A DNA stretch of 50,152 bases, from assembly GCA_963722445.1 (NCBI GenBank), contig CAVRMZ010000065.1:1-50152 (forward strand). Direction: 5' to 3'. The DNA is from an uncultured Bacilli bacterium (GTDB lineage Bacteria > Bacillota_I > Bacilli_A > RFN20 > CAG-826). The position numbers and the translations under genes are program-made. Below, piece after piece: positions 1 through 50,152 of the stretch (positions are counted from its first letter, which is position 1; each line of letters begins with the position of its first letter). Below the pieces are notes generated by a model. That model had not been told where the DNA came from, did not search any database, and saw nothing but the letters and a program-made list of their open reading frames with translations.

Positions 1-208
1 CCGCCGCGCTGGACGAGGTTATCCCCCGGCGGGCTCAGGCCAGCTGCCGCGCCAGCGTCGTGAGCGGAAGGCCCACCTCCCGCACGGCCCAAAAGCACAG
101 GAGGCTCCGGGCGGTCACCTTCCGGCGCTGGTGCCCTGCGGCCACCACTTCTCGCGGGTCCAGGTGGCAGAGCTGCGCCACCCGCTCGACCACCTGCTCG
201 ACTCCAAG
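1..208 (-). pseudogene. C-terminal fragment of a REP-associated tyrosine (RAYT-like) transposase, frameshifted
   Basis: The minus strand reads LGVEQVVERVAQLCHLDPREVVAAGHQRRKVTARSLLCFWAVREVGLPLTTLARQL, then after a 1-nt shift LSPPG..VQRG. This resembles the HTH tail of Desulfobacterota RAYT transposases as I recall it. GC is 46/60 in the first 60 nt. Confidence 0.5.
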
Positions 209-784
209 TCACGAAGTTCGACCGGCGCACCCGATCCGTCCGGGACCCTCACGGGGATAATCAAAAACGATTTCGAGATAAACGGCCGCCAACAGCGTCC
301 ACGCTAAGCCAAGGTTGAGCGGAAGGGCCCACGAACGTTTGCCCCATTTATGATTAAAGCCGGCCGCCACGACGAAGCTCGCAGGAACGGCCCATACAAA
401 GATAAGCCAAGAATTCCAAGGCTTGCTTTGCCAACTCGGGACGATATGAAAACCAATATAAACGACGGCCGCAACGGTCCAAACAAAAACGATGCCTAAT
501 AATGCTGTAGCGATTTTATTGATTTTCTCTTGAGAAGGATTGCACTTGCCTTTCTCCACAAGCGAAGGCTCGCTTTGGTCATGAATCAAGTAATCAAGGG
601 TTACGCCATAAAACACGGCTAATTCATCGAGAGTGCCTAAATCTGGGATAGCTTCCCCATGTTCCCATTTGGAGATGGATTTATCCGTGTAATTAAATTT
701 CTCCGCCAATTCCCCTTGGGTTAAGCCCCTGGCTTTGCGAAGAGATGCCAGATTATGGCCGACGACAGGTGCTAAATCTTTCAT
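209..784 (-). CDS. XRE-family HTH regulator with C-terminal transmembrane helices; last ~10-15 codons probably chimeric
   Basis: HTH motif LRKARGLTQGELAEKFNYTDKSISKWEHG followed by three hydrophobic segments. The tail GPGRIGCAGRTS lies in the high-GC block. Confidence 0.85.
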   Translation of the reverse strand: MKDLAPVVGHNLASLRKARGLTQGELAEKFNYTDKSISKWEHGEAIPDLGTLDELAVFYGVTLDYLIHDQSEPSLVEKGKCNPSQEKINKIATALLGIVFVWTVAAVVYIGFHIVPSWQSKPWNSWLIFVWAVPASFVVAAGFNHKWGKRSWALPLNLGLAWTLLAAVYLEIVFDYPREGPGRIGCAGRTS

Positions 785-847
785 AACTTACTAGGATGAT
801 AACCTCCTATAAGCCTCAAAGCAAACCAAGGGGATTAAGAGGGGTAG

Positions 848-880
848 AAAAGGAGACGCCCCGTTGCGGGCGCCTCCTTT
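848..880 (-). terminator. Intrinsic terminator after the small ORF 920-1066
   Basis: Hairpin AGGAG(a)CGCCC..GGGCG(c)CTCCT with a T4 run on the minus strand. Confidence 0.55.
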
Positions 881-919
881 CTTCTTCTCATAATTCGTTA
901 AGTGTTCAAATGGTGAGGT

Positions 920-1066
920 TTAGTCTTTAACGGTTTCGACGGTTTCGACGTCATCGTCCAAGAAAATCGGTCCCTTAGCGGCGACTTCATCAAGAACAAA
1001 GCTATACGCTTCTTCTTCATTAGCCACAAGGGTGGATTCATCTTTTTTATTCTTTGATGCAAACAT
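920..1066 (-). CDS. Small acidic protein, 48 aa (MFASKNKKDESTLVANEEEAYSFVLDEVAAKGPIFLDDDVETVETVKD)
   Basis: AAGGAGG Shine-Dalgarno about 9 nt before the ATG at 1066, with a terminator downstream. Confidence 0.6.
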   Translation of the reverse strand: MFASKNKKDESTLVANEEEAYSFVLDEVAAKGPIFLDDDVETVETVKD

Positions 1067-1167
1067 TGATTCCACGCCTCCTTGTTTTCTTTTTTGCGTG
1101 AGATCATTAACTTCTGATCTCGCCATCAATATAGAGGACTTAGAATCCCCTGCAAGAGTTATGGATG

Positions 1168-1207
1168 TGAAATCGTTTTCAGTAAGGGGTTTCAGTAAGG
1201 GGTTTCA
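1168..1207. promoter_or_regulatory. cre/LacI-type operator overlapped by a tandem 13-bp repeat
   Basis: TGAAATCGTTTTCA (1168-1181) fits the cre consensus TGWNANCGNTNWCA. TTTCAGTAAGGGG occurs at 1177-1189 and 1190-1202. Confidence 0.4.
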
Positions 1208-1830
1208 TAAAAAATGCCGACATACACTAAACTATTTTTTACCCTTTCAGTAAACGCTTACATATTTTTTCATACATTTTCATTGTTTTTCATTCATTTT
1301 CATCGTTTTTGGAATAAACGATTCTTGAAAATCGTTTGTAAGGGGTTTTATAGGACTTTCGGATACTTATTGAGGGTTCGTTTCTTTTTGGCTTTGGCAC
1401 AACCGAAAAATGAAAAACCTTTGACGATTTTGGGATAGAAGGATTTTTCATGAGGAGTTCCCTTCAGTATTTTAGTGGGCCTTAGCTCTTTTGGATTCTT
1501 GCTCCAGCCAACGGCCAAAAAGCTTTTAGATATCAAGTTATCTCATTAGTTCTTGATCTCATTTTTTGAAAGATGGTCTTGCTATTGTGGTGGCCTCAGC
1601 CATTTCCCCGTGTTTATAGTCGAGGGCTATGGTAAGGCAGCGGGCCACATTTCAACAGCCTAGAAGATTCCTAAAATCCAAATGGCTTTTTAACGGACTG
1701 AGGAGCTTTTCTGCCCTTTAGGATTATCGGAAAGTTTTATGAAATCGCCGTTTTTCCAAATCACGTTGTCCCTCTATTTAGGAAATAAGGCGTACAATAA
1801 TCTCATTGGAGGTACATAAAAAACATACAA

Positions 1831-3804
1831 ATGTACAGTGAGGAAACGAAATCCTCAACCTTAGCCAAATTTTTTGCGATCTATGACTATGTGTTCGTGG
1901 ATACGTGTTCCTTGATGGAAGATTCGTTCCCGTCATTCATGGATACCCTAGCGGCTTCCAAAGAATATTGGAAAGATGGATTTAAAATCATTGTCTTAGG
2001 CGAATGCGTGCAGGAGCTTAAAAAACACGTGAGGGGCAAAGATAGCCAAGAAGCCCGTATCGAAGCAAAACGCGCGCTTAAAATCATTCGTCACGATCGG
2101 TGGCATGGGAAAACCCTGGCCATCACCAAATCCAACAGCAATTACGGATTTGCAGACAATGCCATTTTCTCCACCGTTTCCAGTCTCAGAATCCAAAAAA
2201 AGATTCTGATTATCACGCAGGACAAGACATTAGCAACCGACTTGAGAAAACTCAACAATCTTGACTCTCAAAGAGGTCGTTACGTTGAAGTCTTCCGTCT
2301 TAATGCGGATGGCGACTTAGAGGAAAACCCCGGCGAACTATTCCAGTCAAGAAACAGCGAAGGGCGCTATGTCGCCAAAGCCAACATCGAACCGATTCCG
2401 GAGAAACATTCCTTTTTCCATCATGACAATCACGCAGTGACGAAGATCGCTGTCGCTGAAGAGAGCGATACGAACGCCCTTCTTCCAACAGGTTCGCCTA
2501 TTTTTGAGCAAGATCGGCATTTATCCGCCAACTTGGCCAATCCGAATTATCCCCTTGATAAAAAGATCGTTGATATCGACAAGCAATTGGGGGACTTGAA
2601 TGCCCTCACATCAGATGCTCGGAACCATCTCTCGTTGGCCTACACTCTTGAGCAGTTGGCTTCTGAAAAAGCCAAACTGTCGATTCAAACGATTAAGACT
2701 CCAAATGTTCTGCCAACTTCCCTCCATAAAGAAGCCCCAGCAGGGACGAAGCCCCCTATGCTTAGTCAAACGACGCCGCCGGAGAAAGCCAAGATCGAGG
2801 AAAGACCTCAACCTTCTGCTGTCCCCGTTGCCAAAGGATGGTTTGAGTATGGGAAAACTGTTCAAGAGGGCCTCACTAAATGCGGGGTTCATCATAACTG
2901 GATTTTCCGAGATCCTTCCGTTCCGTATTTCGCTGCCGTTCATGGCCCATACGACATTACGGGCCTTGACCTTGATCAAGTCGCCCTTCAAGTCCAAAAT
3001 CTGAAGCCCGGCGAAAGCAAGGATGTTAGTTTTAAAGGTCTTGTGGCCCACATTGAGAAAACAACGCTCGACTATAAATGCTTTCTTGAGACGGTTAATG
3101 CTGTTTCGTCTAAAATCGTTAAGAATGAAGTCAAACCTCAGGACACGAAGCCCGTGGCCAAAGAAGCCAAGGTCGAGTTGCCTAAGGGAAACGCTAAACC
3201 CGTTTTGAAAGCCGTCGTCAAAAAGGCGCGGACGGCAAGAACCGAGAAAACGGCTGCTTCTAAAAAGGAGACCAAGATGATTTCTACCCCCAAGCCAGTT
3301 GAACAAGCCAAGACGAATTCCGTTTCCGCCAAACTGCTTACGAGCAATGGCGGTTTGGCAGCGACTCCTTCTGGTGCCACCCTTATTGTTGGCGTGCCTT
3401 CTGATCAAGACAAAAAAGCCTTTATTGAAAGACGCTCTCGCCGCGAGGACAACCCCGAAGTTTCGATTGTCAAAAAAGTCGGAACCCCAATGCCTGTTTC
3501 TAAAAAAGTCGCCATGGCCAAGCAAGCCCCTGTCCGCAAAGCTCAAAAGCAAGTTCAGCACACCTCCAAAATCTTGCCCGATAAAGCCCCGCATTCTCCT
3601 GAATATGAGGTGGCTTTAAAGGAAGATAACGACTTGAACGCCAAACTTAATAATCCAACTTACCCCAAGGAATCCGCCATCAAAGCGCTTCAGGCCCAAA
3701 AGGGAAGGATCAGCAAACTGAAACCCGACGAAGCCAAGGGCCTTCATTACAACCCCAAAGCCATTGAGGCGAAGCTCAAAGAACTTAGTGGCAAAAAATC
3801 TTAA
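1831..3804 (+). CDS. PIN-domain protein with a long Lys/Pro/Ala-rich extension and an internal repeat
   Basis: PIN acidic motifs VFVDTCSLM, ECVQEL, FADNAI and IITQDKTL within the first ~145 aa. GGAGG lies upstream. Confidence 0.75.
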   Translation: MYSEETKSSTLAKFFAIYDYVFVDTCSLMEDSFPSFMDTLAASKEYWKDGFKIIVLGECVQELKKHVRGKDSQEARIEAKRALKIIRHDRWHGKTLAITKSNSNYGFADNAIFSTVSSLRIQKKILIITQDKTLATDLRKLNNLDSQRGRYVEVFRLNADGDLEENPGELFQSRNSEGRYVAKANIEPIPEKHSFFHHDNHAVTKIAVAEESDTNALLPTGSPIFEQDRHLSANLANPNYPLDKKIVDIDKQLGDLNALTSDARNHLSLAYTLEQLASEKAKLSIQTIKTPNVLPTSLHKEAPAGTKPPMLSQTTPPEKAKIEERPQPSAVPVAKGWFEYGKTVQEGLTKCGVHHNWIFRDPSVPYFAAVHGPYDITGLDLDQVALQVQNLKPGESKDVSFKGLVAHIEKTTLDYKCFLETVNAVSSKIVKNEVKPQDTKPVAKEAKVELPKGNAKPVLKAVVKKARTARTEKTAASKKETKMISTPKPVEQAKTNSVSAKLLTSNGGLAATPSGATLIVGVPSDQDKKAFIERRSRREDNPEVSIVKKVGTPMPVSKKVAMAKQAPVRKAQKQVQHTSKILPDKAPHSPEYEVALKEDNDLNAKLNNPTYPKESAIKALQAQKGRISKLKPDEAKGLHYNPKAIEAKLKELSGKKS

Positions 3805-4154
3805 AATTGGTTTGTTTCAAATATTAACAAGCGCACGTTCTTATTATTTGACAGTTTTTGTCTCGATTACGGACTTTATTTTGTTCATTTTGATACGTTT
3901 GAAAATAGAATCGATTTGAGAAAACAAAAAAGAAGCGGAAATTATTTTTCTTTGACTTAGGAGGCCTATCTTTTTTGGCCCTTTTCTGCTTTACAGGCCT
4001 GTTTTCTTTAAATTTCTTTGGGCATTCGAAAAAGTTTTCCTAGAGAAAAACGCTTCAACAAACTTTCCCGCAACAAAATGGCGTTTTCATCTATTATATT
4101 AACGGATGTTCTTTTTGGGACTATGTTAGTAGTGCTTTATCCACAGGAAAAATC

Positions 4155-5708
4155 ATGTGCAAAATTAAAAAAATCCGACAATTCCTTCTCCTCATCTCTG
4201 TTATTTTTTTGTCAAGTTGTACGATTTATGATTTGAATGATTCCAGGGAGACTTCGACAAGCGAAACGCCATCCGACGAGAGCCTTACGCCTCGTTCTTA
4301 TGGCGAGACTTATGGGGCCCATTATCTGAAAGCGACCGGAACCCAGAAAATACTAGTCATCCCGGTCACCATTAACGGCTATGAGGATAATGCCACCCCT
4401 TCCGTTCTTTCAGACATTCAAAAGACCTTTTCCGGAAACGCCGGCGATACAGGCTGGCAATCGTTGAAATCCTTCTATTCGACTTCTTCTTTCGGAAAAC
4501 TGTCCTTGAATATCACCATCGCCAGTTCTTGGTACGCCTGTGGTTTCACCGCGGCTCAGATCACGGCCAAAAATTTGAGTAGTAACACCGCAGAAGGTGT
4601 CACATTTGTCCTAGATAACGCCATCGCTTGGTACAAGCGTACCTATAACACCAATTGCCGGGATTTCGATCAGGATGGCGATGGTTACATCGATGGGGTT
4701 TGGCTTGTGTATAGCGCGCCAGACTACTCGCAAGTCGCTTCATTAGGCAGCACTTTCTGGGCGTTTACGACTTGGGATGGCAACAACGCAAGTGTTTCCT
4801 CCCCCACCGCCAACAGTTTTTGCTGGGCCTCCTATGATTTCATGTACGAAGGCTATGGGACTTCGAAAGTAGATGCCCATACGTTCATTCACGAAACCGG
4901 CCACATGATGGGACTTGAGGATTACTATTCCACGAACAAAAAAGAATTTTCCGCTCCGATGGGATGCCTCGATATGATGGACTATAACATCTTAGATCAT
5001 GACGCTTACAGCAAATTTGCCTTTGGATGGGTCACCCCTTATAAAATTAATGCCGCGGGCACATTAACGCTTCGCCCCTCCGAATCCTCCGGAGACTGCG
5101 CCATCATTCCGACAAGCGGTGGCTTTAACGGAAGCGCCTTCGATGAGTACATGATGATAGAGTACTACACTCCGACTGGGCTCAACGAAAGCGACTCTCA
5201 ATCGAGATATGAAGGAAAATATCCTTTGGGTTTCACCGATAGCGGCGTCCGTGTTTACCATGTTGATTCTCGTCTCTGCGTCATTACCGAGACCACCAGC
5301 GGCGGGACCGACAGTTATTCTTACGGGCCCTATACCGATTCAATCGTTTCGGAATCCACCTACACTACCGCCAAAGGAACAATTCTGGCCAATTCCAATA
5401 CTTATGGCGACGATTATATGAATACAATCAAATCGCCTTCTCTTATCCAAGAGATGGATTGCACCGACAAGCGAAACTTTGCGAAAGTAAGCGACTCAAC
5501 CAATGCAGCAACTTTCAATAAAACGGATTATATCGCGGATAATGGAACGCTTTTCGGGAATGGAACCTCTTTCTCTTTGTCCTCTTATAAAGATTCGTTC
5601 CTCTATGGTTCCTCTGGCCGCATGAACGACGGAACCACGCTTCCTTTCAAAGTCTCGTTCTCTAACGAAAGCTCCTCAGGCGTCACTCTGACGGTTGAGA
5701 GTGCTTAA
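4155..5708 (+). CDS. M6-family (immune inhibitor A-like) metalloprotease, lipoprotein
   Basis: Lipobox LSSC; zinc motif HETGHMMGLEDYY; DQDGDGYIDG and DMMDYN motifs typical of the M6 domain. Confidence 0.88.
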   Translation: MCKIKKIRQFLLLISVIFLSSCTIYDLNDSRETSTSETPSDESLTPRSYGETYGAHYLKATGTQKILVIPVTINGYEDNATPSVLSDIQKTFSGNAGDTGWQSLKSFYSTSSFGKLSLNITIASSWYACGFTAAQITAKNLSSNTAEGVTFVLDNAIAWYKRTYNTNCRDFDQDGDGYIDGVWLVYSAPDYSQVASLGSTFWAFTTWDGNNASVSSPTANSFCWASYDFMYEGYGTSKVDAHTFIHETGHMMGLEDYYSTNKKEFSAPMGCLDMMDYNILDHDAYSKFAFGWVTPYKINAAGTLTLRPSESSGDCAIIPTSGGFNGSAFDEYMMIEYYTPTGLNESDSQSRYEGKYPLGFTDSGVRVYHVDSRLCVITETTSGGTDSYSYGPYTDSIVSESTYTTAKGTILANSNTYGDDYMNTIKSPSLIQEMDCTDKRNFAKVSDSTNAATFNKTDYIADNGTLFGNGTSFSLSSYKDSFLYGSSGRMNDGTTLPFKVSFSNESSSGVTLTVESA

Positions 5709-5783
5709 CATTGCGTTTTCGCCTTCTTGAAGAAGAGGTTTCTTTCGCGTAAGATAAAGACGTTTCACAAAGGACCAACTAAG

Positions 5784-6260
5784 ATGAAAAAGACTTCCAG
5801 TTTGCCAGGTTTGCTTGGATTATTAGCGCTTTTATTCACCGCCAGTGCCTTACTTTTTCCGCTAGGAACTGGTCTTACTCTTGTCATGCCCAACGGCTCC
5901 ACCGAGGCTTTTGCGGGCTATGATTTCGTCTTTGCCAACAACGCCGCTCAAATCATTAGCAGCCCTTCGATGATTGCGTTCTTCGTTCTTATCCTCGTCG
6001 CCGTTGTTTTCCAGCTTCTCGCCACTGCTTTTGGCTGGTATGGCGGGAAGTTCACCGCTTTCCTTCATATCGTAGCGGGCTTATGCTTGCTCACTTGTGC
6101 CGCTCTTATCTTCTTATCCCCGATCATCATTGGATCCTGGGTTACCGGTGACACCGTGACGCTAGGCTATGGTTTCATCGTGGCGGGCGCTTCCGCCGCC
6201 GCTTCGGCTCTCGTGAGCCTTATCATCGGCGTGCGTGGCTTTGCTATCAAAGCAAGCTAA
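5784..6260 (+). CDS. Hypothetical four-TM membrane protein
   Basis: Four hydrophobic segments. The ATG at 5784 follows AAAGGA; the ORF track starts at 5727. Confidence 0.7.
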   Translation: MKKTSSLPGLLGLLALLFTASALLFPLGTGLTLVMPNGSTEAFAGYDFVFANNAAQIISSPSMIAFFVLILVAVVFQLLATAFGWYGGKFTAFLHIVAGLCLLTCAALIFLSPIIIGSWVTGDTVTLGYGFIVAGASAAASALVSLIIGVRGFAIKAS

Positions 6261-6280
6261 GCAAAGACATTTTAACTTGC

Positions 6281-6309
6281 AAGTCTCTTCTAAAAGGAGG
6301 GACTTTTTT
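6281..6309 (+). terminator. Intrinsic terminator
   Basis: AAGTCTCTTC-loop-GGAGGGACTT followed by a T run. Confidence 0.7.
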
Positions 6310-6360
6310 ATTTCGTTTGGCCATGGAATCGAGTCAAATAGACTACTTCGAAAATAATCA

Positions 6361-6389
6361 TTGACGCTTTTTTGGCCTGTGCTTAAATA
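6361..6389 (+). promoter_or_regulatory. Sigma70-like promoter for the ncRNA candidate
   Basis: TTGACG, a 17-nt spacer, then the AT-rich -10 region TAAATA(AT). Confidence 0.55.
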
Positions 6390-6395
6390 ATAATT

Positions 6396-6628
6396 GCTTA
6401 GCGGGGAAACCTGCTAGGTTGCCCAAGCGATCGATCGTCGCATCAGAAGGGCCCCGCACTCCGTCCGTCGGGAAAGTAGTTGGAGGCGTCTATTCTAGGG
6501 GGTTCGCCCTGCTAGGAAAGGTGAGGGCTGTTGGTAGTCCCTATAGACCATCGGGACTGTGACCTCGTTCGGAAGGCGTCGTAAGCCTGACGAACGGAAT
6601 AGCTGTAAGCTCCACAAGGAGCTTTTTT
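6396..6628 (+). ncRNA. Unidentified, highly structured ncRNA of about 230 nt
   Basis: GC-rich island with no credible ORF. At least seven helices can be paired by eye, including GAAA and UUCG tetraloops and a three-way junction. It is bracketed by its own promoter and terminator. Confidence 0.7.
6607..6628 (+). terminator. Intrinsic terminator ending the ncRNA candidate
   Basis: AAGCTCC-ACAA-GGAGCTT followed by TTTT. Confidence 0.8.
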
Positions 6629-6827
6629 CTTGCCTTGTTTCTAGCAAGTTAGACTAAAGAGTCGAAAGTATTTTTCCGTTTGGCAAATCTAAGTTTCGTA
6701 GTTATTTTTCGTAGGGAAATTTCATTTTTTGCCGATATTGGCGAATAACCTTCGAAAAATAAAGAGTAAATATTTTTTAGTGTAAGGGCTTCCATTATAT
6801 GTTTTTCGTTCTTTAAGAAAACAAATA

Positions 6828-6855
6828 TTGACATGTTTTGGCTCCACCATAAAAT
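6828..6855 (+). promoter_or_regulatory. Sigma70 promoter of the opp operon
   Basis: TTGACA-N16-TAAAAT, about 65 nt upstream of oppB. Confidence 0.65.
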
Positions 6856-6919
6856 CCCGTTTATCGAAGGGAAACTCCTCAGAAGCACCCTTTGGTAGAA
6901 CAAAGAACAGGCATTTGTT

Positions 6920-7852
6920 ATGAACGGAAAGACTCTGATGTACATTTTAAAGCGCATTGGGATGGCGGTCCTGACTATTTTTGTTGTGGTCACAGTAACT
7001 TTCTGGTTTATGCAACTCATCCCTGGCGGTCCTTTTACGTCAGAGAAATCGGTGTCTGTGACGACGCTGACAGCGCTTAAAGCCAAGTATGGATTGGATA
7101 AGCCTATTTTCGTTCAGTATTTGATTTTTCTTTGGCGGTCTTTCACCTTTGATTTCGGTCTTTCGATGAAGCTGACAGGCATGAATGTCAACGACATTAT
7201 TTCTTCTGGAATGAAGTACAGTTTTCCGGTTGGTTTGATTGCCACGGTCATTTCTTTGATTTTCGGGACGGTTTTTGGTTCCGTTGCTGCCGTCAAGCGG
7301 GGAACATGGGTCGATCGCATCATCATGATCTTTTCTTCGGCTTCCGTGGCTTTCCCAAGTTTTGTCATCGCCACTTTTCTCCTTTACTTTTTCGCTCTTA
7401 AATTAGGTTGGTTCCCAACCGACTACGTCAATGGTGGGAATGCCGCCTTTATCCTTCCGATTATCACGTTGGCTTTGTATCCTTCGGCTTATATCACTCG
7501 GCTGTCTCGAAGCGCCACCTTGGATAGTTTAGGAAGCGACTACATTATTACCGCCCGAGCCAAAGGAGCCTCGAAAACACGCGTCCTTTTCGGCCATGTC
7601 ATGAAAAACTCCTTAGCCCCAACCATTACTTATGCGGGACCGATGTTCGCCAGCATCATCACCGGCTCCCTTGTCGTTGAGCAGATTTATCAGGTTCCAG
7701 GTATTGGGAGTGCTTTTATTAGTTCTATTTTGGGCCGCGATTATTCCTTAATAATGGGTACCACCGTTGTTTTGACGGACCTTATCGTTCTTATGACGTT
7801 GTTGAGTGATCTTTTCTATAAAATTGTGAACCCACGGGTGGAACTGGAGTAA
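6920..7852 (+). CDS. oppB: Oligopeptide ABC transporter permease OppB
   Basis: PGGPF, YGLDKP and FDFGLS motifs; EAA-like loop DYIITARAKG; VEQIYQVPGIG. Confidence 0.93.
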   Translation: MNGKTLMYILKRIGMAVLTIFVVVTVTFWFMQLIPGGPFTSEKSVSVTTLTALKAKYGLDKPIFVQYLIFLWRSFTFDFGLSMKLTGMNVNDIISSGMKYSFPVGLIATVISLIFGTVFGSVAAVKRGTWVDRIIMIFSSASVAFPSFVIATFLLYFFALKLGWFPTDYVNGGNAAFILPIITLALYPSAYITRLSRSATLDSLGSDYIITARAKGASKTRVLFGHVMKNSLAPTITYAGPMFASIITGSLVVEQIYQVPGIGSAFISSILGRDYSLIMGTTVVLTDLIVLMTLLSDLFYKIVNPRVELE

Positions 7853-7855
7853 CTT

Positions 7856-8953
7856 ATGAAACTTGGTGAAAAATTTCCATTTCCAATAAGTCTTCAGGTC
7901 GATTACGATCGCCCGAATGTTTATCATTTGAACGATTATGGCAAAGAAACCAAAGAAGCTTCCAAGGACGAGAAGGCGGCCCAGCAGAAGGTACGACCTT
8001 CCACTTCGTTCTTCAAGGACTCCGTCAAACGTTTTGCCAAAAACCCCGTAGCGATGACTTGCTTCGTGATTATGGTTCTTCTCATTCTCACCGTGATTAT
8101 CATGACTTTTGTCGACCCTTATAAATACGATCATCAATTGTCTCTTGATACTTACGATTCTTCCTACAATTATTTAGGTCCCTTTCAATACAGCGACACG
8201 GAGAAGGCTTTAATCGCTCAGGGACAATATGTATTCCCTCATATTTTTGGAACTGACAGTTCAGGGCGTGATTATTTTGCGAGGGTTCTGTGCGGCACCA
8301 GCGTTTCTCTTTCCGTTGGTTTTTTCGCCGCTTTGATTGTTCTCGTCATCGGTTCCATTTATGGTTCTATTTCGGGTTATTTTGGCGGAAAGATTGATCT
8401 TTTCATGATGAGAATCGTCGATGTCATCTATTCGCTTCCTGATATTGTTTTAATTATTCTTATTTCGGTAGTCCTCAAAAAGATCCTGCCTTCGACTGAT
8501 GGGGGCATTATTTCTAAGCTTGGTCCTGGGATGATCTCGATTTTCATTGTTTTTGCCTTGCTCTATTGGGTTGGCATGGCTCGTTTAGTAAGAGGCCAAG
8601 TTCTTTCTTTGAAAGAGCAGGAGTACGTTTTGGCTTCTCGTTCCATTGGGGCAAGCCCATGGTTTGTCATCAAAAAACATCTTTTGCCTAACAGCATGTC
8701 GGTCATCATCATCTCAGCGGGTCTTGAAATTCCAAGCGCTATTTTTACCGAATCATTCCTTTCGTTCTTGGGTTTAGGCGTTGATGCCCCTATGGCCTCT
8801 TTGGGAAGCTTGGCCAGCGCTGGTGAGAACGGGATGAAGGTTTATCCATACTTGCTTTTCATTCCCGCCTTCACGATTTGCTTCATTGTGCTTTGCCTTA
8901 ATCTCATTGGCGATGGTTTGCGCGACGCTTTTGACCCAAAGCTCCAGAGGTAA
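7856..8953 (+). CDS. oppC: Oligopeptide ABC transporter permease OppC
   Basis: HIFGTDSSGRD, EYVLASRSIGA, ESFLSFLGLG and GDGLRDAFDPK motifs. Confidence 0.93.
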   Translation: MKLGEKFPFPISLQVDYDRPNVYHLNDYGKETKEASKDEKAAQQKVRPSTSFFKDSVKRFAKNPVAMTCFVIMVLLILTVIIMTFVDPYKYDHQLSLDTYDSSYNYLGPFQYSDTEKALIAQGQYVFPHIFGTDSSGRDYFARVLCGTSVSLSVGFFAALIVLVIGSIYGSISGYFGGKIDLFMMRIVDVIYSLPDIVLIILISVVLKKILPSTDGGIISKLGPGMISIFIVFALLYWVGMARLVRGQVLSLKEQEYVLASRSIGASPWFVIKKHLLPNSMSVIIISAGLEIPSAIFTESFLSFLGLGVDAPMASLGSLASAGENGMKVYPYLLFIPAFTICFIVLCLNLIGDGLRDAFDPKLQR

Positions 8954-8958
8954 CGCAT

Positions 8959-10899
8959 ATGGCAGAACAACAGCATTTATTAGTCGTTACTAATCTTAGG
9001 ACCTCGTTTAGGGTTCCGGCGGGCGAAGTTCGTTCCGTTGCTGGCATTTCCTTTTCGGTCGACAAAGGCAAGATCCTTGGCATCGTGGGGGAATCTGGTT
9101 CTGGCAAATCTGTGACCGCTTCCTCCATTATGCAGATTCTAGTCGCTTCCGGAAAAATCAAGGAAGGTTCCTCCGTCGTCTTTGAGGGAGAAGAACTGGT
9201 CGGAATGAAGGAACGGGAGCTTCGCAAAATCCGGGGCGATAAGATCGCGATGATTTTCCAGGATCCAATGACTGCCCTTAACCCCGTTTACACCATCGGT
9301 CATCAAATGGAAGAGGCTATGCTCCTTCACAAAAAGAGTCGAGTCGATGCTTTGATTGAGCCTCAAAAACGGCAGCTTCGAGACGATGAGACCGCTTTAA
9401 CGCGCTTATTGGCGGCTCGCAAAACTCTCAAGGGCGCAGACTCAGCTTTTGATGAAAAAGCCAAGGACTCTTTTAAATCTGAGATAGATTTGAGAGCCAA
9501 AATCGCTCAGGACAAGGTAGACCTCAAGGTTGGGAAAATAGAAGCCAAAGGCCAGGCCGAATATGAGAGAACGGTCGCTCAAGACAAATACCATTACGAG
9601 TTTAAAAAGCTTTCGTTTGCCTTCATGAACGCCTTAAGAGGCAGAGCTGTTGAAAAACGTCAAGAGGCTTCTCGGTACGCCAACGAAAAGCAAGCCGCCT
9701 TGCGTCTTGAATCCAAGCACGTCAAAGAGAAAGCGGCTTTGATTTGCGCTGATTCGAAGCGTCTCCATGTTCAAGAATGGGCCGAAGCCATCCATCCTCT
9801 TAAAGCCGAAATCGCTTTAAAAGGCACTCCTTCTATCCGCCGCCAAGTTCTTAAAGAACAAATCGTTGCTCTCGACAAAAAATATTCCCTTATTGTCGAA
9901 GCCGACCAATCGGCTTACAAGAAAACGATGAAGGAAGCGGGCGTTATCTATGCCAAAGCCCTTAACGATCTCAAGGCTGAGCATAAAACCCGTCTTAAAC
10001 AAATGAGAATTCACCGAAAAATCGCGATAAAAAATGCCTTTTTTGACCTTAAAGACAGTTTTGAAACTTATCGTGCTTCTTTTAGGGTAACGAAATATAG
10101 CGCCAAAAAACGAGCGATTGATATGTTGACGTTGGTTGGTGTTAACGAGCCGGAAAAGCGAATGAAACAATATCCGTTTGAATTCTCGGGCGGCATGCTC
10201 CAAAGAGTCATGATTGCCATGGCCTTACTTTGCAATCCCGACCTTCTCATCGCGGACGAGCCGACCACCGCTTTGGATGTTACGATCCAAGCGCAAATTC
10301 TTGAACTCATCAAGGACATTCAGAAGAAACTTGGGATGGGCGTTATCATCATTACTCATGATTTGGGCGTCGTTGCTCAAATTTGTGATGACGTTGAGGT
10401 CATGTATGCCGGACGTATTGTCGAGAGAGGAACCGTCGATGAAATTTTCTACAATCCAAAACATGAATACACCAAAGGTCTTATCGCTTCGATTCCAGGT
10501 CAGAATGCTGTCAAAGGTCGGAAACTTCATCCCATCGAAGGAAACCCGGTTGATGTCTTTGCTCTTCCCAATGGTTGTTCTTTCGGCCCCCGTTGTGAGA
10601 GATGCATGAAAATCTGTCTTGAGCGGTATCCTTTCGAACGAAGGATTTCTTCTGATCATTATTCCTCTTGTTTCTATTCTGCGTTCGAAGACGTGAAGGC
10701 CGGAAAACTGAGCAAAGAGGATTTCATAACCTATATCAATCAGGGCTTCGTAATTGATTCCAAAAACGTTCATCAAATCAAAGAAAGCCATTTAAGGCAC
10801 TTGATTAAGTGGGCTGAACTGAAACTCAGTTTTCAAAAAACCCAGCTCGCCCCACAAGCGGAATCCAAAGATAAGAAGAACGGAAAGGAGGCCAAGTGA
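8959..10899 (+). CDS. oppD: Oligopeptide ABC ATPase OppD with an internal helical insertion of about 255 aa
   Basis: Walker A GESGSGKS, FQDPMTALNP, signature FSGGMLQR, Walker B LLIADEPTT, and C-terminal Cys-rich GCSFGPRC..C. Confidence 0.92.
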   Translation: MAEQQHLLVVTNLRTSFRVPAGEVRSVAGISFSVDKGKILGIVGESGSGKSVTASSIMQILVASGKIKEGSSVVFEGEELVGMKERELRKIRGDKIAMIFQDPMTALNPVYTIGHQMEEAMLLHKKSRVDALIEPQKRQLRDDETALTRLLAARKTLKGADSAFDEKAKDSFKSEIDLRAKIAQDKVDLKVGKIEAKGQAEYERTVAQDKYHYEFKKLSFAFMNALRGRAVEKRQEASRYANEKQAALRLESKHVKEKAALICADSKRLHVQEWAEAIHPLKAEIALKGTPSIRRQVLKEQIVALDKKYSLIVEADQSAYKKTMKEAGVIYAKALNDLKAEHKTRLKQMRIHRKIAIKNAFFDLKDSFETYRASFRVTKYSAKKRAIDMLTLVGVNEPEKRMKQYPFEFSGGMLQRVMIAMALLCNPDLLIADEPTTALDVTIQAQILELIKDIQKKLGMGVIIITHDLGVVAQICDDVEVMYAGRIVERGTVDEIFYNPKHEYTKGLIASIPGQNAVKGRKLHPIEGNPVDVFALPNGCSFGPRCERCMKICLERYPFERRISSDHYSSCFYSAFEDVKAGKLSKEDFITYINQGFVIDSKNVHQIKESHLRHLIKWAELKLSFQKTQLAPQAESKDKKNGKEAK

Positions 10900-10902
10900 G
10901 AT

Positions 10903-12093
10903 ATGGCCAATGAAATTAAGACCGTTAACGCTTCCGTTGAAGCTAAAGCAGAGCCAATTGTCACTCGCAAGGCCCCTAAAGAAACTCCGATTCTTGAAGT
11001 TCGTCATCTCAAGATGTATTTCCCCACCAATACGGGCTTCTTAAAAACCCGGGACCTCAAAGCCGTCGACGATGTTTCGTTTGTTGTTAAACGAGGAGAA
11101 ACCCTTGGGGTTGTCGGCGAATCTGGTTGTGGGAAGACCACTTTAGGCCGCACGATTCTCCATCTTTATAAGCCCACTGGCGGCACGGTTATTTTCGATG
11201 GCCATCCTATTATCACGAAAAAAGACGTGGCTTATTTGCACTTGCATGCCCAAATGGTTTTCCAAGATCCTTATTCGTCCTTGGATCCTCGCATGACCAT
11301 CGAAGACATCATTGCAGAGCCTCTTGACGCTCACAAGAAATTGTTTAAGGAGCAGCCGGCGATCATCAAGGAAAAATTCGACAAACTTCTTAATGGGGTA
11401 AGCGATTCTAAGAAGATCGAAGAACTCAAAGCCGCAGAAGCCAAAGAAGTGGAATTAGCGTCTAAATCGTATAAAGAATGGCGGCATGAGAGGGTTCGTT
11501 CCCTTATGGCCACCGTCGGGCTCTCTCCAGAGCAAGCCACGCGTTATCCCCATGAATTCAGTGGAGGCCAGCGTCAAAGAATCGGCATCGCTCGATCCTT
11601 GGCTCTTGACCCTGAACTCGTCGTTTGCGACGAGCCAGTGTCCGCTCTTGATGTCTCTATTCAAGCCCAGGTTCTCAATACCTTTGAGGAGCTTCAGGAA
11701 AAACTGAAGCTGACCTATATCTTTGTTGCTCACAACCTTTTGGTTGTTAAGCATATATCCGACCGCATCGCGGTCATGTATCTCGGACATGTAGTCGAGT
11801 TGGCAGAAAGCAAAAAGCTTTTCGAGGAGCCGATGCATCCGTACACGGTCTCACTCCTCTCTGCCATCCCGGTTCCAGATCCGAAATCAGCCCGAAAGAA
11901 CGAACGCGTCGTTCTCAAAGGGGATATTCCAAGCCCACTTAACGCACCAAGCGGCTGCCCGTTCAGAACAAGGTGCCCCTTCGCCAAGGATGCCTGTGCC
12001 TCGGCTAAAGGGACCCCTGTTCTCCGGGAAGTCCGCAAAGGGCACTTTGTGGCATGCCTCTTCCCGCTTCAAGCCGGAAGGACAGGAATGTAA
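10903..12093 (+). CDS. oppF: Oligopeptide ABC ATPase OppF
   Basis: [27 protein letters not shown] and GCPFRTRCP motifs, with a ~40-aa charged insertion. Confidence 0.93.
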
Positions 12094-12127
12094 TTGGGCA
12101 TTGCCCAAGAAAGGATTTTCGAAAACT

Positions 12128-13981
12128 ATGAAAAAGAAATTTGCGTTTGCGTTTCTTGTTTTAGCCCCCGTCATTTTGGCTAGCTGCGGCAATACCAGCA
12201 GCTCCTCTGCTTCTGGTGGTTCTTCAACTGCCGGCTTATCTTCTTCGGGTTCTAACTCTGTGGCCAGAAACGGGGCTTTCACCGTTTGTATTGCCTCCGC
12301 ACCTACCACAATCGATCCAGGTCTTAACTCCACCGTCGATGGCGGAACTTACGATAGCCACCTTTTCGAAGGCCTCTATCGTTGGAGTTACGTCGGAACT
12401 TATCCCAATGGTGTCGTCAAACTTGTCCCTGGCCTTGCTAAAGCAGCCCCGGTCGAAGTTGATAATACTGATGGAAGCGTTACTTTCACTTATACCTTAC
12501 GCGATGGTTTGAAGTGGAGCGACGGAACGACACTTACCGCCGGCGACTTCGTTCGCACTTGGAAGAGAAACGTTAACAAGATCACTGCCGCTAGTTATTC
12601 TTATCTCTTCGAAGCGATTAAAGGCGGAGCTGCTGCCGAAAATGAAACGGATGGCGCTTCTTTAGCTGTTAGTGCGACCAATGACACGACTCTTGTTGTC
12701 ACTTTGGGCACGAAGATTGCTTATTGGAACGAACTGACCGCTTTCCCGGCTTTTTCACCCATCCCGTCTTCAGCTGATAAAGATGGCACATGGGTCGCTC
12801 CGACGAATGCTGCGAACATCGTCACCAATGGGCCGATGAAGGTCAAAGCATACGATCAGACGAAACTTGAACTCGTCCCGAATCCAAATTACTATGACAC
12901 AAGTTCTGTCAAAGCCACAGACATCACTTTTGCTTTTACCGCCAACGTGTCGGCTATGCTTACTTCTTATGAAGCCGGCTCTTATTCCTTCATCGATGAT
13001 TTCCCAACCGAAGATATTTCGTTCCTTAAGACTACTTTGCCGAAGGAGTTCTTCGATGTTGACCAGCTTGGGACCTACTATACCTGCTGGAACGTCGATA
13101 GTACCGCTTTCGATGCAAAGCTTGATACCGAGGCCAAACGCACTGATTTCCGTCATGCGCTTGCCCTTCTCATCAATCGCCAATACATCGTTGATTCCGT
13201 TTCCAAAGGCGGGGAGATTCCGGCTGGCGGATTTGTTTCTAAAGGTTTAACCGAAGCTGACGGCGCCACCCATTGGAACACCAAAAACGGACCTAAAGGG
13301 GATGGAAGCGGCTGGTATAAAACGGATTCTGCCAGTTTCGCTGCTAACGTCGCCGAAGCTATTACGCTGCTTAAGGGAGCTGGCTTCAACTACGATACCG
13401 CTTCCGCGAAATTTACCGATATTCCGAGTTTCGAATACATCTACAACGATAACGCCCTTCACGAAAGCATTGGCGAAACCATCCAAGGCATGTTTGCCAA
13501 ATATGGCATTATAATGACTTTGTCTAAGTCGGATTGGAATACGTTTATTACCACCCGTAAATCTGGTGACTTTACCTATGCCCGTAACGGCTGGCTTTGC
13601 GATTACAACGATCCGATTTCGGAACTGGATATGTGGACTTCCCAAAGCGGCAACAACGACGTGCAGCTTGGCAAAGGCCGCAACGCCAGTCTTGCTATCT
13701 ATTCCTCGGATTTGAATGCCGATGGAACAATTGCTGATTCCGAAAAGAACCTCACCTGGGCGCAAGCCTATGACGCTCTTATCGCCACGATTAAGTCGAC
13801 CTCGGACAACACGCAACGCTTCAAACTCATGCACGCCGCGGAAACGACGCTTATGAGTACGTGGGCTTTGACTCCGATTTACTACTACACCGATCTCTTC
13901 CTCAAAACGGAGAGTATGGATGGCTACTTCACGACGCCGCTAGGTTTTAAATTCTTCTACGGCGCTACTGTTGCGGCTTGA
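12128..13981 (+). CDS. oppA: Oligopeptide-binding lipoprotein OppA
   Basis: Lipobox LASC after MKKK; FTYTLRDGLKWSDG and NGPMKVK family-5 solute-binding motifs; start taken at MKKKF. Confidence 0.92.
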   Translation: MKKKFAFAFLVLAPVILASCGNTSSSSASGGSSTAGLSSSGSNSVARNGAFTVCIASAPTTIDPGLNSTVDGGTYDSHLFEGLYRWSYVGTYPNGVVKLVPGLAKAAPVEVDNTDGSVTFTYTLRDGLKWSDGTTLTAGDFVRTWKRNVNKITAASYSYLFEAIKGGAAAENETDGASLAVSATNDTTLVVTLGTKIAYWNELTAFPAFSPIPSSADKDGTWVAPTNAANIVTNGPMKVKAYDQTKLELVPNPNYYDTSSVKATDITFAFTANVSAMLTSYEAGSYSFIDDFPTEDISFLKTTLPKEFFDVDQLGTYYTCWNVDSTAFDAKLDTEAKRTDFRHALALLINRQYIVDSVSKGGEIPAGGFVSKGLTEADGATHWNTKNGPKGDGSGWYKTDSASFAANVAEAITLLKGAGFNYDTASAKFTDIPSFEYIYNDNALHESIGETIQGMFAKYGIIMTLSKSDWNTFITTRKSGDFTYARNGWLCDYNDPISELDMWTSQSGNNDVQLGKGRNASLAIYSSDLNADGTIADSEKNLTWAQAYDALIATIKSTSDNTQRFKLMHAAETTLMSTWALTPIYYYTDLFLKTESMDGYFTTPLGFKFFYGATVAA

Positions 13982-14005
13982 TATCGGGCAAACAAAGCTA
14001 TCGAG

Positions 14006-14029
14006 GGGAGGCCAAAAGCCTCCCTTTTT
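14006..14029 (+). terminator. Terminator of the opp operon
   Basis: GGGAGGC-CAAAA-GCCTCCC followed by TTTTT. Confidence 0.85.
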
Positions 14030-14078
14030 GTGTATTGATTTCCAATATAACTGAAAATTACACTATTATTATATTGAT

Positions 14079-14543
14079 ATGATTAAAACTAACGTTATGA
14101 GACTATTGGAAGTTGCCAAGATCTCCTATATTCCTCACGAATACGATCCTGGGCTTGTGGATGGGATGAATGTGGCTTCCGCCTTATCCCAGGATCCAGA
14201 AAGAGTTTTTAAAAGCCTCATTTGCGTTAACGAGAAAAAAGAGCATTTCGTTTTTGATGTTCCGGTTAACCGAGAACTGAATCTGAAAAAAGCGGCGCGG
14301 GCTTCGAATTCTAAATTCATCGAAATGATCCCTCTTAAAGAGCTTCTTCCCTTGACGGGATACGTTCACGGAGGCTGTTCCCCAATCGGTTTAAAAAAGC
14401 CTTTTCCGCTTTATGTCGATGAAAGGGCAAATTCCTATCAAACAATTCTCATTTCGGCAGGAAGAAGGGGATTCCAAGTTGAGCTTGGACCCATTGCTTT
14501 AATAACCTACTGCCATGGTGCATTCGCAGATCTTGCTGATTAA
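14079..14543 (+). CDS. ybaK: Cys-tRNA(Pro) deacylase YbaK
   Basis: KTNVMRLL, VFKSL and LTGYVHGGCSPIG motifs; ISAGRRG. Confidence 0.92.
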   Translation: MIKTNVMRLLEVAKISYIPHEYDPGLVDGMNVASALSQDPERVFKSLICVNEKKEHFVFDVPVNRELNLKKAARASNSKFIEMIPLKELLPLTGYVHGGCSPIGLKKPFPLYVDERANSYQTILISAGRRGFQVELGPIALITYCHGAFADLAD

Positions 14544-14983
14544 ATGAAGCGGGCAATCATTTCGGCAACCTGGGAGAGAATTTCTATTTCGCTTTTTAAG
14601 CCATTGATTTTCGGGGAATCGACATCGAAGACCGCGATGACTTGTTTGTTGGAAAAAAGCGGAAAAACCGCCTCGCTTTTAACGATGGGATCACAGCAAA
14701 TATAGTTTGGGAATTTTTTTATGTCGCTGACATATAAAGGGTGTTTCGTCGCGTAGCAAGTTCCCACCACGCCTTTTCCAGGTTTGATTTGAACACAGGC
14801 GGGAGAGCCCTGAAAGGGGCCGAGATTTAAAATGCCTTTCTTCTCGTCATAAACATAAACCCCAACCCAAGAACCTTCACCTAGGTTATCTTTTACTAAA
14901 GCCAAAGAGTTGAGAAGTTTCGAAAGCGAGTCCCCCTCACCACTCAACGTCGAGCGAACCCCAAAAAGAACATCTTCATCCAT
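14540..14983 (-). CDS. msrC: GAF-domain free methionine-(R)-sulfoxide reductase
   Basis: WVGVY, LGPFQGSPAC, GKGVVG, YICCD, SEAVFP and DVDSP motifs. Confidence 0.85.
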   Translation of the reverse strand: MDEDVLFGVRSTLSGEGDSLSKLLNSLALVKDNLGEGSWVGVYVYDEKKGILNLGPFQGSPACVQIKPGKGVVGTCYATKHPLYVSDIKKFPNYICCDPIVKSEAVFPLFSNKQVIAVFDVDSPKINGLKSEIEILSQVAEMIARFI

Positions 14984-15044
14984 GGCTTAATAATAGACGA
15001 AAAAATGCATCAAATAAGTTTTTTGCGCTAGTTAATTAATAAAG

Positions 15045-15410
15045 ATGAATAAGCAAATCGAAGAATCCAAGTCAAGCGCACTTCTATCCTTCCTTTCCTA
15101 TTTAATCAAAGAAACGATCTACCCATACGGATATCAGGTGCCAGGACATTACAAAGCAGAAAAATTAAAAGAAAAAATATGCAATTGTTTTCATAATGGA
15201 ATTTTAAAAGTTGAAGACTTGCAAAATAAAAATGGTCGTTTAATAGAAAAAGACATTTTGCTTAAAGAAGTCTCGAACGAAATCTGTTCGATTGTTTCCC
15301 AAGATTTGGAGGGTTATTTTTTAATGAATTCTAATAATTTCTTTTATCTAATCGATTATAGAATTTTTTCAAAAGACGTTTTTGAAAAAATAATTCAAAT
15401 ACTTAGATGA
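15045..15410 (+). CDS. Hypothetical AT-rich orphan protein
   Basis: 121-aa ORF filling the gap, with no recognised motif and about 20-27% GC in the lines counted. Confidence 0.5.
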   Translation: MNKQIEESKSSALLSFLSYLIKETIYPYGYQVPGHYKAEKLKEKICNCFHNGILKVEDLQNKNGRLIEKDILLKEVSNEICSIVSQDLEGYFLMNSNNFFYLIDYRIFSKDVFEKIIQILR

Positions 15411-15464
15411 ATTTCCTAATGATAAAAAACAGGAAAAAAGGTAATAATATTAAAAATGTAAAAA

Positions 15465-15536
15465 ATAGCACTCAAATATTGACAGTGCTAAATTGCACAC
15501 TAAAATAAAGTTAGCACTAAAAGAAATGAGTGCTAA
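15465..15536 (+). promoter_or_regulatory. Tandem CIRCE (HrcA operators) overlapping a sigma70 promoter
   Basis: ATAGCACTC-N9-CAGTGCTAA (15465-15491) and TTAGCACTA-N8-GAGTGCTAA (15511-15536); TTGACA-N16-TAAAAT at 15479-15506. Confidence 0.88.
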
Positions 15537-15551
15537 TTTGGGAGGCAGCAT

Positions 15552-15986
15552 ATGAAAAACGAGATGATGAATTACAACAACGATCCTTTATTGGATCCTT
15601 TCTTTGGCTTTTTAACTTCGGATGTGGGCAGCGAGGGCAAAGAAACCCATTCCTTAAGTATGAAGACGGACATAAAGGAAGACGATAAAAATTATATTAT
15701 GGATATTGATCTTCCTGGAATTGAAAAGAAAGATATTTCCGTCTCTCTTGAAAATGGTTATCTCACGATAAAGGCTCAGGCCAATCGAGATTCTTCAGAG
15801 AAGGACAAAAAGGGCAACTATATTCATCGTGAAAGATTCTCTGGAATGGCTAGCCGAAGCTATTATGTCGGTGACATCGATGAAAAATTTGTCCAGGCAA
15901 CTTTTAACAATGGCGTTTTGTCTTTGACTCTTCCGAAAGAAGAGGAAAAGAAGATCGCGCTTCAACACAAGATTGCCATCAAATAG
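15552..15986 (+). CDS. Hsp20/alpha-crystallin small heat-shock protein
   Basis: MKTDIKE, DLPG, RERFSG and ATFNNGVLSLTLPK motifs; GGAGG RBS; CIRCE upstream. Confidence 0.95.
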   Translation: MKNEMMNYNNDPLLDPFFGFLTSDVGSEGKETHSLSMKTDIKEDDKNYIMDIDLPGIEKKDISVSLENGYLTIKAQANRDSSEKDKKGNYIHRERFSGMASRSYYVGDIDEKFVQATFNNGVLSLTLPKEEEKKIALQHKIAIK

Positions 15987-15999
15987 CCTTGCTGCTAAT

Positions 16000-16027
16000 A
16001 AGGAAGGTTTGTGCCTTCCTTTTTTCT
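16000..16027 (+). terminator. Terminator after hsp20
   Basis: AAGGAAGG-TTTGTG-CCTTCCTT followed by a T run. Confidence 0.8.
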
Positions 16028-16077
16028 TGTTTTATCTGGTTAACGATGCCACTGATATAATTCTTCTGGGCAAAAAC

Positions 16078-17274
16078 ATGGAATGCATCGAACTTCAAAA
16101 AGATTTCTATTTTGTCGGGGTTATTGATCATAGCCTTAAAGTTTTTGATGTTGCTGTTTTGACGGACTGCGGGACTTCTTATAATTCTTACCTTTTGAAA
16201 ACGAAAGAAGGGATTGTTGTTTTCGATGGAAGCAAAGCCGCCTTTGCCGATGAGTATATCGAACATCTAAAGACCATAGCTCCCCTTGAACAGATCAAGT
16301 ATCTTATTGTTTCTCATACGGAGCCCGATCATTCAGGCTCCATCGAAAAATTGTTAAGCCTTAACCCTAATCTTACGATTGTGGCTAGTTTCGGAGCTCT
16401 TACGAATTTATCCAACATTTTGCGGAAACCTTTCAAAAAGGTCCAAATGGTTCCTGACGGAGAAATGAAATTCGGTGGCTATACCCTCCACTTTGTCTCG
16501 GGTTTGCTTCTTCATTGGCCGGATGTGATGTTTACCTATATCAAGGAACTTAAAACCTTGATCAGTTGCGATGCTTTTGGGGCTCATTTCGCCTCCGATT
16601 CCATACTTCTTAGCAAAGAGCCCGATAAAGCCGGCTATCGTAAGGCGCTTGAATACTATTTTACTAATATTATGTGTCCGTTCGGAAATTACGTTTCCCA
16701 AGCCTGCGACCGGGTTGAGAAGCTTGATATTAAGATGATTTGCCCAGGCCACGGACCGGTCGTGGACGAGGCCATCAAAGGACAAATTGAGATCTATCGT
16801 CGTTTAGCCTTGCAATTTACTCCTATTAACGATCCTAAACACGTTACCATTGTTTTCTCATCGGCCTATGGCTATACAAGAGGTATGGCCGAGTATCTCC
16901 GCGATAGTTTCGTCAAGGATGGAAAAAAGGTTTCGTATTATGAAATTTCTGTTTTGAATTATGAAAAAGTCCGCTCCGAAATAATCGAAAACATTCGTTC
17001 TTCGGGACTGGTGCTTTTAGGATCGCCTACCATCGTCGGAGATGCTATTTGTTTTTTCTATGATCTTCTATCCCATGTATATTGGACAACTGGACAAGGA
17101 AAGAAAGCCTCTGTTTTCGGCGATTTTGGGTGGAGCGGTGAAGCGGTAAAAAACCTTTCCGAAAGACTAGGTCAGCTTCATTTCACAGTTATTCCAGGAT
17201 TTCGTTGGACTTTCAGGCTAGATGAAGAAGGGAAGAAAGAACTCTTCAAGTATTACGAGAGGCTTTCCGAATAG
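16078..17274 (+). CDS. fprA: Flavodiiron protein (FprA family; O2/NO reductase)
   Basis: SHTEPDHSGS, LHWPD, CDAFG and PGHG motifs plus a C-terminal flavodoxin domain (SAYGYT, GDFGWSGEA). Extended -10 TGATATAAT at 16053-16061. Confidence 0.9.
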   Translation: MECIELQKDFYFVGVIDHSLKVFDVAVLTDCGTSYNSYLLKTKEGIVVFDGSKAAFADEYIEHLKTIAPLEQIKYLIVSHTEPDHSGSIEKLLSLNPNLTIVASFGALTNLSNILRKPFKKVQMVPDGEMKFGGYTLHFVSGLLLHWPDVMFTYIKELKTLISCDAFGAHFASDSILLSKEPDKAGYRKALEYYFTNIMCPFGNYVSQACDRVEKLDIKMICPGHGPVVDEAIKGQIEIYRRLALQFTPINDPKHVTIVFSSAYGYTRGMAEYLRDSFVKDGKKVSYYEISVLNYEKVRSEIIENIRSSGLVLLGSPTIVGDAICFFYDLLSHVYWTTGQGKKASVFGDFGWSGEAVKNLSERLGQLHFTVIPGFRWTFRLDEEGKKELFKYYERLSE

Positions 17275-17289
17275 AAACAATGTTCTCTT

Positions 17290-18474
17290 TTATTTTAGAA
17301 TCGGAATTATCTTTTCTTGGCGGCCCGCCACGACAACGGGTTTACGATTTTTGATGTAAACGTTGGTTTCGCTTCGCATCCCAAAATCCGGAGCATAAAT
17401 TCCAGGTTCTAGGGAGAAAGTCACGCCATCGACGATTTCTCGAGTGTCATGTGATTCATAATTATCAATATTGACGCCAGGGCCATGCGGGCCGACATCG
17501 ACAGCGATGTTATGCCCAGTTCGATGAATAAAGTATTTTCCATAGCCTGCCTCATCAATTACTTTTCTTGAGACATCATCGACTTCATAACCTTCAACTT
17601 TGCGTTTTGGTAATTCGATCGACAGGAATTCAACACATGAATCAATGGCTTTGCGGAGTATTTGAAAACGTTTTTCATACTTGGAAGGCACTTCCATGCC
17701 AACATACCCCATCCAAGTGATATCAGCGTAAACAGCATCGGGTTTGTCCATTTTTGCCCACATATCGATAAGCACTAAATCCTGTTTTTGAATAGTTGAA
17801 AAAGTGCAATTATTTGGGCCGTAATGGGGATTCGAAGCATTCTTTCCTATTGCCACAATAGCGGGGTCGTCATAAACCATTCCTTCCTCATGGAAACGGT
17901 CACAAATGAATTTCTGTATTGTGTATTCATCGGTGTGTCCATCGTTTTCGATAAGTTCTTTTATCTTTGCAAAAGCTTCGTCTTTTATCTTTAATGTAAT
18001 CTTGTCGGCCTGCAATTGAAGAGCGTAGGCTTTGGCGTCATAAACTGCCGAAAATTGCTGAAGCAAGTCTCCGCTTGAGAACACCTCGATGCCAAGATCC
18101 TTGATAAATTGGACCGAACCATAGTCCGCTAAAGAAATCCTTGGGAGAAGGCCATCCTCTGACACATCCATTAGAACTTTTTTGTATTTGGCAAAATCCT
18201 TTTTTTCCAAAATCAGCATTTCTTTCCAAGTATGGTAGATATGTAAATCGAAAGCTGCCAAAGTTTCTTTTTCGCTTAAAAAGACCGTATCAATAGAGTG
18301 GCAGATAATATAAGGCTTGGAATCTTTTGGAAAAACTAGAAATATTTTTCTTGTCAGCATTTTCTTTCCAAGAAACTTTACCAAAGTAGGATTTTGGTTC
18401 TCATAGTCGACGACTACCCAAGCATCGACTTTAGCTTTATTTAATGCATTTTTTACTAAGATAAAATTGTTCAT
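17290..18474 (-). CDS. M24 Xaa-Pro aminopeptidase family protein
   Basis: NASNPHY, LIDMWA, ADITW, HRTGH, LEPGIY and RSETNV metal-binding motifs. Confidence 0.88.
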   Translation of the reverse strand: MNNFILVKNALNKAKVDAWVVVDYENQNPTLVKFLGKKMLTRKIFLVFPKDSKPYIICHSIDTVFLSEKETLAAFDLHIYHTWKEMLILEKKDFAKYKKVLMDVSEDGLLPRISLADYGSVQFIKDLGIEVFSSGDLLQQFSAVYDAKAYALQLQADKITLKIKDEAFAKIKELIENDGHTDEYTIQKFICDRFHEEGMVYDDPAIVAIGKNASNPHYGPNNCTFSTIQKQDLVLIDMWAKMDKPDAVYADITWMGYVGMEVPSKYEKRFQILRKAIDSCVEFLSIELPKRKVEGYEVDDVSRKVIDEAGYGKYFIHRTGHNIAVDVGPHGPGVNIDNYESHDTREIVDGVTFSLEPGIYAPDFGMRSETNVYIKNRKPVVVAGRQEKIIPILK

Positions 18475-18529
18475 TTTTCGAGTCCCGGTGATATTGTATC
18501 ATCCCTGAAAGAGGTCCAATATATTGACA

Positions 18530-20293
18530 ATGGAAAATTTAAGTACCATTTACGGCGAAACCATTGATAAAAATCATCCTCTTAAAAGTCACCCCAATCC
18601 CTATTTCGAAAGGGATTGTTTTATATCGCTTAATGGTCCTTGGGATTTTGCACTAACTAGCGATTCCAAAATCCCAGATTTGTATCCAGACACCATCATT
18701 GTTCCGTTTAGTGTCGAAACCCCATTGAGTGGCGTTGGGAAAACCGTTTATTCGTTTAATTACATGCATTATCGGAAAACCTTGTCAATACCCGATGATT
18801 TTGTTGGAAAAAGCGGTCTTCTTCATTTTGATGCGATTGATCAAACCGCGGATATTTATTTGGATGGCGAGAAAATAGGATCTCATGAGGGCGGCTATTT
18901 TCCTTTTTTTATTTATATTCCGCTTTTAAAAAACAAACTAACAATTTCGGTGGTAGCTCATGATGACACTAGAAGTAGTATCTTCCCCCGCGGCAAGCAA
19001 TCGCTCCAACCTGGTGGTATTTGGTATCATCCCACTAGCGGTATTTGGCAAAGCGTTTATCTCGAAAAAGTACCGACTGATGGATATATTTCTTCATTTA
19101 AATTTGACCCGGATTTTGATTCTCAAAAAGTTAAAATTCACGCCGAATTTGTCGGCTTGAAAAGTTATCCTTCAATCTCTGCTTATTTTAATGGCCAATT
19201 AGTTGCCAAAAGCGCCTTTGATCAGGATGGAAATGCCTCTCTTGATTTAAAATACGATTTCTTCCCTTGGTCTGCTGAGAATCCTAACCTTTATAACATT
19301 GTCTTAAGCGATGGCTACGATGTCGTTCATTCTGTTTTTGGTTTCCGAAAAGTATCGATTGCTGCCAAAGGCGATCACCATTTCTTGATGGTCAATAACG
19401 AACCCGTCTTTCTTTCCGCTCTTCTTGACCAAGGTTACTGGCCTGAGAGCGGCTTGACGCCGCCTAGCGACGAAGCGATGGCAAATGATATTAGGATTGC
19501 TAAGAGAGCAGGGTTCAATTGTCTTCGGAAGCATATCAAAATCGAACCCATGAAATGGTATTTTCTTTGCGATAAACTCGGGATTTATGTTTCTCAAGAT
19601 TTCGTAAATGGTGGATCGAGCTATTCGCGTTTCCTCATTTATACGCGGCCTTTTGTCTCTTTTCCGATGGGCGATCACAATAACGCAATTTTGGGCCGAG
19701 CCACCGAAGGCTCAAAGACCCACTTTATTTCCGATATGAAGGAAACAGTTTCGCATCTTTATGGAGTGGCTAGCATTCTCATTTGGACAATATTCAATGA
19801 AGGGTGGGGCCAGTTTGATTCGGTTAAGATAACCCCAATTCTTCGGGCACTTGATTCTTCAAGGCTGATTGATTCAAACTCTGGATGGTTTGACCAATCC
19901 GTGGGGGATTTTTCTTCCTATCATGTCTATTATCGGCCCCCTCGGATTCTCAATGACGGATTAAGAATCCTGGCATTAACGGAATTTGGGGGCTATTCGC
20001 TTCCTTTACCAGACCACGATTATTCTGATAAGACATCAGGTTATAAAACTTTTTATACCTTCGAGTCTTTCAATGAAGCTCTTTTGAAATTATATAAAGA
20101 TTCAATCGAGCGTTTGATAACAAAACAAGATCTTTCGGTTTCCGTTTACACTCAGTTAACCGATGTGGAAGAAGAAGTTAACGGAATTATTACTTATGAC
20201 CGTAAAATCTCGAAAATAGACAACGATGCTATGAAAGTCGAGAACGCTAAACTTTATAATTTATACGAAGAAGCATTTAAAAAGGTCAATTGA
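18530..20293 (+). CDS. Glycoside hydrolase family 2
   Basis: SLNGPWDF, LLDQGYWP, GFNCLRKHIK, WTIFNEGWGQF (acid/base) and TEFGG (nucleophile) motifs. Confidence 0.9.
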   Translation: MENLSTIYGETIDKNHPLKSHPNPYFERDCFISLNGPWDFALTSDSKIPDLYPDTIIVPFSVETPLSGVGKTVYSFNYMHYRKTLSIPDDFVGKSGLLHFDAIDQTADIYLDGEKIGSHEGGYFPFFIYIPLLKNKLTISVVAHDDTRSSIFPRGKQSLQPGGIWYHPTSGIWQSVYLEKVPTDGYISSFKFDPDFDSQKVKIHAEFVGLKSYPSISAYFNGQLVAKSAFDQDGNASLDLKYDFFPWSAENPNLYNIVLSDGYDVVHSVFGFRKVSIAAKGDHHFLMVNNEPVFLSALLDQGYWPESGLTPPSDEAMANDIRIAKRAGFNCLRKHIKIEPMKWYFLCDKLGIYVSQDFVNGGSSYSRFLIYTRPFVSFPMGDHNNAILGRATEGSKTHFISDMKETVSHLYGVASILIWTIFNEGWGQFDSVKITPILRALDSSRLIDSNSGWFDQSVGDFSSYHVYYRPPRILNDGLRILALTEFGGYSLPLPDHDYSDKTSGYKTFYTFESFNEALLKLYKDSIERLITKQDLSVSVYTQLTDVEEEVNGIITYDRKISKIDNDAMKVENAKLYNLYEEAFKKVN

Positions 20294-20318
20294 TTCTTTT
20301 ATCCAATATAATATCCCC

Positions 20319-21107
20319 ATGATTTCCACGAAGATCGCTTTTTTCGATATTGATTGGACGCTATACGATCATAAGAACAATCAATGGTCATTAAGCGCCT
20401 TAGAGGCGATTAAACAGCTGAAGAAAAAAGGCATCAAATGTTTTATTTGCACATCTAGGCCATATGATTCGCTAAAACAGTTTGGAACACTAGACCTCGG
20501 AATTGATTGGGACGGCTATATTGCATCCGCTGGTGGAGTGGCAGTGGTTGGCAACCGGTATTTACGGAAGATGGTTATGAACCCCCATGATGTTTACGAC
20601 TTGATAGCGGAGATTCGAAAACAAAATCTAACTCTCGAAGTTGTGGATCTGAAAAAAAGAAAATTAATTTTTCCACAGACCGAGCAATCTATAGAATATT
20701 ATAAAATTTTTAAAGAAGCGGTTCCTCCGGTTCAACCCTACAAGGGGGAAGAGGCCATTGCCCTCAATCTTTTTTCGTCTTCGGATACCGATTCCGTTGT
20801 TTTCCGAAATTTTCCGCATTTGTTTTTCTTCCGATATTCCCCTATTTCGGTTGATGTAACGTCGGCTCCCCATGAAAAAGGTATGGCAATCCCTTCCATC
20901 CTTGATTCCTTTGGATTCAAAAAAGAAGAATCGGTCGGTTTTGGGGACGATCTTCAAGACATTTCGTTTTGCAAAGAAGTTGGCCGTTTTGTTTGCATGG
21001 GGAACGGCAAGGAAGATTTAAAGGCCGTCAGCGATTTTGTCACGACCCCTGTATGGGACAATGGCGTGGCCAATGGTCTTCGCTTTCTTGGTTTGGTCGA
21101 TAAGTAA
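20319..21107 (+). CDS. Cof-type HAD hydrolase
   Basis: FFDIDWTL, TSRP, K and GFGDDLQD/MGNG HAD motifs. Confidence 0.9.
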   Translation: MISTKIAFFDIDWTLYDHKNNQWSLSALEAIKQLKKKGIKCFICTSRPYDSLKQFGTLDLGIDWDGYIASAGGVAVVGNRYLRKMVMNPHDVYDLIAEIRKQNLTLEVVDLKKRKLIFPQTEQSIEYYKIFKEAVPPVQPYKGEEAIALNLFSSSDTDSVVFRNFPHLFFFRYSPISVDVTSAPHEKGMAIPSILDSFGFKKEESVGFGDDLQDISFCKEVGRFVCMGNGKEDLKAVSDFVTTPVWDNGVANGLRFLGLVDK

Positions 21108-21244
21108 CGCTGCAATAATGCCTGTCTTCTTTCTTGGGCAATTCTAGCTGCGGATTCTTTTCCTACGCTTTGGATTCCGCAATCCCCCCTTGCGTTACAA
21201 AGGCTTTTTAGTTTCCTACAATGTTCGTGTCGGGAGGGAAAAAC

Positions 21245-21391
21245 ATGAAAATGAATTTACAAAATACGCCTTATAAACGAGAGCCACATACGTTCTTTTT
21301 GGCTCTTTGGCCAGGATGCACGTTTTCTTCAATGGTTTCAAAGCCATGTTATTTTGGGAACAACGATGATTTAAAAGCCACGGGAAACTAA
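21245..21391 (+). CDS. Small ORF, 48 aa (MKMNLQNTPYKREPHTFFLALWPGCTFSSMVSKPCYFGNNDDLKATGN); possible leader peptide
   Basis: GGGAGG at 21232-21237, 7 nt before the ATG, with a terminator 21 nt after the stop. Not in the ORF track (under 60 aa). Confidence 0.45.
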   Translation: MKMNLQNTPYKREPHTFFLALWPGCTFSSMVSKPCYFGNNDDLKATGN

Positions 21392-21412
21392 CCGAATAAT
21401 AGCAATTCCCGC

Positions 21413-21436
21413 AAAAGCCCTTTCGAGGGCTTTTTT
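21413..21436 (+). terminator. Intrinsic terminator directly upstream of the decarboxylase fusion
   Basis: AAAAGCCCT-TTCG-AGGGCTTTT followed by TT. Confidence 0.85.
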
Positions 21437-21479
21437 GTTCGCTTTTTCCCTGCTTTCGTGTAATATGTTTTACGAAGTT

Positions 21480-24092
21480 ATGGCAAAACTCGATCAACGT
21501 AAAACCCCATTCCTTACGGCTCTCAAGGAATACATTTCGGATGACATTTCCCCCTTCGATGTCCCAGGACATCACATGGGGAATATTGATAATGCCGCAA
21601 CTGAGCTATTAGGAAATGAAGTCTATCGCTGTGATGTCAATGCCCCAATCGGTTTAGATAATTTGGCCAAACCTTCTGGCGTTATTTTGGAATCCGAAAA
21701 ACTTTTGGCTGAGGCTTGTGGCGCTGATGAGGCTTTCTTCCTTGTTAATGGCACCAGCAGTGGAATCATTGCGATGTTTTTGACTTCTGTAAGGGCAGGC
21801 GAAAAAGTCATTCTCCCTCGGAATTGCCATAAGTCAGTCATCAATGCTTTGATTCTTTGCGGCGCCGTTCCGGTTTATGTTATGCCGGAAATTGATAACG
21901 ATCTCGAAATTGCCAATCAGCCTTCTCTTGAGGATTGGCAAAAGGCGATCGCCGATAACCCTTCGGCCAAAGCCGTTTTTGTCATCAATCCCACCTATTT
22001 TGGAGCCATAGGCCCTCTTAAGGATATCGTGACGTTGGCCCATAAAAACCATATGGTGGTTCTCGTCGACGAAGCTCATGGTGCCCATTATTATTTCAAA
22101 TGCAATAGCTGCCCGCTCTCTGCGATGGCTGCGGGCGCCGATATGTCAGCGGCTTCATTCCACAAGACGGTTGGCTCTTTAACGCAAAGTTCCGTTCTTC
22201 TTCTTCATACAGGCGCCTTCCAGAGGGCCGATGTTCAAAAGAGCCTCAACATCATCAACACGACCTCCCCCTCGAGCTTATTAATGGCTTCCATTGATGC
22301 CGCAAGGAGCTACATGGCTTCCAACGAAGGAGCCAAAGCCATGGCTGAGACATATGAACTTGCCGCCTACGCCCGGTCGGAGATTCACAAAATTCCCGGT
22401 TTTCTTGATGAAGGAAAGGCTTATTTTTTAACCCATGGTTGCTTTGATTACGATGAAAGCAAGTTGGTCATTGGCTTGGACCGTCTCGATATGGACGGGT
22501 TCCAGCTATATCATTTGCTCAAAGATAAATACGAAATCATGATGGAGTTGGCAGAAACCTATGCGATTTTGGGCATTTTCGCCATTGGAACAAAAAAGGA
22601 GCACGTTGATCGTTTGATCAAAGCCCTTCAAGAGATTTCAGCTGAGCATTTTAAGCCAGAAGTCGTTTATCCAGTTCATCATTTCGATAATTCCTTTCCA
22701 TTTATGCTTCTCCGCCCCCGTGCTGCCTTTCATGCTCCCGGAGTCGTGAAGCCGGTTTCGGAATGCAATGGCGCTATTTCCAAAGAGCAAGTCATGATGT
22801 ACCCGCCTGGAATTCCTTTAATTGTTCCTGGAGAAGTCTGGACTCAGGAACTCATTGAGAGAATTGAGCACTACGAAGTCTTAGGAATTAAGCTTCTTTC
22901 GGCCTATAACAACGGTTATGAAGTGGTGGATCTCGCTAAATGGTCTCATTTTGCAACGTATGAGCGCAAGTTAAAAGCCTATTTGGAAAATCGTCGGACC
23001 ACGCCAACAAACGATGGCTTTCATCTTCCCTTTGAAGGCTTGGCTCACGAGAAAACCTTGGTTCTTATTCCTTTTCGTGGGGACACATGGCGGAATAAAG
23101 CCATTCCTGCCCAGGAAGCTTTCAAAGAAGTTATCAAGGCCATCGCCCTTCATGAAAAAGTGGTGGTGGGTGTTCACCCCGCGATTTATAAAAACGTAGC
23201 TCCTAAGTACCGCGGCATAAAAAACATAGAACTATTGCCTATTCGTTATGATGACGCTTGGGCTCGCGATAACATGCCTTTGTTTGTCACGAACGGGAAA
23301 GCTCTTAGGACGGTTGATTTCCGTTTCAACGCTTGGGGTGGGAACTATGACGGCCTATACCGCAATTACCAAGACGATGATCATTTAGCCGCCCGTATTT
23401 CAAAGAAATGGGATCTGCCGAATTACTATTTGCCTAATTTTGTCTTAGAAGGGGGCTCCATCGCCGTGGATGGCGAAGGAACGCTCATCACAACCGAAGC
23501 ATGTCTTTTATCCAAAGGTCGAAATCCGGCTTTCAGCAAATCGCAGATCGAAGAAATACTGGCGGCTTATCTCGGAGTCCAAAAAGTTATTTGGGTTCCT
23601 CATGGAATCTATCAAGACGAAACAGACGAACACGTTGATAACATGATTTCGTTTATTAAACCTGGCGAAGTTGTGATGGCTTGGACAAATGATGAAACCG
23701 ATCCTCAATATGAATATTGCGCCGAAACGTTTGAGGCTCTTAAAAATGCCACGGACGCCAAAGGAAGGAAGCTCATGATTCATAAGATGCTTCTTCCTAA
23801 CCCGCCGCTTTTCCTTACGGCCGAAGAGTCGAAAGGGCTTTTGAATTCCTCTTCGACTCTTGCCAAACGGGAACCGGGAAGAAGATTAGCGGCTTCTTAT
23901 ATAAATTATTATCAAGGGGAAGACTTTGTTGTGATGCCAGCTTTTGGGGTCAAAGAAGATTTACCGGCCTTTGAAGAAATGAAAAAGTTATATCCTAATA
24001 AAGTGATCCATCAGATAAACACCAAGGAGATTCTTCTTGGCGGCGGGAACATCCATTGCATCACGATGCAAGTTCCCACAAAGGAGGAATAG
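21480..24092 (+). CDS. speA-aguA: Fusion of a PLP-dependent Arg/Lys/Orn decarboxylase with agmatine deiminase
   Basis: N-half: FDVPGH, VDEAHGAH, SFHKT (PLP Lys) and MYPPGIP. C-half: WARD, FNAWGG, LEGGSI, DEHVD, ASYIN and GGGNIHCITMQ (catalytic Cys). One uninterrupted frame. Confidence 0.92.
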   Translation: MAKLDQRKTPFLTALKEYISDDISPFDVPGHHMGNIDNAATELLGNEVYRCDVNAPIGLDNLAKPSGVILESEKLLAEACGADEAFFLVNGTSSGIIAMFLTSVRAGEKVILPRNCHKSVINALILCGAVPVYVMPEIDNDLEIANQPSLEDWQKAIADNPSAKAVFVINPTYFGAIGPLKDIVTLAHKNHMVVLVDEAHGAHYYFKCNSCPLSAMAAGADMSAASFHKTVGSLTQSSVLLLHTGAFQRADVQKSLNIINTTSPSSLLMASIDAARSYMASNEGAKAMAETYELAAYARSEIHKIPGFLDEGKAYFLTHGCFDYDESKLVIGLDRLDMDGFQLYHLLKDKYEIMMELAETYAILGIFAIGTKKEHVDRLIKALQEISAEHFKPEVVYPVHHFDNSFPFMLLRPRAAFHAPGVVKPVSECNGAISKEQVMMYPPGIPLIVPGEVWTQELIERIEHYEVLGIKLLSAYNNGYEVVDLAKWSHFATYERKLKAYLENRRTTPTNDGFHLPFEGLAHEKTLVLIPFRGDTWRNKAIPAQEAFKEVIKAIALHEKVVVGVHPAIYKNVAPKYRGIKNIELLPIRYDDAWARDNMPLFVTNGKALRTVDFRFNAWGGNYDGLYRNYQDDDHLAARISKKWDLPNYYLPNFVLEGGSIAVDGEGTLITTEACLLSKGRNPAFSKSQIEEILAAYLGVQKVIWVPHGIYQDETDEHVDNMISFIKPGEVVMAWTNDETDPQYEYCAETFEALKNATDAKGRKLMIHKMLLPNPPLFLTAEESKGLLNSSSTLAKREPGRRLAASYINYYQGEDFVVMPAFGVKEDLPAFEEMKKLYPNKVIHQINTKEILLGGGNIHCITMQVPTKEE

Positions 24093-24979
24093 CCATGTTA
24101 ACCAAAGTCGCCATCACTCAATTCTCGATGGACGATAATTATGATAAAAACATTGCAAAAGCCGATCAAATTATAGAAAAATCCGTTGCTAAAGGAGCCA
24201 AAATCGTTTTGCTTCCTGAACTTTTTGAGCGGCATTATTTTTGCCAAACCGAAAACTATGAGAACTTCAAATTAGCGGAATCCGCTATTTCTTCAAAAAC
24301 TTTAAGGCACTATCAAGAAATTGCCAAAAAGAATCAGGTGGTTCTCCCAATTTCCTTTTTTGAAAAAGAAGGGAACTGTTTTTTTAATTCCTTGGCCATG
24401 ATAGACGCTGACGGAAGAATCTTAGGAATTTATCGCAAGAGCCATATTCCAACAGGGGAATGTTATGAAGAGAAATTTTATTTTACCCCAGGGGATACGG
24501 GCTTTATGGTTTTCAAAACTTCGGCAGGACGTCTTGGCATTGGAATTTGCTGGGATCAGTGGTTCCCAGAAACCGCGCGAATCTTGGCGCTTAAAGGTGC
24601 CGAGATGCTGCTTTTCCCCACTGCCATTGGGAGCGAGCCCGTTCTTCCTAAGGACAGCAAGAATCACTGGCAGAATGTTATGCGGGGTCATGCAGCCGCT
24701 AACATCATGCCGGTAATAACTTCGAATAGAGTCGGAATCGAGAAAATTGGATCCTCATCACTGAAGTTTTATGGCTCCTCTTTCATTGCCGACCAACATG
24801 GTGAAATCGCTGTAGAAATGAATCGGGTCGAAGAAGGTTTCAAGACCGCCGATTTTGATTTAAAAGCCATCTTTGAAGAACGGTATAGTTGGGGCGTTTT
24901 TAGAGATAGGCGCTTGGATCTTTATGGCGATTTATTGAAGAACGACTCTTCAAGAAACTTCAAAACGAAAAAACGATAA
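24086..24979 (+). CDS. aguB: N-carbamoylputrescine amidase
   Basis: Nitrilase-fold triad LPELF / YRKSHIP / ICWDQWFPE; YEEKFYFTPGD; PTAIGSEP; AAAGGAGG RBS; overlaps the stop of the deiminase fusion. Confidence 0.92.
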   Translation, partial: GIAMLTKVAITQFSMDDNYDKNIAKADQIIEKSVAKGAKIVLLPELFERHYFCQTENYENFKLAESAISSKTLRHYQEIAKKNQVVLPISFFEKEGNCFFNSLAMIDADGRILGIYRKSHIPTGECYEEKFYFTPGDTGFMVFKTSAGRLGIGICWDQWFPETARILALKGAEMLLFPTAIGSEPVLPKDSKNHWQNVMRGHAAANIMPVITSNRVGIEKIGSSSLKFYGSSFIADQHGEIAVEMNRVEEGFKTADFDLKAIFEERYSWGVFRDRRLDLYGDLLKNDSSRNFKTKKR

Positions 24980-25058
24980 TAAAAACCAAAACTCCAATTG
25001 CGATCAAGGCAAGAATAATCGGGAAGAGATAAATAAAGCTGAATTTTTTCTTTTTCAT
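24960..25058 (-). CDS. Small single-pass membrane protein, 32 aa (MKKKKFSFIYLFPIILALIAIGVLVFIIVFSF)
   Basis: Hand-translated: four Lys then 27 almost entirely hydrophobic residues. TATAAT lies 11 nt upstream of the ATG on the minus strand. There is no clear RBS. Confidence 0.5.
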   Translation of the reverse strand: MKKKKFSFIYLFPIILALIAIGVLVFIIVFSF

Positions 25059-25093
25059 CTTTGGCATCTATTATACAATTACCCACGTTAATC

Positions 25094-25726
25094 ATGGAAT
25101 GGCTTTGGCTTTCGTTTATCTATGGAATCGCTCTTTCGATGGATTGTCTAGCCCTTTCTATTGCGGATGGACTTGTCTATAGTGACCTCACTAAAAAGAA
25201 AGCGTTTTTCATCGCTGGCGTTTTTGCTTTAGGGCAAGGACTTTTTCCGCTGCTCGGCCACTTGCTTGGCCTAGCTTTCTCCCGGTGGATTGACCAATAC
25301 GATCATTGGATAGCGTTCTTTCTGCTTGCTTTCATTGGCGGGAAGATGGCTATTGAAGGCATTATCGGAATCCTTAAGCCTGCTTCTAAAGAGGCTTGCG
25401 ACTGTCAAGGCAATAACTGCAAAAAATTCAATTATGGTGAAGTGATTATCCAAGGAATTGCCGATTCGATTGATGCTTTGGCAGTGGGAATAACGATTGA
25501 TACGAACATTCATGCGGACAGCGGGGCCACTTACGAAATTTATTTGGCTTTTGGGATCATCGCCTTATGCACTTTCGGGCTTTCCATTCTTGGGATCTTT
25601 GCAGGGAAGAAAATTAGCCTATTGCTTAAGGGGAAGTATGAGATTAGCAATGTCATAGGAGGTGCAGTCCTTATTTTGCTTGGAATCTTGATTTTGCTTG
25701 AAGGATTAAATCTATTTCATTGGTAG
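25094..25726 (+). CDS. mntP: Manganese efflux pump MntP family
   Basis: Twin motifs ALSMDCLALSIADG and ADSIDALAVG; YDHWIAFFLL. The start could instead be TTG at 25061. Confidence 0.88.
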   Translation: MEWLWLSFIYGIALSMDCLALSIADGLVYSDLTKKKAFFIAGVFALGQGLFPLLGHLLGLAFSRWIDQYDHWIAFFLLAFIGGKMAIEGIIGILKPASKEACDCQGNNCKKFNYGEVIIQGIADSIDALAVGITIDTNIHADSGATYEIYLAFGIIALCTFGLSILGIFAGKKISLLLKGKYEISNVIGGAVLILLGILILLEGLNLFHW

Positions 25727-25739
25727 TAAAATAGTCGCG

Positions 25740-27560
25740 ATGAAATGCAAATCCCGCTTTTTCGTTTTTGTGGTTTTGCTGGTTTTAGGCCTTTCGGCGT
25801 GTTCTCCCAACGGTTCTTCTTTCGCAGAGTCTGTTGCTTCAGAAACTAAAGACATTACTTTGAACAAGGATTCTGCCATCGCTTGGACTGAAAGCAATGG
25901 CATTTATTCCGACGGCATTTTGCGGTGTAAGGTGGCCAAAGGGACTGCAAGCGACGAAGGTTGGTTTTCATTAGCCCAAGGGGGTTTGTTCAAAAACGTT
26001 TCGCTTAATGAGTCTTTGCCTCCTTCCTATTACTGGGATGCCATTTCTGTGGATTTTAAACGAACGAGTGATTACGGATATCTCACCGTGCGCGGATCAG
26101 AATTCGAAATAACCTCTCCTGAGAATGGGGCCTACGAAGTTGAGGGCAATACCAAGCTTTTCTTTTCAAGCGACCGGTCTTCTTTTCCATATTTTTCCTT
26201 GTATGTTTGCGTTGGCGCTTTCGTTATTAATTCCATCACTTTGTACGGAGCTAAAAAAAGTGAAATCAACCAACCAAGCTTTTTGGATTTTTATACGATT
26301 AACGATACGCATGGGGCAGCGGATTACATCGCTTCCAAATACCAGGCCGGAATCTCTAGGCTTTCATCTTATATTCTTAATCAAGAAAAGGCCAAACCAG
26401 ATAATACGGTTCTTGTTTCTTCTGGAGATATGTGGCAAGGCGGCGCTTTGTCCAATGAAACCCATGGTGAACTTATGGTCAACTGGATGAATACGGCCGG
26501 TTTTGAATCAATGGCCATTGGGAATCACGAATTTGATTGGACCGCTGACTATATCGCTCGGAATTCAAATCTCGCGAATTTTCCTTTTTTGGGAATCAAT
26601 ATTCTGGATGGGAACAACGTAAGACCCTCTTGGGCGGCACCCAGCATGATAGTCCAGCGCGGTCGCTACAGGGTTGGGGTTATTGGGGCGATTGGGAAGC
26701 TTGAGAATTCCATCGCTGCCTCGAGTTTGGGAAGCTATCATTTCGATGGGAACATTCCCTCTCTTGTTTCGGCTGAAGCGAGGCGGTTGCGTTCAGAAGA
26801 AGGATGCGATGTCGTTGTGCTTTCTCTTCACGATTCGTCTTTTGATACTTCCGCTTGCCAAAATATCGATGCCGTTTTCGAAGGCCATTCTCATCAAGAC
26901 TATGAAAACGTAGATGTTTATGGCATCCCCCATGTTCAATGCAGTGCTAATGGCAGCGAATTCCAGAAAGTTCATTTTGAGGAAGTCGATGGGAAATTAA
27001 AATTTGCCAGCTGTTCTCAAGAAAAATTTAGCGTGGTTTCTAACGTATCTGAAGACCCAATGGCTAAAGGAATTTATGACTATTATTACGCCCAGCATCC
27101 CGGAATTGATGAAGTAGTTGGCCATTCCGACACCCTCATTTCCGAAACCGAATTGGCTAGCATTTCATCGAAAGCTTTGTGCGAATATTACAAGAATGTC
27201 AATTGGAATTCCAATATGGCGGCCGGAATTATCAATTGGGGCGGAGTTAGGCAAACCATTCCGGCCGGCGATATTACTTATGCCGAGGTTTATGCCGCTT
27301 TGCCCTTTGATAACGACAATGTTATGTGTTCCTTAACTGGCGACAATTTTAAAAAATTGCTTAGTTATTCTTCTTTATCGATATATTCAACCACAACTTC
27401 CGCTGATATCGTAAGTTCCAACACCTATTATGCGATGATTATTTCTTATGTTAGCGATTACGTCTATTACGCGCCATTGCTTACGGAAATCAAACGGGAC
27501 GCCACAAAGCGTTTGCGGGATATTGTGGCTGACTATTTTCGGGCTGGAAACAATGTCTAA
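25740..27560 (+). CDS. Lipoprotein 5'-nucleotidase/metallophosphoesterase with an extra N-terminal domain
   Basis: Lipobox LSAC; INDTHG, SSGDMWQG, GNHEFD and FEGHSHQ motifs; C-terminal NWGGVRQ and LPFDN. Confidence 0.88.
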   Translation: MKCKSRFFVFVVLLVLGLSACSPNGSSFAESVASETKDITLNKDSAIAWTESNGIYSDGILRCKVAKGTASDEGWFSLAQGGLFKNVSLNESLPPSYYWDAISVDFKRTSDYGYLTVRGSEFEITSPENGAYEVEGNTKLFFSSDRSSFPYFSLYVCVGAFVINSITLYGAKKSEINQPSFLDFYTINDTHGAADYIASKYQAGISRLSSYILNQEKAKPDNTVLVSSGDMWQGGALSNETHGELMVNWMNTAGFESMAIGNHEFDWTADYIARNSNLANFPFLGINILDGNNVRPSWAAPSMIVQRGRYRVGVIGAIGKLENSIAASSLGSYHFDGNIPSLVSAEARRLRSEEGCDVVVLSLHDSSFDTSACQNIDAVFEGHSHQDYENVDVYGIPHVQCSANGSEFQKVHFEEVDGKLKFASCSQEKFSVVSNVSEDPMAKGIYDYYYAQHPGIDEVVGHSDTLISETELASISSKALCEYYKNVNWNSNMAAGIINWGGVRQTIPAGDITYAEVYAALPFDNDNVMCSLTGDNFKKLLSYSSLSIYSTTTSADIVSSNTYYAMIISYVSDYVYYAPLLTEIKRDATKRLRDIVADYFRAGNNV

Positions 27561-28404
27561 TTTCAGTTTGGTCGTTCAGGGCGGAGGATCCCGCGGTTCT
27601 TATGCTGGTGGAGTCCTTGATACAATGATGCGAAACGAACTTTGGGCTTCCGAAGTTTATGGCACCAGCGCAGGCGCTCTTCTTGCTTGCAATTACATTA
27701 GTAAAGATTTGGAACGTTGCATCAAGATGATTTATGAGATGCCTAAAAACAAAAAGTTTGTTCGTCCCCTCAATTACTTTAAAGATGGTTCAATTTTTGA
27801 CTTTCGCTTTCTCTTTGAAGAACTTCCCAAAAAAGAGTTGCCATTTAATGCTGAAGAATTTAAACAAAATCCCTGCAAGTTCTATGTTGTTGCCACCAAT
27901 TGCCTGACCGGAGAAGCGGCTTATTTCTCCAAAGACGATTCCGAATTCTGGCAGGCTCTAGAGGCTTCGGCATCACTTCCGCTTGTGAGCAAACCCGTCT
28001 TTGTTCATGATATTCCCTATCTTGATGGCGGGACAGCTTGTCCCATTGCTTTTGAACGGCCAATAAAGGAAGGCAAAGAAAAAATCGTTGTGATTTCCAC
28101 TAGGACGAAAGGCTATCGGAAACGGCCCTTAAGCAAAATCGAACATCACCTTGCCAAACGTTTGTATAAAGCCTATCCCAAGTGGCTGGTGTCTTATGAG
28201 AAAAGCGTGACCACTTATAACACGTTGATGGACAAAATGGATTCATTGGCAGACCAAGGGCGAATTTTCGTCCTTTATCCTTCGGTTCCTCCAAAAATCG
28301 GACATGCGGAAAAAAGAAAGAAAAAGCTCGAAAAAATCGTTAATCTCGGGGTTAAAGACGCCCTTTCGTCTTTGCCGGCCTTAAAAGCTTATCTATCAAA
28401 GTGA
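27553..28404 (+). CDS. Patatin-like phospholipase
   Basis: GGGSRG, GTSAG (nucleophile) and DGG motifs. Confidence 0.9.
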   Translation: MSNFSLVVQGGGSRGSYAGGVLDTMMRNELWASEVYGTSAGALLACNYISKDLERCIKMIYEMPKNKKFVRPLNYFKDGSIFDFRFLFEELPKKELPFNAEEFKQNPCKFYVVATNCLTGEAAYFSKDDSEFWQALEASASLPLVSKPVFVHDIPYLDGGTACPIAFERPIKEGKEKIVVISTRTKGYRKRPLSKIEHHLAKRLYKAYPKWLVSYEKSVTTYNTLMDKMDSLADQGRIFVLYPSVPPKIGHAEKRKKKLEKIVNLGVKDALSSLPALKAYLSK

Positions 28405-28428
28405 TACTTTGATAAGATATAAAGGCCA

Positions 28429-29451
28429 ATGAACAAAAACGATATCAAAAGTCAAAGGTCGGAACGAGGCTTAATTGATCCCGAGAAGACCAAAACATTT
28501 CTCGTCTATCACGAAACCGATCTTTTGGCATTTTTGCGTGAGAAAATTCCAAGTCAAAGCCAGCATAACATTCGTCATATTATCGCCAATCATCAAGTAG
28601 CTGTCGGAGGTGCGCCCGTATCCCTTTTTACCTTCAAACTTTATCCTGAAGATGAAGTTACGGTTTCTTGGAATCGCATTGCTAAGCACGAACGGCACGA
28701 TCTCCCGATTATTTATGAAGATGACGACATTATTGCCATAAACAAGCCCTCAGGTCTTTTAAGCACTCCCAGCGAGCGGGAGAAAGGGCACACCGCTCTT
28801 CGCTTAATTACAGATTATGTTACGCAGAAAGATCGTAACGGTCGTATCTTTGTTATCCATCGTTTGGATGAAGACACCTCTGGGGTTCTTATCTTTGCCA
28901 AAAATTGGGAAATTCGCGAAGCCCTGCAAAACGATTGGGCCGATGTCGTTACCAACCGGGGTTATTACGCCATCGTCGAAGGAACCGACATTCCCGAAGA
29001 AGGAACCCTTAAAGACTATTTGGCTCAGGACAGCACCTTTCAAGTCTACGTTTGCAAAAATCCTAGCAAAGGCAAATTGGCCATTACCCATTACAAGAAA
29101 ATCGCGGCCCGGAACGGTCTCGCTCTTTTGGATGTTCATATTGATTCCGGACGCAAAAACCAGATTCGGGTTCAGCTCGGGAACATTGGGCATTATGTGA
29201 TTGGAGATGACCGCTATGGCGAGCCTTCGAATCCTCTTCACCGATTAGGCTTGCATGCTTACGAATTGGATTTTACGAATCCTCTTAATAAAAAAGAGTA
29301 CAAAATTAGCGCTCCGATGCCGGAAGAATTCGGGCGCCTTTTTGGAATCACCGAGGGTGTTGAAAAGAAAGAAGCTCCTCAAAAAATAGAGATTGGCGAT
29401 TCCAAGAAGTCACGTTATTATCAAGACCAGAAACATGATTACAAAAAGTAA
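28429..29451 (+). CDS. RluA/RluD-family pseudouridine synthase with an S4-like domain
   Basis: INKPSGLL, HRLDEDTSG, SGRKNQIRV and LGLHAY motifs. Confidence 0.92.
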   Translation: MNKNDIKSQRSERGLIDPEKTKTFLVYHETDLLAFLREKIPSQSQHNIRHIIANHQVAVGGAPVSLFTFKLYPEDEVTVSWNRIAKHERHDLPIIYEDDDIIAINKPSGLLSTPSEREKGHTALRLITDYVTQKDRNGRIFVIHRLDEDTSGVLIFAKNWEIREALQNDWADVVTNRGYYAIVEGTDIPEEGTLKDYLAQDSTFQVYVCKNPSKGKLAITHYKKIAARNGLALLDVHIDSGRKNQIRVQLGNIGHYVIGDDRYGEPSNPLHRLGLHAYELDFTNPLNKKEYKISAPMPEEFGRLFGITEGVEKKEAPQKIEIGDSKKSRYYQDQKHDYKK

Positions 29452-31036
29452 TTTAAAACCTTGGTTGCAGGATCTTCTGACTTCTTTTATTAATGTTTTG
29501 CCGATTGTAGCGGTGGTACTTGTTCTTTATTTTTCTGGGCAGGATTCAGATTTTTGTCTTGCTCGTGACCTTAGCGAGAACGGCTATCCCAATGAGTTGT
29601 TTTCCTTTTTGATTTGCTCTTTGATTGTGGCACTTGGCCTTGGCCTTTTCTCCATTGGGGTTGATCAGTCTTTATGCCATATCGGAAATATCATTGGCGG
29701 TCATTTGACGAAAAAGCAGAACATGTGGCTTTTTGTTATTCTTACCTTTTTCATTGGATGCCTTATTACAGTCGCTGAGCCTGATCTTGTGATTTTGGCC
29801 AGCGAAACCGGCATGAATCAAATCGTTCTTATTCTAACTATTTCGATTGGGGTGGGACTTTTCTTGGTGTTGGGGACGTTGAGAATTATTTTCCAGGTGG
29901 ATTTGAGATTGGTTTTCTTGGCGGTTTACGGTCTTGCCTTCATTATCACTAATTTGGCCGCCCCAGAGCTGATTCCGTTAGCTTTTGACGCTGGAGGCGT
30001 GGCGACTGGGCCAGTTACGATTCCTTTTATCTTAGCTTTCGGGGCCGGCGTCGCGGCCTCTCGGGAAGGCTCGCATTCCGGATCGGATGATTTCGGCCTT
30101 TCGGCTCTTGCCACCGTAGGTCCGATTATCGCCATTCTTATGCTGGCGATTTTTTATTCGAGTTCCAAAGTCTCTTATACAGTGCCCTCCATTGCTCTCA
30201 AACTTGACCCAACCTTATATAGCGATAGTTTTAAATCCTCGCTTTGGAATGTTTTCTTGGGGATTGGCCCCCTTGCTTTGTTTTTCCTGATTTATGATTT
30301 GATTTTCTTGCATCTAGGGAAGAAAGATCTTCTTAAGATATTGGTCGGACTGATTTATTGCTACTTTGGCCTTGTTCTTTTTCTCGGAGCCGTGCAGGTT
30401 GGTTTTACCTCCGTCGCCCAAAGCATCGGGAATTCGTTAGGGAGTTCAAATGGCCTTCCTTTGGCCACTCTTATCGGAGCAATTTTTGGCTGTTTTGCCG
30501 TTTTGGCGGAGCCGGCGGTTGGAGTTCTCGTGACTCAAATCCAGACAGTTTCTGAAGGGACGATCAAGAAGGGCGGCTTCTTGGCCATCAACGCTCTCTC
30601 GATCGCCGTGGCAGTGGCCTTGTCGGTGATTAGGGCCTATTATCAGTTTTCCATCATGTGGTATTTCGTTCCTGGTTATATCTTGGCCCTTGGTCTTATG
30701 TTCGTGATTCCTAAAATATATTCTTCGATTGCTTTCGATGCCGGCACCGTGGCCTCAGGGCCGATGGCCACCTCTTTTACGATGCCTTTTATCATCGGTT
30801 TCGCTTGCGCCTATTATCAGTCCGTTGGTATAACGGGGAACGCTTTGACTACCGCAGTGTATGAAGACGCTTTCGGCGTCGTCAGCATGATTTCTCTTAT
30901 GCCTTTAATCGTCGTGCAGTTGGCGGGTCTTTATGCTGGGGTCAAAAGAGACGCCATCTATTCCAAAGCCCGCAAGAGAATCTTGGAACCAGATGACGAT
31001 CAGATCATTCATTTCAAAGAGGAGAGCGCTCAATGA
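29435..31036 (+). CDS. DUF1538-family membrane protein with two fused repeats
   Basis: Repeated AEP motif (VAEPDL / LAEPAV) and repeated AFDAGGVATGP / AFDAGTVASGP motifs; many TM helices. Confidence 0.85.
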   Translation: MITKSNLKPWLQDLLTSFINVLPIVAVVLVLYFSGQDSDFCLARDLSENGYPNELFSFLICSLIVALGLGLFSIGVDQSLCHIGNIIGGHLTKKQNMWLFVILTFFIGCLITVAEPDLVILASETGMNQIVLILTISIGVGLFLVLGTLRIIFQVDLRLVFLAVYGLAFIITNLAAPELIPLAFDAGGVATGPVTIPFILAFGAGVAASREGSHSGSDDFGLSALATVGPIIAILMLAIFYSSSKVSYTVPSIALKLDPTLYSDSFKSSLWNVFLGIGPLALFFLIYDLIFLHLGKKDLLKILVGLIYCYFGLVLFLGAVQVGFTSVAQSIGNSLGSSNGLPLATLIGAIFGCFAVLAEPAVGVLVTQIQTVSEGTIKKGGFLAINALSIAVAVALSVIRAYYQFSIMWYFVPGYILALGLMFVIPKIYSSIAFDAGTVASGPMATSFTMPFIIGFACAYYQSVGITGNALTTAVYEDAFGVVSMISLMPLIVVQLAGLYAGVKRDAIYSKARKRILEPDDDQIIHFKEESAQ

Positions 31037-31878
31037 AAGACCCTTTGCTTAAACTTCCGGAATTAAAACGGGGGGAGAGGCTTTTGCTTTCATCCAAGAA
31101 AAAAGATGAGAAAGAGCCTCTTCCTTACGAAGAGACCCACGCTCTTGAACGTCTCTATTTCCTTATGACGATAATCCCTAACGGTCAGGCCAGCGCCATT
31201 GTCGATCTTATCCTGCAAGTCGATGCGGCGGCGTGCTTCGTGTGTCATGGCAAAGGAACGGCCACGAAGGATATTTATGAGGTTTTAGGATTAGGGGAGA
31301 ATCATAAACAGATTGTTCTGTCTCTTATAAAAGAGGCTAATTGGACTAAACTAAGAGGGCTGTTTGTTACGCGGTTCGCCATCAGCGATTGGAGCAGGGG
31401 AGTAGCTTGCGTCATCAAAATCGATTCCCTGTGCGGAGTGAGCGCCTACAAAATGCTGACTAACAACAGGGGCCTAAAAGAGGAGGGAGTAGCGCCTATG
31501 GTTAACGATCAAATCCAAAAGAAAGGCGATTACGAGGTCGTGATGGTGATTGTGAATGATGGCTACACCGATCTCGTCATGGACGCCGCTAGGAAAGCCG
31601 GAGCCAAAGGAGGAACCATCATCACCGCTCGGGGGACTGGCAATAAAGATATCGAAAAATTCTTTGGCGTGGTGATTACCCCCGAGAAGCAGGTGGTGGT
31701 GATTCTCGTCCCGAAGAAAATTAAGGACGATGTCATCGAAGGAATTTACAAAGAAGCCGGAATCAACACCAAAGGCCAAGGAATTGCCTTCGCGATGCCA
31801 GCTTCCGATGTCGTTGGCATCGTTGAAGATGTTCCCGAAACCGATTCGCCCATAGAAACTCCGACTGAAGAAAAATAG
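31033..31878 (+). CDS. Tandem P-II-like protein (two P-II domains)
   Basis: Domain 1 has CHGKGTA..KQIVLSL..GVACVIKIDSLCG. Domain 2 has GAKGGTIITARGTG..EKQVVVI..GIAFAMPASDVVG. ATGA overlap with the DUF1538 gene. Confidence 0.85.
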   Translation: MKDPLLKLPELKRGERLLLSSKKKDEKEPLPYEETHALERLYFLMTIIPNGQASAIVDLILQVDAAACFVCHGKGTATKDIYEVLGLGENHKQIVLSLIKEANWTKLRGLFVTRFAISDWSRGVACVIKIDSLCGVSAYKMLTNNRGLKEEGVAPMVNDQIQKKGDYEVVMVIVNDGYTDLVMDAARKAGAKGGTIITARGTGNKDIEKFFGVVITPEKQVVVILVPKKIKDDVIEGIYKEAGINTKGQGIAFAMPASDVVGIVEDVPETDSPIETPTEEK

Positions 31879-31890
31879 AAGCGGAACCTT

Positions 31891-34800
31891 ATGGGAAATA
31901 ATAATTCCGTAACCTTAGGCGAATTAAGGCAAAAAAAGCCTACTTTTTCCGAATGGTCCCATAAACATCTTTCGTGGCTTTTTGATAGTTTTAGTCTTTT
32001 CTATTTCTTTGTTTTTATTTTTATTTTGGGTTTGGCCTGGATGGGTTATTCCCTTATCGTCAACTATGGAACCCAACTTTATGGTTGGGATTATCAAAGC
32101 CAATATGTGACCCTTGCTTATAATTTTTGGGACACATGGCGTAATTTCTTCAAAACCGGAGTTTTTCAGCTGTACGGGACTGCCACCTATCTAGGGACGG
32201 ATAATATCGGATCTAATTCCTATTATGGCCTCTTTGACCCATTTCTTTTTGTTTGTTATGTCTTCCCACGAAGCTGGGTTCCCCAGACTTTTGCTTTAGC
32301 GACCGTTTTCAAGGGCGTGGCCGGGGCAGCGGCCATGCGTGGATATCTTAAATACCTTGGCGTTTCTGAAAAATCATCGCGATTAGGCGGCGTCGCTTTT
32401 GCTTTCTCAGGTTATGTGACCTTCATGGAAGGATTCCCTTCCTTTGTTTCCATGGCTTTTTGTATTCCGCTAGTGATGCTCGGCATTGATAGGGTTCTCA
32501 AGGAAAGAAAGCCGGCCGCACTCGTCTTCGGCCTCTTTTTGCTTGGGATGATTTCTTTCTTTTTCCTTGTGGTCGTTTGCATTTGGGGCGTTCTTTATGC
32601 TCTTTGGCGCTATTTTTGGACCATTAAAACTCGGAATTCAAAAGAGAATATCTCTGCAATATTCGTTGGGATATTTGCTTTTGCTGTTGGAATCCTGATG
32701 GCAGGATGGACTCTTTTCCCCTCTTTGCGCGAATCTTCGTTATCCGGCCGAACCGTTTCAATCGGCTCCGCTTATCTCTCCTCTTTGAAAAACGCTTTTC
32801 TCAGCCAAGATTTTAGGACCGTCTTTGTTCGCCTCTTTGAAATGGTTGGCGACAACCCTGGCCGTGAGATGCAGGGCCTTGTGAGTTTCTTTTATCCCAC
32901 TTGCAACTATCTTTTCCTGCCTTTGTATAAAGTTTCTTCGGGCTACGCTTACGATTCGTGGACCGCTTCGTTATTTTGCTACACTCCGATTATTATTCTT
33001 TTTTTTATCGGCCTTGTAAGTTCCGTTCGCCGTAAAGAATGGTCGCATTTAATTGCGTTTGCCTTATGCGCTTATCTCGTTTTCACCGATTTTGCTTATT
33101 TCTTTTTCTATGCTTTCTCCGGTGATGGTTACGGACGCTGGTACATTGTCCTTGTTCCTTTAATTATTTATTTCGCTTGTCAAGAATTTGATCGCCTTGA
33201 TAAAGAAAAGAAAGAAACGATTTTAACTGGCGTTTTAAGTGCTCTTGCCCTGACGATATTAACTTGGGTTTTGTGTGTTACCTGCATATCGGGGAAAGAT
33301 TTTACTATTTTGGAAGAAGGCGCTTATTTTAAGGAAACTTATATCGCTCCGGCTTCTTTCGTGGTCGATGGGATCGCTCATTCTCTTTTGTGGGAGGTTT
33401 ACTACGAGATGGGTTTAGACGTCGCCGTAAGCGTTGTCATTATTTTTTTCCGTCACAAAGACTGGTTGTGGAAGGCCTTGATTGGGTTTGTGGCGGTGGA
33501 AACTATCGTGGCTGGTAACCTCAGTTTCGTCTATGGAAGTATTTACTCTTATGACGCATCCTATAACGGCGGTTCGAAATTCTCTTCTGAAGCCACCGAA
33601 GTTTGGGATAATATTGATTCATTTGATGGTGACACCTATTACCGGGCTTATATGGATGGTCTTCCGGAATCCAACAGCCAAGAGGCTTTTGGCTATAACG
33701 GAACGAGTTGCTTCCATTCGCTATTCAATTACGATTTGGCGCAGCTTACGCGCTACAGCCATATGGCCCTAGCCGAAGGTACCGGAACGAAATATGGATC
33801 GACTTATTACACTAAGAGTTGGTCGGGCTATTATGGCAATAAACGTTTTGCCTTTGACACCGCTCTTTCGATGAAATATTACGCGATCGAGAACGAAGGG
33901 TATGGGAATTGCGAGGCTATTTACTCTAATGCCGATAACGTCCCCTTTGGTTCAACTCTCGTTTACGGGGATGGCACAACGCCCTTCCGCGTTTATCAAA
34001 ATCCTTATGTCACCGAGACTAAAGGCGGGGTTGCCTTTGGCCACGCCGTCGATCATCTCTACAAGAACAAAAACAGCGCCCTTAGCACATACGCTTCTCC
34101 GAATATCGATGATTTCTTCTCCAATGGCGGTAGCTCCTTGGAGCTTATTCGCAACGAGGAAACCTATCTTGATGGGGCTATCATTAACGTCGACAACGGC
34201 GATGCTGCGAAAATTGAAAAAGAAGGTTTGGACATTTCTTTTGAAACGGCCGTTCCGACCTATTCCTCCATTAAGCTTTCCTTCATGGATTATTCCTCTA
34301 TGGTTTATTCGAATACGTATGATTGGTGGGGACCGTTAACGAGCAATGGGCACGCCGGCCCAACTTATTTCCTAACCGACGCCGCCACAACTAAAGCCGA
34401 ACCTGGCGGTACCTATAACGCCGATACCGACAAATTCGTCTTAACGCCCAAAAATGGTGAGGCGTATTTCAATACCGACAATACCGGGGCTTATTTCTTA
34501 ATGAAGTATTCTTCTTCGGTCAAAAACCGAGTTTGCTTCGTGGGTGATACCTTCAATGCCGATGGGACGGTTGCTGCAAGCAACAAGCTCTTGTCTTATG
34601 AATATCATTCCATCGCTTCTTATCAGAATCATTTGGTTGGTTCGGGCGGCGATCTCTTTGGCTTTTACCCCGAAGGTCGCGTCAAATACATTTTCTTCTG
34701 CCCTAAGAACAGCGACGTGAGTCCTTCTACGTTTACCTATTATCCAACCATCTATATGTGCGAACGTTCCGCCATTGAGGATGAGATGGCCAAGCTTTCC

Positions 34801-35223
34801 GGCAGCGATTACAGTCTTTCCGATGCCAAATATTCCACCGATCGCCTCACCTTCGACAGCGATTTTTCGAAAAAACGGCTTGTTGTCACTTCCTTAGGCT
34901 ATGATGCCGGATGGAAAGTCACAGCCACCGATGCCGCCGGAAATGTAACGTACCCCAGTGTTTATAACCTTGACGGTGGCTTCGTCGGATTCGTGGCTCC
35001 TGAAGGCTCTACCACCTATGTCATGGCTTATGAGGCGCCATATCTTAAAGTCGGAGTGGTTGCGGCTATTGTGAGTTTTGCTGCTTTTGCTCTTTATGAA
35101 GGATTGTATTTCTTCCGAAGCATCCGCAAAGAAGAAACCATGCTCAGCGTGGAAGGGAGCGATGGCAAGCCCAAGAAGAAAAAAGAGGAGACAAACCCCT
35201 CCGAACACAAAACTACTTCTTGA
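31891..35223 (+). CDS. YfhO-family membrane protein (GT-C-type cell-surface polymer glycosyltransferase)
   Basis: D..SQY motif, GTDNIGSNSYY.LFDPF, multiple TMs, and C-terminal SLGYDAGWKV..GFVG..Y..PYLKVG. Confidence 0.8.
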   Translation: MGNNNSVTLGELRQKKPTFSEWSHKHLSWLFDSFSLFYFFVFIFILGLAWMGYSLIVNYGTQLYGWDYQSQYVTLAYNFWDTWRNFFKTGVFQLYGTATYLGTDNIGSNSYYGLFDPFLFVCYVFPRSWVPQTFALATVFKGVAGAAAMRGYLKYLGVSEKSSRLGGVAFAFSGYVTFMEGFPSFVSMAFCIPLVMLGIDRVLKERKPAALVFGLFLLGMISFFFLVVVCIWGVLYALWRYFWTIKTRNSKENISAIFVGIFAFAVGILMAGWTLFPSLRESSLSGRTVSIGSAYLSSLKNAFLSQDFRTVFVRLFEMVGDNPGREMQGLVSFFYPTCNYLFLPLYKVSSGYAYDSWTASLFCYTPIIILFFIGLVSSVRRKEWSHLIAFALCAYLVFTDFAYFFFYAFSGDGYGRWYIVLVPLIIYFACQEFDRLDKEKKETILTGVLSALALTILTWVLCVTCISGKDFTILEEGAYFKETYIAPASFVVDGIAHSLLWEVYYEMGLDVAVSVVIIFFRHKDWLWKALIGFVAVETIVAGNLSFVYGSIYSYDASYNGGSKFSSEATEVWDNIDSFDGDTYYRAYMDGLPESNSQEAFGYNGTSCFHSLFNYDLAQLTRYSHMALAEGTGTKYGSTYYTKSWSGYYGNKRFAFDTALSMKYYAIENEGYGNCEAIYSNADNVPFGSTLVYGDGTTPFRVYQNPYVTETKGGVAFGHAVDHLYKNKNSALSTYASPNIDDFFSNGGSSLELIRNEETYLDGAIINVDNGDAAKIEKEGLDISFETAVPTYSSIKLSFMDYSSMVYSNTYDWWGPLTSNGHAGPTYFLTDAATTKAEPGGTYNADTDKFVLTPKNGEAYFNTDNTGAYFLMKYSSSVKNRVCFVGDTFNADGTVAASNKLLSYEYHSIASYQNHLVGSGGDLFGFYPEGRVKYIFFCPKNSDVSPSTFTYYPTIYMCERSAIEDEMAKLSGSDYSLSDAKYSTDRLTFDSDFSKKRLVVTSLGYDAGWKVTATDAAGNVTYPSVYNLDGGFVGFVAPEGSTTYVMAYEAPYLKVGVVAAIVSFAAFALYEGLYFFRSIRKEETMLSVEGSDGKPKKKKEETNPSEHKTTS

Positions 35224-36079
35224 TGTGCTTTAGATAAACATCATAAACGCGGTTCTTCGGAATCGCGTTTTCTTTGCTGACCGCGGCGATGGCCTCTTTG
35301 GAAGAAAGGGATTTAACTTTTTCTTTTAAAAGTGAAACGATGGTTTCATCGCTCAGTTCAACCGCTTTAGTAACTTGCCCCCCGACAACGATGACGATTT
35401 CTCCGATAAGAGTCGCGGGATCAAGGTCCGCCAATTCGCCTAAGGTTCCCCGAATATATTCCTCATGGGTTTTGGTTAATTCGCGGCAGAGGCAAGCTGT
35501 TCTTTCGCTTCCGAAAGCTCCCAACAGATCTTTAAGGGTAGCCCCGATCCGATGAGGCGCTTCATAAAAAATGATGGTGTTCCCAAAATCTTTTAATGAA
35601 GCCAGTTCTTTCTTGCGAGCGGAAGGCTTGCTGTCCAAGAAACCATAGAAATAGAAGTGATCGGTTTTTAATCCGGAGCCGACGAGAGCGCATAGCGAAG
35701 CGCTGGGCCCATTAAGAACCGCGACTTTAAACCCTTCTTTAATGCAGCGGGAGGCGAGCCGTTCCCCCGGATCGGAAACCGAAGGATAACCGGCATCGGA
35801 CATATACGCAATTTTTTTGCCTTCTTTTAATAAAGAGACAATCTTGTCCGATGCGGTTTCTTCGTTATGCTCATGGCAGCTGATCAAAGGCTTGTCGATC
35901 CCAAAGTGAAGCAAAAGAAGACCCGAATTGCGGGTATCTTCGCAAGCGATGAAGTCCATCGTCTTGAGGGTTTCGACCTCGCGCGGAGTCATTTCCCCCA
36001 GATTTCCGATGGGCGTGCATGCCAAATAAAGAAGCGGTGTTTTTCCTTCGTAATTCAACTCGCGGACAATCATTTTCAA
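35213..36079 (-). CDS. rsmI: 16S rRNA C1402 2'-O-methyltransferase
   Basis: TPIGNL, ACEDTR, SDAGYPSVSDPG, YEAPHR and RELTK motifs. The ATG at 36073 is the likely start. Confidence 0.95.
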   Translation of the reverse strand: MKMIVRELNYEGKTPLLYLACTPIGNLGEMTPREVETLKTMDFIACEDTRNSGLLLLHFGIDKPLISCHEHNEETASDKIVSLLKEGKKIAYMSDAGYPSVSDPGERLASRCIKEGFKVAVLNGPSASLCALVGSGLKTDHFYFYGFLDSKPSARKKELASLKDFGNTIIFYEAPHRIGATLKDLLGAFGSERTACLCRELTKTHEEYIRGTLGELADLDPATLIGEIVIVVGGQVTKAVELSDETIVSLLKEKVKSLSSKEAIAAVSKENAIPKNRVYDVYLKHIKK

Positions 36080-36951
36080 ACGGCCTTTGGAGCGGGGGTT
36101 AAAGCGGAGGCAACGCCAACCGCGTTTTTTGCCATCGCGTTATAGTCCTCGAGAGTCACGAATTTCGTATCGGAAGGGTTTGAAAGCTTTACGGAACGGG
36201 AAAGAATGTTATAACCATCGACGGTATAATCCAACCCGCCGTCATGAACCACGGAACCGATCCGCGGGAAGTCTTTTTTGGCTTCGGTATAAACGTCGTC
36301 TTCATAAAGAAGGCAGCAAATGAGCTTTCCGCATTGGCCCGAGAGCTTTGGAATATTCAAAGTGAGCATTTGATTTTTAGCGCGCGAAATCGAGATTCCA
36401 TCAAATTGGTTAAGAAAGGTAGAGCAGCAAAGCGTTAATCCGCAAATGCCGATCCCGCCAATCATTTTTGCCTTATCCCGCGGCGCTAATTGGTGAAGTT
36501 CGATCCGGCATTTAAGCTGAGGAGCCAAGACCCTCAGGAGTTCCCGAAAATCCACCCGGTTTTCAGAGGTGTAGGTGATGGTTACCTTCGATCCATCAAG
36601 CGTGTAGTTGGCATCTAAAAGCCGCATTGGGAGATTGAGGTTATTCACTTCTTTTTGAGTGATTTCCAAAGCCATTTTGGCTTCGCGTTTGCCAAGGTTA
36701 TAGTCTTCCATGTCTTCGGCCGTTGGCTTCCTCATGACGGGTTTGAGCTCAAGCTGAGACGTATAGGCAGAAGTGCTTCGCGGCGAGGAGGTGACGGTTC
36801 CGATTTCGTAGCCTGCAATCGTTTCGACCACGGCTAAATCCCCAATTTTGAGATCGTCCGTTTGCAAGCCGAAATAGTAGGATTTTCCTGATCCGGCAAA
36901 GCGGATACCAACGAAATACGGATAAGGCTGAATGGTATTAAGATCTGTCAT
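36076..36951 (-). CDS. ricT: PSP1-domain protein RicT/YaaT
   Basis: RVDFRELL, GGIGICG..CC, KLSGQCGKLICCL motifs; conserved position after holB. Confidence 0.92.
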   Translation of the reverse strand: MTDLNTIQPYPYFVGIRFAGSGKSYYFGLQTDDLKIGDLAVVETIAGYEIGTVTSSPRSTSAYTSQLELKPVMRKPTAEDMEDYNLGKREAKMALEITQKEVNNLNLPMRLLDANYTLDGSKVTITYTSENRVDFRELLRVLAPQLKCRIELHQLAPRDKAKMIGGIGICGLTLCCSTFLNQFDGISISRAKNQMLTLNIPKLSGQCGKLICCLLYEDDVYTEAKKDFPRIGSVVHDGGLDYTVDGYNILSRSVKLSNPSDTKFVTLEDYNAMAKNAVGVASALTPAPKAV

Positions 36952-37931
36952 AAGTTGCTCCTTGCGATGGCGTGTATTAGGTGCTCAAGTAAAAGGGAAA
37001 TGCTGATATTGAGATCCAATTGGTTCCTGACCTTCATGATTTCAAGGAGGCTTTCCTCAAGATGCGGAAGATTGTTTGCCAATGGCTCAATCAGTTTAGC
37101 ATAGGAGACCAAGACGATACGTTGTTTTTCCTTTTGAGCGATAGCGTCTTTGAAGGCAAGCGAAAGCATGTCGAGAAAATAACGGGCGTCTTCCTTTGAA
37201 GACAAAGAAGGGATAATCTCATTTTCAAAAGCGAAGATTGCTTCAGAGGAAGAGCCGTTTAAAGCTTGGAGGGCCACTTCGAAAGAGGCCTTAGCGTCTT
37301 TATAATCGGATTGCTTGGCTTCTTTGGCGAGCAGAACCCCGCTGTTGCAGAAATAGGAGAGGAGTTCGGCATCCTCCTCAGCCACGCCTTCGGCTTTGGC
37401 TTCGGCGATAACCTCCTCGCGGGGGGCCAGCACCATGCGGATGGTTTCGCAGCGCGAGACAATCGTCGGCAAAACCCTGGCCTCGTTTGCCGTCGTTAGA
37501 ATCGCATAGGTATTTTTTGTGGGCTCCTCGAGAAACTTCAATAAAGAATTAATGGCTTCGGGCGTCATGTTTTCGACCAAATGAATGATGTAGATCATGA
37601 TGCCTTTGCTTTCCAAAGGCGTCCGCGTGAAATTGCCAACGACATCCTGGACATCATCTTTTTTAATCGTTCCGCCCTCGCCATCCAAAATCAAAAAATC
37701 GGCATAATTTCCATGTTCGAGCCTTAAGCATGTGCGGCACTCTTCACAAGCCAGGGGGTTAGGTTTGTCGCACAAAAGGGATTGGGCCAAGAAAAGGGCC
37801 GTCTCTTTTAAAGGAACGCCGGCTTCCCCGCTTAGCAAATAAGCGTGGGAGACCCGTTTCGTCGCTGCCGCGTTCGCGAAGGTTCGGTAAACGAGAGGCT
37901 GGTTTTTTTCGAGATATTCGCCAAATTTCAT
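36948..37931 (-). CDS. holB: DNA polymerase III delta' subunit
   Basis: HAYLLSG, ACEECRTC, NSLLKFLEEP and LPTIVSRC motifs; follows tmk. Confidence 0.9.
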   Translation of the reverse strand: MKFGEYLEKNQPLVYRTFANAAATKRVSHAYLLSGEAGVPLKETALFLAQSLLCDKPNPLACEECRTCLRLEHGNYADFLILDGEGGTIKKDDVQDVVGNFTRTPLESKGIMIYIIHLVENMTPEAINSLLKFLEEPTKNTYAILTTANEARVLPTIVSRCETIRMVLAPREEVIAEAKAEGVAEEDAELLSYFCNSGVLLAKEAKQSDYKDAKASFEVALQALNGSSSEAIFAFENEIIPSLSSKEDARYFLDMLSLAFKDAIAQKEKQRIVLVSYAKLIEPLANNLPHLEESLLEIMKVRNQLDLNISISLLLEHLIHAIARSNL

Positions 37932-38548
37932 TTCCCCATCCGTTCTTTGATTGCCTTATAGACGATTTCAGCTACCTCATCTTCGCTTTTGGCGGCGTCG
38001 ATGACGATGTAGCGTTTCGGAAAACGGGCTGCCAATTCATGGAAAGCGGTGCGAACCTTTTTGTGAAAGGGGAGTTTTTCAACATCCAGGCGATTGACCT
38101 CCCGCCCAGCGTTAGCCGCAATTCTTTTTAACCCGACTTCGGGATCAAGATCGAATAAAAGCGTGAGATCCGGTTCTAAGCCTTCGGTTGCGAAGAGGTT
38201 CATGGCCAAAACATTGTCAATGCCTAGGCCGCGGGCCCCGCCTTGGTAGGCCAAAGAAGAATCGATATAGCGATCGCACAAGATAAGGTCCCCTCTTTTA
38301 AGCGCGGGGAGAAGCTCTTTAACAAGGTGCTGCCTTCTCGCCGCCGCATATAAGAGGGCCTCGGTTCGCGGATCCATGTCCGTATTGCGTTTATCAAGGA
38401 TGATGTTGCGAATTTCTTCGCTGATGGCATCGCCTCCGGGCTCCCGCGTTAAAAAAACTTTATAGCCTTCGCCGATCAAGCGATCGGAAACCCGTTTGAC
38501 CGCGGTGCTTTTGCCAGAGCCTTCTCCGCCCTCAAATGTCACGAACAT
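37928..38548 (-). CDS. tmk: Thymidylate kinase
   Basis: FEGGEGSGKST, TREPGG and CDRYIDSSLAYQG motifs. Confidence 0.96.
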   Translation of the reverse strand: MFVTFEGGEGSGKSTAVKRVSDRLIGEGYKVFLTREPGGDAISEEIRNIILDKRNTDMDPRTEALLYAAARRQHLVKELLPALKRGDLILCDRYIDSSLAYQGGARGLGIDNVLAMNLFATEGLEPDLTLLFDLDPEVGLKRIAANAGREVNRLDVEKLPFHKKVRTAFHELAARFPKRYIVIDAAKSEDEVAEIVYKAIKERMGK

Positions 38549-39150
38549 CAGATGGCCTTCCTTCCCTCAAAAGCCTTGGTAAGGGTAAGGCTGTCGGCGT
38601 AATCAAGCGAGGATCCCATTGGGAGCCCATAGCCGAGCCTCGTGACTTTGACGTTGCGGCCTTCAAGCAATTTAGCGACGAATAAAGCGGTGGTCTCGCC
38701 ATCCAAAGTCGGATTGGTTGCCAGTATGACTTCTTTGACGTTCTCGTTTTTGATGCGGCCGAGCAAAGCATCGATGGTGAGATTCTCCTCTCCGATTCCT
38801 TTGGAAGGCGAAATGACGCCCCCCAGGACATGATAGGTTCCGACGTACGTATTCATTTTCTCAATGGCCACGGCGTCTTTGATATCGCTCACGACGCAAA
38901 TGGTCGAATGGTCGCGGTTAAGATCTTCGCAGATTTCGCATTTCTCTTTTTCGCCCTCGACATAAAGACCGCAGATTGGGCAGCGGTGGATTTTCGTCGA
39001 AACCGCCGCTAGGGCAGAAGAAAATTCTTCGCGATCTTCGTTTTTCATGGCTAAAACGGCATAGGCCATGCGTTCGGCGCTTTTAACGCCAACGCCTGGA
39101 AGTTTGCCAAAAGAGTCAATTAATGCGGCTACCGTTTGAAGTTCTTTCAT
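38548..39150 (-). CDS. recR: Recombination protein RecR
   Basis: LPGVGVKSAER HhH, C4 zinc finger, YHVLGG and TOPRIM motif EVILATNPTLDGETT. Start at MKELQ. Confidence 0.96.
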   Translation of the reverse strand: MKELQTVAALIDSFGKLPGVGVKSAERMAYAVLAMKNEDREEFSSALAAVSTKIHRCPICGLYVEGEKEKCEICEDLNRDHSTICVVSDIKDAVAIEKMNTYVGTYHVLGGVISPSKGIGEENLTIDALLGRIKNENVKEVILATNPTLDGETTALFVAKLLEGRNVKVTRLGYGLPMGSSLDYADSLTLTKAFEGRKAI

Positions 39151-39151
39151 C

Positions 39152-39457
39152 TTAGAATGGCAGCGCTCCCTTCCGGCCGGTGATACGCTCATCGATCGCA
39201 TCGCTTTCGGTCTTGATTTCTTGCAGGGCTTCGTTAAGAGCCATGACGATGGCTTCCTCGATCATCTCTTCGTTATCGGCGGTCAAAGCCTCATTTTCGA
39301 TTTTGAGGCTTTTTATCGTTTTGTCGCCTTTGACGACGAGTTCGACGATGCCGGCTTTTTTGACAACGAATTCTTTGGCGTCGAGTTCTTCGTGGGCTTT
39401 CACGAGTTCGCGTTGAAGGCGTTGGGCCTCCATCAGCATTTGCTGCATCTGATTCAT
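39152..39457 (-). CDS. YbaB/EbfC nucleoid-associated protein
   Basis: MNQMQQMLMEAQRLQ N-terminus, EMIEEAIVMALNEAL, and position between dnaX and recR. Confidence 0.9.
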   Translation of the reverse strand: MNQMQQMLMEAQRLQRELVKAHEELDAKEFVVKKAGIVELVVKGDKTIKSLKIENEALTADNEEMIEEAIVMALNEALQEIKTESDAIDERITGRKGALPF

Positions 39458-39472
39458 GGTTTTTCTCCTTTG

Positions 39473-41419
39473 TTATTTTGGAAGGTTAAGCTTGATATCG
39501 GCTTTTGCGGGAAGCTGATTGACTTCCTGAAGGTTGAAGAAAGCGGTCGTGATGCGATTTCGATCCGTAGGGTCAATCGCGTAAATGAAGACCTTTCTTC
39601 CTAAGACGGTAGCGAGAAGCTGTTCGAGCGGTTCTTGATTGGCAGCCACGTTGGCTTCGTTCTTCCTCCGCGTGAAGTTGTAAGCAAGAACGATTGCGTC
39701 TTTGCAGAGGCAAAAGGGATTCCCGTCGGAAAGGAGGGTGGCCAAATTGCCTAATTTGGGATCCACTTTGAGAGCGTCGAAGGCCTCCCATTTATCGACG
39801 AGGGCAATTCTTTCGTTTTTGTCGGCAAGCACCATGATTTTTATGATTTCATCGTCAGACAAGGTGTTCTGATCGCCCGCAATGGCGATAGCGGGTTTTG
39901 TTACGCTCGTGATATCAAGAGACGGGCTTGGACGAACGACTGCCGGTGCTGGATCGGGCAGCGGCGCCGAATCCGAGATTGGCGTTGCTTCAACTTTTGG
40001 GGCAATGGTTTCTTTGGCCGTTTCTTTATTTTTGCTTTTCGAGGATTTCTTGGTCGGAACCGCCGTCGGTTTAACTTCTTCAGGCGTCTTTTCTTCTTCG
40101 AAAAGAAAATCCGGCGGGGTCTCGGCTTTGATGGGTCCGGGAGCGGGAGAAACCTGAACTTGTTGCACCATGACAGGGGCGGGGGTTGAAACCGAGACAT
40201 CTTTTTTCGGAGTTTCGGCTTCAGCCGTTGGCTTAGGGCTTGGTTGAATGGATGGCTGAATTATTTTTTTAGGCTCAGGGGTCGTTTCTTTTTTCGGCGC
40301 GGGTTTGGTTTCTTCCGGAATTTGAATCGCAGGAGCGGAGGAATCGCTGCGAGCGGCCATTCTTAGAAGCGTAAGTTCGAAAAGAGAACGGATATCGCTC
40401 ACATTCCGGAAATCGTTTTGGGCGTCGATCAAGGAAGTGATCATCTCGTCGCAATCCTTTACGGAGAGGGTTTTCATTAAGGAAGTAGCCTCTTCGACGG
40501 TCATTTCCTCAAGAAGAGTGGCATCGGATGTTTTCTCAAAAATCAAAAGGTCTTTGAGAATGGAGATCAACTCCGAAACGAGACGTCTTACATCGATCCC
40601 AGCGGCAAGATAGGCTTCGCTTTTGCCGACGACGCGAGTGACGTCACCTTGTTTGATCGCATTGAGCAAATCAATTTTTTCGTCTTCGCTGGCCAGCCCG
40701 AAAATCGTCAAAACATCGTCTTCGCGGAGCTTGTTATTGGAATAAGCCAAAACCTGATCGAGAATCGACAAAGCATCGCGCATGCCGCCATCGGCCAATT
40801 TGATGATGGCTTTTAAACCGCCCTCGTCGTAATCGGTTTTTTCGGCAGCTAACACTTCTTTGAGTTTTCCTTCCATTTCTTCGCTGGTCAGTTTGGTGAA
40901 ATCAAAGCGCTGGCAACGGGAAAGAATGGTTGGGATGACTTTGTATGGCTCGGTGGTGCAAAGAATGAAAATGACATTCTCGGGAGGTTCTTCAAGAGTC
41001 TTTAGAAGAGCATTGAAAGCCCCCGTCGACATCATATGAACCTCGTCGATGATATAAACCTTATAGCGCCCTTTGATGGGGGCGTACTTGACCTTTTCGA
41101 TTAAATCGCGGACCTGGTCCACTCCGTTATTGGAAGCCGCATCGATTTCAATGACGTCGGGATGGGTCCCATCGGTGATCGCTTGGCAGTTTGAGCATTT
41201 GTTGCATTGATGCCCAATGCCTTCTTCACAATCAAGAGCCTTGGCAAACAGCCGTGCCATCGTTGTTTTCCCCGTTCCGCGAGGCCCGGCGAAAAGGTAA
41301 GCGTGGGCGATTTTATCGGAAGCAAGGGCGTTCGTGAGCGTCCTGACAATGGGTTTTTGGCCTGCCACCTCGTCAAATGTCTGGGGTCGATAGGTTAGAT
41401 AGAGTGCTTTATATGACAT
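39473..41419 (-). CDS. dnaX: DNA polymerase III tau/gamma subunit
   Basis: YRPQTF, GPRGTGKT, EIDAASN, DEVHM, LLKTLEEPP and GGMRDA motifs, with a Pro-rich linker. Confidence 0.96.
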   Translation of the reverse strand: MSYKALYLTYRPQTFDEVAGQKPIVRTLTNALASDKIAHAYLFAGPRGTGKTTMARLFAKALDCEEGIGHQCNKCSNCQAITDGTHPDVIEIDAASNNGVDQVRDLIEKVKYAPIKGRYKVYIIDEVHMMSTGAFNALLKTLEEPPENVIFILCTTEPYKVIPTILSRCQRFDFTKLTSEEMEGKLKEVLAAEKTDYDEGGLKAIIKLADGGMRDALSILDQVLAYSNNKLREDDVLTIFGLASEDEKIDLLNAIKQGDVTRVVGKSEAYLAAGIDVRRLVSELISILKDLLIFEKTSDATLLEEMTVEEATSLMKTLSVKDCDEMITSLIDAQNDFRNVSDIRSLFELTLLRMAARSDSSAPAIQIPEETKPAPKKETTPEPKKIIQPSIQPSPKPTAEAETPKKDVSVSTPAPVMVQQVQVSPAPGPIKAETPPDFLFEEEKTPEEVKPTAVPTKKSSKSKNKETAKETIAPKVEATPISDSAPLPDPAPAVVRPSPSLDITSVTKPAIAIAGDQNTLSDDEIIKIMVLADKNERIALVDKWEAFDALKVDPKLGNLATLLSDGNPFCLCKDAIVLAYNFTRRKNEANVAANQEPLEQLLATVLGRKVFIYAIDPTDRNRITTAFFNLQEVNQLPAKADIKLNLPK

Positions 41420-41539
41420 GATGAATACCGCCTTCGATTATACCTATTAACCTTCGTTCCCACTAGCAAGAAATGAGGCATTGGAAGCCTTCTTCATGGG
41501 CCCTTTGTATGGTATAATCGCCACGCATCGAGGTTATCT

Positions 41540-42637
41540 ATGGAAGAAAGCATGCGCAAGAGGCTTGAAGCCATTAAAAAAAGGCACGAGGGAATCGACG
41601 TTGATTTGGCTGATCCAGCCCTTGTGAACGATATAGCGAGATTGACCTCCCTTTCAAAAGAAAGGGCCTCTCTTGACGATGCCTACTCCGATTACCTTCA
41701 TTACCTGAAACTTGAAAGCGATCTCAAGGAAGCCATTGATGCCAGCCAAGGTTCGGATAAAGAACTGGCTGAGCTCATGAAGGAAGAAAAACATCGCCTC
41801 GAGACCGAAATGACGGAAATTGAAGAACGGCTCCATACCGTGCTGATTCCCGTTGATCCCAACGACAAGAAAAACATCATCGTCGAGATTCGAGGGGCCG
41901 TCGGGGGCGACGAGGCCAACATTTTCGCCGGCGATTTATTGCGAATGTATACAAGATATGCCGAGAGTCAAGGCTGGAAGGTCCAATTTCTCGATGGGGA
42001 ACCCGGCTCAGCCGGTGGCTATTCCTATGTTTCTTTCATGGTCAAAGGTGAAAACGTTTATTCCAAACTCAAATTCGAATCCGGGGCCCATCGCGTTCAA
42101 AGAGTTCCAGCCACCGAAGCCTCGGGCCGCATTCAGACTTCGACCGCGACCGTCCTTGTCATGCCGGAAGCCGAAGAAGTGGACGTCAAAATAAATCCGG
42201 CCGATTTGAAAGTCGATACTTATCGAAGCCAGGGCGCAGGCGGGCAAAACGTCAACAAAACCGAGTCGGCGGTCCGGGTTACGCATATCCCGACGGGCAT
42301 CGTCGTGAGCTGCCAAACCGAAAAGGCTCAGCTTCAGAATAAGGAAATCTGCATGCGGATGATTCGGGCCAAGGTCCGGGATTTTTACCAGTCGAAGCAG
42401 GACGACGCTAGGGCCTCGGAGCGAAAGCTCAAGGTAGGAACCGGAGAAAGGTCCGAGAAAATCCGAACGTATAATTATCCTCAAAACCGGGTGACCGATC
42501 ATCGCATCGGTTTCACGATCAATACCTTGGACCGCGTAATGGAAGGGGAGATGGAGCCCATCATCGACGCTCTTATTCACTTTGATCAAGAGCAAAAGCT
42601 CCTAGAAAGCGAGAAGAAAGATGCCGACTATCGGTGA
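41540..42637 (+). CDS. prfA: Peptide chain release factor 1
   Basis: GAGGQNVN, ESGAHRVQRVPATE (PxT) and RTYNYPQNRVTDHR motifs; followed by prmC. Confidence 0.97.
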   Translation: MEESMRKRLEAIKKRHEGIDVDLADPALVNDIARLTSLSKERASLDDAYSDYLHYLKLESDLKEAIDASQGSDKELAELMKEEKHRLETEMTEIEERLHTVLIPVDPNDKKNIIVEIRGAVGGDEANIFAGDLLRMYTRYAESQGWKVQFLDGEPGSAGGYSYVSFMVKGENVYSKLKFESGAHRVQRVPATEASGRIQTSTATVLVMPEAEEVDVKINPADLKVDTYRSQGAGGQNVNKTESAVRVTHIPTGIVVSCQTEKAQLQNKEICMRMIRAKVRDFYQSKQDDARASERKLKVGTGERSEKIRTYNYPQNRVTDHRIGFTINTLDRVMEGEMEPIIDALIHFDQEQKLLESEKKDADYR

Positions 42638-43466
42638 GGCTTATAAAAAAGCTTATGAGAAAGGCAAAGATCGTGGCGTGACGCCAATTGACCTTCGTCT
42701 TCTTCTCGTAAAGGATGAGGGTCTTAAAGAGCAAATCGATGTTATTCTCGACAAAGATCGGGAAATGAAAACCGCCCCGCTTTTCGAAAGCCAAGTGAAT
42801 CGGCTCATCCAAGGCGAGCCCGTCGAATACGTCATCAACCAAGCCTCTTTTTTGGGACACGAGCTTTATGTCGATAAACGCGTTTTGATTCCACGAAGCG
42901 AAACCGAGGAACTGGTGGCTGCGATCACCGAAAAGATCAGCGATTACTTCGATCCGAGGAACTACCTCGTTTGCGCCGATATCGGAACTGGATCCGGAGC
43001 CATCGCCATCGCCCTCAAAGAATTTTTCCCGCATTGGATCCTGCTCGCCAGCGATACCTCCAAGGACGCTTTGGAAGTCGCCAAGAAAAATTTTGAAAGC
43101 ACCAATACCCGGGCGGAGGTTTATCTCGGGGATGCCTTAACGCCTTATATCGACAATCGGATCAATCTTGATATCATCGTCTCCAATCCTCCTTATATCG
43201 AGAATAAAGAAAACGCTCAGGCCTCCGTGCGGGACTATGAACCGGCTTCCGCCCTTTGGCTCGACAAAAGCCACAGCGTTTATGAATCCATCTTTAAGAA
43301 TTGCCTAAAAGTTAAGAAAGGATCGCTCTTCATGGCTTTTGAGATTTCCCCCGATCTTGTGGACTGGCTCGCTGGTATGATGAATAAGGAAATCCCCGGC
43401 AGCGAATTTTGCTTCCGCAAAGACCTTAATGGGTTAGAGAGATTTCTCTTCGTTTATTTGAAATAA
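42621..43466 (+). CDS. prmC: Release factor glutamine methyltransferase
   Basis: LIPRSETEEL, DIGTGSGAIA and SNPPY motifs. Confidence 0.95.
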   Translation: MPTIGEAYKKAYEKGKDRGVTPIDLRLLLVKDEGLKEQIDVILDKDREMKTAPLFESQVNRLIQGEPVEYVINQASFLGHELYVDKRVLIPRSETEELVAAITEKISDYFDPRNYLVCADIGTGSGAIAIALKEFFPHWILLASDTSKDALEVAKKNFESTNTRAEVYLGDALTPYIDNRINLDIIVSNPPYIENKENAQASVRDYEPASALWLDKSHSVYESIFKNCLKVKKGSLFMAFEISPDLVDWLAGMMNKEIPGSEFCFRKDLNGLERFLFVYLK

Positions 43467-43479
43467 AAGGACATCAAAA

Positions 43480-44106
43480 ATGAAAGAACCAATGAAAGAG
43501 CTGACGGAAAGAAACATCGAGGAAGCGGCTAGCGTTCTTCGCTATGGCGAAGTTTTAGCCTTCCCGACCGAAACCGTCTATGGCGTTGGCGTGGTGTATG
43601 ACAGCAAAGTCGCTTTCGAAAAACTCGTTTCTTTGAAGAAGCGTCCCCCGAACAAGCCTTTCGCCCTTATGTGCTCATCGCTGAAGCAGGCCTGTTCCTA
43701 TATTGAAGCCGGGCCTAAGGCCAAGGCCATCATGGAGCAATACCTCCCTGGGGAATTGACCGTTCTCGTGAAGGCCAAGGAAGGCCTGCCGGAGTGGGTC
43801 ACCCTTGGTACTGGAATCATCGGGATCCGAGTCCCGGACTCGGAGTTCGTATGCCGGATGATCGAAAGCGTTGGGAAACCATGCTTAGTCACCTCCGCCA
43901 ATATTTCGGGGCAGCCGACCTCCAAATACTACGAAGAAGTCAAAAGAATCTTCGACAATCAAGTCGGAGGCATCGTCAAAGGCGAATGCAAGTCCCTTGT
44001 CCCAACCACGATCGTGGATCTCACAAGCGAAACCGGGATCAAGCTTGTTCGCGAGGGGCCGATTCCCTTTGCCAAACTCGAAAAGACATGGAGGGAAGCT
44101 AAATAA
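43480..44106 (+). CDS. tsaC: L-threonylcarbamoyladenylate synthase (TsaC/Sua5, short form)
   Basis: FPTETVYG, KKRPPNKP and TSANISG motifs. Confidence 0.93.
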   Translation: MKEPMKELTERNIEEAASVLRYGEVLAFPTETVYGVGVVYDSKVAFEKLVSLKKRPPNKPFALMCSSLKQACSYIEAGPKAKAIMEQYLPGELTVLVKAKEGLPEWVTLGTGIIGIRVPDSEFVCRMIESVGKPCLVTSANISGQPTSKYYEEVKRIFDNQVGGIVKGECKSLVPTTIVDLTSETGIKLVREGPIPFAKLEKTWREAK

Positions 44107-44549
44107 TGAAAATAGCGGTGGGAAGCGATCACGCGGGCTTCGAGCTTAAGGAAGCCATAAAAAAACACCTGATTGACGAAGGCTATGAGGTCATGGACGA
44201 AGGCACTCATTCCTTAGACCGGGTCGATTATCCGATTTTCGGAGCCAAAGTCGCTCACGACGTTGTCGAGGGCAAGGTGGTTTTCGGAATCGTTTGCTGT
44301 GGCTCTGGCGAAGGAATCTCCATCGCCGCCAACAAGATCAAAGGCATTCGCTGCGGGATCGGCTATAACGATGAGGTCTCGCGTTTGCTTAGAGCGCATA
44401 ACGACGCCAACATGATCGCGTTCGCAGGACGCTTCATGACCCCAAACGAGGTACTGCCTCGGGTCGACATGTTCCTCACGACGCCCTTTGATGGGGGTCG
44501 CCATCTTTCACGAGTTCAGGAAATCAAAGATCTGGAAGATAAGTTCTGA
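44106..44549 (+). CDS. rpiB: Ribose-5-phosphate isomerase B
   Basis: GSDHAG, CGSGEG, ANKIKGIR, HNDAN and FDGGRH motifs. Confidence 0.94.
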   Translation: MKIAVGSDHAGFELKEAIKKHLIDEGYEVMDEGTHSLDRVDYPIFGAKVAHDVVEGKVVFGIVCCGSGEGISIAANKIKGIRCGIGYNDEVSRLLRAHNDANMIAFAGRFMTPNEVLPRVDMFLTTPFDGGRHLSRVQEIKDLEDKF

Positions 44550-44566
44550 GCGTTTTCGGATGATGA

Positions 44567-44593
44567 AAGAGCCCCTCAAAAAGGGCTTTTTTT
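44567..44593 (+). terminator. Terminator after rpiB
   Basis: AAGAGCCC..GGGCTTTT followed by TTT. Confidence 0.7.
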
Positions 44594-44627
44594 GGGTTCA
44601 AACGGCAAGCAAAGGCTAAGTATTAGC

Positions 44628-45782
44628 GTGAGCATCGAAGAGAGTTACGTCTGCCCCCGTTGCGGGAACGCCGACCCCCGGTATCTAGGCAAAAAAGGAG
44701 GTTTGCCTTATTGCCGGAAGTGCATCTCCTTCCTCGGCACGGAGGCAAGCGGGCTCCCTTCCTCACCTAAGGCCGCCCCGCTCAACCTTTATTATTCGCT
44801 ATCTCAAGAGCAACGTTCCCTTTCGCTACGGATCATCCAGAATTTCGCTTCGGGGATCGACACCCTTGTTTATGCCGTATGCGGGGCCGGCAAAACCGAA
44901 CTGGTCTATGGGGTTATTTCCTTAGCGATAACTCATGGCCTGAAAGTCGGATTTGCTTTGCCGCGAAGAGACGTTGTCATCGAATTATTTTGGCGCCTCA
45001 AAGAAGCCTTCCCCCAAAACAAAGTCGTGGCGGTTTATGGCGAGCATACCTTTGCCTTGGAAGGAGATGTGGTGCTTCTCACCACCCACCAGCTTTATCG
45101 CTATCCGCATTATTTCGATCTTTTGGTCATGGATGAGATCGATGCCTTCCCCTTTAAGGGCAGCGACCTTCTCATGGCGATGTTTTTCCGGTCGGTAAAA
45201 GGGCATTTCATCATGATGAGCGCCACGCCCAGCCCGGAGACCCTTGAGGAATTTCAGAAACCAGGCCATGACATCGTCGAGCTAAGAACCCGGTTTCACA
45301 AAAAGCCGATCCCGCTTCCGTCGGTCGTTTTGCTGCCGAGGATGCTCCAAGCCCTTCACATCATCAAAAAACTACGGGGGTATTTCAAAGAGAACAAGCC
45401 GTGTTTTGTTTTCACGCCTTCAATTGCGGAAAGCGAAGAACTTTTCCAAACAGTCTCGCCTTTTGCCAAGGAAGGCAACTTTGTCAATAGCCGTCTTGAC
45501 AATCGCGAAGAGTCCATTGCCTCTTTCAAAGAGGGGAAACTAAAGTATCTTGTGACGACTTCCGTGTTGGAAAGAGGTGTCACGATCAAGAATTTGCAAG
45601 TTCTTGTCTACCATAGCGACGATGAGAGGATCTATGATTCCGCGGCTCTTATTCAAATGGCGGGTCGGGTTGGGCGGAAAAGCGAAGCCCCCGGTGGGGA
45701 AGTGATTTTCTTAGGGGAGAAGAAGACGAAGGCAATGGAAGCCGCCATCAGGGAAATTCGCTTTTGCAATGGCTTTCTGTAA
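44628..45782 (+). CDS. comFA: Competence DEAD/DEAH helicase ComFA
   Basis: N-terminal CPRC..YCRKC, AVCGAGKT, PRRDVVIEL, DEID, LERGVT and QMAGRVGR motifs. GTG start assumed. Confidence 0.92.
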   Translation: MSIEESYVCPRCGNADPRYLGKKGGLPYCRKCISFLGTEASGLPSSPKAAPLNLYYSLSQEQRSLSLRIIQNFASGIDTLVYAVCGAGKTELVYGVISLAITHGLKVGFALPRRDVVIELFWRLKEAFPQNKVVAVYGEHTFALEGDVVLLTTHQLYRYPHYFDLLVMDEIDAFPFKGSDLLMAMFFRSVKGHFIMMSATPSPETLEEFQKPGHDIVELRTRFHKKPIPLPSVVLLPRMLQALHIIKKLRGYFKENKPCFVFTPSIAESEELFQTVSPFAKEGNFVNSRLDNREESIASFKEGKLKYLVTTSVLERGVTIKNLQVLVYHSDDERIYDSAALIQMAGRVGRKSEAPGGEVIFLGEKKTKAMEAAIREIRFCNGFL

Positions 45783-45837
45783 GGTTTGTTTCAAAGAATT
45801 CACAATCCCAAGTTGGCGGCGCTTTTTCGGGGGTTGA
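45769..45837 (+). pseudogene. comFC: 5' stub of comFC, cut at the junction
   Basis: Hand translation MAFCKVCFKEFTIPSWRRFF-GG-stop gives a CxxC start overlapping the comFA stop, as in comFA-comFC operons. Confidence 0.7.
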
Positions 45838-46903
45838 CGACCCCCACAACAAGAGCGTGCTGTTCAGCGTGGAAGCCTACGAGCAGGCGAATGCCGCCAA
45901 GTTCACGGATGGGCTGTTCTGCGTGGTGTTTGACGAAAAAGAAAAGCACTTCACACAAATCCCCTTGTCGCGGATCAACGGCATCCAGTGTAATCCGAAT
46001 GACCCGATGGACTTGTGGGCAATCCAGACTACTTGGAACGGCAACCCGCAAACGTGGATCAAACTGGCACGCAACCGAGAGCGCACCCTGAAGTTGCAGT
46101 CTGGTGAAACAGTGGCGCGTTCAGTTCGGGCTTACGTGAGTCATACGAAGCGACAGTCGGGTTGGACTCTCGGTGTGCCTGACTCACTGGCAGGGCACAT
46201 TTGGGTGCTCACCTACAACGCTTACCTCCGTGACAACGCCGAGTTGGTTCACGCTTTGTCGAAGATCGCCTGGAAGATCACGACCCCGAGTGCTGCCGCC
46301 AACCAGAAGGCCGCGGGTGTAGTTGAGGGTTCTGGTGGTGGTATTGGCGGGACATTTGCCTCCAACGGTGAACTTGCTGGTGTCGGTGTGCCGTCCGCTC
46401 AAGTGAACTTCAACAACGGGCAGCCCCTCGCAGCCCTCGTAGCAACCTCGTACGGTGTGCCGGTGATTGCGTTACTGTCCTCCCCTGGTGCGACTGGTGG
46501 CTCCTACGGCGCGGCAACTACTCTGGATGCCCCAACGTTGAAAGGCTTTGAGGCTGTTCAAGACTCGTGGGTGCTGTTTTACGAGGAAATCTTGAAAGAC
46601 TTGGGCGCGAAAGAAGTGGAAGTGTCATTCCCCACAATCAGCAACGACCCCGAATACCGTCAAGTGAACTCGATTCTAGCGGCGATTGAGGGTGGAACTG
46701 TGTGGCGTGAGGAAGGTCGAGACGTGATCCTCGATATTCTCAACATGCAGAAGCAGAAGGAAGGGCTACCTCCGCTACAGGACCACCCTGATAAGAGTGG
46801 CACGATTGTGACGGGTTCAGCGGTGTCTAAACCGGGCGCTCCAGCAAAGGGTGCGGCGCAGTTGAAAGACGCCCCCACAAACCACGACAATGACGACAAA
46901 TAA
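45829..46903 (+). CDS. Phage portal protein, 5'-truncated, actinobacteriophage-like
   Basis: GWTLGVPD, ALSKIAWK, NGQPLAALVA, LLSSPG.TG and TLDAPT motifs resemble actinophage siphovirus portals as I recall them. The first 22 aa of the tracked ORF are host sequence. Confidence 0.65.
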
Positions 46904-46921
46904 CGTGGTACAATAGGGCAT

Positions 46922-47266
46922 ATGACGACTACTACGCACACGATGGAAGTGTCTGAGAGCGCCAGCGCTCTCGGCACTGTCACGGGTAAACGCCGCTGGA
47001 AGGCGCGCCTGATTGGAACGGGCCGAGGAAGTAAGGCTCTCTACACTCAGGAAGCCATGTCTACAGCGGCAGCGGCGTTCCCGATCGGCACAAAAGTGAA
47101 CGCGGATCACATGTCGTGGCGTGAGAAGGACGAGCGCCCCGAAGGTAGTATCACCCGCATGATTGGCGTGATCGCTACTGAGCCTGTGGCCGAAGCAGAC
47201 GGAGCTTACGCAGAAGTGGAGTTCACTGAAGAGTGGGCTCCCACGATTGAGCAAATCGCTCCCTTC
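46922..47266 (+). CDS. Phage capsid maturation protease/scaffold, 3'-truncated
   Basis: RLIGTGRGS..Y, FPIGT..NADH, ERPEGS and IEQIAPF motifs, directly after the portal. Confidence 0.6.
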
Positions 47267-48531
47267 AGGACCACGATGGCCCCGTATTTGGCGGCGGCCT
47301 CCCGGGCCACCTCCAGGCGCCGGTCCTGCACCGCCGGAGTGGAGGCCCCCAACAGGCGGGCCATCTCCCCGGGGTGCGGGGTGAGGAGGCGCGGTCCGGC
47401 GGCCGCCGCCAGAGAAGCGGGGTCCCCGGCCAGGGCGTTGACCCCGTCGGCGTCCACCACCATGGGGAGAGGCAGTTGCCGCACCAGGCGCCGCACCAGT
47501 TCCTGGGTCTCCGGGTGGGTCCCCAGCCCCGGCCCCAGGGCCAGGGCGGTGCAACCCGAGGCGAAGGCCAGAATAGGCTCCAGGGCCTTGATCCCCAGGG
47601 CCCGGGCGCCCGTCGCCTGGGGCAAAGGCAGGGTCATGGCCTCGGTAAGCTTGACTTCCATGATGTCGTTGAGACTGGCGGCAATCCCCAAGGTCACCAG
47701 GCCGGCCCCGGCCCTGAGGCCTCCCAGGGAGGCCAGGGCGGCGGCGCCGGTCTTGCCTTCGGACCCGGCCAGCACGAAAAGATGACCGAAGGTCCCCTTG
47801 TGGCTGCCAAAAGGCCGGGGCGGGATGAGCCGGCGCAGCTCCCGGGCCTCGGCCAGCTCCACCGGCGCCTCTCGGGCCAGATCAGGCGGAATGCTGAGGT
47901 CCACCCGCCACAGGCGGCCCACGTAGTCCCGTCCCGGCGGCAAAATCTGGCCGATTTTGGGCCAGCCGTAGGTCACGGTAACTTCGGCTTCGACGGCTGC
48001 ACCCAAGATCTTCCCGGTATCGGCGGACAAGCCGCTGGGGAGGTCCACCGCCAACACCGGCGGCCGCAGGTGATTCACTTTGTCGATCAAGGCGGCCAGC
48101 AGGCCCTGAACCGGCTTATCCAGGCCGGTGCCCAGGAGAGCGTCCACGATGAGGCCGGCCCGGGCCAGGTGGTGGACCACCGGATTGAGCTGGGATTCCT
48201 CCGTGACCTCCATGACTTCCAGACCATGGTGGGCCAGGATGTCCAGGTTTACTTTGGCGTCGCCCCGCACCTGGTCCCGCCGGCCCAGCAAAAAGACGGT
48301 CACCGGCTCGCCGGCCTGGGCCAGGTAGCGGGCCACCACGAAACCATCGCCGCCGTTGTTGCCCCGGCCGGCCAGCACCGCGACCTCGCCGGTAAGATCG
48401 GGGAATTCCCGCCGCAGGACCTGGTAGGTGCTGCGCCCGGCGTTCTCCATGAGCACCAGGGACGGAATCCCCACCTCATTGATGGCCCGGCGGTCCAATT
48501 CCCGCATCTCGGCGGCGGTGACCAGTTTCAT
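47257..48531 (-). CDS. nnr: Bifunctional NAD(P)H-hydrate epimerase/dehydratase, 3'-truncated at the junction
   Basis: LMENAG, GRGNNGGDG, DALLGTG, HKGTFG, GPGLG, DADG, TPHPGEM and VVLKGA motifs, after which homology stops. Confidence 0.92.
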
Positions 48532-48639
48532 GCCTCAGCCCAACCTTGAATTTTACCAGCTAAGATAACACACCTGTGGGGGGATTGCCAGGGTTGGCGG
48601 ACACCCCGGAACCATCAGCCGCTGGCAGTCAAATTAGAA

Positions 48640-48659
48640 AGGCGGCCCGAGGGCCGCCT
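48640..48659 (-). terminator. GC hairpin, probable terminator of the outer-membrane protein gene
   Basis: AGGCGGCC-CGAG-GGCCGCCT with a short T tract on the minus strand. Confidence 0.5.
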
Positions 48660-48686
48660 GGCTGACCGGCAAGTGACTAGAGTTTC

Positions 48687-49565
48687 CTAAAAATGATACT
48701 CCAAGCCAACGACAATTTTTTGATTGTCAAAATCGAAGTGGACATTCTTGCCGTCACCTGCGCCGCCTGATAATGAAGCGCTGACCGCCCGAGGTTAGAT
48801 GTTGAACGCCCAATTGCACATCCCATTGTTTGATATACTTAAACTCTACCAAGGCCGCGATGTTCTTAGTGAAATAGTAGCGCACCCCCACCTCGGTATC
48901 CAGCGAAAAATTCTTGGCCGAATCGTTCTGAAAATAAAGCACTGCCACTCCGGGGCCGATACCGATATAGGGTTGCAATCTCCCAAAAGGCACCTCCTTG
49001 TCCTGCAAAAAGCCATAGCGCCCCACAATGTGCAAGGCCATGGTCCAAATCAGGTTGCCCTGTGCCTCAGTAAAAATAGGAGCGTTAGATACCGGGGGCT
49101 TCACAGTGACCTGCTGCTGGGGCCGATTATTACTGGCAATGCTACCCTCGCCTTCGAAACCCAGGTAAGGGATGCTGTCTAAAAAATAACCCACTTTTAC
49201 ACCACCGACCGGACCCGGATCGGTCTTGACATTTTTGGCCGCGGTTTGAAGCTCCAAACCACTGGGGCTTCTTATTGGTTCGAAGCTCCAGTTAGCCGAA
49301 TTTACCAGAGATACGCCGGCAAAACCGCCATAATAAAATTCGCCGGGACCTTGGTACCCCAGCTTCCCTGGGCATCCGGGGGCTAGGACGACCTGTTCTT
49401 CCACAGCAGATATCCGCCCAGGGCGAGGACCGCAACGCTGGCGATGGGCACCGCGGTAATTTCAAGATTAGACCCTAAGGCGTTCGCCCGAGCTCGCGAT
49501 TGCCAGCCTGAAATGGCTAAACAGCAAACTATCGTTAAAATTGCCGTTAACTTGAGCAACTTCAT
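48687..49565 (-). CDS. Outer-membrane beta-barrel protein, broken by two apparent frameshifts
   Basis: Signal peptide in 49383-49565, barrel strands (GVKVGYF, LQPYIGIGPG, GVRYYF) in 48754-49404, and a third frame ending VHFDFDNQKIVVGLEYHF-stop (beta-signal). Confidence 0.7.
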
Positions 49566-49785
49566 CGGTTTCTCCCCAAAATCTTGATTATCATGCTGGG
49601 CTATTTTAAGGGTGAGTCCGATGCCATGTCAAGTTATAATGATGACTCTAAGTTAAGGACGTTGGAAGTTCGGCCGGTGATTCCGGAAAATCAGCCCACG
49701 GGGTTTCGGATAATCATGTTGACTCAGGGCCTGATGATTGTTAAATTTTCATAGTTAATATGGTGTAAAAAGGTAATATATACTA

Positions 49786-50152
49786 TTGGTCATCATCGAT
49801 TATCAGGCAGGCAATCTCACCAGCGTGGTTCGCTCCTTCAAGGCCTTGGGGGTGGAAGGCCGGGTGACCCAGGATCCGGACCAGGTGGCCGCCGCCTCCC
49901 GGGTGGTGTTTCCGGGGGTGGGGGCGGCCGGCAAGGCCATGGCCACCCTGAAAGAAATGGGCCTGGACCGGGCCTTACAAGAGAGCTTCCGGAAGGGCAC
50001 CCCCATCCTGGGCATCTGCCTGGGGGCCCAGATCATTCTGGAATACAGCGAGGAAAACGACACTCCCTGTCTGGGACTGCTGCCGGGCCGCACCCGGGTC
50101 TCCCCGGCCGGCGGGCTTGAAGATTCCCCACATGGGTTGGAACCGGGTGCGC
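49786..50152 (+). CDS. hisH: Imidazole glycerol phosphate synthase subunit HisH, partial, one frameshift
   Basis: Hand translation IIDYQAGNLTSV..FPGVG..GICLGAQ..SEE, then in a shifted frame LKIPHMGWNRV. It runs off the window end. Confidence 0.92.
   Translation, partial: MVIIDYQAGNLTSVVRSFKALGVEGRVTQDPDQVAAASRVVFPGVGAAGKAMATLKEMGLDRALQESFRKGTPILGICLGAQIILEYSEENDTPCLGLLPGRTRVSPAGGLEDSPHGLEPGA

Follow-up and report, generated by a model that had tools for sequence, protein, structure and literature searches.

Complex orphan noncoding RNAs of bacteria, such as OLE, ROOL, GOLLD and raiA, are rare, and they have repeatedly opened new biology and new RNA architecture. 6S RNA is an abundant, stand-alone regulatory RNA of ~190 nt with a strong promoter, which folds into a single long irregular hairpin whose central bubble mimics open promoter DNA; it binds the sigma-70 holoenzyme and templates product RNA. 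CsrB-type decoys work by repeating a binding module, and in tandem glycine riboswitches, a single transcript carries homologous structured aptamer modules that touch one another. The raiA RNA is a free-standing, multi-stem noncoding RNA of ~200 nt from Bacillota with conserved junctions and variable peripheral stems; it features a closing helix P1 that joins both ends, P3a/P3b, P4 and two pseudoknots, PK1 and PK2, and it binds KhpA/KhpB (PMC12968392). OLE, ROOL and GOLLD combine elaborate folds with their own transcription signals and assemble into homo-oligomers through kissing loops and A-minor contacts (PMC12286853). Compact RNA-RNA interfaces also allow natural RNAs of <200 nt, among them the manA and EGFOA motif RNAs, to assemble into dimers, trimers or cages (bioRxiv 10.64898/2026.07.01.735769).

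Here we describe an element within a 50,152-nt stretch of DNA from an uncultured Bacilli bacterium (the window, to which all positions refer). The evidence points to a free-standing gene for a structured noncoding RNA of ~235 nt at 6395-6628 on the + strand, with its own promoter and its own intrinsic terminator, and to an RNA product that may associate with itself; for this joint reading, we estimate a probability of about 0.45. Like raiA, the present RNA is a multi-stem RNA of similar size from Bacillota with conserved junctions and variable peripheral stems, but it consists of six local domains in a row that has no end-joining helix and no covariation-supported pseudoknot, and it occurs in about six species-level genomes, whereas raiA occurs in >2700 species. 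As with OLE, ROOL and GOLLD, an elaborate fold is accompanied by dedicated transcription signals, and a large form of ~690 nt falls within their size range. However, the unit here is only ~210 nt long and is repeated in tandem to make the large form, an arrangement that is not described for OLE, ROOL or GOLLD, and oligomerization is proposed from loop sequences. The manA and EGFOA motif RNAs are separate families, neither of which is matched in Rfam scans. The RNA differs from 6S in being multi-domain, and most genomes of the genus do not have it. Unlike the tandem glycine aptamers, which are cis-regulatory, ligand-binding and widespread, it appears to be encoded by a free-standing gene that ends in its own terminator and is followed by a gene with a separate promoter.

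The first-pass annotation of the window had recognized no family for this element, and searches against known RNAs agree. None of the 4227 families in Rfam 15 matched any part of the window at gathering thresholds, and when 6250-6950 and the large form (L009 1400-2260) were scanned with lax filters at E<=10, only unrelated matches with E>1 appeared; the models of raiA, OLE, ROOL and GOLLD likewise failed to match the locus or the large form at E<=10. ARAGORN detected no tRNA or tmRNA in the window. RNase P type B (RF00011) scored 207-252 bits elsewhere in the carriers G006, G016 and G055 and in two non-carriers, and an SRP (RF01854) S-domain match was present elsewhere in 8/8 genomes, including that of the window (C32:31683-31762), with neither RNA found at the locus. 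Short SRP RNAs are expected to score under the cut-off for large SRP, as these S-domain matches do, and small SRP was covered by the general Rfam scan. By contrast, 6S (RF00013) went undetected in 8/8 genomes, which comprise carriers and non-carriers. Because the non-carriers of the genus also have no 6S match, the presence of the RNA and the absence of 6S are not complementary. We consider the element a previously undescribed family at the level of sequence and structure. It strikes us as extremely improbable that a known family (6S, raiA, ROOL, OLE or another) includes the element as a strongly diverged relative that the Rfam models missed: since 6S went undetected, a very divergent 6S-type RNA could exist in this lineage, but neither the small nor the large form produced a match under the lax search, and the fold described below is neither closed by an end-joining helix nor built as a rod around a central bubble.

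A covariance model of the element (R1) found 13 distinct homologs, 10 of which are of the small, single-module form, and the helices covary strongly among them. In the 13-sequence alignment, 92.5% of paired cells can pair, compared with 32-46% when the partners were slid; compensatory changes are found in 29/64 pairs, and 0/500 shuffles reached any of five measures. The fold of the + strand has a z of -2.84, with 0/200 shuffles equally stable, and many G-U pairs are compatible with the + strand only. The structured element is real. Its ~210-nt core consists of six local helical domains, P1-P6, which are joined by invariant single-stranded segments (Table 1); no helix in the consensus pairs the 5' with the 3' end, and no rod with a central bubble is formed. 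The sequence and length of P4 differ among lineages. Six helices that had been paired by eye (6397-6405/6410-6418, 6421-6424/6449-6452, 6427-6430/6438-6441, 6455-6462/6482-6488, 6495-6502/6507-6515 and 6565-6571/6591-6597) fit the covariation consensus within 1-2 nt. A coding reading of ORFs of 47 aa and 50 aa was rejected: homologs differ by indels of 1, 2 and 22 nt, and changes are compensated stem by stem, which excludes it.

Table 1. Positions of promoter elements, helical domains, conserved segments and terminators at the RNA locus and of the adjacent opp promoter.
Feature	Position in window	Strand	Remarks
Predicted RNA gene promoter	6351..6389	+	conserved motif in 10/10 small-form homologs
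A-rich stretch AAAATAAT	6351-6358	+	part of RNA promoter, 5' of -35
-35 TTGACG	6361-6366	+	part of RNA promoter
T-run	6368-6373	+	part of RNA promoter, 3' of -35
Extended -10	TG 6380-6381; TTAAAT 6383-6388 or TAAATA 6384-6389	+	part of RNA promoter
Putative RNA start site	~6394-6397	+	inferred from promoter spacing
P1	6396-6405/6410-6419	+	10-bp hairpin; 6/10 pairs with compensatory changes
P1 GAAA tetraloop	6406-6409	+	invariant
P2 clamp GCCC/GGGC	6421-6424/6449-6452	+	invariant; encloses P2a
P2a hairpin	6427-6431/6437-6441	+	stem covaries
P2a loop CGAUC	6432-6436	+	with G6437 forms the palindrome CGAUCG
Purine-rich strand of P2 domain	6442-6448	+	3' of P2a
P3	6455-6463/6481-6488	+	one bulge; pairs in 94% of cells; 2 pairs with compensatory changes
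P3a	6464-6466/6471-6473	+	weak inner hairpin of P3; pairs in only 74%
Conserved segment GGGAAAGUA	in P3 domain 6455..6488	+	
J3/4	6489..6492	+	with G6488 forms invariant GUCUA
P4	6493-6502/6507-6517	+	hairpin with UUCG loop; 6/10 pairs with compensatory changes
P5	6519-6522/6562-6565	+	P5 domain 6519..6565
P5a	6524-6525/6557-6558	+	P5 domain
P5b	6528-6535/6547-6554	+	P5 domain
P5 conserved loop (GGU)AGUCCY...ARAGAC	6536-6546	+	closed by P5/P5a/P5b
P6 outer helix	6566-6571/6591-6596	+	5/6 pairs with compensatory changes
P6 inner helix	6574-6577/6585-6588	+	conserved loop GUNGNAAG
Conserved 3' tail GGAAU	3' of P6, within 6566..6603	+	
RNA gene intrinsic terminator	6607..6630	+	7-bp stem 6607-6624, T-run 6623-6628; terminator-scan call
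oppBCDFA promoter	6818..6855	+	-35 TTGACA 6828-6833, -10 TAAAAT 6850-6855; outside the RNA

The sole wrong part of the earlier interpretation is the fold of the 3' domain, which had been drawn as a three-way junction closed by 6527-6532/6598-6603 and containing AGUCCC/GGGACU. On the 13-sequence alignment, this junction pairs in 73.8% of cells, which equals the shuffled mean and was reached by 282/500 shuffles; the closing helix itself pairs in 55%, and the covariation of the junction is not above chance. In contrast, 96.7% of cells pair in P5/P5a/P5b, which contain 5 compensatory pairs and a covariation score that 0/500 shuffles reach; the alignment was fitted to the consensus model, and the counts for both folds lean to it. 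It follows from the supported P5/P5a/P5b fold that AGUCCC sits in a conserved loop. This loop carries inserts of 16-22 nt in G016-type and G387-type sequences, with a clear extra hairpin in module C of the large form (described below).

The same loop holds AGAC (6545-6548), which is complementary to GUCU (6488-6491), and both are invariant in 13/13 sequences. GUCU/AGAC is possibly a pseudoknot, and since both sides are invariant, the pairing lies beyond a covariation test; a scan over all column pairs for extra helices and pseudoknots revealed no helix with a real compensatory change. A complex fold with invariant unpaired nucleotides and this possible pseudoknot could also befit a ribozyme, self-cleaving or other, with the invariant junction nucleotides as its catalytic core, and tandem repeats within one transcript could be processed to unit length. 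We judge a ribozyme very improbable: no Rfam ribozyme class matches, no conserved cleavage-site signature was identified, and the locus has none of the mobile-element, phage or repeat context that is typical of small self-cleavers.

Our reading of the locus as a free-standing RNA gene draws further on its transcription signals. The GC content of the element is 58%, compared with 31-40% in the flanking spacers and 49% in the genome overall, in line with the GC-rich island that had been pointed out by eye. A terminator scan called a hairpin upstream of the element (6281-6305) and another at its 3' end (6607-6624), both of which had been proposed, and a terminator hairpin ends every homolog, with a hairpin sequence that differs by lineage. 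The promoter that the first-pass annotation had assigned to the TTGACG at 6361 received no call in the promoter scan, but this hexamer is the -35 of a promoter motif, AAAAAYAAT-N-ATTGACRNTTTT...TG-N-TTWAAT, that is kept in 10/10 small-form homologs. Across the whole 1.07-Mb genome, this promoter is the best weight-matrix match (34.5 bits), and we infer that the RNA gene is transcribed from this strong-looking promoter. The second-best match in the genome (27.4 bits) is the promoter of the adjacent oppBCDFA operon, which carries the same extended motif, and the third-ranked match heads a different SBP5 peptide-transporter operon. As had been proposed for position 6828, the scan calls the opp promoter separately, with a score of 11/12; it is kept in all carriers and lies 60-65 nt 5' of the oppB ATG in the 3 loci that were measured. 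Within the small-form clade, the extended motif of ~24 nt occurs exactly twice per carrier locus, once for the RNA and once for opp. Because this rare motif is common to both, the RNA is probably made together with the peptide-uptake operon in the small-form clade, although duplication of a strong promoter, and not a regulator's binding site, could account for the shared motif. Any tie to peptide uptake would be clade-specific at best, since the family is very narrow and the sister-genus genome G387 is without opp.

The position of the RNA upstream of oppB, co-oriented with it in all small-form carriers, together with a terminator at the end of the RNA and invariant junctions that resemble those of an aptamer, is what would be expected of a cis-acting opp leader, riboswitch or attenuator in which a ligand sets termination at 6607-6628 against read-through into oppB. 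However, a strong and conserved opp promoter lies between the RNA terminator and oppB in every carrier, and the spacer from the RNA to oppB ranges from 193 to 1034 nt. Terminator sequences vary among the homologs, and inspection by eye showed no alternative, anti-terminator pairing that they share. Furthermore, the class of the downstream gene is not constant: the homolog of the sister genus (G387/L032) is located between a cation-efflux gene and a cyclophilin gene, which appears to have an extended -10 of its own, and an OppB ortholog is absent from the G387 genome. An opp leader is thus largely refuted, and we give it very little credence. Because opp keeps its own conserved promoter, the RNA is better read as a stand-alone gene, and the covarying helices, the conserved promoter and terminator and the separate opp promoter bear out the earlier proposal of an independent multi-helix transcript of ~230 nt that is not an opp riboswitch.

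A stand-alone gene that has a dedicated promoter and ends in a Rho-independent terminator could also encode a trans-acting, base-pairing sRNA, and such an sRNA, co-expressed with opp, could act through one of its conserved single-stranded segments on mRNAs for peptide acquisition (opp, M6-like proteases) or on other targets. The promoter is a twin of the opp promoter, and within the small-form clade the RNA is always located between the paralogs of an M6-like protease and a membrane protein on one side and oppBCDFA on the other, which would suit such a role. However, six covarying helices and invariant junctions over 210 nt exceed the needs of seed pairing, conserved complementarity to the opp leader amounts to <= ~5 nt as read by eye, and the large-form lineage has a different gene context and no OppB ortholog. 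We find this explanation distinctly unlikely, and the RNA is probably not a simple antisense RNA.

The distribution of the RNA is narrow, with carriers in 5/78 genomes of the genus and in 2/48 genera of the family. A pattern scan of genome contigs recovered the same 5 Bacilli MAGs and 5 chance matches that failed the model, and a scan of metagenome contigs yielded 23 loci, 13 of which are convincing model matches. Viral contigs gave one chance match only, and BLAST returned no match among plasmids and phages. The non-carriers of the genus are without the opp locus altogether, and the membrane protein encoded upstream of the RNA is kept only within the small-form clade.

In the sister genus, the RNA takes a larger form. 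G387 and L032 each encode a predicted RNA of ~690 nt, 90% identical between the two, with one promoter and one terminator. The full R1 model matches this RNA twice, at module C (46.6-51.4 bits) and at module A (37.4-38.6 bits), with E-values of 1e-10 to 1e-15. Modules A and C are separated by ~214 nt, the length of one module, which hold a P1 with a GNRA loop, the P2 clamp motif and GGUAAUCC; the P2 sub-motif is thus seen again in modules A, B and C. With R1, this middle segment, module B, gave only piecemeal, weak matches without statistical support, and a short P2-only model, R2, scored it at 9.7 bits (E ~6), where module C as the positive control reached only 11.4 bits (E ~2). We conclude that the fold of ~210 nt is repeated at least twice, and probably three times, in tandem within one predicted transcript of ~690 nt. 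That one fold is found both singly and in tandem, with several modules in one predicted transcript, is one of two features that set this family apart.

The second concerns the loop of P2a, which has changed from a palindrome to a complementary pair as loop-loop contact would predict. The loop core GAUC is invariant in 10/10 small forms, and the stem below it covaries. The six nucleotides that include the loop are palindromic in the small forms, with CGAUCG in nine and UGAUCA in one (G006). In the large form, the corresponding sequences of module A (CGACCG) and module C (CGGUCG) are exact reverse complements, and in module B the sequence is the self-complementary UGCGCA, with UGUGCA in its place in G387. 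Based on the palindrome in single-module RNAs and the complementary pair in modules A and C, the loops suggest that the RNA self-associates. We propose that the RNA is a folded particle that would act in trans, and that its modules would most likely contact each other through loop-loop kissing of the P2a hairpins, to which the P1 tetraloop, an invariant GAAA, perhaps contributes. OLE, ROOL and GOLLD, and the self-assembling RNAs of <200 nt, offer precedents. RNAs with a single module may thereby form homodimers or larger assemblies, and in the sister genus two, probably three, such modules would be covalently joined within the ~690-nt transcript. This kissing-loop reading is post hoc and draws on few independent lineages, which amount to about one compensatory event between modules A and C plus the palindromes. 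The change from C-G to U-A in G006 is equally explained if the two nucleotides pair within the molecule and close a GAUC tetraloop, and a loop of 4 nt would be a tight fit for kissing.

Single-stranded segments that are invariant while the stems covary could alternatively mark the binding sites of one or more proteins, in which case the RNA would be a monomer that serves as a scaffold or decoy, much as 6S, CsrB, Y RNA or raiA-KhpA/B do. Candidate sites are GGUAGUCC...AAGAC, GGGAAAGUA and GAUC, and the tandem modules, which resemble CsrB-type repetition, would multiply them. The strong-looking promoter fits this role, the binding of raiA to KhpA/KhpB provides a precedent (PMC12968392), and, because 6S is undetectable in the lineage, the place of an abundant regulatory RNA may be unfilled. 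However, no neighboring gene that could encode a partner was found to be conserved beside the RNA in both lineages, and protein binding alone fails to explain why modules A and C have complementary loops and single modules have palindromes. We therefore regard a monomeric protein-binding RNA as unlikely, while noting that protein binding is compatible with self-association rather than exclusive of it.

Extending the self-association reading, the loops may record the evolution of a quaternary interface, in which a homodimer or larger assembly formed through CGAUCG gave rise to a fused, three-module RNA, the palindrome was split into CGACCG in module A and CGGUCG in module C, and the middle loop is self-complementary. 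We put this scenario forward as doubtful, yet if it is true, it would parallel, at the level of RNA, the fusion of subunits in homo-oligomeric proteins, and the family would constitute a new class of self-assembling bacterial RNA that is made with peptide-uptake operons in gut Bacilli. With a unit of ~210 nt, the size of the RNA suits in-vitro transcription, native gels and cryo-EM, and the twin promoter shared with opp offers a way to learn when these uncultured Bacilli of the gut and rumen make the RNA. Their genomes are very small, and one of the carrier genomes is from the rumen.

BLAST and R1, a covariance model built from the RNA (211 positions, 64 pairs), matched other genomes of the same genus, and further homologs came from an exact-pattern search run once on 185,579 species genomes and once on the JGI metagenome collection. 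Across the resulting full-length alignment (14 sequences, 13 distinct), standard pairs fill 92.5% of cells; shifting the 3' partners by 1-3 columns lowers this to 32-46%. Both-sided changes occur in 29 of the 64 pairs among the 13 distinct sequences, and none of 500 column shuffles reached any of five pairing or covariation measures. G-U pairs are frequent and fit the plus strand, for which the shuffle z of fold stability is -2.84 (minus strand, -2.24). The short ORFs are excluded as coding sequence by the indels of 1, 2 and 22 nt in the alignment, together with stem-wise compensation.

Six local domains follow one another in the supported fold, and the segments between helices (GUCUA, GGAAAGG, GGGAAAGUA and CGGAAU) are nearly invariant. 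Helices P1-P4 and P6 agree with those paired by eye in the first-pass annotation. The three-way junction that it proposed (6527-6532/6598-6603 with AGUCCC/GGGACU) pairs no better than shuffled columns. For P5, P5a and P5b, 96.7% of cells pair, with 5 compensatory pairs, in an alignment fitted to our own model.

Features of the RNA locus (window coordinates) and modules of the large form
Feature	Position	Strand	Remarks
M6-family metalloprotease-like ORF, 517 aa	4155-5708		TIGR03296 domain, E = 5e-23, below curated cut-off
Predicted membrane protein, 157-186 aa across orthologs	5727-6260		directly upstream of RNA; orthologs at loci L002, L003, L007
Terminator hairpin of membrane-protein gene	6281-6305
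P1	6396-6405/6410-6419	+	invariant GAAA loop
P2	6421-6424/6449-6452	+	invariant GCCC/GGGC clamp enclosing P2a
P2a hairpin	6427-6431/6437-6441	+	inside P2 clamp
P3	6455-6463/6481-6488	+
P4	6493-6502/6507-6517	+
P5	6519-6522/6562-6565	+	with P5a and P5b closes conserved loop AGUCCY...ARAGAC
P5a	6524-6525/6557-6558	+
P5b	6528-6535/6547-6554	+
P6	6566-6571/6591-6596	+	contains inner helix
Terminator-like hairpin	6607-6624
opp promoter	6828
Module A	5' end of large RNA		R1 37.4-38.6 bits; GAAA-capped P1, P2 clamp, P3, P5 junction, P6
Module C	3' end of large RNA		R1 46.6-51.4 bits

The first-pass annotation had recognized no known family here, and the Rfam scan that it suggested bears this out: Rfam 15 gave zero matches across the whole window at gathering thresholds, and at E<=10 the small and large forms drew unrelated noise only. 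ARAGORN detected no tRNA or tmRNA in the window, and plasmids, phages and viral contigs gave zero matches to the RNA. The RNA also lacks the end-joining P1 and two pseudoknots that define raiA RNA (PMC12968392). The suggested survey of housekeeping RNAs located RNase P and SRP RNA elsewhere in carriers, with type B RNase P RNA scoring 207-252 bits in G006, G016 and G055 and an SRP S-domain match in all eight genomes tested, the window's own included. 6S RNA (RF00013) was undetected in the genomes G000, G006, G009, G016, G054, G055, G072 and G387, carriers and non-carriers alike, so its absence is uninformative by complementarity; the fold described here is not 6S-like. The 6S-negative genomes of the genus and family include one 99%-complete single-contig genome, and 6S is either missing or too divergent in this small-genome lineage. 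The sister-genus genome G387 (86% complete) also lacks a type B RNase P match, probably due to assembly incompleteness; within the window's genus, matches are clear in five genomes.

Flanked by the terminator of a small membrane-protein gene on one side and the oppBCDFA operon on the other, the region 6361-6628 forms the GC island noted at first reading (58% GC, compared with 31-40% in the spacers on either side and 49% genome-wide). The flanking hairpins and opp promoter described there were all called by a consensus scan. All ten small forms share an unusually conserved promoter, AAAAAYAAT-N-ATTGACRNTTTT followed after ~10 nt by TG-N-TTWAAT, the position of which would place the RNA start at the foot of P1. 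A terminator hairpin, differing in sequence between lineages, marks the 3' end in each. The spacer from terminator to oppB spans 193-1034 nt and contains a separate opp promoter in every carrier; this promoter precedes the ATG by 60-65 nt in the three loci measured. These signals agree with the proposal of an independent multi-helix transcript rather than an opp riboswitch. An opp leader or riboswitch is excluded as a general explanation because the divergent homolog, in the rumen MAG G387 and metagenome contig L032, neighbors cation-efflux and cyclophilin genes, and the assembled 86% of G387 has no OppB ortholog. On this sequence evidence, the element is a real, intricately folded RNA, predicted to be independently transcribed, from a family not described in Rfam.

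Each carrier locus (5-14 kb) has precisely two copies of the extended motif AAAAAYAAT-N-ATTGACAGTTTTT, one at the RNA gene and one at opp. When a weight matrix from 19 motif instances was run on the window's 1.07-Mb genome, the RNA promoter ranked first at 34.5 bits and the opp promoter second at 27.4 bits. The third-ranked site (20.4 bits, C55:16021, plus strand, outside the window) lies 87 nt upstream of a gene for an 837-aa SBP_bac_5 lipoprotein, which heads a second peptide-permease operon with OppB- and OppC-like permeases next, and hints at a small peptide-uptake regulon with a common promoter motif. In this clade, the RNA is probably made together with peptide-uptake genes; duplication of a strong promoter would be the alternative.

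In G387 and L032, a promoter (TTGACA-N17-NAATAAT) precedes ~690 nt of sequence that is rich in GC, poor in ORFs and free of T-runs up to the terminator. The two versions are 90% identical with compensatory changes in hairpins, and the predicted fold is very stable (z = -3.65). R1 matches this large RNA twice at full length (E 1e-10 to 1e-15), which demonstrates two tandem modules, A and C; the family's architecture is modular, either single or tandem. The middle segment (candidate module B) is ~214 nt, one module length. Its P1-like hairpin has a GNRA loop and shows covariation between G387 and L032, its P2 follows the common design (GCCCC-GA-hairpin-GUUAAUA-GGGGC), and it also has other hairpins and GGUAAUCC replacing GGUAGUCC. 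A short P2-only model used on this segment missed its own positive control. The large RNA has two demonstrated modules and a probable third.

The P2a loop has an invariant GAUC core in all ten small forms, above a covarying stem, and together with its flanking bases it is palindromic over 6 nt (CGAUCG in nine forms, UGAUCA in G006). The large-form loops CGACCG (module A) and CGGUCG (module C) are not palindromic and are exact reverse complements, each carrying one substitution compensated by the other. The module B loop is self-complementary in L032 (UGCGCA) and can self-pair through two G-U wobbles in G387 (UGUGCA). This is the pattern that an RNA-RNA loop-loop contact would produce, and it points to self-association, in which P2a loops would join separate molecules of the single-module form and, in the fused RNA, would join module A to module C. 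The double change in G006 would fit equally well a closing pair formed within one molecule around a GAUC tetraloop, and the self-association reading is post hoc and draws on very few independent events; we hold it tentatively, at a probability of roughly 0.25-0.3. The assemblies of OLE (dimer), ROOL (octamer) and GOLLD (14-mer) rely on kissing loops and A-minor contacts (PMC12286853). Dimers, trimers and cages are also known for RNAs of <200 nt (bioRxiv 10.64898/2026.07.01.735769).

The family has a very narrow distribution: carriers make up 5 of the 78 genomes in the genus, 4 of 401 genomes (2 of 70 genera) in an order sample and 4 of 401 genomes (2 of 48 genera) in a family sample. In ten near-complete genomes of the genus that do not carry the RNA, a close OppB ortholog is absent too, which indicates, from the genomes compared, that the whole locus (RNA and opp) is confined to one subclade. 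One carrier MAG is named UBA4951, a genus name for ape-gut bacteria (PMC11774583).

Gene order is kept in the small-form clade: M6-like metalloprotease paralogs, membrane protein, RNA, oppBCDFA. In loci L015, L019, L026 and L037, 2-3 tandem protease paralogs immediately precede the RNA and share 38-51% identity with the protein of the window. The membrane protein has no Pfam or NCBIfam match, and its orthologs show 43-48% identity to the window protein (four small-form loci aligned). The OppD-like ATPase (8959-10899) is unusually long at 646 aa, and its ABC_tran domain match falls into two separate parts, suggestive of a large insertion inside the nucleotide-binding domain. At locus L044 (G387:C69, 8044-9301, plus strand), the CDF gene diverging from the large RNA appears split over two overlapping frames, with Cation_efflux in 8044-8772 and ZT_dimer in 8729-9301, possibly through a frameshift or misassembly. 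A second conserved block, AAAAATAAAKAGTGAATATTT...GAAAACGCTTMCAAA, lies in the RNA-opp spacer at 6745-6800, ~60-100 nt upstream of the opp promoter, and recurs at the equivalent position in loci L020, L027, L037, L019, L033, L038 and L043. Kept in most carriers despite the range of spacer lengths, the block may serve to bind a regulator or may be some other small element.

Follow-up and report, generated by a model that had tools for sequence, protein, structure and literature searches.

Two adjacent genes of an uncultured, small-genome, gut-type Bacilli bacterium very probably specify the whole hydrolytic pathway leading from L-arginine to putrescine, in which the first two enzymes have been fused once, most likely from overlapping neighbours, into one polypeptide, and in which putrescine would be the final polyamine; the functional part of this reading is predicted from sequence. 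The genes lie in a stretch of 50,152 nucleotides, hereafter the window, where a single open frame of 870 codons plus TAG encodes a decarboxylase linked through a connector to a complete agmatine deiminase (AguA), with aguB immediately behind. These are well-known enzymes that have been rearranged, without new chemistry. The features are as follows.

21413..21436, + strand: terminator-like hairpin, AAAAGCCCT-TTCG-AGGGCTTTT followed by a T run, 43 nt upstream of the fusion ATG
21462-21467, + strand: TAATAT box, between the hairpin and the fusion start
21480..24092, + strand: fusion coding sequence (870 residues), one frame, both domains complete, full-length relatives 53-90% identical
21480..22940, + strand: residues 1-487, short-form ('ancestral') AAT-fold Orn/Lys/Arg decarboxylase (OKR_DC_1 + OKR_DC_1_C)
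Residues 9-304: OKR_DC_1 domain (Pfam, E 1.7e-67, 228.5 bits; gathering cut-off 27)
22068-22079, + strand: DEAH motif, D197-H200, D197 being the pyridine-nitrogen-binding Asp
22164-22166, + strand: PLP lysine K229, in the SFHKT motif
Residues 425-458: OKR_DC_1_C domain (Pfam, 31 bits against a cut-off of 24.2)
22941..23027, + strand: connector, residues 488-516, from W488 to just before PFEG
23028..24089, + strand: residues 517-870, agmatine deiminase (AguA/AIH; TIGR03380, alignment to 1VKP)
Residues 516-866: PAD_porph domain (Pfam, E 5e-102)
23268-23270, + strand: AguA D597, substrate-binding Asp, aligned with the plant enzyme
23631-23633, + strand: AguA H718, of the His/Asp pair
23637-23639, + strand: AguA D720, of the His/Asp pair
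24057-24059, + strand: AguA catalytic C860, in the GGGNIHC motif
24081-24087, + strand: Shine-Dalgarno sequence AAGGAGG for aguB, within the final codons of the fusion reading frame
24090-24092, + strand: fusion stop codon TAG
24095..24979, + strand: aguB, N-carbamoylputrescine amidase, 294 codons plus stop (TIGR03381; CN_hydrolase, E 2.9e-52)

The open frame extends upstream of the chosen start (21435..24092, + strand). The ATG at 21480, which gives the N-terminus MAKLDQRK, is the likely start because relatives align from residue 1-3 and because a published cloning primer for the Fusobacterium homologue encodes MSKLDQNK. The decarboxylase domain begins at residue 9, an N-terminal REC wing being absent, and free-standing orthologues measure 485-507 aa, the short form having about 480-500 residues. 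The same family, size, and lack of a REC wing are found in the characterised ancestral-form AAT-fold decarboxylases, namely, aADC of the B. subtilis SpeA type, aODC, and aLDC (J Biol Chem 2021, PMC8503589). In a predicted-structure comparison, the fold resembles LdcC, LdcI, ODC, AdiA, and 2X3L. Both D197 and K229 are invariant in an alignment of 65 fusion sequences; the first-pass annotation had put the PLP lysine at about 22164, which proved exact.

The deiminase part scores 427.4 bits with the NCBIfam model TIGR03380 (cut-off 381.8; model positions 1-356 of 357) and aligns over its full length with A. thaliana AIH (1VKP). The AF2 model of the whole fusion protein has a pLDDT of 90.6 and a pTM of 0.87, and its AguA part superimposes on 1VKP with a TM of 0.96 and an rmsd of 1.3 Å over 367 columns. 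Structure-based alignment gives the domain 41-43% identity with the agmatine deiminases of the plant and of E. faecalis (TM 0.93-0.96). Residues D597, H718, D720, and C860 are invariant in the 65 fusion sequences and align with the plant AIH, as expected from the earlier claim that the Asp/His/Cys catalytic residues are intact.

The ATG of aguB stands 2 nt past the fusion stop. Its product barely reaches the TIGR03381 cut-off (410.3 versus 410.25 bits), and the motifs of the Glu/Lys/Cys triad are present in the translation (LLPELF, YRKSH, and ICWDQWFPE). In 68 of 69 loci, aguB lies directly 3′ of aguA or of the fusion and starts at −11 to +7 nt relative to the upstream stop, and a GGAGG-type site inside the upstream gene is found in nearly all related loci. 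Thus, the three enzyme assignments and the two-gene layout proposed at first reading are borne out by Pfam, NCBIfam, the alignment to 1VKP, and fold comparison. On the other side of the fusion gene, the closest relatives have similar hairpins and a CGTGTAATAT motif at the equivalent position. Judging from its sequence, the hairpin probably ends upstream transcription, in which case the operon would have its own promoter. There is no Rfam match to a regulatory RNA in the window at gathering thresholds, and the sole match over 21050-21520 is a chance-level sRNA (E 0.73). A 48-codon ORF at 21246-21392 was considered as a leader peptide and rejected, being conserved in none of 16 related loci examined.

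In the proposed pathway, agmatine would be made from arginine by the N-terminal PLP domain and then deiminated by the C-terminal Cys/His/Asp domain to N-carbamoylputrescine, with release of ammonia; AguB would hydrolyse N-carbamoylputrescine, giving putrescine together with CO2 and ammonia. The route through arginine decarboxylase (ADC), agmatine deiminase (AIH, AguA), and N-carbamoylputrescine amidase (NCPAH, AguB) operates with separate proteins in plants, Pseudomonas, and many Firmicutes. The enzyme families and the pathway order are the same here, and the opening step likewise belongs to a short-form AAT-fold decarboxylase, but the enzymes for steps 1 and 2 form a single polypeptide. The nearest operon is the polyamine operon of Streptococcus pneumoniae, where a short-form ADC, aguA, and aguB have spermidine genes between them. 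In contrast to an operon of that type, the one described here contains no spermidine/carboxyspermidine genes, and searches of near-complete relatives found none elsewhere in their genomes.

Since no credible enzymes for spermidine, norspermidine, or homospermidine were found in the relatives examined, putrescine is probably the end product in the genus. Arginine would probably be imported from outside. Neither an AR-fold decarboxylase nor a deoxyhypusine/SpeY homologue is encoded in any of 10 genomes, and a saccharopine-dehydrogenase-type enzyme has no credible match in the genus. Matches to Spermine_synth (PF01564) in relatives were considered as speE and rejected: they are partial (profile positions about 20-100 of 186; 19-39 bits) and are read as generic methyltransferase folds.

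What the decarboxylase is paired with has been surveyed across the order. Among 33 genomes encoding the orthologue, 32 pair it with either agmatinase or AguA/AguB, never both. An arginase-fold gene is present in 25 of the 26 genomes that have the decarboxylase but lack AguA, directly downstream of it in 18 of these; one such gene scores 293 bits with the agmatinase model TIGR01230 versus 106 bits with the arginase model. No arginase-fold gene occurs in the nine genomes with AguA, nor does the fold occur in fusion-bearing genomes. A carbamoyltransferase (PF00185, OTCace fold) is lacking in seven of nine near-complete fusion-bearing genomes and was not found in the window's own genome; since the latter is only 55% complete, the absence claims rest on its near-complete relatives. 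With no arginase and mostly no carbamoyltransferase, these bacteria have no evident internal source of ornithine and no ATP-yielding agmatine deiminase pathway.

The route would serve biosynthesis. It might instead serve mainly arginine catabolism (pH homeostasis) or export of putrescine into the gut community, the cell's own polyamine supply being secondary. By established chemistry, the route uses one proton at decarboxylation and yields two ammonia per arginine; moreover, the genomes are reduced, the habitats are gut, rumen, and digester, and no enzyme using putrescine further has been found in relatives. Nevertheless, we regard such a role as improbable. The operon has no antiporter or transporter gene, its neighbours being a HAD hydrolase and an MntP-type efflux protein (Pfam), and no regulator or acid-stress context is seen. 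In the catabolic AgDI pathway of lactic acid bacteria (AguA, putrescine carbamoyltransferase, carbamate kinase, and an antiporter), putrescine carbamoyltransferase occupies the place that aguB has here, and the absence of a carbamoyltransferase excludes this ATP-yielding pathway in most genomes. Finally, the module is interchangeable in relatives with speA-agmatinase, a classic biosynthetic pair.

The decarboxylase domain is most probably an arginine decarboxylase, as predicted from its sequence and partners, though genomic context has misled before in this family: in C. botulinum, the homologue is an ornithine decarboxylase (ODC) even though AIH and NCPAH are encoded in the same genome; in Fusobacterium, it is an ODC whose fused arginase-like domain is dead; and in L. 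ferrooxidans, the homologue adjoining speD/speE is a lysine decarboxylase (PMC8503589). The same study gives no sequence signature for substrate specificity and describes one aADC just 50% identical to an aODC, so that a tree with the characterised enzymes would hardly be decisive. In this family, substrate preference often changes between close relatives. If the domain used ornithine (or ornithine and lysine), the fusion protein would hold two separate entries to putrescine, one from ornithine and one from scavenged agmatine, rather than consecutive steps. Agmatine scavenging does exist in the order, as two near-complete genomes (G036 and G135) have AguA/AguB without the decarboxylase. Yet an ornithine decarboxylase would need no agmatine-consuming partner, such as accompanies the orthologue in nearly every genome encoding it; the unfused decarboxylases closest to the fused domain are themselves partnered with agmatinase-like genes or an overlapping aguA, and ornithine would have to be imported. 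We therefore consider an ornithine or ornithine/lysine decarboxylase quite improbable and retain arginine as the substrate.

The fusion is genuine and clade-wide. The intact gene is present in 60 further assemblies that differ in species or genome, in study, and in assembler, and 61 full-length sequences are available, comprising that of the window, 51 complete ones from 55 species-representative loci, and nine additional ones. An assembly or gene-calling artefact, with two adjacent genes wrongly joined in a metagenome-assembled genome, might be suspected in a fragmented, 55%-complete source whose relatives have the unfused state one frame shift away, but it is virtually ruled out by the same unbroken frame and invariant connector residues in those 60 other assemblies, one of them a closed 1.06-Mb chromosome, and by the grouping of the fused sequences into one clade. 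Hence, the single fused ORF of the first-pass annotation is confirmed. That annotation had also allowed for the architecture being already common and characterised. Common it is, with at least 120 clusters at 90% identity, occurrence in 55 species genomes, and presence in 19 of 151 genomes sampled across the order (within the same genus, 10 of the 12 sampled); as to characterised, a full-text literature search found no paper describing an ADC–AIH fusion.

The segment between the two domains is not a flexible added spacer. The supposed linker of about 20 aa (nt 22933-22997, residues 485-506) has a conservation of 0.61-0.68, near the domain level of roughly 0.72; the distance from W488 to PFEG is constant across fusions, and the AF2 model predicts helices at 489-493 and 495-504 (pLDDT 87-93), which together refute the spacer. 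W488, Y501, P509, and D512 are invariant in the 65 fusion sequences. The connector is composed of the helical C-terminal tail of the decarboxylase and the N-terminal segment of AguA, and it aligns gap-free with the tail (22 aa) of the decarboxylase in the unfused sister group. It is thus structured, conserved, and inherited from the decarboxylase tail.

The sister in question is the genus g28 (G068, G128, and G044; loci L057-L059), which has the same gene order, speA-aguA-aguB, with aguB tightly coupled, but two polypeptides in place of one. Its decarboxylase is 53-55% identical to the fused domain and has the same C-terminal tail, W..Y......L..YYES.K. There, aguA begins in the +1 frame within the last ~8 codons of the decarboxylase gene, at an ATG that has its own GGAGG ahead of it, and the overlapping pair is collinear in length with the fusion, so that a 1-nt frame change would interconvert the fused and unfused states. 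Genome G132 shows an ATGAATAA stop/start overlap. Altogether, three states occur in the order: speA and aguAB at separate loci, adjacent and overlapping speA-aguA-aguB, and speA fused to aguA. This series supports the operon compaction suggested earlier.

The fusion has a single origin. In quick-mode tree searches with several long branches, the fused sequences are monophyletic with an SH-aLRT of 99 for the decarboxylase and 91 for AguA; genus g28 is the sister of the fused clade in the decarboxylase tree, and the AguA tree groups it with another long branch. The event would have taken place in an ancestor of part of one family of uncultured Bacilli with genomes of 1.0-1.8 Mb. The precursor was most likely an adjacent speA and aguA with frames overlapping by about 20-25 nt, and a single-nucleotide frame change would have joined the helical C-terminal tail of the decarboxylase to the N-terminus of AguA. 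We infer fusion rather than fission as the direction; a secondary split in g28 fits the sister relationship equally well.

A precedent for C-terminal fusion of this decarboxylase to an enzyme of a polyamine route is the Fusobacterium aODC (PMC8503589), whose architecture was also recovered here (P0144, 782 aa). Its partner is arginase/agmatinase-like and has lost the metal ligands, whereas the partner in the present fusion is an agmatine deiminase of another fold with its catalytic residues kept. Consecutive steps of the pathway are likewise joined in two other metagenomic proteins. In the first (P0181, 1051 aa, two independent metagenome assemblies), an AR-fold ADC-like domain stands N-terminal to AguA, as the decarboxylase does here; this architecture is rare, and it represents an independent event because its decarboxylase fold is non-homologous. 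In the second (P0228, 670 aa, an 11-member cluster), AguB is joined to AguA, that is, steps 2 and 3 rather than 1 and 2.

Covalent linkage raises the question of channelling. A rigid connector with the invariant W488, Y501, and P509 might fix the PLP and deiminase sites relative to each other, so that agmatine would be passed between them and not equilibrate with the cytoplasm. The pTM of the model fits a fixed domain arrangement, but this is a speculative and rather doubtful proposal drawn from a predicted structure. If true, channelling would make the two genes a self-contained putrescine machine in organisms making no other polyamine, and the non-homologous fusion of an ADC-like domain to AguA would point to recurrent selection for coupling both steps. 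The fused clade and genus g28 offer a natural pair for assessing the effect of covalent linkage on flux or agmatine leakage.

In public records, the fusion protein is labelled only as ‘agmatine deiminase’, ‘arginine decarboxylase’, or ‘lysine decarboxylase’; therefore, a pathway reconstruction that assigns a single function to each gene will miss a step. As a ‘Rosetta stone’, the fusion links to its pathway partner a decarboxylase from a family in which specificity is notoriously difficult to predict. It also marks a clade of uncultured small-genome Bacilli from gut, rumen, and digester as likely producers of putrescine from arginine by means of only two genes, which is of relevance for polyamine accounting in gut microbiomes.

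The decarboxylase and the agmatine deiminase are encoded in one open frame, which is followed by aguB. The features are as follows:

21435..24092, forward strand: open frame in the ORF list of the window
21480, forward strand: ATG start codon of the fusion, yielding MAKLDQRK and a protein of 870 residues
residues 9-304, forward strand: OKR_DC_1 domain (Pfam, E 1.7e-67)
residues 425-458, forward strand: OKR_DC_1_C domain (Pfam)
residues 516-866, forward strand: PAD_porph domain (Pfam, E 5e-102)
24081-24087, forward strand: AAGGAGG, within the fusion gene and ahead of the aguB ATG at 24095
24090-24092, forward strand: TAG stop codon of the fusion
24095-24979, forward strand: aguB, matching TIGR03381 (N-carbamoylputrescine amidase equivalog) with 410.3 bits (cut-off 410.25)

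Position 21480 was taken as the start of the 870-residue protein because the homologues of relatives align to it from residue 1-3, and because the MSKLDQNK of the Fusobacterium homologue is encoded by the cloning primer (PMC8503589). The C-terminal domain also matches the NCBIfam agmatine deiminase equivalog TIGR03380 (427 bits, cut-off 381.8). The PLP lysine had been placed exactly by the first-pass annotation (K229, 22164-22166). In 65 aligned fusions, D197 and K229 of the decarboxylase are invariant, as are D597, H718, D720, and C860 of the deiminase, so that its Asp/His/Cys catalytic residues are indeed kept.

The single-frame fusion is intact in 19 of 151 sampled genomes of the order; within the genus of the window it is present in 10 of 12, including a closed 1.06-Mb chromosome, and the proposal of a single polypeptide with both domains thus holds. 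Full-length proteins of ~870 aa with both domains form at least 120 clusters at 90% identity in the protein database, 58-90% identical to the window's fusion. The fusion has been found in 55 species-representative genomes, all of them MAGs of uncultured, Bacilli-type organisms recovered from gut, rumen, or digester, some under evidently wrong organism names. Six loci from records named "H076xx-L1_cleanbin" (L010, L017, L018, L020, L024, and L048) carry the Bacilli-type fusion operon with unchanged synteny and 64-71% identity; these bins are labelled Escherichia coli, Prevotella sp., Roseburia hominis, Bacteroidaceae, Lachnospiraceae, or Holdemanella, and the labels look wrong.

An exhaustive search covered 1.84 billion representatives at 50% identity; only two of its best 150 matches are full-length fusions of this type, indicating one clade rather than a widespread architecture. 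The first, P0121, stands for 38 members and bears the NCBI name "agmatine deiminase [Bacilli bacterium]". The second, P0122 (863 aa, a singleton from ENA), has diverged within the fusion clade: good conservation is kept in the decarboxylase and connector (~51% identity), and the deiminase half is degenerate, with PFEG, WARD, and most other motifs gone and just 28.8 bits to PAD_porph, a situation like that of the dead arginase domain in the Fusobacterium ornithine decarboxylase (ODC) fusion. A literature search found no paper describing or testing an arginine decarboxylase-agmatine deiminase fusion.

The segment joining the domains had been regarded as a 20-aa linker, but its properties are not those of a spacer. 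Across the aligned fusions, its conservation (0.61-0.68) is close to the domain average of ~0.72; the distance from W488 to PFEG517-520 is constant in 61 sequences, and W488, Y501, P509, and D512 are invariant in all 65. An AlphaFold2 model built from the 65-sequence alignment (mean pLDDT 90.6, pTM 0.87) places two helices in the connector, 489-493 and 495-504 (pLDDT 87-93), and shows no segment as disordered. In structural superposition, the N-terminal half fits AAT-fold Lys/Orn/Arg decarboxylases, and the C-terminal half fits the agmatine deiminases of plants and enterococci (TM 0.93-0.96, rmsd 1.3-1.7 A); the comparison with PDB structures returned no entry spanning both halves.

Three arrangements occur within the order: separate loci for the decarboxylase and aguA-aguB, three adjacent genes (genus g28 of family f7, and one further genome, G132), and the fusion of decarboxylase with aguA. 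The free decarboxylase of g28 (~506 aa) ends in a 22-residue tail, W..Y......L..YYES.K, that aligns to the fusion connector without gaps, and the other free decarboxylases of the order stop 5-12 residues past the conserved tryptophan. The g28 aguA ATG, preceded by GGAGG, falls in the +1 frame within the ~8 last codons of the decarboxylase gene (TAT TAT GAG read as ATG), and in length the overlapped pair and the fusion are collinear; a frame change of one nucleotide would thus suffice to interconvert the two states. Quick maximum-likelihood trees, computed for each domain separately, group the 61 fused sequences without exception into a single clade (SH-aLRT 99 for the decarboxylase, 91 for AguA). 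The g28 overlapped pair is the sister of this clade in the decarboxylase tree (95), and the next branch (99) holds same-family decarboxylases from genomes with an agmatinase-like gene elsewhere, at a separate locus. These findings point to a single fusion event starting from overlapping decarboxylase and aguA genes. The g28 pair may instead be a secondary split of the fusion, which is compatible with the sister relationship, but the split would have required a ribosome-binding site and start codon already in place.

Joining of a decarboxylase to AguA has happened at least twice, since P0181 (1051 aa), an independent fusion, combines complete AguA (TIGR03380, 445 bits) with an arginine-decarboxylase-like domain of the non-homologous AR fold. 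The identical protein is encoded in two independent metagenome assemblies (L084 1793-4948; L085 1893-5048), where genes for a GNAT acetyltransferase and an F420 ligase adjoin it, and aguB was not called in either flank. Another protein, P0228 (670 aa, an 11-member cluster), unites steps 2 and 3 of the arginine-to-putrescine pathway, with AguB N-terminal and AguA C-terminal, and P0144 is the known Fusobacterium-type decarboxylase-arginase fusion.

Wherever a locus extends far enough, aguB is the gene directly after aguA or the fusion. In 68 of 69 loci, the distance between the upstream stop and the aguB start is -11 to +7 nt, most commonly a 4-nt ATGA overlap, a sequence layout typical of translational coupling. 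The fusion gene itself has no clear ribosome-binding site upstream (21225-21480). A UUCG-loop terminator hairpin (21413-21436) lies 5′ of it, and a -10-like TAATAT box (21462-21467), part of the CGTGTAATAT motif, stands 12 nt ahead of the ATG. Recurrence of a terminator-like hairpin and the CGTGTAATAT motif close to the ATG in the closest relatives suggests that the leader may be very short or missing. A 48-codon ORF with a GGGAGGG site just 5′ of the fusion (21246-21392) is conserved in none of 16 related loci.

The far end of the contig differs in composition: from 46900 to 48600, and further to 49400, the G+C content climbs to 0.65-0.71 from ~0.45-0.50, with long ORFs on both strands, as expected of high-GC DNA. 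Two recognisable genes lie here:

47206-48531, reverse strand: YjeF-type NAD(P)HX epimerase/dehydratase
48754-49404, reverse strand: protein with an outer-membrane beta-barrel domain

Outer-membrane proteins do not belong in a Bacilli genome, and the segment has no DNA match in 12 same-genus genomes; it may be of foreign origin, or the contig may be chimeric at this end.

Michael and colleagues have shown that the specific substrate of a short-form AAT-fold decarboxylase can be arginine, ornithine, or lysine, with genomic context a sometimes misleading guide (PMC8503589). In C. botulinum the enzyme is an ODC although the genome has AIH and NCPAH genes, the Fusobacterium enzyme is an ODC with a fused dead arginase-like domain, and the L. 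ferrooxidans enzyme adjoining speD/speE is a lysine decarboxylase (LDC) (PMC8503589). Evidence on specificity was therefore sought within the order. Among 26 genomes encoding the decarboxylase without AguA, 25 contain an arginase-fold gene, which in 18 of the 25 sits immediately 3′ of the decarboxylase; none of nine genomes with AguA (fused, unfused, or alone) contains one. One such adjacent gene scores 293 bits against the agmatinase equivalog (cut-off 174) and 106 against the arginase model (cut-off 228); two tested copies from same-family genomes, not adjacent to the decarboxylase (156-167 bits), still match agmatinase best. In 32 of 33 checked genomes encoding it, the decarboxylase orthologue thus has an agmatine-consuming route as its partner, one of two that never occur together; this argues for arginine, since an ODC would need neither route. 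The exception, G005 (family f5, genus g20; locus L083; 94% complete), has neither agmatinase nor AguA, and its decarboxylase is a candidate for a changed substrate, possibly as an ODC or LDC. No arginase fold was found in fusion-bearing genomes and no carbamoyltransferase of any kind in seven of nine near-complete ones, leaving no obvious internal source of ornithine; where carbamoyltransferase is lacking, the ATP-yielding agmatine deiminase pathway cannot run. On these genomic grounds, the decarboxylase domain is very probably specific for arginine.

As the window's genome is 55% complete, polyamine genes were searched for in it together with near-complete relatives. None of these 10 genomes has a deoxyhypusine synthase/SpeY homologue or an AR-fold decarboxylase, and the latter result rules out carboxy(nor)spermidine decarboxylase as well as an ODC or ADC of the AR fold; no credible saccharopine-dehydrogenase-type enzyme was found in the genus. 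Spermine_synth gave partial, low-scoring matches only, which resemble generic methyltransferases and were rejected as spermidine synthases. Putrescine is thus probably the terminal polyamine in the genus. G003 (same family, genus g2) is the only fusion-bearing genome checked with a real saccharopine-dehydrogenase-type gene (G003:C2:298246-298677, 95 bits, 502-aa frame). It lacks an AR-fold decarboxylase; the gene could encode a homospermidine synthase acting on putrescine, and the route may go further there.

Overall, the initial observation is confirmed and its interpretation supported: the well-known three-enzyme pathway has in this fusion a genuine variant, uncharacterised and present throughout a clade. 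New here are the overlapped-gene precursor state, the single origin, the structured, inherited connector, and the complementarity of agmatinase and AguA that backs arginine specificity.
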